Of a DNA stretch of 64,000 nt, positions 1 to 64,000 are shown in pieces. Source of the stretch: Epithemia pelagica (lineage: Eukaryota > Protista > Bacillariophyta); assembly GCA_946965045.2 (NCBI GenBank), contig OX337229.1:4402001-4466000 (forward strand). Reading direction: 5' to 3'. The notes below the pieces were generated by a model. That model was not told where the DNA came from, did no database searches, and saw nothing but the letters and a program-made list of their open reading frames with translations. The position numbers and the translations under genes are program-made. Each line of letters opens with the position of its first letter. Position 1 is the stretch's first letter.

Positions 1-514
1 CACCCATAGAAACCAAAAGGATGTCGCTCGAACCATTCTTGTTTCTCGTTCCGTCTCTCCTTCAGTTGCTGCTGCTGCGGCTGTGCTGTTGGTGTGGTTG
101 ATGGGTGTCACCGTGTTCTTCGGTCTCTCTCCTCTCTGCGTGGTTTTGGGGCCAAAGTACGTGGTTTCGATGGGTAGTAATGTGTGGTTGAGCGAGAGAC
201 TTCCAGACGTCACGTATATTTTATGCGACCCTTATCGTTACGTATAAAATGGGCGACCGATTCCGATGCCTCAGCGCGACCAGCGCATTCGCGTCAAACA
301 CACGACCGAGTAATCGACATTCATTGTTGATCTCTTGTCCCTGTCATCTCTTCCCTTTCATTCTTTTCTTTTGATTCACAAAAAGAAATCACTTTACGTC
401 GTGGATGAATCGGATTTTATTGAGGGCCGAATTCACTTGACAGCAGAGACAAAGAGAAAGAGCCTCACACACCAACCTCTCATTCTTTGTTGTGCCATCC
501 TACCTTAGACGAAC

Positions 515-1678
515 ATGTCCACCCAACTCGAATTGCCAGAACTGTCGACGACGAATGGATTGCGCCGACGAGCTCGTCGTGCTGCCAATCCCACCACCAC
601 TACCACCACTGCGACTCAAAACGAGGGGGAGGATGATGGGATTCCCTTGCCTCCGCAATATGCGGCTGGGTTGCGGGTCCCTCACTTGTGGAAGCATGCT
701 CAACAAACGGGCCGACTTTATGTTCTCCATGTCCCCTTGTATTTTGAACATTTGCTGCCGCAACGTGTTCAAATTTGGCTGTTGCAACAATTGAAAATTC
801 AAGAGCAGCAACCATCTTCTTCCAGTCATGGTCGTCGTTCCTGGACCATGATACTGCGCTCGTTTCTTTTATGGTGTTTGTCGGGATGGTTGTTGCCACA
901 CTGGACGTGTCGATTGGTCCTGGTGGTGGGACGCTATCTCTATCAATTTCCCGCTACAGCATCACACGACACTCTCAATGATGACAACCACAACCACAAG
1001 AAGTCGTTGTCGCCACCCCCGGTCGCACGTCCCATTCCTCTGGAGGCCATTCAATTGGCCCTGGTGCCCTTGGTATCCCTCCAGGACCGATTGTTGACCA
1101 CCACTGCACGAACAGCGACCACCGTTGCTTCGACCAGTACGACAAGCGTTCCCGTGGTGTCGTCGTCAGCATCCAACGATCACCACCACCAACCGGAACT
1201 GTACGAAACCACAACACCCCTGTCGACGTCGTTCTTGGGTCTGGATGCGTCCGTGGTGGCATGGATGCCTCCACCCACATCCATGGCCCATCAAGTGTTG
1301 GCCGTGTCCACGACCTTGACGGAAACCACGTATTTTGCAATGGCCGAACGGACAGCGGATTCGCCAGCAATGCCAGATGACAATACCCATGACGATGAGG
1401 AGGACGAAATCCACGTGTGGTTCCACGCCTTACACCAAGCGCGTGGGGATGCTTGGAAACGAAGCATGGGACATGCTCCTACCGATTCCTATCCACCAGC
1501 CTGGCAAACCTTGGATCGTCTGGGAGACTTGTTGCTGCAAACCCATGACAGATTCGAGGGGACTAGTACGGACAACATCCACCTCCATCCCAACAGTCGT
1601 AGTTCGACTGATTTGGATCCAGCCAGGATGATGTATTCGTCCTCGTCGGCCATGGGAGGAGGAGGATACTTTGGATAA
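515..1678 (+). CDS. Hypothetical protein (387 aa), possible membrane segment
   Basis: Long ATG-initiated ORF with T/S/D-rich low-complexity tracts and one hydrophobic stretch (ILRSFLLWCLSGWLL). No family recognised. Confidence 0.6.
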   Translation: MSTQLELPELSTTNGLRRRARRAANPTTTTTTATQNEGEDDGIPLPPQYAAGLRVPHLWKHAQQTGRLYVLHVPLYFEHLLPQRVQIWLLQQLKIQEQQPSSSSHGRRSWTMILRSFLLWCLSGWLLPHWTCRLVLVVGRYLYQFPATASHDTLNDDNHNHKKSLSPPPVARPIPLEAIQLALVPLVSLQDRLLTTTARTATTVASTSTTSVPVVSSSASNDHHHQPELYETTTPLSTSFLGLDASVVAWMPPPTSMAHQVLAVSTTLTETTYFAMAERTADSPAMPDDNTHDDEEDEIHVWFHALHQARGDAWKRSMGHAPTDSYPPAWQTLDRLGDLLLQTHDRFEGTSTDNIHLHPNSRSSTDLDPARMMYSSSSAMGGGGYFG

Positions 1679-2280
1679 CAGAAGAACAAGACGAAGAAGC
1701 AAGACCTTTTTGATTCCAGATATGATCTAGCACAGATACACATCATGGTACGCCTTTGGCGTTTGGCATGTACAGGAATACATACACCTTTATCTATAGA
1801 GACATGATTCTACCAATACTATGTCATTCTTTGTTGGAAAAGCGAACCAAAGGTCGTTATTGGGAGTAGTCGAGTAAATTGTGGGTAGTTTTCTGCCACT
1901 GTTCCCTCTTGTCGGCTCTTTCATATTATTTACATTCCCAAGCTTTCAGGTAAAGTGATAACGTTCCTCCTTCTTTTCATCATGGTGGTTTGGGCGGGTC
2001 CCTATATCGTCGTCGTCGTCGCTTTCGGATGGTGTCGATCCGAGTGGACCATCACACTACTACCCAGTGTCTGGTTGAAACTATGAAAGACATTTCTTTT
2101 AATCTGTAATTGGCATGTGTGGTTCAGTCGCGGAAAAGGAGCGCGGAGTTGTGAATGACGTAACCCTCGCCAACCTGCCATCCATCACAATCACATCCGA
2201 TAGCGAAACAAGAAAGATCCCATTGCTACGGTACCATCATTCTGTGTTGCTCAATTGACATTACCAAACACCATTACACA

Positions 2281-3517
2281 ATGATGAATCCCTTGTTCTT
2301 GAGTGCCCTATTCCTGTCCACATGCACTGCTTTTGTGCCATCCTCTAGTACGTGTGATGACCACACATAATTGCTGCTTGTCCACCTTGTCCAGGACGGT
2401 GAACGACCATGGAGTTCGAACACGACGATCGCCCTTTTCGAGAGTACGACCTTTTGTTCTTTGGTTCCTAATGCCATGGTATTATTGCTATATCTTTTGT
2501 ACAGGCGTCGGCAAATCGAGTTTTGTGCAAGAACGACCAACCTACAATGTGGCGGCATCTCCCTCGTCGAGAACACAATTGTCCATGTCCACGTCGACAA
2601 TTGATTTGAAAGGCAAAGTGGCCTTTGTAGCAGGTGTTGCCGACTCGACTGGATATGGTTGGGCTATTGCCAAAGCCTTGGCCAACGCCGGTGCTACCAT
2701 TATCGTTGGTACATGGCCACCCGTCCTCAAGATTTTTCAAGGGTCACTCAACAAGGGCGCGTTTGAAGAAGATTCCAAATTGTCGGATGGATCTTCCATG
2801 ACCATTGAAAAAGTCTATCCTCTTGATGCCGTTTTCGATACTCCTGAAGATGTCCCAGAAGAGATTAAGACAAACAAACGATATGCCGGTTTGGACGGAT
2901 TTACCATTAGTGAAGTAGCCAAGGCTGTGGAAGCCGATTATGGCAAGATTGATATCCTTGTCCATTCCCTTGCCAATGGACCAGAAGTGACCAAGCCCTT
3001 GTTGGAAACTTCCCGAAAGGGTTATTTGGCTGCCTCCTCCGCCTCGGCCTATTCCGCCGTGTCCTTGTTGCAACACTTTGGACCCGTCATGAACGAAGGT
3101 GGATCCATGGTCTCCCTCACCTACATTGCCTCCGAAAAGGTCATTCCCGGATACGGTGGTGGCATGTCTTCGGCCAAGGCTCAATTGGAAAGTGACACCC
3201 GTACCTTGGCCTACGAAGCCGGTCGCAAATGGGGCATTCGGGTCAACACCATTTCGGCCGGTCCCCTCAAATCCCGAGCCGCCTCCGCCATTGGAAAGGA
3301 ACCGGGTCAAAAAACCTTTATCGAATATGCCATTGACTATTCCAAAGCCAATGCGCCCTTGGCACAAGATTTGTACAGTGACGATGTCGGTAATGCCAGT
3401 TTGTTTTTGAACAGTCCCATGGCACGTACCGTGACCGGTATTACTCTCTACGTGGACAATGGTTTGCATTCCATGGGAATGGCACTCGACAGTATGGCCA
3501 TGCAGCCTGAAGCATGA
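2281..3517 (+). CDS. fabI: Plastid enoyl-ACP reductase (FabI/ENR), 2 exons: 2281-2347, 2505-3517
   Basis: Motifs [45 protein letters not shown] and [13 protein letters not shown]. The upstream exon [22 protein letters not shown] is a signal peptide plus ASAFAP-like site. It joins in frame through a GTACGT...TACAG intron at 2348-2504. Confidence 0.95.
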
Positions 3518-3862
3518 GCTCATAGATAGAGACACTAAAGGATGTACCCAAAACATTGATGAAAGACGACGTGGAAATTCCACGTGAAAAAACTTGTCAT
3601 CGCGCATCCTTTAAAGGGAAAAGAGAAACAAAATACAGACAAAGGTTAATGGAAATAGAACGCACAGCCACATCCTACATATACGTTTTCGCACGTCCTC
3701 AAAATAGGTACTCCTAGTATATATGGCTCCAGCTAGGCTATCATACCAAACGACAAGTCCGGAAACTTGTCAAAGGACCTTTTCCCCAGAAACAACCTTG
3801 TATCTATACTTGATGACAGTGCTAGTTGTGCTTTTCTCTCGACACAACGGTTTGTTGAAACT

Positions 3863-6174
3863 CTACCGTTTCTTCATCACCTTGGGAATGGCGGCGCTCA
3901 CCAAGATTTTTTCGGCAACACCCACAGCACCCATGGTTTTGAAAAACACGTCCCGAAACTTGGCATACAAACCATCCGTTCCTCCCGTTTCCAAATAGCC
4001 CAAAAACAAGGATTTCCAAAAGATATCAATTGTGGCGCGCCATCGAATGGTTTCGTATTGTTTCAAATACCACGACAAGTCGTGAGTCTCCTCGTCCTCC
4101 TGCTTGTCCACTGTTTGCGCTGACGGTTGGTTTTGTTGTTCCTGGTAAACTCGGGCATTGTATTGGTACAATTGAGTGGCCAAACAATAGGCATCTTGAA
4201 TGGCTTGATTGGAACCTTGTCCCAAAAAGGGAGGAAGGGCATGGGCGGCATCTCCCAACAATACGACATGCGCTGCTGCCGATTTTGGGGAAGTTTTGGA
4301 TCGCAGAACCGTATGCCATCCTTGTAAACTCAGAGGATTGTGAAAATACACTCCCAAGGAAAAGATGCGATTGGCCTTATCCATGGTTGGTCCAACTTGT
4401 ACCATGGGAATTCCCGCCGCCTTGGCCGTGGCCAATAGGACAGCCCGTTCTTCTTCCAAGGAATTTTCTCGTGTTTGTGTCCAATCGGCATTTTCGTCAT
4501 CCATCTTCTTGTTGTTGCTGTTCTGATCGCTGTTGTTGGTGCCGTCAAAGACACGCAAGAGAGGAGAGTCGGCATAGTCGTTTCGATTGAGCTTGTTCTG
4601 GTTGCTAGGTTTGGAGGATTGTTCGGTCTTCTTCCGGAAGGGGCCAATGTAATCAGGATCGAGATAGACCAAAAAGGCGGATCGCGTAACAGGTCGATTG
4701 GGTCCAGCACCATAGGTCCCGTCCAAGGCAAAGGCTCCATTGCCAAAATATTGTGTCAAGGTGGCGGTCGTACCCTTCTTGGTTTCATTTTCGTCGGCGT
4801 CTTGGTCGTGAATGGCATATTTGACCCGAATCCCAGAATAGACGGCGGATCCACCACTTGCACCTCGATTCTTGGAAATGCTTCCAGTTTCAATCAATTC
4901 CTTACAGACCGATTTTACTCCATCGCATCCAATCACTACACATCCATAGATGCGACAAAAGACAGAGAGGAAGAGAGGATCATTGTAAATGAACAGAGTT
5001 GAGAGAAATGTCCTAGAAACAATGCAAACCAAAGCGCTCACAAAGCACCATACGGATAAGCGAAGCAGGTACAAGACTTGCCTAAATCAAAGGGTCCAGC
5101 GGATGTGCCATCGGCAAACACGAGCATGGCACCTCCTTTCCCTTTATGGTCCGATATGGTATCGTCCGTTGTATCCTCCACGTAGTACATATCCACCAAT
5201 CGTTTACCTAAATGCACGTTTTCCTTCACAAACGAGTCGGGTAGGGTATCGAGCAAGGCCTGTTGTAAGGCTCCTCGCATAATGGCCGTCCACAACAGGG
5301 GTCCTTCTTGGTTGGATGAGGAACTGGCCGTTGTACCGTCCCCTCGTAAGAATAAGGTATCCGCTGCTCCTTGTCGTTGGACGGCTTGCTTCAAATCCAA
5401 TTGAAAGAGAGCATCAAAGTCTCCTCGTCGGGTCCAGGATTGGGTCCGACTTTGGACTGCCACTTGAGGCACTCCGGCGTCTTGGACAGCTCGTTGAACA
5501 CGAGGATTAATGTTCCCCAAGACGGCCAATCCCCCATTTAATTGAACACCCGCACCCGCGCCCGTTGTTTCTATGGTCGATCGAGCATCAAAGACGGAGA
5601 CGTTTTGTGGATCAAATAGATTGGAGGTGGTAGAATAGCGTTGTTGCAAACCCGGTGCGTCCACCAAACAATGTGCCATGGACAAACCGGCAATACCTGC
5701 ACCCACAATGGCAACCCGTTCAATGAAAGATGGATCGGTATCGTCCTTTGATCCATACAAACGATGGAATGGTCGTTGATCAGGGCGTGAGAAGAATGGC
5801 GGCGCTGGTGGTTGCCTGGAAGCAAACTTGGACCGATGAGCGGCTCTTGTAGTCGTTGTGGTGGTCCAAGCCTCAACCATCCACGGTTTGGCAAGTAGAT
5901 TGAAGTCAGTCTTCCATCCACTATACCTGGACGACAATGGCGACCAACACTTCGAGCAGAGCACGAGGAAAAAGCACCACGATTGCACTACGGCGGTATG
6001 AAACCTTCGTGTTCTTCTCGTCTTCGTGCGAGATGACAGCCCGCCGTGGCTCTCGGATAACAACGACAGTGTCCGCTTCTTTGTCATGATTGAGTGGAAT
6101 GTTTCTGGAGGTATCTCAAGCTTCTCTGTCATGGTGGATCGTTTGGCTTTGTGCGCTATGTGGATCTTTTTCAT
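3863..6174 (-). CDS. FAD-dependent monooxygenase (salicylate hydroxylase/zeaxanthin-epoxidase-like family), exons 6174-5082 and 4935-3863; true start uncertain
   Basis: Rossmann motif VAIVGAGIAGLS. The DG motif (GPFDLVIGCDG) is restored by splicing a GC-AG intron at 5081-4936. GD motif VVLLGDAAHALPPFLGQGSNQAIQDA. Confidence 0.85.
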
Positions 6175-6736
6175 TCACGAGCATCCATCGACTTGGCTAG
6201 GCTCTCTACCCTAGTAGGAGTCGTCCCTTGTTCCTCTATGGACACACAACAAGCTCGAGCATCTATTAAGTTTTCCAAGGAGTAGTCCTCTAGTAGGACT
6301 CCACGAAAGAACTCCACAGAAAGCAAACAGCTCGATGAGAGGGCTACCTCACAGGTGAATGACGGCAACGATGGGCCATTTACCGACCTTCCTAGCTGGG
6401 AAGATAGATTCACTGTCCTGGTTTTTCTCAACAAAAAGAATAGGCACTTGTTGCATCAACGGCGCTCTGGCCTTGGCCAGTGGCAAGAAAGGACAGTCTC
6501 ATGGTTGGTGTTTTACTAGCCTAGAAGAGAGGGTTCTTGTTGTTAGCTTTGTCCGGACTTTTCGGCTATTCAGAGACGATGTTCCCCCCGAGTCAAAGAC
6601 TCGGATCGTTTGTTCGAATACTTTGGTTGTTTTGCTCGTCTCATTCCATCGTCTTTCTACGACAACCAAATACATTTCAAATTCTTACTCGTCTAATCTT
6701 CCCTAGTACTAACTCTTACACATTTTGTATTCTTCT

Positions 6737-7276
6737 CTAAAGTTCCGTTCCATCGTGCGCTTCTTCATTGTTGGCCTGTAGTACGGCATTTATGAATTCC
6801 GAGCGCTCTTTTGTGGCCACTCCATCCTCGGTATAGAATCTGCCAATCAGGTATCCCACTTGAGGATACTTGTCGGGTTTGTCCTCGTAAAAGGACAACC
6901 AATGTTTCAATTCCTTGAGTTGATGAGGTTCCAAAACACGCCAGGATTTTGCCGCCTCCTCTTCGGTAAAGACCCCTGTCACATAGGGAACAGGAGCATC
7001 ACGACCGGAAAAAACATGATAGGGACCACCCGGACCATAAAAAGTTTTGCCCTCTGTAACATCATAGATATTACCAGCCATGGAGAGCCATATCTTGTCG
7101 GAATCGACACCATTTGCTACCTTTAATTCGTCCGCTGTAATCATGACACGGTCGGATTGAGCCCGTGCCAACATTGTTGCTGTTGGCGCGAAAAAGGGGG
7201 ACCAACTCATGCATGTCATCCAAAGTATCAACAGTACCAATATGCTTGGGTTTCTTGCTTGGAATCTTGGGTTCAT
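6737..7276 (-). CDS. Cytochrome b5-like heme/steroid-binding protein (MAPR: neudesin/neuferricin-like), secreted
   Basis: N-terminal hydrophobic signal; motif IWLSMAGNIYDVTEGKTFYGPGGPYHVFSGRDA typical of MAPR proteins. Confidence 0.85.
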   Translation of the reverse strand: MNPRFQARNPSILVLLILWMTCMSWSPFFAPTATMLARAQSDRVMITADELKVANGVDSDKIWLSMAGNIYDVTEGKTFYGPGGPYHVFSGRDAPVPYVTGVFTEEEAAKSWRVLEPHQLKELKHWLSFYEDKPDKYPQVGYLIGRFYTEDGVATKERSEFINAVLQANNEEAHDGTEL

Positions 7277-7687
7277 GATTTTACACGTTCGTTGTGTTCA
7301 CGCAACTGGAGAGAGAGAGATCTTTGGGCAAGTTTGTCTTTGGTTTTCGTTGAAACAAATTGTCGTAAGCAAACAAAGTGTGCAACTGCTCAGTAATTCG
7401 TTTGTTTCTTGAGCAGGGTCTGTTTACCACCATGCGGAAACAAAAAGATCGTTCCTGCGCATCTTTTGTCCAAAAAATGATCCACGACCCTCAATGCGAC
7501 TACGGTCGCTTAAACTTGGGGAGCATAGCGCGGGTAGTCTCTAGTAGATTCCTCCAGTTATCGGTTGTTTTGAAAAGAGCCACCCACATAACCTACTCGT
7601 ATTCAAGAGACCAAACAAAAGGGGTGAAAAAAGGAGTAGAGGCAACCTGACTAATTTGGCAGCCTGACTAAATTTGGTGGGCGGAAT

Positions 7688-7861
7688 TGAATAAATCCCG
7701 CCAACAGGTCGCATATTGGCGGATACATGGTCGCATATTGGCGAACATGCATCGCCTACATATGCTGCTACGCATCTAGTTTTCTAGTCATAATTTTGGT
7801 CTAGCCACTTGTTGCACGCCGTATACACCGTGTTGTAGCGTGTAGTGGCAGGATTTATACA
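7688..7861 (+). repeat. 5' LTR of outer Copia (174 bp)
   Basis: TGAATAAATCC...GGATTTATACA, imperfect inverted ends. Identical by eye to 22994-23167. Internal 15-bp direct repeat GGTCGCATATTGGCG x2. Confidence 0.97.
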
Positions 7862-7875
7862 GTTTATCAGACCCA
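7862..7875 (+). other. Primer-binding site of outer Copia (anticodon-arm type)
   Basis: GTTTATCAGACCCA directly after the LTR; its complement reads TGGGT-CT-GAT-AA-AC, shaped like a tRNA anticodon stem-loop. Confidence 0.6.
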
Positions 7876-7883
7876 AAATCGCA

Positions 7884-7957
7884 GAGCCGCTGTGGTTTAG
7901 CTGGTAAATGTTTCTTGTTGGCCCGTAATGCCAGGGGTTCGAGTCCCCTCAGACTCA
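7884..7957 (+). ncRNA. tRNA-like / tRNA-derived sequence in the retrotransposon leader (degenerate, not a canonical tRNA)
   Basis: A-box TGGTTTAGCTGG (7893-7904), perfect T-arm AGGGG-TTCGAGT-CCCCT (7933-7949) at tRNA spacing, partial acceptor pairing. The anticodon arm does not pair. Confidence 0.55.
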
Positions 7958-8640
7958 GCTTTAAGTTAAGACTCCCAATTTCTGGGGGCCGCCATATTTG
8001 GGGTGTATGGTACAAGACGTTTCCCCGCTGGTTAAAAGTGCATGTTCTTCTCAAGGGTGGCCGATCAACCCCGGTCTTCGGACTGGGGTTCACCGCCTTG
8101 TACATACGCTATATGCCAATGCACGGGGGAACTGATATGTTTTTTTGTCTAACTCACCAACTATGCTAGCTAAGCTATGCATCATGTGAAACTCCTTGGA
8201 ATCTTGCTCTCTGCCTTTTGCCCGTACTGGCAGCGGCTGATCACCGCTTGGGAGTGTTCGCGCTAAGCTACTCGTCACGGTATGCTTGCGGCACTACTTA
8301 TAGTTCACACTCGTGATGTGTGACCCATGGCACTCTCCCACGTGACGGGGAGCACTCGCTTAAGTGAGCGATTGTTTTGGTAATCTTTTCTCCATACATG
8401 AAAATATGGATACCTCCTTTTGCACTGTGCCGATGCACACGTCATCAGTATTTGTTCTCTGCCGACTGCAGCGCAAACGCAAGTCGACACTACTTGTGCA
8501 CCTTAATTCCAGGTAGAATCGCGAAATCTGCGATCTGCATCACCTTTTGGCAATGCCTCCACACTTCTGTGTTTTTTGCCTGTGTTTTGCTCTGAACCTC
8601 TCCTGCTTCTGGCTCTCTTGCTTTCCTTTTGCCTTCCACC

Positions 8641-10194
8641 ATGTCTTCATCCACTGCCCCTGAAAATCCTAAGGAAGATTTCAAGGCTGCTGTTAAACGC
8701 TGTGGATACAATGATGCCACCGTTATCTACATCATTGAGCAGGGTTTTGATGATGCTCAATCGTTCATGACTGTTGCGGTCCATCAAGTGCCGTCGATGT
8801 TGAAGATGATGGCGAAGACCCCTCCAGAGAACGGGGCCTTTCCCTTCAGTGCTAACCTGCAGCTCCACGGTTTCCGAATGTGGCTCGAATACCGTTCGTC
8901 TCGTGGTCAGGCTCTTAAAGTCTCACTTTTCTCTGATCCGCCCCTGATCAAGAAATGGACCAAACGTACCCAGGAACTGTTTGCACTCAACAAGGAAGTT
9001 GCCTCCGATGAACTGACCCCACCAAAAGAGTTGACTTCGTTTACTCAGTGGGAGGTGTTTAACGATGCCTTGCTCACGTTCCTCGCACAGCATCGCAATC
9101 CTACAACGGGTGTCCCTTTGACATACGTCCTTCGTGAAACTAAGCCTGTTGGTTCTGAAGCAAGGAATGCTGCCTACGATACTATCGATGACGATTTGAT
9201 TGCTACTACTATCCTGCAAGGTGATCAGTATGCCCTTGACAATCAACGCGTCTTCATACTGATGAAAACTTTTCTTGTTGGCGGACCTGGCCTGACGTTC
9301 ATCAAGCCACACCAGAAAAAGAAGGACGGCCGTGAAGCGTATCTTGCGTTGACTCGCCAAGCTACTGGAACAGCAGCTGTCACCATCCGCAAGAAAGAAG
9401 CATACGCTGCTATTGCCGACGCGAAATTTACAGGCCGGGGTCGTTTCTCGTATCAACAATATGTTCACCGCCATCAGAAAGCTCATAATACGTTGGCTGA
9501 ACTTGATGAACCCGTTGCCGAAACCAAAAAGGTAACCGATTTCCTCAAAGGTATATCGGATCCCTCTTTGGCGGCGGGAAAGACGGTCGTCAACGGTGAC
9601 GCAGCAAAGCTTTCTGATTTTGAAGCATGCCAGCAGTATTTTGGCACGTTGATTGCTGCATCCCGTACCGACAAGACCAATGACGAGAATCGAAAGATTG
9701 CTGGTGTGGGTACGACTAAGACTAGTGGAAAGAAGAATGGTCGTAACAAGCAGAATAAAAAGAAGACGCATCATTACAGTTTGGATGAATGGCGCAAGCT
9801 CTCTGATGAAGAGAAGGCCGAAATCCTCCGTGCCCGTAAAGAACAGAAAGACAAAGAACAGAAAGACGCTAATGGAAAGCGCAAGGCCGGAGCCGTGCAA
9901 ACTGAAGATGAAAATGGCTCTTGCAAGTTGAGTAAAACTGAAACTCCAAAGTCTGATGACATGAAATTGGAGACCACTGACCTGGATGGCGACGACGCGC
10001 CGAACCATTCCGAGCCTGATCCTCCTGTTGCTGATGAACCGACTGTTCCCAAAACCTCAGCCGGAAACAGTTTCGGACGCTTTGCCCATAGTAAAAAAGG
10101 ATCTACAAAGCCGCACAACCCTAATGAAACCAAGGAGCCTACAACTGCCGTTGCGAAAGCTGCCCTTGCTGATAAGGCCACAAAGCAGACCTGA
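8641..10194 (+). CDS. gag: Gag of outer Copia (517 aa)
   Basis: CCACC-ATG start; GVPLTYVLR, GRFSYQQYVHRHQKAHNTL and KVTDFLKGI motifs of diatom-type Copia gag; charged C-terminus; ends at TGA 10192-10194. Confidence 0.9.
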   Translation: MSSSTAPENPKEDFKAAVKRCGYNDATVIYIIEQGFDDAQSFMTVAVHQVPSMLKMMAKTPPENGAFPFSANLQLHGFRMWLEYRSSRGQALKVSLFSDPPLIKKWTKRTQELFALNKEVASDELTPPKELTSFTQWEVFNDALLTFLAQHRNPTTGVPLTYVLRETKPVGSEARNAAYDTIDDDLIATTILQGDQYALDNQRVFILMKTFLVGGPGLTFIKPHQKKKDGREAYLALTRQATGTAAVTIRKKEAYAAIADAKFTGRGRFSYQQYVHRHQKAHNTLAELDEPVAETKKVTDFLKGISDPSLAAGKTVVNGDAAKLSDFEACQQYFGTLIAASRTDKTNDENRKIAGVGTTKTSGKKNGRNKQNKKKTHHYSLDEWRKLSDEEKAEILRARKEQKDKEQKDANGKRKAGAVQTEDENGSCKLSKTETPKSDDMKLETTDLDGDDAPNHSEPDPPVADEPTVPKTSAGNSFGRFAHSKKGSTKPHNPNETKEPTTAVAKAALADKATKQT

Positions 10195-13100
10195 TGCTGT
10201 GTGCCCAGTGATGAAATTGATAAAACGAATCTTATCCGTCCACATTTCTCACTTGTAGGCACCCCTACCTTCAGCTTAGCCTTTGCACACCGTTTATGTG
10301 CTGCCGTATCACAGTCCCATACCACTGATCCGATTGATCTGACATGTGAAATGGACTCGCATGCTGACACTTGTTGTGTTGGTCGCAACTTTGTGAAATT
10401 CAGGGAACCTGACCGTTACATCACTGTTTCCCCATTCTCAGAGGAATATAAACCCCTCGAGCGTATCCCCGTCACCACGACCGCCACTGTCTGGACTGAT
10501 GCCCACAACAATAGTTATCTATTGCTGTTTCACGAGTCGTTATTCTTCGGGGACCGATTGTCCCAATCATTGATTTGTCCCAATCAACTGCGTTCAAACG
10601 GCCTCATTGTCCATGATGTGCCGCGTCAGTTTGACCCTTACAGCACACACAGCATTCGTATTCCCGATGCTGACCTGACCATTCCTCTAGAAATGTCCGG
10701 TGTTATCTCTGGCTTCGCGACCACGAAGCCAACCCCGGAGGAGCTCGAGTCGCTCCCACGGATAGTCATGACTGCTGATTCGGTGTGGCACCCTCATTCG
10801 TCCACCTTTGCTGCCGCGGAGGAGAAAGCCAATGCATCCAATGCATCTGCTGTCCGCCAAGTTGATCCGAATTCGATTGCTGCATCCTGTGTCCCGCGAT
10901 TGGTTGCTGCCGTCCGATCATACGACGACACCTATGGCTATTGCATGGAACTTGAGAATGACGAGGATGAACTATGCAACCGCTTAGTTGCTGCCGTTCG
11001 AGTGTCCCATCCACCAAGCGCCGAGGACACTGTTGACATTGATGACCTTGATCCCGACGAATACTTTCTCAAAGCCGTTAAGTCTGCTTCGTCACGACCA
11101 ACGAAAGCCGTAAAAGTCTTGCCATCTTCTTCTAAGCCTGTACTTGATCCCCAGACCTTGTCTTCTCGATGGAATGTCGGCCTAACTAAGGCCAAGAAGA
11201 CTTTACAAGTGACAACCCAGGCTGGGGTCCGAAATGTCCTTGTCCCATCTGAACGCAAGGTTTGAAAGAAAGCTCCATGGCTCAAATTCCCGAATGTCAA
11301 GGGACGATGGTTTTGCGACGAGATGTTCTCCAAGTGCCCATCGCTTGATCTTCACACGGGTGCTTCCGTATTTACTGATGGAAAGGGCTATGATTTTGTC
11401 TATCCCTGGAAATCAAAGAAGCAACACCCTGAAGGTCTGATGTCCCTTATCCAGAATGTCAGAATTCCTCAGACGTTAATTTCTGATGGTGCGCAGGAGC
11501 TATTTCATGGACGTTCTCGTGACATCTGTAATGAGTACCGTATCAAACAAGAAGTGACCGTCCCATACAGTCAATGGCAGAATGCCGCCAAAGCGAGCAT
11601 CCGTGAGTTGAAGAAAGGTGTTATTAGGAAGTTACGTCAAACTGGTGCACCACGACGCACATGGTCCTATGCGCTAAAGTGGGTTGCCTCTGTCCGCCAG
11701 TTAACTGCCTCTGATATCCCTGAACTTAATGGACGAACGCCATTTGAACACGTTCTTGGATCGACACCCGACATCTCTCCCATGGCTTTGTTTGATTTCT
11801 ATCAACCTGTATACTATTATACGCCGTCGCATGACTTCCCTCATGAGCGTAAATGTATTGGGCGCTGGCTTGGTCTTGCCGATGACTGTATTGATGACAT
11901 GGCTTTCAACGTCTTGACAGAGAAAGGTCGAGTTATTGTCCGAAAAGATGTGTGGGCAATCCCTGACGACGATATGAAAAATCCCACAATCCGTCAACAA
12001 CTGGAAGTCTATGATGGTCTTATCAAGACTCTCCTCGTGGATACATCGCCGTCTTCCGATGAAGATGCCGCCAACGTTTCCCCTGATCCACCCGATGATT
12101 TCTTTGGAGAAGACGAAAGTGAATCTCTCTTTCCTGCTGCTCTTGACTCTGATACACCTCTCCCTGATGCTGACGACTACACTCCGGAGGAGCTAGACGA
12201 ATATCTCACAGCCGAAGTCATGCTGCCGCACGGCGGGGACCAGGCCAGAGCCAAGATCATAGGCCGCTCCAAAGATGAACATGGTCGACCAATTGGCAAA
12301 CGTGATCCAAATCCAATCTTAGACACACGTTTCTATGACGTGCTGTATCCCGATGGATCCACCGAATCTCTTGCTGCTAATCTCATTGCCGAGAACCTTT
12401 ACTCTCAAGTCGACACTGAGGGCAACTCCTATGCCATTGTAAAGGATATCATTGGACATCGCAAAACCAAGGACGCTGTCCTCCGAACGGATCCGGACTG
12501 GTTGAATGGCCGTAAACGCCATACAACCGTTGGTTGGGAACATGAGTGTGAACTCTCCGATGGTTCTACTGTTTGGATCCCTCTCAAAGATCTCAAAAAC
12601 GATTCGCCTGTACAACTAGCCGAATATGCTGTTGCGGCGGGGCTTGCCAAAGAACCGGCCTATGCCTGGTGGGTTCCACATACGTTGCGCAAACGTGGTG
12701 TGATTCTTGCAAAAGTAAAATCTCGCTATTGGAAACGTACCCACAAATATGGTATTGAACTGCCCAAAACCGTTCAAGAAGCTCTTGAGATTGATCGTCG
12801 AACGGGGACTGATTTCTGGCGGAAAGCCATCGAAAAGGAGATGAAAAATGTTCGCATTGCCTTTGAATTCCGTGATGATGACAAAGTACCAATTGGATAC
12901 AAACATATCCCATGTCATATGGTCTTTGATATCAAGTCTGATCTTCGCCGTAAAGCCCGACTGGTTGCCGGCGGGCATAAGACTGATCCACCGAAGGAAT
13001 CCACGTACTCCAGTGTTGTATCCCGTGATAGCGTACGAATTGCATTCACTATCGCTGCCCTTAATGGCCTGGACGTGTTGGCCGGGGACGTACAAAATGC

Positions 13101-13445
13101 ATACCTCAATGCACCAACAAAAGAGCGAACTTATATTACGGCGGGACTAGAATTTGGTCCCGAAAACGTTGGCCGACCTGCACTGATTGTTCGTGCTCTG
13201 TATGGTTTGAAGAGTTCTGCTGCTCGTTGGCGTGATCACATTGCCGCAACACTTCGTGAAATGAAGTTCAAAAGTTGCTTGGCTGACCCTGATGTCTGGC
13301 TTCGACCTCAAGTCCGACCATCTGATGGGTTCCAATACTATGAGTATGTACTTGTCTACATAGACGACATACTCTGTGTCAGTCATGATCCGCGATCGAT
13401 CATGAATGATCTGGAAAAACGGTATACAATCAAACCCGAGAGTAT

Positions 13446-14228
13446 TGTTACAATTCTTTCTGAATCGTAGGGACATTGATGCTCGGTAGAGCAGACAATC
13501 AGGTAGGTCACCAACCGATACAAGCTTCTCAGGGTCAGAGAAGCAAGCAAGTCGAAGTCTATCAGAAGGATAGTCGGGACACAAAAGAGGATGTGATAAA
13601 TGGTGATATTGTTAGATTGTGTGTTGATTACTACGATAGGTCTACGTGAAATGTTCGGTCCTGCCAAGGGTCATGTGTCATAGGTTCTTGGCGGCAACAG
13701 GTTTGGAATAGTTGGAGTTGATTCATGTGATGTATATGACATGTATATGTGGGCGGATAACATATACAGGGTCAACAGCTCTTGCTTTGGGTTGGCATAG
13801 TTGTTTTCATGGCGCGCAGCTTGTTGACAATTTGGAGATTGTGGGAATGGAAATATGGTCTCGCGTGATCGTGTGTCGTGCTTGGGATACTTAGACCGTT
13901 GGATCGGATAGATGCCGATAGCGCTCGGATGTCGCTTGGGCGCGCTCGATGATTTCGGGCGCGTACGCTTAGGGCGTTAGTATAATGTCCGAGCAACGGC
14001 CAAATTTATGTCCGTTGTAATACCGCACGACCCAGTTTAGTCTTGAGAGTGAGTTCGTCAATCTATTCTCACTTTTCATGATTTGCGAAGAAATATAGGT
14101 CGATATAGCGCGAAGCTAGGAAACATAGCTCGAAGCTAGAGGGCATGATGCGATAGCACGAGGCTATGTGACATGGGGAATCGATGAGATGTAGAATCTA
14201 ACCACCATAGACGGTGAGAATTCTAACA
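13446..14228 (-). repeat. 3' LTR of inner Copia (783 bp)
   Basis: Matches 21046-21828 except at two C/T positions found by eye (13892/21492 and 13990/21590). Confidence 0.97.
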
Positions 14229-17200
14229 CTCCCCACAACTCGTCGTTTCAGCCTTGTCATCATTGGATTTGTTGAGATCTTGAACTTCTCCTTTCCAAAA
14301 CAACAATGGCTTGAGCATGGGCCAAATAGATACGAAATCCCAATGTTTGCTAAGGATATCGGCAGGGTTGGTCTTTCCATCTTTCCAGTAGAATGCAACA
14401 TACTTTGCTGCGATGGCTTCACGAACTCGGTGGTATGACAGAAGATGGTGTCTCTTGGATAGTATGGAGTGAGGAACGGTTGCATTGAGCACAACAGATC
14501 TGTTATCTCCGTACAAGTAACTTCGCTCTCGGATAGGTACTCCAAGGTAGCGGAGAGAATGTCGTAATTCTGTAATCTGATCTATTGCTGTCCTTGCAGC
14601 CACAAACTCGGATCCATAGGTAGCAGTTTCCACCGTGCTCTGTCTCTTGCTGTACCAGTCAATAGGTGTTCCGTTCAACAAATGTAGAACAGCAGTGACG
14701 GATTTACCAGTGACTATGTCATGCATGAGATTGGCATCAACATAATGAGTTGTGGTAACATAGCGGCCAAGAGGTGTTGGGCAGTCTTCAGGAATACGTT
14801 CACTTGCATTCGAATAGACAGTGCGAGTCCAATCAAATTCTTGGGTAGGAAGACTTGAATAATCAGGCTCTCCAATCCTAAATCTGATTGCGCCTTCTGG
14901 GAGATGTGCAAGGTATCCATAGATACGCTTGGCTCTATCAAGATGTCCTTTCCTCGGAGCAGCACGAAAGCGTGATAGCGTCATTGTAGCGGTGAAGACG
15001 TCGAAACGACCAATAGTGATCACCCATTGGAGTTGTCCAATCAGAGTTTGGAAATGGCTAGTACCTTCTTCATCAAGGAGCTCAGAATCATCCAATTCAG
15101 GATGGTCTCCACCAATAAGAGGTGTTTTGGCTTTCTTGGGTTTCTCCTTGAAGATTCGTTCGAAAGTGTCCATCATCTTACCAATGTAGCGTCTTGGATC
15201 TGCTACGAATGTTCCATCAGAATCCTTGGTGTAACAACATCCCAAATGGAAATCAATAGGTCCATCTCCTTTGAGTTTGAAGTTGTATTTCTCCTTCAGG
15301 ATCTTGCAGATATTCCCAGGATCAGTAGAAATAATGGCTAAGTCATCAACGTATACGGCAATGTATTCGTAACAGTCTTCTCCAGGTGCTTTCCTCATCC
15401 AGATATCCGGATCTGCTTTGCTTGGTGAAAATCCCATGTCTGTCAAAACATCGAATAAGACATCATGCCAGCGTGCGCCTGATGACTTCAATCCATAAAG
15501 TGCCTTGTATATAATCAGGATGTGACCTTCTAATTCCTTGAATTCAGGTCCTGCGACAATGAAAATTTTCTCCCCTGTCAAGGCTTCCAGATATGCATTT
15601 CCAATATCTGCTCCCCATATTTCCAAGTCATTCAAAGTACCCAGGAATAAGGCAATGCGGAGGTTGCGAATGGAAACAACACCTGAATAGATTGTCTCAA
15701 CAGGTTCTTTTGTGAGATGTCCATCTGCGACAAGTCTTGCTTTATGTCGTCCATCATGTTTTACGTCAAAGACAAGATGCACACGTATCTTATGATATCC
15801 TTCAGGTGCATTGGATACTTTCCCTTTAATGAAGATGGCTTTCCCAAAATCCTTGAATGTCTTGTAGGACTGGATCTGTGACAATTCTAATTCTGTTGCA
15901 TCCTGCCACTTTGTGTTGCCATGTTGTTTATCAAGAGCAACAGCTTCCTCATAATTGCGTGGTACTTGAAATCCAAACTTATACTTGACGGAATGGTGAA
16001 CTTGTTTAATCCTTGACTGTTTGGCTGCTCGAATGAGACGTTTGCTTGTTTTGACATAACGTTTCAAATGCTTCCATCCAGGTTCGTTGAGTAAACCATG
16101 TTTCTTTCCATAAATTGCTACAGTGATCGGATCATCATTGGCGATGAGTGATAAAGGTTCATAGGTAGTCTCCCCAGTTTCCCAATCAACAAGCAAATTA
16201 TATTTGCTCCCCTTGTAATCTGGATCAGTTGTGTTCAGTGGGCCTTGATGGGCAATGACATCCCTGAACCTGAAAAGATTATCTCCAGAGGTTTGAGCTT
16301 GGTTATCTCGTTCGATATACTCCATGAGTTGATTATAGGATATCATCTCATCAACATCAGAATTTGTCTTTCGGTAAATGTACTTGACACGTTCTTCCTG
16401 TTTCGTTGCTTCTTCATTAAGATCAATGACTCGTTTGATGACACGTGCACGGTGTCGCTCCCCATTTTCTTCTGTGTCGCATAGGAATGTGCGTCCTATC
16501 ATGTCGTCAAAATCGATCGTGGGCATTGGTTTGGATGGATCTTCACTATCACTGCGAATGAAGACAGTGTCAGCTTGCTTATCATTGTCATCCTTCTCAG
16601 ACGAATCCTCCCCTGAAGGTCGATCCACACGTAGGTTAGGTGTAGTGGATTCAACACGGCGAACGGCAGAACGATAGATTATCTGGTTATCCTGGGTGAG
16701 AATTTTCCAAGTAAAAGAATCACCAACGTTGTGAGCAAAACCAACCCAGTGGCCAAGTTTCTCATCAGAAGAAGATGGATATGAACCGGAATTGGGTTCA
16801 GCGGGGTCGACACGGTAGTAAACCTCATCCCAGAAAGGAAAGAACAAGAGATGAGTAATGTCGGGTGGGCGACCGGAGAGAGCCTCAAGAGGAGTGCGAC
16901 CGGAGTGGGTGGGGATGACGTATGGTTCAATAAGTCACAGACATACTCAAGGCAAAGAAGCCAGGTGTTGGCAGGGCAACCAGTGGCATTCATGAGAGCG
17001 TTGGTCATACGTTTAACGGTCTGATAACGGTTTTCAGCCTTATTCTGGTGTTGATGATAAGGTTCAGATCGATACTCCCCAATAAGCAAAGTGCGAAGAA
17101 TGTCTTTGACCTTTTGAGAGATGAGAGATGAACCACCATCACTGATAAGGGTCTCCATGGCACCACGAAACCGGATGTTATCCTGGAGAGTATTGACAAA

Positions 17201-19909
17201 CTGTTTGGTCGACTTGATCCCATAGATATCAGTAACCAGAGTATCTCGACCAACAAAGATTTGTGCGACTTTACCGCCATGGTCAACAGCAGGGGTGTCG
17301 GAGAAAACCGAGTCAGTAGCAACGGGTTCATGACGTCGAGGTATATTAAGGACCGGATTGCGAGCCTTGAAATGTTTCTTGAGGGTGTCGTGGTCAAAAG
17401 TAATGCTACCATTACGTGTAGTGTGCTTGAACGTATCGGCAATAACATCTTCAGATTGCCAACCAAAGAATGGACGGAACTTCTTCCAGTCATACGCTTC
17501 CTGGTAACGACGGTGGACAGAGGCATGAAGTGTAGGATCATTACCTTCTGCGTCAGCATAGATAGAAAAGAAGGGTGCGTCGTCAGGTCCATGATCATAT
17601 GGGAGATCCAAAAGGAGATTGAGGTTACAAACAACACGATCAGTGTACTCCCCATAGTTGTCATATGGATGGTTCGACATACTACCATCAGTCTTGACGT
17701 GTTTCCAATCAGGATCATTGTCAGAGGGTGTGGGAGAATACGAATGGTCCAGAACACCAGGATCCCATGTGTCGGGTGACGTGAAGATGATCTGAGGTAA
17801 GGTATCCATGTCATCGTCGCTGGGGATACCCAAGGAGTGGATGTAGGCTAACCCATCCTTGATGTGAAGGGGTATGGCACGACCATCAAGTGTAGTGATG
17901 CGTTGTTTACCATCAACTTTAACAGATCGTTCATCAACAGCAAGTCCGAAATGCTCGAATTGACCAGGAGCATGGATAGATAAGCCCTTCCCATAATAAG
18001 CATATTCATTGAAGATGCCGACAATAGGTCCATCATTGGTCTCAAACTTTGCGGCACATGTGACGACAGGAAGCCCAGTAAGTTCATGGTTATCAATACC
18101 CACAATAGTGATATGGCGGCCAGTCTTAGAAAGGATGCGCATGTCAGAACCAGCAAGTCCTCCATTAGCACCACGGTCAATCAATTGATTCCCTGGTAAA
18201 GTAGATTTCCTGGAAAACAGATAGCGTGGAACATGTCCTGCTTGTTTATGCATGTTGGCTTTGAAAGTAACCTTCTTGCTCGTCTTGGACTTGGCGTTAG
18301 AAAGAACACTAGTCAGGTCAGTTGCCGGGTGATTGATATCAGTCGTCATGGCTTGGTTGATAAATTGTGTAACCGGATCTGAATCATCTGAATGCTCAGT
18401 GACTACGCCAGGTGAGTCGTCATCAGATACAACTTGGTTGGGATCAGGATCAGGTTCCGGATCAATGTCGAGGGCATGTGTTTGCACTGTCCTCGGTATT
18501 GTTGATGAAGGTGCTTGAATCATCTTGTTATATTCAATGATCAACTTGCGATCTTCTTCAGAAAGTTTGAACCATAGGTCACGCGGTAGACTAACCTTGG
18601 ACGAAGAGGATGGAGATTCAGATGTCGCTTTGGTGTTGTGGACATGATACTCCATATCATCTTGTGAGGTTATGTCAGCATCTGTATCTTGGCCATATAG
18701 TGATTCATGTTGTTTGACATGTCGACGGCGACTATGAACAGATGACTGGGTTGCTTGATCATGGTCATAAGCTGCGTCTAGAAGGAGACGGAAGTATGAT
18801 TGATAGCAAAGGGATTTTGCACCGGATTTGGTGTTCACCACATTATCCAAGATCTTGACTCGGCGGAGATCAGGTACCTTTTCTACAGCTTGCATGAGGA
18901 AGGTCATCCTGGTATGATCAGGGATGCGATCAGACAATGTCACTAAATTGTCTAGCAAACGTAGCTGCTCTTGAAAGTGTAGAAGAAATTGACGTGTTGT
19001 TCCGCGCCATGTGTCGTCAAGACGTAGATTGGAAATGTAGTTGGTTAAGCGGAGGACTTCTCGCTTTGCTAGGTCGGATTCGGTATGCAAAGAGTGTAAC
19101 TTCTGCAATACGGCACGCGCATCTTCATCATGTTCATGTTCACGTACATAGGCTCGACCTTGGTCAGTCTGAATGATACGGACAAGAACGGAGTAAAGAA
19201 ATACTTGTTGCTCTTGAAAAAGTTCTTCGGTATACTCATCATCATGGGGTGGTGTGTATTTGAAATTCAGAACGTTGGATAGGCCTTGAGCCTTAGCTGT
19301 AGTCTTGAATACACGCCAGAATGAATCGTAGTATCGTTCATCCTTGAATACCTCATATGCAGTTGCGTCGCGCTTAGTTCCCTTTCTGAATGCTGTAAGG
19401 TCTTGTTGAGATTGGGATGCGGCAGTAACTGTGCTGACAGATTTCACAGATGACGGTGACTTCATTGGCGAGACTGGGACTTGGCTAGGTGGTCCCTTAG
19501 AGAAATCTGTGTTGATCCTCCAAGTGTTGAACTCTTTCCTCGTTAGGTTCATCCAGTCGCTATTGGATAGCTCGTCTTGAATTTCATTGGTCTTGTATGT
19601 GGCCCAATAAGCCAAGAGCTTGATCTGCTGTCTTGTGGGGCCTTGTAGATCATGTGTCTGTTTGTTGACCTTGTATTGTGTCAGTTCCTTCATGGATTCC
19701 TCGGTATTAGTTTGCATATACGAGATAACATGGGTAATGTTCTCAAAACCATGGTATTTCATCCACTTCATTAAGTAGTCAGCCCTTTCTTTGGTAAAAA
19801 ATTGGCAGACAGTAAATATGATGTGGTCGAATAGGTCTGTGTCCGAGACATTGTCTTGGTTATCTTCTCCCTTAGGAGTCGTAGGTGTCTTGGGTGATTG
19901 AGGATCCAT
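14223..19909 (-). CDS. Gag-Pol polyprotein of inner Copia, with one apparent 1-nt deletion frameshift near 16911-16914
   Basis: ATG at 19909. PR LIDRGANGG; IN VATDSVFSD/LISDGG/QNKAE; RT YIAVYVDDL; RH HYVDANL. Adding one C to the CCCC run restores NHTSSPTHSGRTPLEALSG...FFPFWDEVYY. Confidence 0.92.
14229..14236 (-). other. Polypurine tract of inner Copia
   Basis: GTGGGGAG immediately before the 3' LTR on the minus strand. Confidence 0.75.
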
Positions 19910-20229
19910 GGTGTTATTTGGTTGGTTCGATGTTTATTTAATGTGCGGTGTGATGTGGTTTATTTAATGTGTGATGTGATGTGAACCCGGATGTACCACG
20001 TGTGCCACGTATGTACCACGTATGTAATACCCGGATGTGTGTTGTGATGTGCGACTCCTGGAAATTTCCGTTGATTTCGACAAATTTTCGCCGAGTTTCA
20101 ACAAATTTTCGCCGAATTTTCGCGATTTGACGGGAATGTGTGGCGTGTTGTGCGACCAAGGGTACCCGGATGTGCGTTGAGTTTAAGTCTTGGAAAGGTT
20201 TTGAGAGGACGGGAGTTAACTATGAGTAA

Positions 20230-21009
20230 TTAAGCTTCGGTCTCTGAATCCTCACCCTCTTCCGAATGATCAGAGTCGCTTCCAGGCTCAGATGGGGCAG
20301 CACAAGCAACAGAAGAAGGGGTATCACCTTCAGCCAGGTGGTTCTCGACCTCGGTACGCAAAGGGTAGATAGTTGCACGATGGTCCTCGATGGTATGGAC
20401 CTCGTGGATGTAGGCAACGTAGTTATCTAGGCGTACAACGTTAGGAGGCAGAGGGCAAGTCGTCGCGTTCACGACGTAGATGGTATTGTAGTATCCAGTT
20501 GGGCGCTCGAAGGTTAGGAAGCGGAGGTGGACAGTACGGATGGGGTTGCCCGAGAGGGCGGCAAAGATGAGGCGACGCCTCGGAGAGCGGTGAAGTTGGT
20601 CGTTCAGACGGTCAATGTCTTCTTGGTCGACGATGTGGGTCACCGATTGGAACTGGCGTTCGATCTGGGTCTCCCCACGGATGATCTCGGGATCGAAGGT
20701 CGAACAAGTTGGTTGGCGGAAGTACTTGATATGATCAGCAATCAACCGGGTGGTACGACGGGATCGAGAAGGGACGAGCCGACGAGGCGGACTCGGGGGC
20801 CGAAGCAACGGCGCAGGGATTGGAGCGTGAGGCTGGGTTGGAGTCTCGAATGGGTTGCTGTTGGAACTGTCGACGGAGATGTTGACCGATGTGTTGGCTG
20901 CCTTCGGCGTCGGCACCAGTTCCTGCTGCACCAGGGTATCGGGCTGCCCGGGATGCAGGTTGGCTCGATAGATCTGTCGTACAGGAGTGATAATCTCGTT
21001 AGTATCCAT
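20230..21009 (-). CDS. Extra ORF (259 aa) of inner Copia, upstream of gag, same sense, unknown function
   Basis: ATG-initiated uninterrupted ORF starting 37 nt after the 5' LTR. Pro/Ser-rich N-terminus, globular-looking middle, acidic tail, TAA stop. Confidence 0.65.
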   Translation of the reverse strand: MDTNEIITPVRQIYRANLHPGQPDTLVQQELVPTPKAANTSVNISVDSSNSNPFETPTQPHAPIPAPLLRPPSPPRRLVPSRSRRTTRLIADHIKYFRQPTCSTFDPEIIRGETQIERQFQSVTHIVDQEDIDRLNDQLHRSPRRRLIFAALSGNPIRTVHLRFLTFERPTGYYNTIYVVNATTCPLPPNVVRLDNYVAYIHEVHTIEDHRATIYPLRTEVENHLAEGDTPSSVACAAPSEPGSDSDHSEEGEDSETEA

Positions 21010-21032
21010 GAAACCACAAGGAAATAAGCTTT

Positions 21033-21045
21033 GAGACTGTTAATC
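21033..21045 (-). other. Primer-binding site of inner Copia, complementary to a tRNA-Asn(GUU) anticodon arm
   Basis: Minus-strand GATTAACAGTCTC abuts the LTR; the plus strand reads GA-CT-GTT-AA-TC, the typical tRNA-Asn anticodon loop with its closing pairs. Confidence 0.7.
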
Positions 21046-21828
21046 TGTTACAATTCTTTCTGAATCGTAGGGACATTGATGCTCGGTAGAGCAGACAATC
21101 AGGTAGGTCACCAACCGATACAAGCTTCTCAGGGTCAGAGAAGCAAGCAAGTCGAAGTCTATCAGAAGGATAGTCGGGACACAAAAGAGGATGTGATAAA
21201 TGGTGATATTGTTAGATTGTGTGTTGATTACTACGATAGGTCTACGTGAAATGTTCGGTCCTGCCAAGGGTCATGTGTCATAGGTTCTTGGCGGCAACAG
21301 GTTTGGAATAGTTGGAGTTGATTCATGTGATGTATATGACATGTATATGTGGGCGGATAACATATACAGGGTCAACAGCTCTTGCTTTGGGTTGGCATAG
21401 TTGTTTTCATGGCGCGCAGCTTGTTGACAATTTGGAGATTGTGGGAATGGAAATATGGTCTCGCGTGATCGTGTGTCGTGCTTGGGATACTCAGACCGTT
21501 GGATCGGATAGATGCCGATAGCGCTCGGATGTCGCTTGGGCGCGCTCGATGATTTCGGGCGCGTACGCTTAGGGCGTTAGTATAATGTCTGAGCAACGGC
21601 CAAATTTATGTCCGTTGTAATACCGCACGACCCAGTTTAGTCTTGAGAGTGAGTTCGTCAATCTATTCTCACTTTTCATGATTTGCGAAGAAATATAGGT
21701 CGATATAGCGCGAAGCTAGGAAACATAGCTCGAAGCTAGAGGGCATGATGCGATAGCACGAGGCTATGTGACATGGGGAATCGATGAGATGTAGAATCTA
21801 ACCACCATAGACGGTGAGAATTCTAACA
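21046..21828 (-). repeat. 5' LTR of inner Copia (783 bp)
   Basis: Near-identical partner of 13446-14228. Confidence 0.97.
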
Positions 21829-22985
21829 AGTATTAAAGACCCAGACGAATACTTGGGATCTGAGATTCGACACTATACCATACCAGATACTGACGATCCT
21901 GAGAACAAACCCCGATGGGCCATGTCCTCCGACAAATATGTTAAACGTGCCATATCTGAAATTGAGACCGAACTGTCTAAAGTTGGCCAAAAGCTACAGA
22001 CACGAGTCTCGACTCCGCTTGCCACTGGGTATCGTCCTGAGATCGACTCATCTCCTGAACTGGACCCCCGACGTGCAAATTACTATCAGGGACTAATTGG
22101 TATCCTTCGTTGGGTTGTGGAACTTGGTCGTATCGATATCATTGTTGCCGTATCACAACTGTCCCGATATCTAGCCATGCCACGTGAAGGACACCTCGAA
22201 CAAGCCTTGCACATTTTTGCATACCTAAAAGCGCATGGACGTTCCACCCTAGTGTTCGACGACACAACTCCGACCTTCGACGAGGATCGTTTCTTCCAGG
22301 CAGACTGGTCTGAATACTACCCTGATGCTAGTGACCCTTTGCCGCCCAATATGCCACCACCTCGTGGACGGGCTGTTACCACAACTTGTTTTGTTGATGC
22401 CGATCACGCTGGTTGTCTTGCTACGCGTCGCTCACAAACTGGTATTCTTATGTTCTTACAACGAGCACCTATCTTGTGGTATTCCAAACGACAGAGTACT
22501 GTTGAGACATCAACATTTGGCTCCGAATTTGTCGCAATGAAGACTGCCATCGAACAGATAGAGGGTTTCCGTTACAAGTTGAGAATGATGGGCATTCCAC
22601 TTGATGGCGAAACCAATGTGTTCTGTGATAATGAATCTGTGTTCAAGAGTGCAACCATGCCTGAAGTCACTCTGAAGAAGAAACACAATGCAATTGCTTA
22701 CCATCGCACACGTGAGGCACAAGCCGCCAACATCGTGCGTATCGCCTGGGAAGAAGGTGAAACCAATCTTGCGGACCTGCTGACAAAATCGTTACCAGGA
22801 CCCCGATTGCGTTTTCTAGCACAACGTGTTTTGTGGTGATTACATGATCAAATTCATTGTCCTCACACCCCTCTTTTATTGTCCGAATAGACACCCCTCT
22901 TAATTGAGAAAAAATAGTCCTGATGGACCGGCCTCTGCTGAAACAAGTCGTGGGCGACCTAGTCGAAATGCTTCCGATCTAGCTC

Positions 22986-22993
22986 GCGGGGAC
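22986..22993 (+). other. Short purine-rich tract (PPT) of outer Copia
   Basis: GCGGGGAC directly before the 3' LTR. Confidence 0.5.
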
Positions 22994-23167
22994 TGAATAA
23001 ATCCCGCCAACAGGTCGCATATTGGCGGATACATGGTCGCATATTGGCGAACATGCATCGCCTACATATGCTGCTACGCATCTAGTTTTCTAGTCATAAT
23101 TTTGGTCTAGCCACTTGTTGCACGCCGTATACACCGTGTTGTAGCGTGTAGTGGCAGGATTTATACA
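22994..23167 (+). repeat. 3' LTR of outer Copia (174 bp)
   Basis: Identical to 7688-7861, followed by GAATT. Confidence 0.97.
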
Positions 23168-24151
23168 GAATTCTGGGGTCACCGCGATGCCACCGTAGAA
23201 AACTTTGACAATTTATAACTTTACTTCTACTTAACCAATTTTGGAATTTGAGGTGTCATTCAAAAGCCCAGAACGAGATCTGTCGATTGGGCACTTCAAA
23301 ATGTGTTTTTGTCGCCAAATGGATGAAGGAAAGTTTAAATTGGTAGCCTAACTCAGCTACCTGCCCACACACAGTCTCGGTGCAGTCTAGCAAGAAACGA
23401 CAATGACAAAGTCAGCATCCATCAAGGTAACATGAATGCATAGTGTATACCCAACAACTTCATTGTTATCAACATGCAATGTCTACCTTCAGCTCCAACA
23501 GTATCATTATCAGCACACATCGTGTACATCATGCTAAACCCTATTCTCGCTGTGTCTTGTCCAGAAGGACTGGCATCTATCTCGACTCCAAGGGAACCAG
23601 CAGTATGAACAAGAAGAACTTGATCCTGTCTATTGACAAAGCCATGAAGGACATGAAAGACAATGAATAGGGAAGAAATCCGATTAAATAGTGTTATAGT
23701 GAGAAGTTACGTGTCAATTCACGTGATAGCCCGTGTAAAAACATTTTGGTCCAAATTAGTACGGGCTATCGCGGTGCCAAATTGTCAGGTAGACCAGATA
23801 TTTGCCTGAATCCAGAAATCCAGAAAATCCTGAATAACTCGACCGGGTGTTGATCTTTTTCAAAACAAATATTATCAGCAGATAGAGCTCATCCAGCTCT
23901 GTCGATTCCGCTGCTTAAAATTGAAAAAGGGCAACATGGTCGTGACTCAGGAATTATGGCGTGACTCATGCGCCAAACCGTCAGGTTGCCTCTACAAACT
24001 AATGTGTAACATAAGACAAAAAATAGGTAACTATAACCACAATTCATCATGCTGTTCCCCCGAAAGCTATTAGAATTATACAAAAACCCGCTGCTGGAAG
24101 TCATAAAAATACAAGAGAAGGTGTTGCTTTGTGCACAAAAAACAGAATGGC

Positions 24152-27100
24152 TTATTCGCTGTCGGCTGCCACAGACGATGACGAAACCGAGGGTGCCGCA
24201 GCACTTTTCGCAACAGTGGCGGGTGCGACCGAGTCAAAATCTCGATGATACTGTTGCAATTGTTGTTGTTGCTGTTGCAAGGCCAACAAGGATAAGGCTT
24301 GCTGTTCCGTTAGATTGGAAACAAATGGAGGAGTTGACGAGGATGCAGATGGTGAGGTGGAACCAGTCGTAAAAGAAACCACCCGTGGGGGTACGTCGGC
24401 AATACTTCCACTGGGAACAGGAGGAAGGGGTGGGAGTTGCGAAAAGTCAGGATCCAAGCTCCGAGTCAGAGATCCACTTGCGCCTCCCTTGCTGGAATGA
24501 ACGCGACTCCGTTGAATCTTTTGACACAAGACTGGATTGCCTCGTTGGAACTGTGAATGGTAGTATGCACCCTTATCACGACCAGATGAAATGCGTTGGA
24601 AATTGTACATGTGCAATTGACGTTGAAAGGAGGAATACTTGGTTTGATTGAAGTACAAGGGCATTAATTCATTCACAAATCGGTCCGAGTCGTGAACCAT
24701 AAATGCTCGACCATGAGGAAGCCATGAAAGAACAGATACATTACGATCTGATTCCAACTTATCCAAGATACGTTGGAGCTTGAGAGGGAAACTGGTGGCC
24801 ATTTGGCCCGACGAATTTCGTCCATTGCCTTGCTTGTTGTTGCTGCTGTCCACATCAGTTGCTGGATTCCCACTCTCGGTTGTAGACGTGGACGATACCG
24901 ATGGTGATCGATTCGGTTTCGTCTTAGTTGTTGAAGTGTCCACTCTTCGTGGACTTGCTGGTACATGGGCTGCTTGATTAGACGCTGCTGTTGCAAGGCT
25001 TGACAAAAGTGATGGAGCGGACGCAGGGGCAGCACTTGATGACGTGGCTCCTGGAACCAAAGCCAATAGGGAAGACAGGGCATCAATTCCCGATGCTGTC
25101 GCCGAAGTCGTCGAAGCTTGCTGCTGTTGCTGCTGTTGTTGTTGAGCCATGTATTGTAAGACAGCAGCAGTTGCCAAATGTTGCACCGAAGGAGTTGTAC
25201 TAGCAGAAGCACTGTTGTTATCACCACCCAGACCGTGATTGTTGTTATTGGCATTGCTGCTGCTCCGAACCAAACTCTCACTGCTTACGACGCTACTGGT
25301 GGCGGAGGTATTCCTAATTGGAACCACGGCGGGGCAGGCAGGATAATTGGACAAGACAGGTTCTCCATCTGGATTTCCAGCGGCGCGGATGCGGTTGCCA
25401 TTCACCTTACATCGTTGCATTCGTCGGCAGAGAAACTTCATGCCTCGTAAAAACTTTTCGTGATAATAACTCGCTTGGTCAGGTCCGACACCACTTAGTC
25501 GATTAAACCCATAAAGATTTAGTTGCCGAAGAAAACTTGATTTCTTGGTCATTCTGTTGTAAATGAAGAACAAAGGAATGAGCTACTACAGAAAAACACA
25601 ATCATCGTTTTCAAGCAAACACCACTTACACAAAGTACTTGGGCAAGATCAATTGGACAAATTCTTGTTGCTTGTGAATCTTAAAGGAACGACCATGTGC
25701 AAGCCATCCGATAATGTCATCGTGACCATCCCGTTCAATTTCCGATAGTGTCTCATGAAGCTTGAGAGGAAAGGCCGCATTAGGAGTCTTCTCAGATGTG
25801 TTGTTGTTGAGGTTCGCCATGGCATTTTTCTCATCATCCGTGGGAGTTTCGTCGGAATAATCTTGGTACGAGTGTTTGACAAACAAGCGATTGTTGTTCT
25901 TGGGGGTCTTGCCGGGTGGTAACTTTTTGTAGTTGGTGTTATTCCCATACTTGTCTCCGTACGTAGATGCTGGTGTCGAGCGGTCTTCGCCTTGAGAGGG
26001 TGGTGGAGCAGAAGCCGTATCTTCTTGTCCGTGAGCCGGTGAGTCGACTGCCATGGGTTGTGGAGCTCTGGTTTCGCTTGTTTGTGGCTGTGACGTTGCT
26101 GCGAGGTTCTTGTTGTCCTCGTCGTTCTGATCCACTGACATGGTTTGTTGCTGATCTCGAATTTCGGCACTGACGTGCGCCAGCACGTCCATGGAGGATC
26201 CTCGTGAAAGTCGATGCTGCTGCTGAGGCTGGACATCTCGAGAGGCTGGAGAAACGGACTCAAGTGCTGCCGCTTGAATGACAGCGGCCGTAGCCGCTGT
26301 CACAGGATCGCGAGACTGGAGAGGCGAAGAGGAAGTCACTGCGGGGGCTTCTTGAGGAAACAAGGACGACTGTTGTTGTTGTTGTTGCTGCTGCAGCACT
26401 TTGGACGCTTGTAAAGCCTGTTCAATGGACAAGGCATGTGTCGCTTGCTGATGTTGTTGCTGATGTTGATGCAAAGCACTAGCAGCCAATCGTTCCAGTG
26501 CCGCTGTCGCGGCCGAAGACGTTGCATGGGTGGACGGAGTCACAGTCGCTGGAGTAGGAGGTAGTTGGTTGAGACTTCGGGAGGGAACTACGAGACCAGG
26601 TGGTGAGGCTTGAGATCCAGACCATGGGGACGACGGTGATGACGACGTTGCGGTGACTTGTGGTACAGGTGCTGCCGCTCGTGAGTGACTTGCGGCGGTC
26701 GATAAAGATTCTGCTTGTGGATAGACCGCTTGTTGCGGCGGAAGGCGTCCGTTCCAAGAGGATGGTTGCGGATGCGGTTGTACGACGGAAAGACAGGCGA
26801 CCACCGTCAAGGCACCCTGTTGTTCCGTATCAGGGGACGAAGCAATTTGCGAAGGTGGTGCATGATGTTGGGCGGCCCACAATCCACCCACCACAACATC
26901 AATGTGTTGCAATTCCACTCCTTGACGTTGAGTCAGTGGTGCAACTTGATTCATGAGACGATATTGATCGACATGCATCAATTCTTGAGGATTCGCCAAT
27001 TTTGTAGGCACGCCCAATCGAATGTACAATTGCGGTGGGTCGGTTCGTCCCATGGCAGCCGACCACGGAAAGGACAGCATGCCTCTTTCGAGAGCATCTT

Positions 27101-27698
27101 GAAGGGCCTTGCAAGCAGCTTCTGTGGCATCGTCTCCTACCGAGGAGACGCCATGATCCGCATTGTCTTGTGGCAAAAGCGGTGTTGGTGGTGTTTTCTT
27201 GTGATGGATATTTCGAGTAAAGTTGGGAACAATCCCAATTCCAATGGTATGAAACAAGGTTTCTTGTGGTGACTGGGCACTTAAAGAACCATTCACGGCT
27301 GCCACAGCTTGGGTAACCGTTGTTGTTGTCGTGGGTCCACAGTGAGGAGAGCTGCTGTGGCTACTACTACCACTCTGGTTGCTGCTGCTTTGACTGCTGC
27401 CACTAACGGCGGGTGCTCCTACAACTGCATGTTGCTGCGCCGCCGCTGCGGCTTGATGTGCCGACGAAAGGAGTTGAGCACTAGTACCTGCCGCTAATTT
27501 GGCCAAATTTTCCACCAACGTTGCAGCAGTTTCTTTGCGGGCTGTAGCAGCGGCGGCCGCAGCCGCATAGGCAGCCGAATCGACACTGGTGCGGCTTTCC
27601 AATACGGCAGCTGCATCGGCGGCCGTCGAGGGAGGCAAGTACGAATCACGTGCTCCGACGACCTCATTGGTCGTTGGTGAAGAATTGGCTGCTTGCAT
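24152..27698 (-). CDS. Heat-shock-factor-type transcription factor with two HSF DNA-binding domains (1156 aa), exons 27698-25630 and 25553-24152
   Basis: DBD1: FPLKLHETL...GWLAHGRSFKIH...YFVMTKKSSFLRQLNLYGF, completed by a 76-bp GT-AG intron. DBD2: FPLKLQRIL...SWLPHGRAFMVH...TKYSSFQRQLHMYNF. Spliced length 3471 nt is divisible by 3. Confidence 0.93.
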
Positions 27699-30014
27699 AG
27701 TAGCAAGTGTGTTTGTGGATGCTGAATAGAAAAGAATCTTCAGATAGGATCCCTGGCTTTCCTTCTTTGTTTCTCTAGCCTGTGGAGGGAGATCTGGAAT
27801 CGAATGATGGCGTTAAGGGGAAGATGTCAAATGACAATGATGATCAAGTCCAATGTGAGCAATGGATGAATTGAACACTCCTACGATTTGTGTGTATCAC
27901 AATCCGATCCAATGAATGGATGCGTCAGGCTTCGTTTTCTTGTGTTGTTGTTGTTCGCCCACCGAAACGAGAATGCAGAGGACGGAACGAGGGTGACTTT
28001 TATGACATACCTGTGTATTGGTCAAAGAGGAACAGGTGAGGCTTGTTCTAGGTAGAATACAGAGTTGTGATGGAAGGAATCGATCCTAAAAGAGACGAAG
28101 GGATGGGTGTGTTGGTTGTTGGTGGCGCCTCGTTTTCTTGGATGTTCGCTTTTACACATTTCACGCCCTGATTGGTGATCAGAAGCCAACCGAAAAGGAG
28201 GGGTTTGGGTGTGTGCGTTCGTCCACTACCGAAGCTACTGTGCTCGTACGTGTGGGCCGAAACCCGAGAGTGTGGAGTGTGGACTTTGGTGAAGGTGTTT
28301 CGCTGCGGCTGTTTGCAGCGGCAGCGGCACCTTGTCGTGTGTCGTCGTGCATTTCACTGTGGTTGGTCGGCAAATGTCCGCTCGAGATTTCGTTGGTGGG
28401 TTTTGTTCTTCTTCTCGAGTTCTTTGTCGTGGTTGGCATGCGACAATCAGATGGTTCCTGTTTATTTATCATTGAACCTTTGAGCTTTCGAGGCATTCGG
28501 AAACCAGTCCACAGTAAGAGAAAGAGTACTTAAGACACTGGAGGGATCCGACCTCTACGTAGAAGGCATGTAGAGCCCGTACACGAAGAGAGCAAATGAG
28601 AATTGATGGACATCGATGCGTGAGTTCTGGATTTCTTGAATCTACGATCTTTGATGTTCGGGTTCCGAGTCTTTTAACATGTCGAAAAGAACCCGGATGT
28701 CTTCAAACCCCATCGCAATCACATGTTATATATTTGAGATCAATCATAAGAATATAGAAATTCAGAGCGTTGAGATGTATTCGAAATAGCCATATCCCTA
28801 TGATAGAAACAGGACATGGTTGCCGAAGGGACGTGGTTGGTGGTTGGTCAAAAAGGCAACAGTATGAGAACCTCAATTACATCCAGAGCGCTCAACTGAT
28901 GATCCAAAGGCGTCCAATTTGCCATTCGCATCGTGAACTTGAAAGATTCGGAGCTCTCGGTTGTGGTGTGTTCGCATGTCAAAGTTGTGTCGCACTGCAA
29001 ACTCAAGCCTACTTTTTTTAACACAGTTTTGGATCCTTCACTTCCCGAACTTTGCCGCGGTGTTCGCAACCCAACGGAAAAGGGACACTTTCCTTCTCAA
29101 AGCCCTTCAACAGTTTCGAGTGACGATCCCATATGACGGAGTCTGACGTAGATCTGACAAGACCTGACGCACGTCAAGCCCATCTTCGACTGTTCGCATT
29201 TGGTGTACTGTTTGGTCTATTGTCATCAATTCGGAAAGAACGATTCCTCGGCTCGTTTGTGGCCCTTGAAATTGCAGATCTTCCTGACGGGCAACAGAAG
29301 AAGAACAAGACGAACCACGAACGAGCGATCGTGTCCATATGTTCGTATTAGACGCGAACACACAAGTCTGTTCGTCATCCGATGTCTTCCATGTGGGTTC
29401 TGGGCTCTGGCCGGCGTCTGCCAGTCCCGTCGTGAGTCGTGAGACATACAATACCCCGGTAAGCGGTAAGGTGTTGTAGCAAGATCAAGAATCAAGATGT
29501 CGGCTGGGTTTGCTCCCTTCCGCGAGCCCCCCCATGACTATGATTGCAGTGTAATGGGTCTTTACTGAAATGTTTTTATCATAAACATAACATAAAAAAC
29601 GGAATAAACTATATCAAGTGAGTTGTTGTAGTATTATCTGCTCAACGAGCTCGTACTAAACGGAGGCACCATCTCGCGCTTTCCGAGGGGCATCTCAGTT
29701 CCCATCATAAATCTGAAGCCAAACACATGTAGGATGATCATGTGTATACTAGTATCGCGCTGGTAGTCAAGCCTAGTGGTTTGCCCAGACTATCGCCGTT
29801 GAAAGCAAACTAGACCAAACGAGGACATTCAGAGCATCTCATATCTATATATCCTAGAAGATTGACATCCCTTGTAGTCGTAGACGTGGGCACTGCCTGT
29901 TCAGATTTGTTGGGGTCGCCAAATTCATCCCTTTGAACAAAATCGTAGTCCGATCAAAGCGCCAAAGTTTCAAAAGAGACACTGGATTGATAGTAAGCAG
30001 CTGAAGCAGGAAAA

Positions 30015-31121
30015 ATGCCTGCTCGCTGTGGAAAACGACGATACACATGTTTTGCTGGAGACGTGAAATGCAATCGTTTGGTGCAGGATTGTATCGCTGC
30101 AACTCTCTCCGAAAACGAAAGAATTTCGTGCACCATGGCGAGGAATCCAGGCAACATGTTACTGGCTGTTTGTTCAAATCACCAAACCAACAAGCAAACG
30201 GCCAATATCTCGTGGTTGTTTGCAATGGTGATGGAACAGTTGTTGACTCGGAAACTTCCCACCCAGCACTATGACGACAACCCGGATTTTGCAGGAGCAT
30301 CGAAAACAGAAGGAAGGCCCAACCGTCACAACCTTCTCCGACAAGACGAAATATGGAATACAGTCCCACCATTACAAAAGTCAAATCAGCCCCCGTCGGC
30401 AACGGCCAACGGTACTTGTTCACAAGGTTCTTGTTCGGTGCCTCCAGGCGACGACAAGTTCCGAAAACAGAAGGATCCAGTGCTGACCATGGTGGGAAAC
30501 CAAGTTGTGGGACTGAGTAGTATCAACCATGGTCATGGATGGTACGGCCAAGAGGGGGAACGTCGATGGTGGCTACAACGAGTGTATTGTCATTCCAGTA
30601 ACCACGAAACGGTCATGACACCCTTGACCGTTCAAGGTCCCCCCACTCGTTGTCGACTCGTGTGTCCCAAAGGCATGTCGTTGCAAGTCGACTGTGGAAA
30701 TACACAGGTGTCAGATACCATTGTCTGGCTGTACAAGGGAGGAATCACAGATGATACTTTGGAACCTGGTGACCAACATTGGTGTATCAATGAATCCGAC
30801 GGAACCATTTCTTGTTGCGTGGACCATCATGGCGAACCGTCAAGGCCGCCAGGGAAGTCAAAGACAACAGCAGAACCGAGATCCAGTCGCAAGCGGAAAC
30901 GAGAAGGCAATGATAGAATAAGTTCCACGATGAAGGACTCGGTTCCTTCGAGAAGTTCAGCTGATAAGAACAACACCAACCAATTGGTTTTGGGCCATGG
31001 CAGTCGGCAACACTTGGCCAAAATTTGTGGCGGTACGGACGTCCTTCTGCCATGGGAACATAGCGATGGAGTTTTGGTCTTGGTACAACGGGATGATCCT
31101 CGAGCACTCCGATTGACATGA
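30015..31121 (+). CDS. Hypothetical protein (start and exon structure uncertain)
   Basis: 368-codon ORF; no family recognised. Confidence 0.45.
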   Translation: MPARCGKRRYTCFAGDVKCNRLVQDCIAATLSENERISCTMARNPGNMLLAVCSNHQTNKQTANISWLFAMVMEQLLTRKLPTQHYDDNPDFAGASKTEGRPNRHNLLRQDEIWNTVPPLQKSNQPPSATANGTCSQGSCSVPPGDDKFRKQKDPVLTMVGNQVVGLSSINHGHGWYGQEGERRWWLQRVYCHSSNHETVMTPLTVQGPPTRCRLVCPKGMSLQVDCGNTQVSDTIVWLYKGGITDDTLEPGDQHWCINESDGTISCCVDHHGEPSRPPGKSKTTAEPRSSRKRKREGNDRISSTMKDSVPSRSSADKNNTNQLVLGHGSRQHLAKICGGTDVLLPWEHSDGVLVLVQRDDPRALRLT

Positions 31122-31279
31122 GGATAAAAGTAGAAGGATCAAGCAGTTGAAGGGTATCAAGAAACCAAAAGTTCCAATTTCATAGGTTGGCGTTTTCTTC
31201 TCGAATTACTTGGTCGAGCAAAAAGGCAAACAATGAATATAAATCAATTTTCATAGTTGATTCCTCTCGTGTATGTTTG

Positions 31280-31738
31280 TTAGGGTGGCGGTGGAGTGGA
31301 GGCACCCCTTCGAGGGCCGTGAGGGTCTCGATGTTGTTGCTGTCTCTGGTCAAGGAATTGTTGTTGTTGTTGTCGTTCCAATTCAGCACGTGCCGTACGA
31401 TACAAGATTCCCATGTTTTGTTTCAAGCAAGCATTTTCGCGTTCCAAGAAATCAACACGTTTTTGCAAATACTCCACTTGTTCCACCAAGGAACGTGGAG
31501 CCGTAGCAACTGCTGTACTATTATCATTTGAGGCAGTGGCGGCAGTTGTGAAGGAGGAATATGCCGTTGTAGTCGTGGCGGTGTTATTGATGGTGCTTCT
31601 GCGATTTGTGCTGGCATTTGGCACAGTCGTTGTTTCCAAGTCATGGTAGAGATCGTCTTCTTCTTCAACTTTGTCTTTGGTTTCTTCCATGTTGGGTCTA
31701 TTGTGGTCTTCCCGCCGCGCGCCGCCTCCAGCGATCAA
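31280..31738 (-). CDS. Small coiled-coil protein, resembling the CASP8AP2/FLASH N-terminal coil
   Basis: Acidic N-terminus (DDLYHDL), then LQKRVDFLERENACLKQNMGILYRTARAELER, recalled as similar to the FLASH motif LKKNISALIKTARVEI. Confidence 0.55.
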   Translation of the reverse strand: MIAGGGARREDHNRPNMEETKDKVEEEDDLYHDLETTTVPNASTNRRSTINNTATTTTAYSSFTTAATASNDNSTAVATAPRSLVEQVEYLQKRVDFLERENACLKQNMGILYRTARAELERQQQQQFLDQRQQQHRDPHGPRRGASTPPPP

Positions 31739-32234
31739 AGAGCGACCAATACTTTCTTGCTACCATCTCTGCGGCTGCCATCTACCATTCCCATTTCCCA
31801 TACCCATCTTTTTCTAGTCCTACACCCTCAGAAATCAGGCCGACATGCACATGTCAATCACTAATTGATCAAAGAATGGTTGGAAACGTAACATCATACT
31901 ACGACTAGGAGGAGTGAACTTTTCGACTTTGTCCTTTCGCCTTGCTGAGTTCTCATAGTCCTTCATCATCACCACCATCATCATTTTTGTCGTCGTCATG
32001 ACGCTAAGGATCGTAACCCTTCAGAACGTGAAGAATGAGAAGCTTAGTATTGTCAACTGAGAAAGTGAGGTCGTATTTGCAATCATCCATGCGAAAACGT
32101 GTGGCACATAACCATGCGTTCACAGTCGCTTCTGGTAGGATGGAAAAATGCCTTGTGTTGTAGTGCCCCGCGTACCCCCATTTTGGATGCATGAGATGAA
32201 TGGGCAACCTCATCAAAATCCACGGTCAACTCTT

Positions 32235-32927
32235 TTATTCTTCATTATCATCTTCTTCTTGCTCTGGTTGCTGATCAATTTCGTCGCTGGGATCCGACGA
32301 TGCTGTAATCGTCTTGAGCTGTGACGCGGAGGTCAAGGGTGGGACTCCCCTTGAGGCGGACGCCTTGTGCAAAACAACAGCTTGCAAGGGTCGATCCGTA
32401 CTGGCATCGGTGGCAACCATACCCATGCGTTGAATGACGGACATGCCATGAGAAATTCGCCCAATAATGGTATGTTTGCCGTCTAACCACGGTGTCGGTT
32501 TCAGCGTCACATAAAACTGCGATCCACTGGAGTTGGGTCCCGAATTGGCCATGGCCACAACACCGGCACCAGTATGTTTCAAGGTACGAACAAATTCGTC
32601 TTCCAACTGACCCTTGCCAAAAATCGATTCACCACCCCGGCCTGTACCTGTCGGATCTCCTCCTTGAATCATAAAGTTTCGAATAATGCGATGAAAGATG
32701 GTCCCATTGTAATAGCCGGCATGGGCCAAGGCGGCTACATTGTAACAGGATCGAGGCGTGTGTTTGTAATACAATTCCACCACAAAGGAACCTGTAGATG
32801 TCTGAAACAAAACATGAGTCCAGGGTGACGCCGAATTGGTCTGACTGGGACTGCTTGTGGAAGATTCGGATTGGCCTTGTCCTCCGAGAGGAGGATTGCT
32901 ACGAGATGGTGGGGAAGGACCGGCCAT
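32235..32927 (-). CDS. PPIL1: Cyclophilin-type peptidyl-prolyl isomerase, PPIL1-like
   Basis: VELYYKHTPRSCYN, YYNGTIFHRIIRNFMIQGGDPTGTGRGGESIFG, AMANSGPNSSGSQFYVTL, WLDGKHTIIGR. Confidence 0.93.
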   Translation of the reverse strand: MAGPSPPSRSNPPLGGQGQSESSTSSPSQTNSASPWTHVLFQTSTGSFVVELYYKHTPRSCYNVAALAHAGYYNGTIFHRIIRNFMIQGGDPTGTGRGGESIFGKGQLEDEFVRTLKHTGAGVVAMANSGPNSSGSQFYVTLKPTPWLDGKHTIIGRISHGMSVIQRMGMVATDASTDRPLQAVVLHKASASRGVPPLTSASQLKTITASSDPSDEIDQQPEQEEDDNEE

Positions 32928-33485
32928 GGTGGACTGGACACGGCGCTGGCGGCGATCGACGACAAAAATTGTTGCGTGGGAATGGATTTAGCATTTAGCC
33001 CTACAATACTCCTCTATGGGTATGCCACGTAGAGAGCATAGCTATCGCATAGGGCATGGCATAGATTTGGACCCATATAGGAGGAGAGGATAAACAAACT
33101 TGTTGTTACTTTTCGAAAACGATAGAGTAGCTGTTATAAACATGACGTATTCCTTTCGGAGAAGGTGCAAAACAATAGATTTGAATCGCCGCACAGATTT
33201 CTTGCCACAAATGCAGGTATAGAACAGTTCATTTTGATGGCAAGCGAGTCTGTATTCGTTTTTTCAGAAGCGTATTTCTCCAGTACCTACAAGCATAGCT
33301 CAACTGGTAAACTTTCTAGGTACATGTTGCCCACCACCCAGCCATTCTATATTCAAACTGAATGACGAAGCATGTGCTGTAACATGCGGTACTTGCTCGT
33401 GTCGACCCCTGCCTTGTTTTCATGAAAGCGAGACAGAAGAAGTATGTACTGTTCTCGCATGTCGTTCCAATATCCAGCTTAGCCA

Positions 33486-35477
33486 TTAGGATGCTTCTTG
33501 TTTCGATTCGTCATTGTCGTCGTCTTTCGTGGTGGTAGCGGCAGTATCTTGTTGTTCCGTCGTTGTTGTGGTAGCATGGTCTCGTTTTTGTTTCTTTTTG
33601 GTTCGACTTTTCCGCAGTCGTTGATTTTTGAGACGAGCGACATCTTTGCGTTTGGCATTGTTCCACGAGGAGGCTTGTGACTCTCGTAGGGCGGGACCTC
33701 GTGTTTCCAAATTTTTGGTCATGGCCACTCGACCAAATCGATCGCGTTCCAAAACATGACGAGGAAACGCACGATCGGGTGACAGATCACCGAGGGAGGG
33801 TTCCTGCTGTTCTGGTTGTTGTTCTCCAGGAACAGTCTCTTCTTGTAGGTCCGCAAAGGAACAAATGCACTGTGTTGTGGGCCCGAGGATGGTATCACTT
33901 TGGCTGCTGTTATTCGTAGTAGTAGACGATGGTGGGAGGAGACACGATAGCAAAAACTGGGAATCTCGCACCAAAACCATGCATATTTCTCCGTTGGCAC
34001 TGGAGGAGGAGATGGAAGGGGCAACGGCCAAGGGACACGTAGGAAAAACAAGGGTATGCCAATGGCAAAACTCGACTGGGTGGTTCGTGGCCATGTCGTC
34101 GTCGTTGTTGGTGGTGTGACGAGACGGTCGTTCCATCTTCCAAAGGTCCACCACGGGACAATTGTCGTAAATAAGTGCGAGAACGTGACAGGAATCCAGA
34201 GACGATGACTGGTCTTGTGGTTCGAGAGCATACTGGGATGGCAGTGGAACCAGGGCCAATTTCATGGGAAGGCAGTCCGTGGACCATTGATTGGACGGCG
34301 TTTCCTCCTCCTCTTCCAAGTCTTGGCTGGTGGGTGGAGTTTGTGGTAGCAGTGGTACAATGTGTTCCTGATAATGAGCCTTCAACTCCAATGTGGTACA
34401 TAGTTGACAGGTTTGAGTATCCCACACACGAACGGTTCCATCACCGCCACAACTCACCACAGCATCGTCTTTTTGAGGTGGACTCGACACGGACGACAAG
34501 GACGCAACATCTGTGACAAAGGCTGTATGTCCGAGCAAATATCCATGGAGGCAGGACGTCATAGGAAAGGATGAGACTCGAATGATTTCATCTCGGTCGG
34601 CTGTCAACAACCATTGTTGCTGCTGTTGGGTAGAAGCAGGTGCAACAGCAAGGGCTGTCAGCATACTGGCCGTATGACCCAACAAGACTTTGCGGTAGGG
34701 ACAAGCCGTGGCTTCTTGTTCGGATTCTTTGCGAATGGTGGTAATTGCATGATGTGGATTGTTGTTGTTGTTATTGGCATTGTCATTCTTCATTGTGCTT
34801 GAGACCGCGAAGTCTGCGGCTGCGTTGGTTGGTTTGAGCAAGGCGTAGGCTGTCGCATCGCCCACCAAATCACCACACACCAGTACCAAGGACGACGATG
34901 ACAAGGGTGCAAAACACATGCTACTGATTCGTTTGGCCGTCTCATGGACCGTTGTGGGTCGAATACGAGAACGACGACGACGGGATGGGGTGGAGGAGAA
35001 TTCCCTGAGCCATATGCCAACCTCTTCCAGTGTCACTCGATAGATGAGCAAGAGTTTATTGGACAAGGCCACGGCCATCCAGAGCCAGCCACCATTACTG
35101 TTGGTTGATTCCCAACAGGCTGTCACAGCTTGTACTTGTACAGCTGGATCGTGTGCTGGTTCGTCGTCGTCCTCCTCCCCTGGCTTGTCCAAGGTCTTTG
35201 AAGTATCGTGCTGCGTGTCATTTGGGTCCACAGTACTTGTTGTTGTTGACATCGCTGACGTTTTTTCCTCTGGTGGCACCAATTCCAAGTAGAATCGATC
35301 CAGTGTCGAATCACCCATTCGCCTTCGTTGAAGGCCAACCAAGGCTCGATCTCGGATCCCCACAATCCATCCGGACCATGGTCCTTCTTGTGGTGGTGGT
35401 TGTGGATTGTTGGTCTTAGTCACGCTGTTGTTGCTCGAAGCACCTGGAATGACAAAAGAATGCAACAATTGCTTCAT
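33486..35477 (-). CDS. WDR4: WD40 protein, WDR4/Trm82-like (non-catalytic subunit of the tRNA m7G46 methyltransferase)
   Basis: LLGHTASMLT...LLTADRDEIIRVSSFP...GYLLGHTAFVTDV...SCGGDGTVRVWD is the Trm82/WDR4 signature. The open frame extends to 35561; start placed at MKQLLHSF. Confidence 0.82.
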   Translation of the reverse strand: MKQLLHSFVIPGASSNNSVTKTNNPQPPPQEGPWSGWIVGIRDRALVGLQRRRMGDSTLDRFYLELVPPEEKTSAMSTTTSTVDPNDTQHDTSKTLDKPGEEDDDEPAHDPAVQVQAVTACWESTNSNGGWLWMAVALSNKLLLIYRVTLEEVGIWLREFSSTPSRRRRSRIRPTTVHETAKRISSMCFAPLSSSSLVLVCGDLVGDATAYALLKPTNAAADFAVSSTMKNDNANNNNNNPHHAITTIRKESEQEATACPYRKVLLGHTASMLTALAVAPASTQQQQQWLLTADRDEIIRVSSFPMTSCLHGYLLGHTAFVTDVASLSSVSSPPQKDDAVVSCGGDGTVRVWDTQTCQLCTTLELKAHYQEHIVPLLPQTPPTSQDLEEEEETPSNQWSTDCLPMKLALVPLPSQYALEPQDQSSSLDSCHVLALIYDNCPVVDLWKMERPSRHTTNNDDDMATNHPVEFCHWHTLVFPTCPLAVAPSISSSSANGEICMVLVRDSQFLLSCLLPPSSTTTNNSSQSDTILGPTTQCICSFADLQEETVPGEQQPEQQEPSLGDLSPDRAFPRHVLERDRFGRVAMTKNLETRGPALRESQASSWNNAKRKDVARLKNQRLRKSRTKKKQKRDHATTTTTEQQDTAATTTKDDDNDESKQEAS

Positions 35478-35959
35478 GATCGGCGTGGATTCGTGTGGAG
35501 CTCGTTGTGGTTGCGGTGATTTTGTTGTTTCAATAATAAATGGTTCACAGCAGCAGTACAAGAAGAGGATCGACGATTAGTACAGCAACGTTCTTTGACA
35601 CTGGTTGGCTGACACAGACTTGTGATTGTTTTGGTTCTGCTGTCACGGTTCACGGTGTTCTCCACATCATGGTCGAGGACAACAAGACAACAAAATTGTG
35701 GTTGTCGCAAGTGGTAAAAGACGTAGAGACTAAATGATTAGCTGTTGGGTCGCTTTACCGAACGATTGCTATCTCAATCTATCAAAGTCAACGTGAGTTA
35801 GCATGTGTGCTCTCTCTTCAACGACAGGTTTTGATGACATACTTAAAAGAAAATGGAAAATGTGCATGGCGTCTAGCCCATAGTGGACAAAACGGTCACA
35901 ATGCTGACAAACGCAAGCACTGGTTGGTCTTTGTTGACCAGTATGAAGTCTTAGATGTT

Positions 35960-36727
35960 CTATTCTTGCATGCTTTGGGCTTTGAGCGTCCATTCCTTGG
36001 CCTCGTCCTTCTGCTTCATCTTGTTGTACGTTTCAGCAATTTTCGTAGCCACCGCGGCGGAAGGCCGCATCTCAAATGCCTTGGTAAAGTAGTCAAGGGC
36101 CTCGGGATAGGACGATTGTGGAGGGGTCCCAAACAAGAGTTTGGCTGCATTCCGTTCCAATAGACCAATGCCAGCCACTTTGAAACACCATTCCCCCAGG
36201 GCTTGTTGAATGGAGGCATCGTCCGGCAATTCCTTCATGGCCTGTAACAAGGAGTCGCGAATGATAAAGGAGTTTTGCATCTTTTCCTTGGTGGATTGAA
36301 AACTACCCAATTTACCCAAAACAATGGCTTTCCATTTCAACAAGTAACCAGAAGTAGGAAATTGTTCCAAACCCCTTGTGACCAGATCGGCACCCGTGCG
36401 CAAGAACTCCTCTTGTTCTTGCTTGTTGGAGGACTGGGCGAAGAGTTCGTAATGGGCCTTGACATACCGCCACAACAATTCTTCACTGTCTTGGACGGCC
36501 GACGCATCTTGTTGATACATGTCGTGCAAGGTCGCATATGCCGAGTCCAGTTGACGACTTTCAAAGGCTTTGTCCACCGTTTCCAAGACTTCATGAGCAG
36601 CGGTCGTGGCTCCCAAACGAAGCAAATAAGAATCATGACTACGAACATTTGGATGGATGGAAAAGGAATGGACACCCAGGTGGCAGGCCGCCACACAAAC
36701 GAGAGCGATCCATACAAGAAGAAACAT
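35960..36727 (-). CDS. Regulator of microtubule dynamics (RMDN/FAM82)-like TPR protein with N-terminal signal/presequence
   Basis: LLWRYVKAHY, KWKAIVLG, GEWCFKVAGIGLLERNAAKLLFGTPPQSSYPEALDYF match RMDN family motifs. N-terminus MFLLVWIALVCVAACHLGVHS-FS. Confidence 0.85.
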   Translation of the reverse strand: MFLLVWIALVCVAACHLGVHSFSIHPNVRSHDSYLLRLGATTAAHEVLETVDKAFESRQLDSAYATLHDMYQQDASAVQDSEELLWRYVKAHYELFAQSSNKQEQEEFLRTGADLVTRGLEQFPTSGYLLKWKAIVLGKLGSFQSTKEKMQNSFIIRDSLLQAMKELPDDASIQQALGEWCFKVAGIGLLERNAAKLLFGTPPQSSYPEALDYFTKAFEMRPSAAVATKIAETYNKMKQKDEAKEWTLKAQSMQE

Positions 36728-36967
36728 TTTTGACAACGAGAAAACAACAAGCTGTGTGTATGTATTGCAAGGATCGTCACTAACAAGTCCTTAATGACAT
36801 GGAAAAGAACACACTCCTGTGCAAAACGACTTTTCTGGCCTCGTGTTTCGTGTACTCGTCGTCATTGATCCATTGTCACCATTCTCTCGCGTCATTTCTT
36901 TTGGTCAGGAGGAATCTTTTCGACGAATCTTGGGTCGCACATAATCTGGTTGCTCTTGGGTCGCTGT

Positions 36968-37831
36968 CTTGGGGCTCCACGTCAGGCCACGTACAAAAAT
37001 TGCGATGCTTTTTGGAAGCAATATGTCACTGCCCTTGCTGGGAAGACGTACATTTGCTGTGGAGTTTCCGGAGCCGGAAAAACTACCGCCGCTTTTTACC
37101 TTTTGCATGGTGATTTGAATATCCGGCACCAGCCTAAGCGAGCCATTATGATTCGGCAAAGCGATTCTATCAATGTGCCATTGTCATTCTGCCAACACCA
37201 CTTTGGGTCCCCGGACGCGGCCCCAGTACTTCATACTCTCCTGATAGAAGCATTGAAACCACCGGAAAATCGTCGAACAGTGGCACCGAAAAGATTACTG
37301 GATGCGGTTAGACTGGCCGCAGCTTCTCTGGCGAGGAGTTGCCATTCGACTGGCTTCGAGACGGATCTAGTGCGGTTGATAAATGCCAATGAGCTGGGTC
37401 CCTCAAAGATTCGTCAAAACTGTTCCTAGCTTCCACTCCTGATTATTGACGGTCTCTCACGGTCAGACGCGAATAGAATCTTCGTCTCTAGTCTTTACGA
37501 GGTCGCTTATGAAGCTCGGGTGACAGTATTTGTACTTGTCAAGGATACGGAATTCGCAAACGAGTTGTGCAATCTTCACGGAGGCCGCCACGTATTGCCT
37601 TGTGATCCTCTCATTAACAATCCTCGCGGAGACAATGTTGGCCAACACTTTTCGGAGACACCTGACTGGAACGGTATGCATTGGCGGCTGACAGACATCA
37701 AGAATTTTGCCGCAGCCGCCGGCATTTCAAACGAAGAATTACGCGAGGGGATGACACCAGGCGAAGTCGAAGATTTGAGTGAACTTGCCGATCTGGTCGC
37801 GCAAGAAGCGTTCACACCGGACAATTCGTAA
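36968..37831 (+). pseudogene. 5'-truncated P-loop NTPase fragment with an internal in-frame TAG (37427-37429)
   Basis: Walker A ICCGVSGAGKTT and Walker B-like LPLLIIDG lie in the same frame on either side of one stop; no upstream start. Confidence 0.6.
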
Positions 37832-37881
37832 TCAGAGCGCTATCGATTGTCGAACGACTGCTTGTCGTATCGATACATATT

Positions 37882-37993
37882 ATGTGGCGAACACCGTGAA
37901 CCGTGACAGCAGAACAACAACAATCACAAGTCTGCGCCAACCAACCAGTGTCAAAGAACGTTGCTGTACAAAACGTCCATCCTCTTCTTGTAC
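37882..37993 (-). repeat. Inverted, diverged copy of 35556-35667 (region upstream of WDR4)
   Basis: CACCGTGAACCGTGACAGCAGAAC...CAATCACAAGTCTG...CCAGTGTCAAAGAACGTTGCTGTAC is the reverse complement of the 35556-35667 segment. Confidence 0.9.
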
Positions 37994-37998
37994 CTACC

Positions 37999-38358
37999 GC
38001 AAATAAGAATCATGACTAGGAACATTTGGATGGATGGAAAAGGAATGGGGACACCCAGGTGGCAGGCCGCCACATAAACGAGAATGATCCATACAAGAAG
38101 AAACATGGTTGACAATTGACAACTAGAAACCAACAAGCTGTATGTATGTCTGTCCTTGTGTATTGTGGAAGGATCGTCGCTAACAAGTCCTCAATGACAG
38201 GGAAAAGAACACTCTCCTGTGCGAAACGAATGCATCCTTATTCTGGCCTCGTGTCTCGTGTACTCGTCGTCATTGATCCATTGTCACCATTCTCTCGCGT
38301 CATTTTGTGAGGAGGAATCTTTTTGGGTCTCACATACTCTGGTTGCTTGGGTCGCTGT
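37999..38358 (+). repeat. Direct, diverged copy of 36622-36967 (5' end plus upstream region of the RMDN-like gene; frameshifted fragment)
   Basis: Collinear match from GCAAATAAGAATCATGACT to GGGTCGCTGT with small indels. Confidence 0.92.
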
Positions 38359-39959
38359 GTCCAAGTGAGACGGTCTGCGTTATGCGTAAGCGTGCTCGAC
38401 TCGTAGTGTTATTGTATGCGTTGGATTTCGAATTTAGTCGGAGCATGCCATAAATATCGTATGCACTGCCAGGCTCGACATAATTACATATGGCATTTCA
38501 GAAATGTTGGTGCTGGATTGGGTAGAAGGGCTGTTGAAATTGGATTTGATCAATATTACTTAGGAAAGCAATCTAACGGGCCGTTTCGACAATTCCTGAC
38601 GCGTGGAACACCACTTCCCATCTGTTGTCGTCCTCATACAACTGTTGTAGTTTAAGTTTTCCAAGCAAAGGACACTCTTGAGATTAAGTCCCATGCGATC
38701 CAAAATGTACGGCAACTCGAGACATGAGCCTACAACCTAGCAGGAAGTTCGCGAACAGGAGAGTTTTTGTTGTCTGGTTGTTAAGTTATCGTACAGGGCT
38801 GTTTTGTTTGGACCGATGGATTCAACCCACACGCAGGGCGAGCAATCGTATGTTCATGGAGGAATCCATTCGGACATGTCCGGACTACCTTCTGTGATAT
38901 AGTAGGAATCGCGCAGCTCGTCGTTATTCGTGCCATTCGTCCAATTTTTATTTATTGTCCTTCGTGCTCGTACTTGCCAAGTTTGGAGGGGAGAGTCTCC
39001 CCCATAAGAGGAGGCATGCTTCCCGATTTAGAACGGGGTCGCGCCTTTCGTATTCCGTTGTGGTGGTGGTTGGAGCTCCTCCCCACGTCCCACGCTCTTC
39101 TCGCTCGGCCGCTCATCGCTGTCTTGTTTATTTCGTCGGGGAGTTCTTTCTTGTTTGATGTCCTCGGTAAACGGTGGCTCTTTTCTTTCTCGCTTTCGTT
39201 TTTTTTCCTCTGCGGAACAAGAAGACGTTGTTGCGCTACCGTTTCGGCGCGTGTGTGAGGTGTCTTTCTTGTAATCCTCCCTGCCGTTGTTTGTTGTGTC
39301 TGCGATTGTCGGGTGCGCGGAACAATTGGCTCCTTGTTGCCTTTTTGGATTGTATGACCTCGTCTGTCTCGAGAGAACAATACACGATCCTCCCTCTGCT
39401 GCTGGTATCGCATCCGTTGCCTGGATTGGTTGTCAGTCCGTAAACAAAACACAACCAAGGCATCTTTTGTCACAACAAGAAGAACAACCATTGAGCCAGA
39501 GTTGTAGCTCTTTTTTGTGTGTATTGGATCACCCGCTCGTTAGAATATTTCTGGTTTGGAAGCGTGAATGGGGTACCTCGGTGCATCAACAACAACGCAC
39601 GGCGTGTGAAACCACTGGGCAAAAAAGGGTTGATCTGTTCTGGGAGGAGTGAACGGGTGGAAGCAAAGGCAGCACTATCAACCAACAATTTGCAAGTTAA
39701 TCCATAACTGCAGTAGAACACCAAGAGACAGTGCGCAACCATCCAGTGGAGCAAGAATCGTTTGCATTTTTTATCCGTTTGAGGGCTCTACCATTGAGCA
39801 GCAACTTCTCTTTGTTTTTTGTTGTACTGACTTGGTTCAATTGAACAAAACAGATCAATTATTTTGTGCTCAAATCAAGGCAATTGAGCAATTTGTGGGT
39901 TTCTTTTGTTCGAGTGGGCACCTGGATCAACTTTTTTTGCGCGGTAAATATTTTTCGAA

Positions 39960-42900
39960 ATGACCATGACGATGCGTTTGGGTTCCAATTCACAAGAGCA
40001 AGGACAAGTAATAACCTCCTTACCCGGAGCTCCTCCAAACGACGAATCACCACATATTCACCATCCTCTCGTCACTCGGCCTGGAGACCCACCCTTTAAG
40101 CGGAACCGTACAACCAGCGACAAGCCACAACTCGAAGATCAAAGCAGTAGCACCAATTCTTCTTCCTCCTCCTCGTATCGCCCAAGATATCCCTATCCGA
40201 TTCAGGATGCTACGGTCACAACGGACTTTGTCGATGCTGTGATAACCGTCAACAACGATCCTAACGACCTGCCAAGGCATGCGAGAACACAAAGCCATCA
40301 AGTGCTTCCCGTGCATTTTTCTACAACAAACAATACTTCGAATCACGGGGCCAGGCATGTGAGAAACCATAGCCACCACAGCGTGCCCCTTCATCCATCG
40401 ACCTGGGCGCCGTCGTTGGTTGTTTCGCAACCGGAATCGTCAGTACCTCTTCCACCACCAAGGATTGACCCTTTGACCAGACCCACTGGTTTGGCACATT
40501 CCACTTCGTCCGCTTCTTCTTCGGCCTCGTCATCTCCCTCTTCGACCTGTTCTTCCCGCAAGAGTCAGGCAAGTGCAGCCGTTGATGCCATGCTGGATGC
40601 TCGATTGCAACGCATGTTGGATGCACCAGATCCGGTTCCACCATCTTCCTTGGTAGTCATTGGACCATTGGACGAGAATGATCACAACGACGAGGCACCA
40701 CCTTCGGGTGCTTCGGTAGACCATCCGGTCGATTTGACGTGGTATCGTGGACCCCCCGAAGAAGAAGAAGAAGACGTCCCTGGAGTGGTGAACGACGAAA
40801 TGGATACACAACACGAATTTCCGCTTCCACTCAATCAATACCATTGGCAACAAGATGAAATGGACGATGGAGTTAAAATTGCAGCCAATGAAGTGCAGAA
40901 AACAAGACATTTTCAGAATTATGAGCATCATCATCATGATGATGGGGCGCCTGGCCCCATGGATCCACCAGGTAGTAGCCCTTTGGGTCAAGCTCCTCCA
41001 CCACCAAACATGGATGACAATGATGATGAAGAGGAACTTCATTATGCGAGATTAGAGACAGTCCCCGGTCGAGCAAATCCTTCTCTTGTTGGTTCTTCTG
41101 ATCGTCCTTCCAAAAGAGTGGATTCGAGAACATTACACTCACGACCGGCGTCGATTCATAAAAGACCACGTTCGTCGTCCTTGTCCTCTACGCAGCACCA
41201 TCGAGCATTGACGTCTCCTCCAACACCTCCACCGACACATTCCTTGCATCACCCATACAGTCGACCGGGCTTGTTACGTACACCTCAACGCTCTGTCGAA
41301 ATGTGGAAAGCACACGAATCGCCCGTCGAAAGTCCGCGTACGCAACGATCGTCCTCTTTTTTCAATCCTTGGGCACAGCCCAGTTCAATGGCCAAAACTG
41401 GATTGTCCAGTGGGGTGCATATGTTCACAGCGAATCGCCACGATGGTCCGAAGAGCATTTATCAACAAACATGGGAGCATCGGCAACGGCGGCGACAAAG
41501 CTTAGGTGGTATGAATGATTTTGGGGGATCAGGACAAGGGGGTGTCTTTACCATGGGGCTTTTTGCCAATCAAAATCATCACATTACTTCTACTAATGAT
41601 CTGCACGATGACTCAGATGACGAAGAGGACGCATCCTCGGTAGATTCGGAAACAATGTTGGAATTATGGGCTTCCAAAATACGTGCCGAACTTCGCCATG
41701 AAGCTCTTATTGAAATGGCATTGGAAGCGGAACGGGCCGCTGAATCGGGACAAGAGAGTTTTTCTCTCTCTCGTCCTTGGGCGTATCGTGAAAATGAATC
41801 CGAAAATGAGGAGGAAAAGGAAACGGATAGCAAGTTTGAAATACCTCATCACATACGGCGGCGGCGTCCGCCTCATGCTGTTCGCGCCGAGTCGTCCATG
41901 GCAGCCATATCTCAATCCCAGGAGTTACCTCCTCACTCCGTTTTACGACGGAACGCCTCCTACACTGAAGGTATTACTCCCCATCCAGTACCACGGCTCA
42001 GTGTCCTTAGTACAAGTGCACAGTACTCGTTTGTGACCGGTCGGACTGGGAGTTTGACCATGACGTTGGGAAGGAAGCGACAATTGCGTCCACCAAAAAT
42101 ACCGATTCAAGAACTACGCAATGTAGATGAAGTGTTTCCTGATCTGGATAACTTGCACAAGAATTTGCAAACGCATTTGGCCCGAAATACTTGTCGCGAA
42201 GACTGTTTATTTTTTGATGAACAAACGGAAGAAGTATTGACGCCCGTCGACGACAAGGGTGGTCCAAGTGCAGTGAAGAGTTCCGGTGAACAGGATGAGC
42301 TTTCTCCTCTTGCAGCCATAACGACACACCGAACCAAGAAAACCAGAAACGGTGAGAAGGACAGAGAAGCTACAGCTGCCTACAAAAAACCACACGAAAG
42401 GTCTTTTTCAATCAATACTGCGAATTCGTCTTCTTCGTTCCTGGAATCCTTTAGTTTTGATTTGTTGGGGAGTGCTGCTGCAGCAGGGGTTTCCATTATT
42501 CAGTGCCCTAGCAACATGACAAAGTCAGAAGACGAGGGGGATATTTTTGATAGCAATGATGTTGGGAGTGGGGATGGAGACAACTCCACCGGTGGAATTG
42601 GGGATTTACTGGCGAATCACATTGCTTCGTCCAAGCTCAAACCTCCTCCCAAACGTGAAATGCTTCCAGGCTTGGAAGAAGCAGTGGAACAACTTCAACA
42701 GCTCGTGGTCGCCGTAGGAAAACTACAGCCGTCGGCTGCTGCTGCTTCAGCTGGCGATACCGCTGCGAAAGCTTCCTCTTCCTCGCTCCTTACCAACTCT
42801 CCACAACGTTCCTCGCATGCAAACAAACTCGAAAGACAGGATAGCCATGAACACTTCGTTATAAAGACACCAACGCAGCAGACTCGGGGACAGCCTACAA

Positions 42901-45635
42901 AAGAAAATGACGCACGCCCAGTTCCACGTGCCCTATTTGATGATGAAGATAATCCTTCGAACAGCTACCACCATATCAATGACTCTTCTATTTTGACAGC
43001 CGATGATTCGCCAGGCATTATTCAAACACCGATGCCTCCATCGGACCAACGAAATGGAATCAACGCTGACGAGACGAAGTCATCTGGAGATTTCGTAACG
43101 CCTGCAAAATTACGAAGGATACGAAACCGTGAAAGTAGACGTGATAGGGTGAGCCAACCTGTCAGTATTCCAATGCCTTTGTTGACATCGACGCCAACTG
43201 ATAGACAGAATGGTGGAGGCGTAACCAAGACCGCAACGGGTGATCACCATGTCAGTTCCAATAAACTGACTCGTCCATATAGCAGTAATTATGCAAACTC
43301 GAGTTCAGCGGCAGCGACAGCCACGACCGTCACATTGACGCCCTCTTCGCCAAGCAGTGACAATACACCACCAGAACTTTTGCTTCCAACATTACCGACG
43401 ATAGCGGCGTCCGCAGAGACGAGTCCAAAAAGCCTCAACACCGCAACATCTCCAAGATCAACGACCTTTCTTCGTCCATCGCTTTCTTCCACACATCGAC
43501 GGCACAGACAGCAGCACCTTGACGATAAAAATAACGACAACGAGGACATGCTTGAAATCCCATCTGGACGGTCGTCCCCTGGGTCAGCAATGCTTGTCCT
43601 TTCCGCTGCCACTGGTTGTGAGTTAGACTCGTTACAAGAAATGAACAAGGAGGATCAGGACACAGAACATCAAGGGTTGACTGCGCCTCATGAGTCGAGT
43701 CCCGACAACGACATCGGTCCTGTTGTTGCTTGTGAGTCCAATGACGATGTGGTTGCGGAGACCAATTTGTCCTCAGAAAACTGCGACGATATTGACGAAA
43801 ACGGGAGCCACCGTGAAAATGAAGAACTCCCTAACAAATGTGTATCAACCCCCAAAATGAATGATTGCTCTTGTCTGAGCTTGTCTCCAACTGCTTCCCT
43901 GGAAGATCTAGGTCTTACCAGCGCCGAAAACCCTCTGATTGTCATTGCCCCAGAAGATGAATCTATGAGTAGTTGCAGCAGCAACACTGGGGATCGTCCT
44001 CAAAGTCCTGAGCCTTTTGCAACAGCAATGAAAATGTTGTCCCACTTATCTCCCCGTCGAACAGATAAAGACGCAGCCAACGCCGCTGCGTCGAAAGCGG
44101 AACGACGACGACGACAACACCGAGAACGCCGTCGTCGCCGCGCCTTGTATGTTGGTTTGCAAGAAAATGAAGACTTCATGAAAAACTTTTTGTACTGCGG
44201 TAAGAAACGAGTACCTCCAATGGACTCATTTGGAACTGCTGGGATTGGTCCCGATGGAAAAGAGTGCGTAGGCGAGCCGTGTCATGACGATCGCTTTTGT
44301 GAAACCAACCTCGTGGCTTCCATGGCAAATCAGTGTTATGTTGCCTTTGTGTTGGATCCGGACGACAACGAGTCGTCAACACCATCGAAGAAGAATGAGG
44401 ACAGGGGTGCTACCAACAGTAGTAGTGCGCTGACCCCTTCTGTTGGCATTCCGACAACCTCCGCTACGGTGGCAACTAGAGACTCTCTGTTTGGAACGAC
44501 ACATACACCACATAGAGTCGAACCCGAAACGTGGTTTGATGTCGCGACTGAAAAAGTAGATACCGTTATTGAGAGATTGGTTGGATCAACACCACAAAAT
44601 GACTGGAACCTCTCATTTGAACCTCCGAGTTTACGCAAGATTGAGTGCCCTTCTGCTTCAGCCAAGGCGTTGTCAATGACACAAACAACCACGAGTTCGC
44701 GAAAGACACCACAGGACCCCTATGATCGGCATTATCACCACCACCATGCCATTCATGCACGACAGCGATGGACGGGAGGGCAACTAGATACGACTTTGGA
44801 GGAAGAGACCAATTACAGTGGAAGTCGGTTACTTACTGCATCGTCTTCAATGTCACCAACTAGCACACACAGCAACAACACTCTTCCTGCTGGATCGATG
44901 GCCCCAGCTCAGGGGGCGGTCTCCAAAACGGCTCGTGTAGAGAACAAACACGAAGAAGAAAAGAAAGAACCACCCATTCCGTTGCTCCAACACCAAGAGT
45001 CGACGCGGATGTCACACCACCATAGTGGGTATGGTTCTATTGCAGTTGGTCACCGAGGAGATAAATCCATGGATCCTCCTATTATCTCACTCTTGTCCTC
45101 GGTTCACGATGATGCATTGAACGATGATCAATTTCAGCTCATTTACGGCATGACGAGAGAAGATCATTCACGTCGACAAGAAGCTGTGAAACACACGCGT
45201 CATTTGCGTACGCGTAGTCTAGGTACTTTGACTACCACCCAATCCTTTCATGATCGCTTGTTCCATCACCAAGCAGGATCCATGAAATCAAAGATCCCCA
45301 ACAGGAACGATGGTCAACATCCTCTTGTAATTCCAACCAACCATCATCACAAGGACAATCAGGTTCTGCCGCACCATCATCATCAGCTTCCTTCGGCGCA
45401 TCCTCTTTATCACCAGGAGGATTCTTCACCTCCCCGTCGCAGTTTGTATCAACGTCGATCCCAGTTATTAGAACGTCGCAACTCCCGATTCGTGAATTTG
45501 CGACTGCGACAGTCCGCCTTGGGCCCTCGAACCACCTCGTTATCTCCTCCCCCTCATGGTCATGGTACCCACATGCACTCCGACGAAGAACAAATGGACG
45601 AGATGATGCTTCTCGCCCTGAACAAAAGCTATTAG
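39960..45635 (+). CDS. Large low-complexity hypothetical protein (1891 aa)
   Basis: 5.7-kb uninterrupted ORF, S/T/H/D-rich, a few short helical-looking islands; no family recognised. Confidence 0.8.
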   Translation: MTMTMRLGSNSQEQGQVITSLPGAPPNDESPHIHHPLVTRPGDPPFKRNRTTSDKPQLEDQSSSTNSSSSSSYRPRYPYPIQDATVTTDFVDAVITVNNDPNDLPRHARTQSHQVLPVHFSTTNNTSNHGARHVRNHSHHSVPLHPSTWAPSLVVSQPESSVPLPPPRIDPLTRPTGLAHSTSSASSSASSSPSSTCSSRKSQASAAVDAMLDARLQRMLDAPDPVPPSSLVVIGPLDENDHNDEAPPSGASVDHPVDLTWYRGPPEEEEEDVPGVVNDEMDTQHEFPLPLNQYHWQQDEMDDGVKIAANEVQKTRHFQNYEHHHHDDGAPGPMDPPGSSPLGQAPPPPNMDDNDDEEELHYARLETVPGRANPSLVGSSDRPSKRVDSRTLHSRPASIHKRPRSSSLSSTQHHRALTSPPTPPPTHSLHHPYSRPGLLRTPQRSVEMWKAHESPVESPRTQRSSSFFNPWAQPSSMAKTGLSSGVHMFTANRHDGPKSIYQQTWEHRQRRRQSLGGMNDFGGSGQGGVFTMGLFANQNHHITSTNDLHDDSDDEEDASSVDSETMLELWASKIRAELRHEALIEMALEAERAAESGQESFSLSRPWAYRENESENEEEKETDSKFEIPHHIRRRRPPHAVRAESSMAAISQSQELPPHSVLRRNASYTEGITPHPVPRLSVLSTSAQYSFVTGRTGSLTMTLGRKRQLRPPKIPIQELRNVDEVFPDLDNLHKNLQTHLARNTCREDCLFFDEQTEEVLTPVDDKGGPSAVKSSGEQDELSPLAAITTHRTKKTRNGEKDREATAAYKKPHERSFSINTANSSSSFLESFSFDLLGSAAAAGVSIIQCPSNMTKSEDEGDIFDSNDVGSGDGDNSTGGIGDLLANHIASSKLKPPPKREMLPGLEEAVEQLQQLVVAVGKLQPSAAAASAGDTAAKASSSSLLTNSPQRSSHANKLERQDSHEHFVIKTPTQQTRGQPTKENDARPVPRALFDDEDNPSNSYHHINDSSILTADDSPGIIQTPMPPSDQRNGINADETKSSGDFVTPAKLRRIRNRESRRDRVSQPVSIPMPLLTSTPTDRQNGGGVTKTATGDHHVSSNKLTRPYSSNYANSSSAAATATTVTLTPSSPSSDNTPPELLLPTLPTIAASAETSPKSLNTATSPRSTTFLRPSLSSTHRRHRQQHLDDKNNDNEDMLEIPSGRSSPGSAMLVLSAATGCELDSLQEMNKEDQDTEHQGLTAPHESSPDNDIGPVVACESNDDVVAETNLSSENCDDIDENGSHRENEELPNKCVSTPKMNDCSCLSLSPTASLEDLGLTSAENPLIVIAPEDESMSSCSSNTGDRPQSPEPFATAMKMLSHLSPRRTDKDAANAAASKAERRRRQHRERRRRRALYVGLQENEDFMKNFLYCGKKRVPPMDSFGTAGIGPDGKECVGEPCHDDRFCETNLVASMANQCYVAFVLDPDDNESSTPSKKNEDRGATNSSSALTPSVGIPTTSATVATRDSLFGTTHTPHRVEPETWFDVATEKVDTVIERLVGSTPQNDWNLSFEPPSLRKIECPSASAKALSMTQTTTSSRKTPQDPYDRHYHHHHAIHARQRWTGGQLDTTLEEETNYSGSRLLTASSSMSPTSTHSNNTLPAGSMAPAQGAVSKTARVENKHEEEKKEPPIPLLQHQESTRMSHHHSGYGSIAVGHRGDKSMDPPIISLLSSVHDDALNDDQFQLIYGMTREDHSRRQEAVKHTRHLRTRSLGTLTTTQSFHDRLFHHQAGSMKSKIPNRNDGQHPLVIPTNHHHKDNQVLPHHHHQLPSAHPLYHQEDSSPPRRSLYQRRSQLLERRNSRFVNLRLRQSALGPRTTSLSPPPHGHGTHMHSDEEQMDEMMLLALNKSY

Positions 45636-45973
45636 CCACAGTACACAAAGCAGCCTTGTTTGTGTGAGGTTGACGCCACAATTTAATGTTTAGAATACGT
45701 TTTTCACAAGACCAGTACATTTCATGTGTTTTCGGGCAAAGACTGGGTATATCATCCTTCTATTTCTCTCTCTTTTGTGCGCAAGAGAACGGACAATACG
45801 ACCGGTGCATCTCCCGTTCTTGTAAATTGGAATTAGAGGTTGCCTCTGGACTCTGGAATCTGGAACACCCTTGAGAGGTAGCTTGAAGCAACGAATTGCT
45901 CCTCTAGACTCCTTGCTAGGAGCACAAATAATAAGAAACCCACATAGCTCCTAGGAGTACCTATTAGGAGTAC

Positions 45974-46085
45974 TACTCGTATTACCCTCGACATACTCGT
46001 ACGGTAGTCTTTTGGGGGGCTTACAGCAGAGTTAGGAGGTACGAGTACCTTCTACTCGTACGTAGGGTTAGGGTTAGTACTCGTA
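45974..46085. repeat. Cluster of five TACTCGTA/TACGAGTA octamers plus TAGGGTTAGGGTTAG
   Basis: Octamers at 45974, 45994, 46040 (reverse), 46053 and 46078; telomere-like run at 46063-46077. Confidence 0.7.
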
Positions 46086-46757
46086 GGAAGACACTGACTG
46101 TGACTGTGAAAGGAGCTGTTATCTTCTTGGGCCCAATGTTGCCCCCCCAACCTCAACGTATTCCCACTATAGACAGATAAGTACTACAGATCGGACAGAG
46201 TAGTCGTCCCGTCGCAGTCCGCAGAGCGCAGAGCGTGTGTGGCGATTACATATTTTCTTGAGAGAATTTTTTCCCTCCGATCTCCGGATCTCCGATTTCT
46301 TGTTGTTTGCGTTTGTTTCACAACGTCGTTTTCCCCCATCAAAGAAAAGGATTGATTGTTTGTACTCCTCTATACTCGTACCAACACATCTCTATTCCTT
46401 CCTCCGTATAGTTTGCTTCTGATCTGTTGCTGGTCTACGGATCGATTTTGGAAGGAATCTCTGGTCGAGTGAGGGTAAGAGTTGTGAACTTGTGAAAATT
46501 TGATTGTCCCTTCCGTCCCAATTGGCATCTGTCGTTCTCGGTGCTGGTGAAACACATGAACGCGTTCGTAGACAGCCGTTTCCTTCTGTATTGATACAAC
46601 CCACTCCTACGGACAAAGATACCGAAAGACGATAGAAACCGACCTCCTTCGCTCGAGAAGAGTTATAGTCATCTTTTTCTCTATCAACCCCCATTCCTCT
46701 GGGAATCGGCTTCTTCTTCGTCTTTTTTGTTCCACAAACCAAACGACCACAACCACC

Positions 46758-49210
46758 ATGTCATCATCATCTCCTTCTAAAGGACTCAACACGACAACAA
46801 CTATTTCTACTACCACCGCATCATTGAACCATTCTCATGCTACTGCTACGGCGACCGCGGCAGCGTCGTCTCCTGCTTTGTCTGCTGGAACAACAGCCAC
46901 AGCTTCCTCCCTGTCGTCGGTAGCTACCACTGCTTCCACCAACACAGCACCCCTTTCCAATCATAACTCAAATCACCACCCGCGTCTATCTCCGCACAAA
47001 AAGACACTGACCGGGCCATCATCATCTTCGTCGTCCTCATCGTGGTGGTCTGCCTTGTGGGCCTTTAAAGACGAACTCTTGGCCTCCGTCGACGTCTTGT
47101 TTCAATCCAAATTCACCTGGCTCTTGGTATTGGGACCCTTGGCCATTGTTGGTGACATGACACAGTCTATGGGAGAAGCGGCCTGTTTTTGTTTCTCAGG
47201 CATTGCCCTCATTCCCTGTGCCGAACGGTAAGAAAAGACAAGCATGTTAATTCTTGTGTGCGAATTTGGTTGTTGGCTTTTGTTATTGAGCATATGAGTG
47301 GTAGAGATCGGGCTCAAGGGCGTGTCTGCAAACCAGTAATTTGATCATATCAATAGACTCCTGGGCTCAGAGGAGACGCCACATATCCTGTTTTTTCAGG
47401 TCTTCTTACTGCTCCTGTCCTCTATCACGGCTTTGGGTTTGGTTGTTTGATTTATCTATACAGATTGTCGTTTATTACAGAACAAGTGGCGGAGCATACC
47501 AATGGGACAATTGGAGCCTTGTTGAATGCCACATTTGGCAATGCACCTGAATTACTCATTTCTGTCGCGGCCTTGCGAGCCGGATACTATCGAGTGGTCC
47601 AGTTGGCCATGCTGGGCAGCATGTTGACCAATATGATTCTTGTGTTTGGTATCTCTTGCGTCATTGGTGGATTGCGATGGCAAGTTCAAGAATTGCGCAT
47701 TACATCTGGCAATGTCCCCGTCGTCATGTTGCTTGTGGCCACGGCTGGCAGTCTCTTTCCTGCCGCACTCAAATTATCAGGACAGTACAATCTACATCAT
47801 CAAGGCCAATATCCAGATGACACAAGTTCTAGCACTGGAGGGAAGCATATCTCCTCTGGGGCCTCGTCGTCTCAAAGTGCTGTTCAAGGGACTTCTTCGG
47901 ACGACGATGATGACTTTGTCACACCGGCCGAATTGGCTTTTTGTCGTGTCAATGCCGTCGTTATGTTGCTCTTGTATTTGTGCTTCTTGTTGTTTCAACT
48001 GGGTACACATAAGGAAGAATACGATGAAGATGACATTGGATATCGGGCCAAACGCGCACGGCGCAACTTACTCTTTAGTGCTTTGTGGGAGCGTATCAAA
48101 CGCCGCATTGTGCCAATACAGTACCACACCGCATTATGGGGACAATCCAATATAGCTCCCAGTACCACTAGTCCACATGAGGACGGCATCGACCACGAAG
48201 ATGTACCATTGATTCTCAGGACCAATAATTCTATGGGCTTGGACGCGACGAGTGCTCACTCATTGCAGGACAAGGGCGGAATCGGTGCGACTGATTTGGA
48301 TTATAGTGAACGATCCTTCCAGAGCGACACGGTTGATTTGGACATGGCAGCAACGTCTGCCGTGCAAACCAAACGACGGAGAAGAGGAAAGGGTGGAAGC
48401 AGCAATCTCTCGAATCATCACCATTCCAGTAGTAGCCATCGTGCTCCCCGGCATGGCATTACGTCTCGCAACTACGAGAAATCCAAAAACTCGGATTCAA
48501 CCTTGATCGCTACCGATCTCGAACATGGTCGAGGCGACATTTTGTTTGACGATCAAGAGGCTGGTGACGAGACGAACCACAACAGCGAACATGTGGATGA
48601 TGATGATGACGATCAATCGCACAGCCACTTGCATCCTGTTCATGCCAAATCGGCACCCGTCATTAGCATGCGCGTCGGTATTGTCTGGCTATTTATCATT
48701 ACTGTTTGCATCAGTGCTATGAGTGATATATTGGTGGACACTATTGATGGCTTTGCGAGACGGTTGCGATTGAGCGAAGTCTTTACCTCCATGGTAATAA
48801 TCCCATTCTTTTCAAATGTTGCCGAACAAGTGAGTGCCTTTTTGTTCGCCTATCGAAATGAAATGGATTTGTGTGTCGGTGTCACTGTCGGAAGTGCCAT
48901 TCAGATTGCCACCTTTGTCCTTCCCGGCAGTGTCGTGATTGGATACTTTATGGATAGATCCATGACCCTGTATTTTCATGGGTACGAGACAGTCTGTCTG
49001 TTCTTTGCCGTGGTCGTGGTGGGCGCCATCCTACAGGGTGGCACTACCAATTGGATGACTGGTGTCATGCTAGTGGGTATTTACGTCATGTTGGCCAGTG
49101 GTATTTGGTTCCATGAATTGGAGAATTTGACAATGAATGGAGAAGACACGCAGGAAACCTCACATGTGGCTAGTCATAATGCGACACGAACTCTATATCA
49201 TGGCATGTGA
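46758..49210 (+). CDS. CAX: Ca2+/H+ (cation/proton) exchanger, CAX family (738 aa), exons 46758-47227 and 47464-49210
   Basis: ALIPCAERLSFITEQVA is restored across a GTAAGA...ACAG intron. Alpha-1 GALLNATFGNAPE; alpha-2 region FSNVAEQ...GSAIQIA; long central hydrophilic loop. Confidence 0.92.
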
Positions 49211-49507
49211 GGACACCCTTGAGCATACTATCCATATTTGAGGAGGGAAAGAAATGCATCACACCTAATGATCATTGAGGACGGGAACAACTGCCATGAA
49301 AACGTGATCAACCCCTTTCTTTCCTCCAACATAAATACGATCGGGGGAAGTTGGGAATGGTTATCGTTTCCATCGAGATGTGAATGGTGATAAACTAAAC
49401 CAACGAAGCACGCCAGGTCTTCCTAGACACTTCACGGAAGGCGTACTGATTGGATTGAGGCTCTCTTCCTGATAACGCGTACTGATAGGTTATTCTGTTC
49501 GAATCGG

Positions 49508-49972
49508 ATGAAGGGTAATTTAATGGAGTTGCGTCGTGATTTTCAGATTCTGTTTCCGGAAGTACTGGCACAGATTCCCTCTCACTTGAACGTCTCCATA
49601 TTTTGGCGTGATTATGTCCCTGTACATTTTCAAACCGCTCCCGATGGCGAATATTCGCCCTCGCATGTTGTCAAACAGGCGAACGAAGCAGCATGTGTGC
49701 CTCATTTGATGGCACCCCATACTCCAAGTATCGTCAAGCATGTGGTGAATAAGATTTTAGAGGATTGTGGACAACCCTGTCGTCGAATTCGTCGCTTAAA
49801 TGTATGGGATTTGTTGCGCAATGCACGGAATCAACACGCCGAAGGCTCTTATTGCTTTTCGTCCACTATTTGTGACTGCCGACACTACGCCATTCCCGGT
49901 CCAATGGATTATGCCAATGTCATGCTCTACAATCAACTTTGTATTGCAAGGAGGGATAATGAGAAGCACTAA
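49508..49972 (+). pseudogene. 5'-truncated paralog of the TBL/PC-esterase gene (C-terminal ~150 aa only)
   Basis: Aligns with the C-terminus of 53364-54671 (FWRDY, DCRHY.IPGPMDYAN) but lacks the GDS half and the transmembrane anchor. Confidence 0.7.
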
Positions 49973-50326
49973 GAGAACATATAGAATCAATCGGGTATAG
50001 TCTCGTCTGTCCTTGATTAGAATCAATATGTGTCATCGTGCTACTTTAAGGACCTAATCATTCAAAGCTGGCAACTGGACGACATAGCCTTCTCGTATCT
50101 ACACGTAGTATTCCTACCAAGTCATCGATTTGCACGATTCTTCATATTACGCCGTGAATGACAATGTCTTCAAAGAGATAGAGCAGCTGCTTGGAAGGAG
50201 GACTAACTAAATCATGCTACTGTCAATTTAGAGAGTTCAAATCTTTAGCATAGAAACTGCATTCGATGCTCTATACTCAATGAAGATAGATGAGCTTTTT
50301 TGTCTTTACGGGAAAAAGCAAAGCTT

Positions 50327-52433
50327 TTACAAGACGTTCTTATCACGTCGCTTCGATGCAGTCATAGGACTGTAAGCATTGTCGACAAAAGCATTTGTGG
50401 TATCAAAAGTCAGAAGGACTTCATCCAAGCTCATGGTCCTGATGTGTGACTTATGGTCCGCCTCCCCATAGCTCAGAACAATCTCCTGACCAGGTCTGTC
50501 GGGATGATACTGCATGTACATGACAAACTCTACATGAACAGTTTCATCCGTGTCAAACCACGGAGAGGCACAAAGCGAACGTTCTAGAGGGACTCGCGAG
50601 GACGCAATCTCCGTAACGCGAAAGGGTGGCTCCGCCTGTGTCTTGTAAAAGTAGTGTTCATAGAATCGTTCCTTTTGAGGTATTCCCATGATGTCGCGAG
50701 AAAGCCTGGTCTTGATGATGTGCAGAATCCCCAAATACGCGTCTATTCTTTCAACGTAGTAGGACGGCGCACCATTGAGATGAGTCTCTACCTTGTCGAA
50801 CCCAGATCGCTGAATTCTGCTATTGAATTGATCCCATAGCTTGGTGGAAGAGGTTTCGTACTGACGGATACACAAAACACAGTCTACTTCATCCAAATCG
50901 TCCATGCCCACGTCATTTTCACAAACGATGTGAGGCTCGATAGTGTAACTCCACAGCAAGCGGTCTTGGTAGACAAAGGGAGACCAGTTCTTGTCTTTGA
51001 TCGTGAACCAGTCGTCTCCCGTGAGCGCGGCCAAGCGACGATGAGAAGAATGGTCCTCTTCCATTAGATCCGGATTCGACTCCTCTGGTTCTTCGGTGAA
51101 CGAAATCACTTGAGCTTGTTGATTCTGTTCTTTCTCTCGTTGAACAGGAATGTCTCTTGTTTCCTTTTCCTCAAAGGGCAATGCTACCAGATGTGGAGGA
51201 CGTTTGTGGCATTTGACTTGAGCCACATCAGCTACCATGGGTGTCCAAACACGTCCTCTCTGACGTTTCTTCAGCTCATCTTGGTACTTTTCGGGATCGT
51301 GAAAGTACCAGCGAGTCATGTTGTGGTGCCGAAAAACGGGGGATGTGCCGTTGTTCACATTGGGGGTTTCGGATCCGTCTTTGTCGGTGCGGCTCATCTT
51401 CCATTCGCTTGGATCCAGAGCACCAATATGCATTAATTGAAGACCCAAACCCGATTCATCGTATAATTCGTTCCAATCGGCATTTCTCAGCACTTCAGCT
51501 GTTTGTCCCGTGATGATGATCTTGTTTTTGCTTTGCGTGCCGTTGTAGCGATGACTGTAGGGGTATTGCAACCGGACATCAAACCTGAAGTCATTTGAAC
51601 AACAAAACGTGAGTCAGCGCACATAGACGTTCGCTGATACCATTGCCTAGATGCACTTACCATGCCACACCATCGCTGAACTTCTCAACCCCGAACTCTT
51701 GTGGATTGGCATTTATTGCTTCTCTAGGTGCCTCCTCTGTAGACTTCGACGGCAAACTGCCCAGCAGCTCCGCAGCTAAATCCCCCTGAGCCTTTGGTGA
51801 AAGGACTTGTAACTCACCATTTTGTGGGTGATATTGACCGAGGAGGGTTTGATCGGCGAATTTGTCTCCGTGAATCTTGAGACAGTTGTACAACGCCTTC
51901 TTCTCGTTCGTGTTGCTGTCGCCGTCTTCCGAAAGGGCAAATGGTGCACACTCTCCACCGTACACCCACGACATACGCGCGGCGAACAACCGGGTGCCAT
52001 CCTCCAGTTCCAGGACTGATGGGTTGTAGATATATCCAAAGTCAACAGGTACGTGATGTTTCAATGGACGTTCCCCCATGCGCCAGGGATCCCGCCATGT
52101 CAGTAAGGCTGGGACGTCAGAGACCTTGAGGAGTTGGTCATGTGATCCATATGAAGACGTGGAGCTCTGCTTGGCATTTCTGATCATGGTTGTGGAGCGG
52201 TGGCGCAGATAGATGGTACTAGTGGTTAGACTTTCTGAGCCACTGTGGTAGTCCTCCTCCCGGCCCAACCAGTCGGGGACTGGAGGTTCATGATAGAAAA
52301 AGACCAACAGGGGTGAGAGACCCAAAGTGATATAGTTCAGGGCTGTTAAGGCTGCGTTGAACCAGCATACCAAGGACCAAAACAATTTCGCCCTTTTACG
52401 TTGAGGACTTGTGCAAATCATTGTCATTATCAT
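50327..52433 (-). CDS. Type II membrane protein with putative beta-propeller glyco-enzyme domain (676 aa), exons 52433-51661 and 51584-50327
   Basis: N-terminal TM segment; YIYNPSVL, WFDVRL (spliced via a 76-bp GT-AG intron) and KDKNWSPFVY...WSYTIEPH motifs recall GH130-like/GT91-like five-bladed propellers. Spliced length 2031 nt. Confidence 0.7.
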
Positions 52434-53363
52434 CGTTCTCTGTCGATTGATCAGGCGAGGTATTCAGCTTCAGGTAGACCGAAAATTGTGTGCTTGTGAT
52501 CTTGTTGGACAAGGAGCACAGGTTCACTCGAATATCAAACCAGTAGACAAATGCTTTGATAATGGAAGATGCCTCGAGGCCCAGTCTTGTTGTCTGGATT
52601 TTGATGCATCGCCCTACTTTGTTGGATTCCGAATATACCGATCTTGCGAAATTGGCGGATCGACCTTGTCTCCTTTTCAGAAGGAAACACTCGCCAACAC
52701 AACGGCGCACTGAGTTGCTTGAATGGGAAGTCTCTTGCAGTTTGTGAGGAGTCCGCGTAACCGAGTGGTTCACGCAACGCCCAACAGGTATACGGAAGGG
52801 GCAATTTCAATTGACATGTCAGGTGACCCAATGTCTGACGCCAGAGAAAGCACGATCGATTCACACTGAACAATCCTCATCGATGAAAGTCATTTCGATA
52901 GCGAATCTGAGTAAGCGAGAATCACTTGCGACGGATCGAGAGTAGAGAATTCTGTACTGGTATGACTCTCGAACTCTCCCTGTCAACTTCGATTCCTTTC
53001 CATCGAAAAAAGGTACACTAAATAACAGGTACTGCATCGCACACCGCACACCGCACTATCAGTGCTACCATCATGATGGTGCCATACGGACTCACAAAAA
53101 AAAATGCAAGATTGATTGGTAATGTCGAACGAATCTTGCATGTTTAGACCATCAAAGGTCCTCACGGAATGTTCTGTCCAATCTTCCATTCGGATCTAGC
53201 CAATTTCCCAACCCTGCACGGTGACGCCAGAAGAAAATCCTCGCTGTTCATGACGCGTGGCCGATCAATAGTATGGTCCAATCGCCAACCATCCTCTATG
53301 CTCTCATAATTTGGATCTACTCCAACCATTGCGATTCAGTTCCCAGCAAAAACTAGAGGAACC

Positions 53364-54671
53364 ATGGCACTGCCAATCTTTCAGCAACGTGTACGGCGTA
53401 CCATGCCATTTTCGTCAGGTCCATCAAACTCAAAGACCATGATTCTATTCTTTTGCGCCTTCTCTTTGGCAATGATGGCATTCGTTGAATTTTTCATTCG
53501 CCCACGTGCTCTCTCGAATATAGTGCTCAGATCAAACCAAGGCACCGATCGCTACAAGACTCAAGCGGATTCTACTACCAGTCCTCTCCGGTATTGTGAT
53601 TTGGAGTCTCCTCAAGATCGCAATGTTCTCGAAGATCTCATTTGGATCGATCCCGAACAAGATCCCCATGACGCATCCAAGACAAGCCGTACCCGTGTGT
53701 CTCACCCGACAAGTGACGATATGAAGTGGTTACTCAAGTACGGAACCGAGCGTGACACTAACGATGCCGAACGCTTGAAACGAAACAGTCGTCTTCAAAT
53801 CGACACCCAGTCACCTTCTCAATGTCGTCTCAAGGAATGGGATGCATCCGATTTTGTTCAGTGCATTGGTCCCAATCGACGTTTGGTCTTTGTCGGTGAC
53901 TCAATGACAATGCAACAAGCTGAATCCCTGTCGTACTTGCTGGGGGTGACAAACACATGGGAGCACAAGGACCATTGGGAACGCAAAAAGGGTCAGAGTC
54001 GACACAGCATTGATGCCAAGACAAGTAATGGCGTTCTGGAAATAATTGCACGTGCTGTATTTCACAGTGACGAAGAAGATGGAACGCCCATGAAGTTCAA
54101 CAAGGAAGCTTGGGATATCATGGTGAAAGGTTTTGGAGGATGGAGAGACGGAGACATTCTTGTCGTCAACTTTGGAGCTCATTACATGGCTAATCTCTTG
54201 GATCTTCGTCGTGACTTGGAAGTGTTGTTTTATCAGGTCTTAGCCGAGATTCCCAAGAAGCACCCCACCAAGAACATTACAGTGTTTTGGCGAGACTATG
54301 CACCGGCTCATTTCCAAGCCTTTCCTGATGGTGAATATCCACCCAGTCACTTTGTGAAGCGAGCCAACGAACCAGCATGTGTCCCCCATTTGACGGCACC
54401 CGAGACTCCAAGTATTGTCAAGCACGTGGTGACCAAAATTCTGGAGGACTGCGGAGAAGCGTGTATCCATATCCGTCGTTTGAATATATGGGACTTGTTG
54501 CGCAATGCCTGGGATCAGCACACCGAGGGGTCACATTGCTACAGTGACGAATGGTGTGACTGCCGCCATTATACCATCCCTGGACCAATGGACTATGCCA
54601 ACGTTCTGTTTTACAACCAGTTGTGCGTAAACCATGCTGGTGGAAACAAAGACCCCATTCAAGTCGGGTAA
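53364..54671 (+). CDS. Trichome-birefringence-like (TBL)/PC-esterase SGNH protein, putative polysaccharide O-acetyltransferase/esterase
   Basis: Type II TM anchor, RRLVFVGDSMTMQQAESL (GDS), ILVVNFGAHY, CDCRHY (DxxH). Confidence 0.82.
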   Translation: MALPIFQQRVRRTMPFSSGPSNSKTMILFFCAFSLAMMAFVEFFIRPRALSNIVLRSNQGTDRYKTQADSTTSPLRYCDLESPQDRNVLEDLIWIDPEQDPHDASKTSRTRVSHPTSDDMKWLLKYGTERDTNDAERLKRNSRLQIDTQSPSQCRLKEWDASDFVQCIGPNRRLVFVGDSMTMQQAESLSYLLGVTNTWEHKDHWERKKGQSRHSIDAKTSNGVLEIIARAVFHSDEEDGTPMKFNKEAWDIMVKGFGGWRDGDILVVNFGAHYMANLLDLRRDLEVLFYQVLAEIPKKHPTKNITVFWRDYAPAHFQAFPDGEYPPSHFVKRANEPACVPHLTAPETPSIVKHVVTKILEDCGEACIHIRRLNIWDLLRNAWDQHTEGSHCYSDEWCDCRHYTIPGPMDYANVLFYNQLCVNHAGGNKDPIQVG

Positions 54672-55440
54672 AGCCTTTCGGACTGTCGCCGTTTTGATGA
54701 AAAGGTAGACATCCGAGATAATGGTAGTAATGGTCGGTGGACATACATGGTAGAGAGCTTGCGAACTTTTCTTTTCATCTTTTGTCCATTGATACCTGCA
54801 GACAATGCTGTCGATTAACATGAGATCACGCCCACGAGGATGCTCCTTTTCGCGACATGCCCTCAACCTGTCAACTGTCAAGACTCAACCGATGGGATGA
54901 ATTATTTGTGAGAAAAGATTCCGCTCTAACAATCCAGGTTATGCCCACACGCATGCCATACTATGAAAATATTGCCTTTCGTATAAAACTCAAGTCGTGG
55001 TCGTGATGGGCGCTATATATCCAGGCGATGGTGAATGGTGATGGTTGTCTCTCGCAAAAGATTCACAGAATGGCAGAAATTCCAAATTCACGTTAGGCGC
55101 CAACGGACGAAAGCATCTGTAGATGTACACAATTGCAGGAAAAAAATGTTGTTGTTTCATTGTTCGGGCAGACACGTGTTCCTATCAATACGTGGATGCT
55201 GCATCACCTCATTGATGTAACGTTGTCGTAAGAAACGTTTCCTAATCATGGTAGTCAAAATGCCTTCCTACTTCTACGGCCTCAAGGCAGAAATCTCCGG
55301 TTTCCGGTGTCCGCCATGAGGTTGTCGTTTTTGCGCAACTCTGTCGCTGTTCGATTGTTGCCATGAACGCAGCTGATTTCCTTCAATAATGTCATTTATT
55401 GATCAAGCTATTTAAACTCTGCTCCTGTTTTCGTTGTCGC

Positions 55441-55977
55441 TTATTCAGTGTCTTTTGTTGAAGATTTTGTCGTGACACTCTTTTCGCCTTGTGGTAGCAT
55501 GCGATAGACAACGACCTTGCCTTTGAGAACTTCGACATTGCTTTCCTTGATTTTCACGCTGACGTCCAGATGACAGACCGGTTTGGTTTCGTGAATCCAT
55601 GTGACGGTACCAGTGGCAATAAGGGTATCACCTGGTCGCGTTGGTGCCGTGTACTCGAGTTCTTGTTTCATAAAAACAGAACCAGGTCCAAGTATTTCCT
55701 CGGCCACCAAGGCATTGAGCATCCCCGACGCTAATCCACCATGAGAGACCAGCCCTTGCATCCTTGTTGACTTGGCATAGTCTGATTGAAAGTGCAATGG
55801 ATTGTAATCACCGGTGATTTCAGCATACATGGCAGTGTATTCCGGCTTCATGACACGTTGCCAGGTTCCGACAGATCCCACATGGAGATTTCCCAAGGGA
55901 TGTTTCGAAGAAGCAGATGAAGCTTTCTCTGTGGATGCACCATTGTTCAGGTTTGGACTTGATGAGGCACTGGACAT
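55441..55977 (-). CDS. MaoC-like (R)-specific enoyl-CoA hydratase/dehydratase (178 aa)
   Basis: YAEITGDYNPLH...VSHGGLASG...LGPGSVFMKQELEYTAPTRPGD hot-dog signature. Start placed at MSSASS; the upstream part of the listed ORF is likely non-coding. Confidence 0.88.
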   Translation of the reverse strand: MSSASSSPNLNNGASTEKASSASSKHPLGNLHVGSVGTWQRVMKPEYTAMYAEITGDYNPLHFQSDYAKSTRMQGLVSHGGLASGMLNALVAEEILGPGSVFMKQELEYTAPTRPGDTLIATGTVTWIHETKPVCHLDVSVKIKESNVEVLKGKVVVYRMLPQGEKSVTTKSSTKDTE

Positions 55978-56511
55978 GATGGTAAAGCAAAAGACCAACG
56001 AAGAGAATATGAATGGTGGAAAAGAAAAAAGTACCATGCAGTAGACGGCTTCAACGTACGCTTTGAGGATGTACCTTTCTATTTTGTGTGTCTTCCAGGG
56101 AAGAAACAATTTGGAATGACGACATATTATTGCGCAAGCATTTTTTTGATGGCCTTTATTTGGTGCCTGGGCACTGCGGCCAAAGATTGCGCGCGACTCG
56201 ATGGAACCTAACTTGGAACTCAGGAAGGGACGCGCACAGTGCAAACCTAGCAAATATAGTTTTACCGTATCTCTCTGAAGCTGAAGCCTATTGTATCTGT
56301 TCCCATGGACAGATGAGACTCTGTGCATACTTTTGTTGTTTAGGAGTACTCCTAGTTTTAAACTGTTACTCCAGATGTCGTCAGGTCGCATTTCATCAAG
56401 GATGAACTGATAATTCCAGAGCTTTTCTTTCATCCCGAAGAAAATGCCAATATTCTTCTGATGTATGCATCGGCGTTGACCGTTCATCTCTGATCATAAT
56501 TTAGTTGTAGT

Positions 56512-56990
56512 CTAGATAAGGTTGTAGTAGTACGCGAGAGTCGTGCCATCTTCCAAAACGCCCGACAGGGTCGATTCCAGCCGTCCTGTGACACCCGCAT
56601 AGACACCTGTTCCTCCCACAATGAAGCATATGTCCACCTGAGGACATTAAACGGGCCAACGAGTGTGATAGTGTCCTCATCATTCTCCGTCAAGTACACG
56701 GCAACAGTACACGTCCACTGAGAGCCGATTCCGTCATTTGTGAGAAGGACACAAGCCCCTTCATTATCCCCGACCAGCATAGCAGATCCGTCGTTGACTT
56801 CATTCACACTCTGGGTCAAGTATAGCTTATTTGCACGGTTCCATGTGAGTGCATCACCCACACCCGGTGAAGCGTTACCACGAATGTATGTGGGTGTGCT
56901 AGACGATGTTGCAACTATCATTTTTTATCATTTCCAGTTTTGGAGGCATCTCATTCTCTATTGTACCGCTCTCTACAATAACCCCGGTCT
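56512..56990 (-). pseudogene. Dirigent/AOC-barrel-like paralog A, frameshifted; 5' boundary approximate
   Basis: GDALTWNR...GDNEGACV...WTCTVAVYL...TLVGPF. A 1-nt loss near 56623 breaks SIVGGTGVYAGVTG; a probable second shift lies in the A-run at 56921-56926. The corrected stop is TAG at 56514-56512. Confidence 0.7.
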
Positions 56991-57333
56991 CCCCCAACGC
57001 GCGAGGTGCGTTAAATCAACGCGCCAGACTTCCGACTTCCGCGAAGCAAAAAATCTGGGCGAGCGAAAAGAGCATCATATGATTCGGATGTCGGGAGGTC
57101 TGGGAATTGGGAATGTATAGGTGTACCAAGTACAAATACAAATTTGAATCTTGAATAATAGTACTTCTTCCAACACCTCATCGCTCTGCCCAGACGTAGC
57201 AAGTAGCATCGCGGTCCAAATTATTGGGCGACGTCGTATGGGCGGCGCTCTGATCGAGATTGTCTCACAAAAATCCAATACCCAATACTCAATCCAAACA
57301 AACCCCAAGGAAATACCGACCTAAGCACGAGAA

Positions 57334-58150
57334 ATGAAGTTCTTTGCCTTTCTAACAACAGCCTTCAGCCTTTTTGTCTCTGTTCTCCCTCTCTTTCATT
57401 TTGCCGAGGCGGCGAAAGGGGTAAGTAGTTTGGAAACCAAGCTCATGCTGTTGATATGTCCCAATCTGCGGGTCTTCCATATGTCGTCGTCGACTGGTTG
57501 TGGTAGCACTTCAAAGTTCACTTGTTTTGGAAAACTAATGTTATCTTCGCTACGTTTTTGTGATGTGCTACAGAAAAAGGGCAAGAAATCAAGCAAGGTA
57601 TGTATCGAGTGTGGGCGAATTATTATGGAATGAAATCATAATTTTCTTCGCAGTACCGCCGAGAGAATACTCGAATTTCCCTCGTGTCTAAAACCTTTCC
57701 ACGTTTTTTTGTCAGCAGGATTATGCACCATACGTTTTGAAAACGATCCACGTTGCATCGAACGTTACGACGATTTATATTAATGGGGTATCAAATGTGG
57801 GTGACCCTCTTGTTTGGAACCGGGGTAATAAATTGTTCTTGACACAGGATCTTCGTGACGTTGTTAACGGAACGGCCAAATTAGCGGGTGACAATGAAGC
57901 CACTTGCTTACGTATCACTGACAAGGGGTTTGACTCCCGATGGATGTGTTCTGTGACGGTGTACTTGACAGACGATGACAAAGACACTGTAACCGTTGTC
58001 GGTCCGTTTCAAGCCACTGCAAAAACTTACGCATCGATTGTGGGCGGCACCGGCATATACTCGGGTGCTTCCGGATCAGCTGAAATGAGCCCAGCTGGTC
58101 CATTGCCGGACGGTTCCTTCGCATACTTCAACATTTTCCGCTTTGACTAA
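57334..58150 (+). CDS. Secreted dirigent/allene-oxide-cyclase-barrel-like protein, paralog B (intact, 180 aa); exons 57334-57420, 57574-57597, 57719-58150
   Basis: Signal-peptide exon ending at GTAAGT, 24-nt exon KKGKKSSK, and a barrel exon with SIVGGTGIYSGASG. Total 543 nt in frame. Confidence 0.8.
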
Positions 58151-58455
58151 AACTGCAATCAAAGTTGCGATATCACTCCCGTTGGGATTCAGTCGGAAAA
58201 TGGATCAGAGTTCGGACCGAGTATGCGAGTGAACGAAGAAAGATTACGGAATGTCCATGACCCTACCATGTCGGACAGGTACATCGTAAATAAAGCGGTT
58301 AGACTATAGAAATGTGGCGTAATTGACTAGGTAGATGGCAAAAAATACATTGGTATCCCAGCTATGCCTTTTTTAGAATGCAACAAGTAAAAGAGTAAGA
58401 AGTGGGAAAGGCATCTCGTACCTTACAATACGAGTATCTACACTAGACATGTGTT

Positions 58456-59011
58456 CAAGGATGCTACTGTGACGGCGTCACAAATCCATTTCGTCACCTG
58501 ACATGACGAAAAACGGGCCATGTCACGTCAGCCCATCGGCCCCTGACATGACGGTGACGAAAAAAAGAAAAACTTCGCCGATGTTCTTCAGATACGGCGA
58601 GAGAAGCTCAAAAACACTTTAAAAAGTGAAGCATGGAGGCACACATCAATAAAGGTGCACCATCAATCCCTACAGACTTGGTAGTGGTGATGACCTCGAC
58701 GGATGAAGATGACGACGCAGGTGCCGGTGGTGCCGGTGCTGGTGCTGGTACTGCTGCTGCTGCTGACGAAGACTACCAACCTGACCCGGCAGACGACGAC
58801 GAGGAAGAAGAGGAGCGAAATAGAAACCAGGGCATCGATGACAGAGTAGAAGAAGAAAGTTTACCACCTTTTCCAATTACTACCATGTTGCTTTCTGTAT
58901 CCCAGTTCGGCGAGGGGGTGACGACATTTCGTCTAGTTCGTCAGCGGTTGTCATTCGTCAAGCTCGTCACGTCAGGCCGAGGGTCGGTGACGCGACGAAC
59001 TTGCAACCTTG
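58456..59011. mobile_element. Non-autonomous TIR DNA transposon (556 bp), P-superfamily-like
   Basis: TIRs CAAGGATGCTA / reverse complement CAAGGTTGCAA; ATGTGTT duplicated on both sides (58449-58455, 59012-59018); mirrored subterminal TGAC/GTCA arrays. Confidence 0.75.
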
Positions 59012-59388
59012 ATGTGTTTTGTGGACTTGATCATCAGCCAGAGTCCTCGGTAAATAATCCCCCAAAGTACCCCATCGCGCTCGGACATCTTCTCCGCGCC
59101 GGGGGATGATCAAATTCAGCGCATAGCGAAAGCCAGTCTGTTAAAAATGACCAAATTTCTCTTCCATTTTTGGCAATGCAACTCTATCTGGGCATACGAC
59201 ACGGGGAACTCAAGCGACCTTGTTGGTCCAAGAAGACCACAAGCCCTCTTCCGTATCCTTATCCAATCACTTCGCCGAAATCGCATGCATACCTTGTTTG
59301 GTCCCCAAGATTAAATGATGATCTTGCTTCGCAACAAACAACCACACAATCCAGAAAGGTTCATTTTTTCCACAGTTCCTGAAACAAA

Positions 59389-60221
59389 ATGAGAGTCCAT
59401 ACGTTTGAGTTGGGTGTGTTTGCTTCTGTTCTTGCTGTGATCCATCCTGGCTGTGCTAGATTGATGAGCAATAACAAGCAAGAGAGAGGACAACAACAAC
59501 AACATGACGAAGAGGTTACTCTTGTCGAGGACATGAATCTTCGCAGTTTGAGGGTAAGTTCTGGCGAAAGAGAGAATAATTGACACATCTTTTGATCCCA
59601 ACAAGCCTCATCTTCGCTTTCCCTCATTTTCTGGGGCGTTTGCAGAAGAAACGAAAAAAGGGGGAAAAGAATAAGCAAAAGGTAAGTTTTCCATCCGACC
59701 TCTATTGTTCTCGCTCACAATGATGCGGTGCTGACAACCCCGTGTCTCTGTCGACCAAGACGCAGGAGTACAACTTTTTACCCAAGGTGCTATGTACCAT
59801 TCAAGTGGCGGCCTCGAGCACGACCAACTACATAGCTGGGGCACCGGGGTTGGGAGATGTATAGACCTGGAACCGGGAAAATACCATGTACTTGACACAT
59901 GATTTGGATGAGATTATCGATGGAAGCGCTCTGGCTATAGGAGACAATGAAGGCTTCTGCATCCGTCTCACTGGTGATGACTTTGAATCGCGATGGATTT
60001 GTACCGCAACCGTGTACTTGACCGACAATGACCGTGATACTGTGACGGTAGTGGGTCCCTTTCATGTGCCCTCCACGACAAGTGTATCCATTGTGGGAGG
60101 AACAGGCTTGTATGCCGGCGCATCGGGACGACTGGAAATCAGTTTGGTCGACGGGGTATTACCACCCAACAATACCCTGGCATACTATTATGACTTCTAC
60201 TTTGACTTCTACGACAGCTAA
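59389..60221 (+). pseudogene. Dirigent/AOC-barrel-like paralog C with a premature TAG (59862-59864); exons 59389-59553, 59646-59681, 59766-60221
   Basis: Signal peptide...RSLR exon, 36-nt exon KKRKKGEKNKQK, barrel exon GDV*TWNR...SIVGGTGLYAGASG. All junctions are GT-AG and phase 0. Confidence 0.75.
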
Positions 60222-61410
60222 GGGTTCGGCACTGGAAGAAGATGCCTGGGAAATATTTGACAAATAGTGGATATAGTCTGTATTCTGACAGCAAATGCCA
60301 TGCCCCATGATGTGCTGGCTTGGTGTCGAGCGTCATCAAAGGGTACTCTATTTTGACGGGTGTATATGTAATGTGGACGAAATAAATTATCGATGTGCTT
60401 GCTCAATGGTACCAAGTAAGAAGAAAACCGCCTTGTCGATCTCAAGACGCGTACGGTTTGAAACGAAACCTTTATTTGTTGTACATGTTGTAATGATTGG
60501 TGTAGTGATTCGTGAGAACTAAGCACTGTAATCTAGGTAGAAGTTACTTTGTTACGTTTCTCTTTTACCCCTTGTTCCAGAACGAGTCCGGTCGAAATGT
60601 CGAAAGTAGAACAACTCCTTCTACTAGAGGAGTACCAATCGTTATGTGGTTAATGTTATGGTGTTATGGTTTAAGGTACGAGTATGGTAGCAGTCTGTCC
60701 CTCGGTCGGCCATTGGAAATCGGAAGCCTTCCCGCGCCGGTGTGCTCCGGGACATTCGATTGGATACGGATTGTTACGTGGAACATTGTCCCGCGCTCAC
60801 GAATGCCCGGCACGCTCGGTACTGTGAAATCGTCGTCGTTCAAATATTTTGGCTTGGTTCAACGGAAATTACGATCCTTCACACGACACATGGCGGCAAA
60901 GCAGGACGAGGGCGTATCATCATCCCACAGACAGACAAAATAGCAAGGGAAGTTGCACCTGCGCCTCTCGCCTTCCCCTTCGTGTGTGTTGCGATCAACG
61001 AGAGAAGAGGAGCCCTTTGGTTGCCGTGACAAGACGATACGACCAACAAGCAAGGTGGAAGCAGCCATTGCACGAAGATTATCCTTCTTGCACAAAGGCT
61101 TCCCTTCTATTTGGGTTTCTTCTTCAAAGTTTGAGCACGTGCTCGCGCGCTTCCTTGGCGTTTGATCGGTCTCTTTTGTTTTTGTTCAAAGCTGTATTCA
61201 ACACAACGTATTGATTGATATTGATTGATTGTTGAGACGAACAAAGGGTTATTGGTTTTCTTTCCTCGTGGTAATAGCTTTCTCGTCAAGGTCATTTTCA
61301 CCAACTACTCACACCCACCGAACTTTCCATACCGGGTAGGAGACAAGGCGCACCTTGCAGACCCACCAACTACCCACCGTTTCACACACGAAACATAAGG
61401 TCAACCGACC

Positions 61411-64000
61411 ATGGTGTTTGCTGCGTTTCGGAAAAAGAATAAACGTCCGGAACAGCCACCGGTGACTCGTCGTCGTGCTCGTTCCAAGGACAATTTTCGG
61501 CACTCCCCCGTGCCGGAACTGGAAGGAGAGGATGAGGACTATGACAGTGAAAATGAGGACTGGGCCATTCACCGCATTGCGACGGCTCCCACCATGGCGA
61601 GTACACCGCCCCGAAGGTCACTGGATCCCTCGTACGATAACAACAACAAAGCGCACAATGTGTCCATGACCAGCACTGCCAGTAGCAGTGGTGGAGGTGC
61701 CTGGCGCAAGCGACAACAAGAACGACAATCTCAGACAGGCAAACGATGGTCGCCCCCCAAACAAAGTCAATATAGCAACAAGAGATTGGATGTCAATGGC
61801 AAGCCACCCAGTCCTATTGATCCTACGGTAGTACAAGATGACGACGAGGAAGATGAAGAGGACGACTATGAGCAAGAGCAACAAGTTTGGTCGCATCATG
61901 TCAAACCGATTTCAGACGATGATCGCCATCCTATGATGGCTCCCTCTGGCCGCTCTCGTTCTCCCATTGTAGTATCCGATCAAGCCCCGAATTGGGCTGT
62001 GCGGACGGATGAATTGCGCAAGTCGGGCCGCCCCCACAAAACGCGGCGGTCTCGGAGCAATCCGTTGGTGCAATCCCAGAAATCTTCGGGGGCCCTTTCC
62101 GTGGTATCTCCTTCGCCTCGAGCGCGACGACGAAGACCGGGCCGAAATGGACGACGACGCGCTCTATCGGACGATGAAGACGACAATCGACTCTTGCATT
62201 CGCCCTCCTCGGACGACCATGCAGAGGACACCAAGGGAAAAGGTCGACGACGACGATCCCATTCGTCTTTTCAATCTCCCCAGAGTGTGGAATCACCAGT
62301 GGCCTTGTGGCGTCCCCCATCGGCGACGGGGCCCTTGGCCTTGTTGCGGCGACGTTCGCGCGATGCAGCTGGTGCTCCGGGACCGCAAGATTTGCAGCAC
62401 CAAGAAGAAGCCCCGCCACCGGAAGGGGCCATGGAATGGATGCAGTCTCTGTCCTTTCATTCGGATGGAACGGACGATCAGTCGATTGAAGTCATGACAC
62501 AAGAGACCAAGCAGCAATTGGCCGATCAACCATCCTTATCGGAAACCATGTTCCCCGCCAACATGGCCGTGCCCTCCCCCATCGCACCAACATCCGCGAG
62601 GCGGCGTCGATCCGAGCAAGCTCCCAGTACACCTCCCAAACATGCGCAGCCCATTCGGGCAAGCCAATCGAAAGATATCGAACCCGAATTAGAGGATTTG
62701 CCGCCTACCACAGGTCTCACCCCCCGAAGAACCACCAGTTTGGGCAGTGTCAACAATACTCCCCCGCCCTCGCGGAAAGCGTTGCCCTCACCCTTTTTGC
62801 TGCAACTCGAACAACAAGAGGATGAAGATGACCGCACGGAGGACGATGACATTCCTGTGGACAAGACCCGTGCCAACAAGACAATTCGATCCAGACCCTC
62901 TCGGGAAGAAATGAGTGGCTACGAAAATGAGGATGATCACTACGATGAAGACGAGGAGGAAGAAGAAGATGTACGTCTCCAAGATATTCGAGACAAGCAC
63001 CATACCCTCTCGCCGACACCTCCACCACCTCTGCGACCGCGGTCCACCCAACGACCCCATTCGCCATACCAAGTGGAAACAGTTGCATCGACGAGTACGA
63101 CTCAATCGCCACTGGAACCCACACGACGATCGTCCTCGCGTTCACGGCGATCCATGTCTGCCAGTCGTCGACGATCCTCCCGTAGCAAGAGTCGCAGTCG
63201 ATCTGCTCGACGGTCTCGTCCTGTTCGAGGAGAGGAAGACAGCAAGGATGGCACACGTACCTATGATAGCCAGACAACGGATGGTACCTCGTTGCGACAA
63301 GAATTTCGACAAGCCATGGACGAGACGGTCCAAAAAGTGGTGGAAACCTTTCGATGCCATCCCGATTTGACGCCTCAACAAATATTGTCCAACCCTACCA
63401 ATGTCATGAATCTCTTTTACGATACTCTGCTCTGTGTACCGGCCAAGGACCCAGCTGCTGAACGACAACGGCCTTATTACAACGAAGCCTTTACCAAGGA
63501 ATGGTTGAGACAAATGACAAATGTAGGAATGTCCATCTTGTATTTACAACCCCCGCGATCACCAGGTAATGAATTGTCGGATGAATGGAAGGGTCGCTCC
63601 GTACAATTGTCTATTGTGCCGGGTGGAACCAGTTCCAGTGATCCCGATGCCATTCAACCCAAGCTACAATGGTCCACCATGGCGGGAGGGAAGTCCAGTC
63701 TTCTGGTGACTACAAGCATCTGCTTGCTGCACATTCACTCCATTCTCACCACCACCTCCAGTACTGAAGGGGGTTCATTTTCCGGCATTGATATGCAAGA
63801 CGAGGAAGACGACGAATATCGTGAGAGTTCCAGTAATACTCAAAACAATTGTTTCTTGACGATTACTTCAGAACGAGGACAAGTTCACATGTTTGAAGCC
63901 GAATCCGAGGAGGCTCGCGATCGTCTTTTGAATGGATTGCGCAATGTCATTACCCGTCTCTCCTTCCATTTGATTGCAGGAGATGCTCGGGCCAGTGTTG
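61411..64000 (+). CDS. Large disordered protein with C-terminal PH-like domain, incomplete at the window edge
   Basis: ATG at 61411; I read this frame stop-free to 64000. CFLTITSERGQVHMFEAESEEARDRLLNGLR resembles a PH-domain C-terminal strand and helix. Not in the ORF track because no stop falls inside the window. Confidence 0.78.
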   Translation, partial: MVFAAFRKKNKRPEQPPVTRRRARSKDNFRHSPVPELEGEDEDYDSENEDWAIHRIATAPTMASTPPRRSLDPSYDNNNKAHNVSMTSTASSSGGGAWRKRQQERQSQTGKRWSPPKQSQYSNKRLDVNGKPPSPIDPTVVQDDDEEDEEDDYEQEQQVWSHHVKPISDDDRHPMMAPSGRSRSPIVVSDQAPNWAVRTDELRKSGRPHKTRRSRSNPLVQSQKSSGALSVVSPSPRARRRRPGRNGRRRALSDDEDDNRLLHSPSSDDHAEDTKGKGRRRRSHSSFQSPQSVESPVALWRPPSATGPLALLRRRSRDAAGAPGPQDLQHQEEAPPPEGAMEWMQSLSFHSDGTDDQSIEVMTQETKQQLADQPSLSETMFPANMAVPSPIAPTSARRRRSEQAPSTPPKHAQPIRASQSKDIEPELEDLPPTTGLTPRRTTSLGSVNNTPPPSRKALPSPFLLQLEQQEDEDDRTEDDDIPVDKTRANKTIRSRPSREEMSGYENEDDHYDEDEEEEEDVRLQDIRDKHHTLSPTPPPPLRPRSTQRPHSPYQVETVASTSTTQSPLEPTRRSSSRSRRSMSASRRRSSRSKSRSRSARRSRPVRGEEDSKDGTRTYDSQTTDGTSLRQEFRQAMDETVQKVVETFRCHPDLTPQQILSNPTNVMNLFYDTLLCVPAKDPAAERQRPYYNEAFTKEWLRQMTNVGMSILYLQPPRSPGNELSDEWKGRSVQLSIVPGGTSSSDPDAIQPKLQWSTMAGGKSSLLVTTSICLLHIHSILTTTSSTEGGSFSGIDMQDEEDDEYRESSSNTQNNCFLTITSERGQVHMFEAESEEARDRLLNGLRNVITRLSFHLIAGDARASV

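Follow-up and report, generated by a model that had tools for sequence, protein, structure and literature searches.

In the window, a 64,000-nucleotide stretch of contig OX337229.1 of the diatom Epithemia pelagica, we identified a minus-strand gene that is best explained as an expressed Lin0512-HSF-HSF gene of a conserved family, probably encoding a nuclear transcription factor in which the Lin0512 domain is a regulatory module. The parts of the protein follow one another as a low-complexity N-terminus, a Lin0512-type domain, a low-complexity linker with two conserved motifs, a first HSF DNA-binding domain (DBD1), a further linker and a second DNA-binding domain (DBD2). We infer that the protein acts in the nucleus as a transcription factor and that its Lin0512 domain regulates it by self-association or ligand sensing.

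Gene structure and transcript

Open reading frames and a transcript contig together define two coding exons and one 5' untranslated exon (Table 1). The contig (run X3, 3800 nt) shows 0 mismatches, has both introns spliced out and spans the whole gene; because one spliced contig does so, the Lin0512-type domain and both HSF domains belong to a single mRNA. The Lin0512-type domain is in addition joined to the first half of DBD1 by one unbroken ORF (25626..27698, minus strand, 690 codons). The coding sequence starts with the ATG at 27698, which is the first ATG in the contig; exon 1 supplies residues 1-689 and two bases of codon 690, and codon arithmetic gives an encoded protein of approximately 1156 residues. 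At the 5' end, the 30 letters of the untranslated exon nearest the joint are those of the minus strand just upstream of 28011, the three letters CAG are common to both sides of the joint, and the exon sequence contains no ATG. At the 3' end the transcript reaches at least 24100. The two exon products were analysed separately, and natural full-length orthologues were used in place of the whole protein.

Table 1. Features of the Lin0512-HSF-HSF gene, in window positions
Feature	Position	Strand	Basis
5' untranslated exon (at least 86 nt)	28011..28099	minus	contig extends 86 letters past 27796
5' UTR intron, GTATGT...CAG	27794..28010	minus	contig loose end at 27796 and genomic sequence
Exon 1	25630..27793	minus	ORF, spliced contig and sequence
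Conserved N-terminal motif ETAATLVENLAKLA	27492..27533	minus	invariant E, V, L and A columns in orthologue alignment
Lin0512-type domain, residues 143-310 of exon 1	26769..27272	minus	Pfam, AF2 model, 3C8L match, hhalign via wider family
Beta-hairpin LFHTIGIGIV	27228-27257	minus	located in translation
Inserted loop, between beta-hairpin and first helix		minus	AF2 pLDDT <50
Helix DDATEAACKALQDALERG / DATEAACKALQDALERG	27081-27134	minus	located in translation
Strand and GVP, QLYIRLGVPTKL, followed by a helix	26997-27032	minus	located in translation
Strand and GGL, IDVVVGGLW	26877-26903	minus	located in translation
Second inserted loop, between GGL strand and last strand		minus	AF2 pLDDT <50
Last strand TVVACLSVV (LTVVACLSVVQ)	26778-26810	minus	located in translation
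Conserved linker motif RGSSMDVLAHVSAEIRD / RSSSMDVLAHVSAEIRD	26154..26204	minus	88-94% identical in orthologues
Conserved basic motif YGDKYGNNTNYKKLPPGKTPKNNNRLFVKHSY (YGDKYG...KH block)	25866..25961	minus	97-100% identical in orthologues
HSF DBD1, split after ...LPKYFV by intron	25403..25772	minus	PF00447 on exon 1 residues 643-689 and exon-2 ORF start; tblastn
Intron of 76 nt, GTAAGT...ACAG, phase 2, within DBD1	25554..25629	minus	skipped in contig; CT..AC ends on plus strand
Exon 2 coding part, stop codon 24152-24154	24152..25553	minus	ORF and contig
HSF DBD2	24500..24790	minus	PF00447, residues 262-355 of exon-2 ORF

Identity of the Lin0512-type domain

The motif strings from which a sequence-only reading of this DNA had proposed a Lin0512-like domain are all present when the 690-codon ORF is translated from the minus strand, and the low-complexity surroundings it described were borne out (of 472 residues flanking the domain, 281 are A, S, Q, P or T). 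The plus-strand frame at the coordinates of the domain is meaningless and was discarded, the feature being on the minus strand. Identity to four orthologues is 43-53% in the domain versus 9-19% in the linkers, and the domain is the sole well-conserved block of the N-terminal half.

Matches to Lin0512-family proteins, on which the proposal had staked itself, were found by Pfam, profile-profile, language-model and fold comparisons. The Pfam family PF09585 (gathering cut-off 23.4 bits) matched a 160-residue segment at 26.2 bits (E 8.8e-6), with an alignment covering profile positions 9-90 of 114, and matched the whole 690-residue exon-1 ORF at 21.4 bits (E 2.7e-4), below the cut-off. TIGR02058 scored 14.5 bits on the segment and 12.3 bits on the ORF, far under its curated cut-off of 56.85, and the domain is therefore a diverged branch that falls outside this narrower model. 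The best ten language-model neighbours were all Lin0512 clusters. Searched exhaustively as an HMM, the subfamily profile yielded 32 cluster representatives, 29 of which were new (E 1e-22 to 7e-4), and all 29 distant relatives match PF09585 at E ≤ 0.01 (best 1.1e-10). Comparison of the 32-sequence domain profile with the PDB gave a match spanning all of 3C8L (E 1.7e-5). PF09585 scores 147 bits on cyanobacterial ORFs that are almost identical in sequence to 3C8L, and hhalign of the diatom family versus those ORFs returned 95.9% with an E-value of 5e-9 over 103 columns. The 5-sequence subfamily profile alone was barely detectable against the cyanobacterial proteins (hhalign, E 0.037), and phmmer with the segment, as well as the 5-sequence profile, found nothing significant among PDB sequences. 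The direct hhalign match of the subfamily is weak, and its placement in the Lin0512 family therefore depends on intermediate sequences together with a moderate-confidence model built from five sequences. Word-index searches for short stand-alone relatives returned none with the 5-sequence profile and P0031 only with the 32-sequence profile, results which, given the word and length limits of the method, have no bearing on absence.

The AF2 model of the domain, built from five sequences and of moderate confidence, has a mean pLDDT of 69.7, with core blocks at 81-91 and both inserted loops below 50. Foldseek with this model retrieved 3C8L at an E-value of 9.4e-6 (TM 0.73 by target), and an Atlas Lin0512 cluster matches it at TM 0.74. 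VIA aligned the model to 3C8L with a Z-score of 11.5 (rmsd 3.0 Å, 110 of 119 residues), the next best being the FtsZ C-terminal domain (Z 7.7) and Rid/YjgF (Z 7.0). A T-fold (pterin-enzyme-like) identity for Lin0512 was also considered and rejected, as these are the folds that the searches returned instead.

The earlier description of the domain as bacterial is too narrow, the nearest Atlas Lin0512 cluster being 88% eukaryotic and mostly streptophyte; the best-matched solved structure is cyanobacterial.

Signature residues

The Lin0512 signature used for comparison consists of the GxGID hairpin loop, the P/A-T-x-A-A helix start, (G/A)VP, GG(M/L) and the A-x-A-x-V last strand. The window's domain keeps GxG, T-x-AA, GVP, GGL and the Ala of the last strand. 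The GID loop has its Asp replaced, reading GIGIVPNF here, and an insertion of 31 residues precedes DATEAA; throughout the window's subfamily an insertion of 25-40 residues occurs exactly at the lost GID Asp, while the wider diatom family retains GID. This subfamily is the most diverged in the family, and its two inserted loops are subfamily-specific and disordered in the model. Loss of the Asp together with the insertion would remodel any putative pocket at this site. Conserved residues of catalytic type are few (the Asp and Thr in DAT, an Asp and an Arg).

HSF domains and linker motifs

The double HSF arrangement claimed from the sequence was confirmed, with DBD1 beginning at residue 643 of exon 1 and resuming past the 76-nt intron, and DBD2 located in exon 2. 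The profile PF00447 (cut-off 22 bits) scored 103.5 bits on the exon-2 ORF in two stretches, corresponding to the full DBD2 and the C-terminal half of DBD1, and 24.7 bits on exon 1 for the N-terminal half of DBD1. The two tandem winged-helix domains carry one HSF recognition-helix signature each, SFLRQLNLYGF and SFQRQLHMYNF.

Three short motifs are conserved outside the globular domains. A helix at residues 24-37 is predicted for the N-terminal motif in the Entomoneis orthologue (P0003 model, low confidence). The linker motif is found across the whole family in the form RxxSMEMLAxISxExR. The basic motif preceding DBD1 matched zero Pfam families; it may serve for nuclear localisation or form an arm at the N-terminal side of DBD1.

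A crude heptad scan (28- and 35-residue windows) for an HR-A/B coiled coil was negative for both exon products and ten full-length relatives; the scan was positive for its control, which was GCN4 rather than a real HSF HR-A/B. The full-length AF2 model of the Entomoneis orthologue, a poor one with a mean pLDDT of 36, likewise has no long helix outside the DNA-binding domains. Because the method is crude, absence of the coiled coil is weak evidence, and diatom HSFs as a whole may lack it, independently of the Lin0512-type domain.

Distribution of the family

The Lin0512-HSF-HSF order characterises a conserved family, which comprises 32 or more clusters at a 50% identity threshold and whose named members are all diatoms (Entomoneis, Nitzschia). 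At least one HSF domain is present in 28 of 34 representatives and two in the complete ones, and Entomoneis MMETSP contigs, as well as other transcript-sized contigs, encode the full architecture. The suggestion that this architecture was undescribed stands as far as the searchable literature is concerned; automatic annotations of relatives do already list both domains, namely UniRef A0A7S2Y922 (Entomoneis paludosa) and the JGI product name 'Lin0512_fam/HSF-type DNA-binding'. The same literature contained nothing relevant on Lin0512, PF09585, 3C8L, Npun_R1471, TIGR02058 or IPR011719. An Atlas search with a full-length relative returned plain diatom HSF clusters and Skn7 only.

Genuine Lin0512 members were gathered with a degenerate DNA pattern for IEMGMGID, which recovered almost solely one tight cyanobacterial clade together with chance matches such as receiver-domain proteins containing DIEMGMGIDG; neither plant nor Firmicute members came up with this pattern. 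The cyanobacterial members are more than 72% identical across many genera. Among 91 cyanobacterial Lin0512 loci no neighbouring gene was common to more than 17, and the neighbourhoods therefore give no functional hint.

Comparison with known systems

The window's domain has the same fold and the same order of elements (beta-hairpin, helix, strand, helix, three strands) as 3C8L, the Nostoc punctiforme protein Npun_R1471 deposited as an 'FtsZ-like protein of unknown function'. The diatom family shares with it the GxG hairpin, the T-x-A-A start of helix 1, (G/A)VP and GG. Genuine Lin0512 members, however, are stand-alone proteins of approximately 115-125 residues, whereas the window's domain is embedded in the much longer transcription factor, has neither the GID Asp nor the QHGQ loop, and carries the two disordered insertions. 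To our knowledge, no Lin0512 protein has an assigned function.

The beta-alpha-beta-alpha-beta-beta fold class is also that of Rid/YjgF, AroH chorismate mutase, IspF and the FtsZ/tubulin C-terminal domain, which align to the window's domain at Z 5-7.7 over 90-110 residues, a range that possibly reflects a common arrangement only, with no sequence relation detected. Small proteins of the Rid/YjgF, AroH and IspF class form homo-oligomers (trimers), a property known of those proteins and not of Lin0512.

Canonical HSFs (yeast and animal HSF1, plant Hsf classes A-C) have in common with the window's protein the PF00447 winged helix and the SFxRQLxxYxF recognition helix. They carry one DBD per chain and an HR-A/B region, whereas the protein described here has two DBDs, an N-terminal Lin0512 domain and no HR-A/B detected by the crude scan. 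Fungal Skn7, in which an HSF domain is combined with a response-regulator receiver (the Atlas Skn7 cluster carries PF00072 and PF00447), and the HSF-PAS fusions that occur in haptophytes (PMC4827209) follow the same logic of an HSF DBD accompanied by a prokaryotic-type globular domain for a possible signal. In both, the partner domain is C-terminal to a single DBD, unlike the present case, where a different partner is N-terminal and the DBD is duplicated.

Discussion

The Lin0512 likeness could be thought to have arisen by chance or convergence in a low-complexity region, or the fusion to be a gene-model artefact of two genes. This reading draws on the Pfam score of the window's own domain, which straddles the cut-off, on the blank phmmer and subfamily-profile searches of the PDB and on the weak subfamily-only hhalign comparison. 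The significant profile matches nevertheless form a transitive chain, the independent fold match is well over background (the next best being FtsZ), and an uninterrupted ORF runs from the domain to the first half of DBD1, with one spliced contig over everything. Chance or artefact is thus largely refuted already and, in our judgement, very improbable.

What the domain does within the protein can be read in several ways. The mechanism that we prefer, with slightly less than even confidence, is that the Lin0512 domain would self-associate, by analogy with the homo-oligomers of Rid/YjgF, AroH chorismate mutase and IspF. Such self-association would stand in for the undetected HR-A/B coiled coil and would multiply the DNA-binding domains per complex; the two tandem DBDs could already allow one chain to read two nGAAn-type units, because each keeps the HSF recognition-helix signature. 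The association might in turn be tuned by a small ligand that binds where the conserved Gly-rich loops and the helix-capping Thr lie. The domain might instead be mainly a sensor of a small molecule (metabolite or anion), making the protein a one-component, ligand-controlled HSF-type factor like PAS-HSF or Skn7, without any part in assembly. What the diatom family and the cyanobacterial proteins have in common, namely the Gly-rich loops (GxG hairpin, G/A-V-P, GG) and the Thr at the N-terminus of helix 1, forms a pattern characteristic of pockets and not of flat interfaces, the high identity among cyanobacterial members is expected of an enzyme or tight binder, and the HSF-PAS and Skn7 fusions are precedents; yet no ligand is known for any member of the Lin0512 family and, in the window's subfamily, the GID Asp is replaced and a disordered loop inserted right beside the putative pocket, leaving a sensor without assembly somewhat doubtful. 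A docking surface for a co-regulator, chaperone or kinase, or a retained enzymatic activity, is improbable: nothing specific favours it and catalytic-type conserved residues are scarce, even though the fold class includes enzymes (Rid deaminases, IspF) and the FtsZ C-terminal domain, a mediator of protein contacts, and the conserved linker motif RSSSMDVLAHVSAEIRD and the basic YGDKYG...KH block suggest several partner-binding elements. Taken to its full extent, the self-association reading would make Lin0512 a ligand-tuned assembly module that, across a diatom-wide clade of HSFs with two DBDs, functionally replaces the coiled coil used for HSF trimerisation, a proposal that we consider unlikely in its entirety.

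The fusion is no surprise of principle, since HSF-sensor fusions are known (Skn7, HSF-PAS) and the domain pair is already in automatic annotation. HSFs are the most expanded transcription factor family of diatoms, accounting for 34% of Phaeodactylum transcription factors (PMC4827209), and how they are controlled, and how DNA binding is achieved when the classical trimerisation region is lacking, is little understood. A clade with a fixed order of Lin0512 domain, two short invariant motifs and two DBDs offers a concrete and testable module for HSF control. The Lin0512 family has a crystal structure without a function or a literature, and the fact that a transcription factor has recruited it at its N-terminal side points to a role in binding or assembly that could guide work on the cyanobacterial and plant proteins. 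If ligand-tuned assembly were true, it would constitute a new switching mode for HSF-type factors, in a group whose largest and least understood transcription factor family is the HSFs, and the orphan Lin0512 proteins of cyanobacteria and plants would gain their first functional lead.

Gene structure and transcript evidence

The Lin0512-like domain, which the sequence-only reading had placed at 26781-27260, is enclosed by an open reading frame of 690 codons on the minus strand (27698..25626); a plus-strand reading of the same coordinates yields a nonsense translation and was rejected. Every amino acid string quoted in that reading is present in the minus-strand frame (27228-27257, 27081-27134, 26997-27032, 26877-26903 and 26778-26810), and the low-complexity surroundings that it described are evident in the flanking sequence, where A, S, Q, P and T account for 281 of 472 residues. 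The frame stops within the first HSF-type DNA-binding domain (DBD1) at ...LPKYFV, followed by GTAAGT...ACAG and then by the remaining part of DBD1, MTKKSSFLRQLNLYGF... A spliced contig of 3800 nt from one run of the same organism, with 0 mismatches to the window, spans 27796-25630 and 25553-24100 and reads on for another 86 nt into an upstream exon, whose end is at 28011. The first ATG of this transcript contig is at 27698, and the coding sequence is calculated as 2069 + 1402 nt, or 1156 codons. Since one unbroken frame encodes the Lin0512-like segment together with the N-terminal half of DBD1, and the transcript runs across both exons, the fusion is no annotation artefact. The window holds a single copy of the gene. 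Exon products were searched one by one, and natural full-length orthologues stood in where a whole protein was required.

At four sites (26786, 25865, 25317 and 25319) further runs of this organism show a single-base difference from the window, which is likely allelic or strain variation. Two of these changes agree with the database protein P0001: 26786 C>T, which produces V305I within the final strand of the Lin0512 domain, and 25865 G>C, which produces Q612E. A 261-nt contig in a marine metatranscriptome run matches 24233-24493, in the 3' portion of the coding sequence, without any difference, which hints that the gene is expressed in the sea by Epithemia pelagica or a very close strain.

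Introns and conserved linker motifs of the Lin0512-HSF-HSF gene (window positions)
Feature	Position	Length	Strand	Remarks
Intron in 5' UTR	28010-27794	217 nt	-	GT..AG; defined by the 3800-nt contig
Intron in DBD1	25554-25629	76 nt	-	GT..AG; absent from the 3800-nt contig
Linker motif RxxSM(D/E)(V/M)LAxxSxExR, in the window RGSSMDVLAHVSAEIRD	26154-26204		-	88-94% identical in the orthologues
Basic motif YxYKKLPPGxTxKNNxRLFVKH, just before DBD1, in the window YGDKYGNNTNYKKLPPGKTPKNNNRLFVKHSY	25866-25961	32 residues	-	97-100% identical in four orthologues

Assignment of the domain to the Lin0512 family

Direct evidence from the window's own sequence is borderline: the Pfam model PF09585 scored 26.2 bits on the segment (E 8.8e-6) and 21.4 bits on the whole frame against a cut-off of 23.4, and the narrower TIGR02058 scored 14.5 bits, well under its cut-off of 56.85. 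Four independent lines (orthologues, the wider family, a protein language model and fold) together settle that the domain belongs to Lin0512, as had been proposed from sequence. A word search gave four orthologues, with 43-53% identity to the window in the Lin0512 segment and 9-19% in the linkers; one of them comes from a transcriptome of the diatom Entomoneis paludosa, and its database entry carries precomputed PF00447 and PF09585 matches. With the 5-sequence profile of the window's subfamily, an exhaustive HMM search over 1.84 billion cluster representatives returned 32 proteins of 163-937 residues, and PF09585 matched all 29 newly found relatives (best 1.1e-10). The profile of 32 domain segments matched the Nostoc punctiforme structure 3C8L over its full length (E 1.7e-5). 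All of the top ten places in the language-model search were Lin0512 clusters.

Cyanobacterial ORFs near-identical to 3C8L, retrieved with a degenerate pattern for its motif IEMGMGID, scored 143-147 bits on PF09585, which makes 3C8L a genuine member of the family. The diatom family aligned with these ORFs in hhalign at 95.9% probability (E 5e-9, 103 columns); the 5-sequence subfamily alone reached only E 0.037 in an unchanged register, and the link is therefore transitive. Three loci (L012, L017 and L067) matched the pattern by chance; they encode bacterial proteins of about 400-457 residues that resemble response regulators (DIEMGMGIDG(F/Y)ETCRRL...) and have no relation to Lin0512.

The AF2 model of the domain reaches a mean pLDDT of 69.7; its core blocks lie at 81-91, its two insertions below 50. 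The sequence-only reading had called for a profile or structural match to Lin0512-family proteins, and both were obtained, with PF09585 and 3C8L. Foldseek aligned the model with 3C8L at E 9.4e-6, and a structural search over representatives gave Z 11.5 (rmsd 3.0 Å, 110/119 residues), ahead of the FtsZ C-terminal domain (Z 7.7) and Rid/YjgF (Z 7.0). The TM score against an Atlas Lin0512 cluster was 0.74.

Diatom and cyanobacterial proteins share the hairpin GxG, the Thr and two Ala starting helix 1, the V-P of GVP, GG and one last-strand Ala. Compact relatives have the hairpin SIGFGID and, no more than about ten residues after it, DATEAA; the window's subfamily has IGIGIVPNF at the SIGFGID position, with the Asp lost. 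This subfamily also carries two insertions, a disordered one that separates the hairpin from the helix and is 31 residues long in the window, and another ahead of the last strand.

The stand-alone cyanobacterial proteins are unusually conserved: at 72% identity, 84 ORFs drawn from numerous genera form two clusters. No conserved gene neighbour was found, and the neighbourhoods give no functional hint; this combination points to an important, context-independent function.

A diatom family with two HSF domains

In a phmmer search with the window's second HSF domain (DBD2), 28 of 34 representatives had at least one HSF domain, and all apparently complete ones had two. The remaining six stop abruptly or immediately ahead of the domain, as expected of prokaryote-style gene calls halting at introns. 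In many relatives the gene call breaks off precisely at ...KYFV (DBD1) or at ...KYFRQTK (DBD2), a pattern suggesting that intron positions are conserved in both DNA-binding domains. Named members are diatoms (Entomoneis paludosa and Nitzschia sp. Nitz4). The architecture is absent from the searchable literature, in which we found no paper mentioning the Lin0512 family, though it is visible in automatic annotations; a JGI record is named 'Lin0512_fam/HSF-type DNA-binding'.

Possible roles of the domain and linker motifs

The HSF recognition-helix signature is kept in both DBD1 and DBD2, so the protein is, by its sequence, most likely a DNA-binding transcription factor. We know of no function for any Lin0512 protein. 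A crude scan, which a GCN4 control passes, found no coiled-coil-like heptad segment in the two exon products and ten full-length relatives, and the only long helices in a full-length model of the Entomoneis orthologue, which is of low confidence, belong to the DNA-binding domains. Rid/YjgF, AroH and IspF share the general fold, with a similarity to the window's domain of Z 5-7; these small single-domain proteins form homo-oligomers whose ligand sites lie where subunits meet. Taken together, these observations tentatively favour a Lin0512 domain that would act as a self-association module, possibly ligand-tuned, over a pure ligand sensor, which ranks second and is less likely.

The RGSSMDVLAHVSAEIRD motif starts with a stretch rich in Ser, after which a short amphipathic helix is predicted. 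It is conserved family-wide in an otherwise unalignable linker and could serve in phosphorylation control or in binding a partner. The YGDKYGNNTNYKKLPPGKTPKNNNRLFVKHSY basic motif is likewise recognisable family-wide, surpasses the DNA-binding domains in conservation and has no Pfam match; possible roles are a nuclear localisation signal and an arm through which DBD1 contacts DNA.

In logic, the closest parallels are fungal Skn7, with an HSF domain and a receiver domain, and haptophyte HSF-PAS fusions (PMC4827209). The Lin0512-HSF-HSF architecture is a real and tidy finding, and its value hinges on what the domain does.
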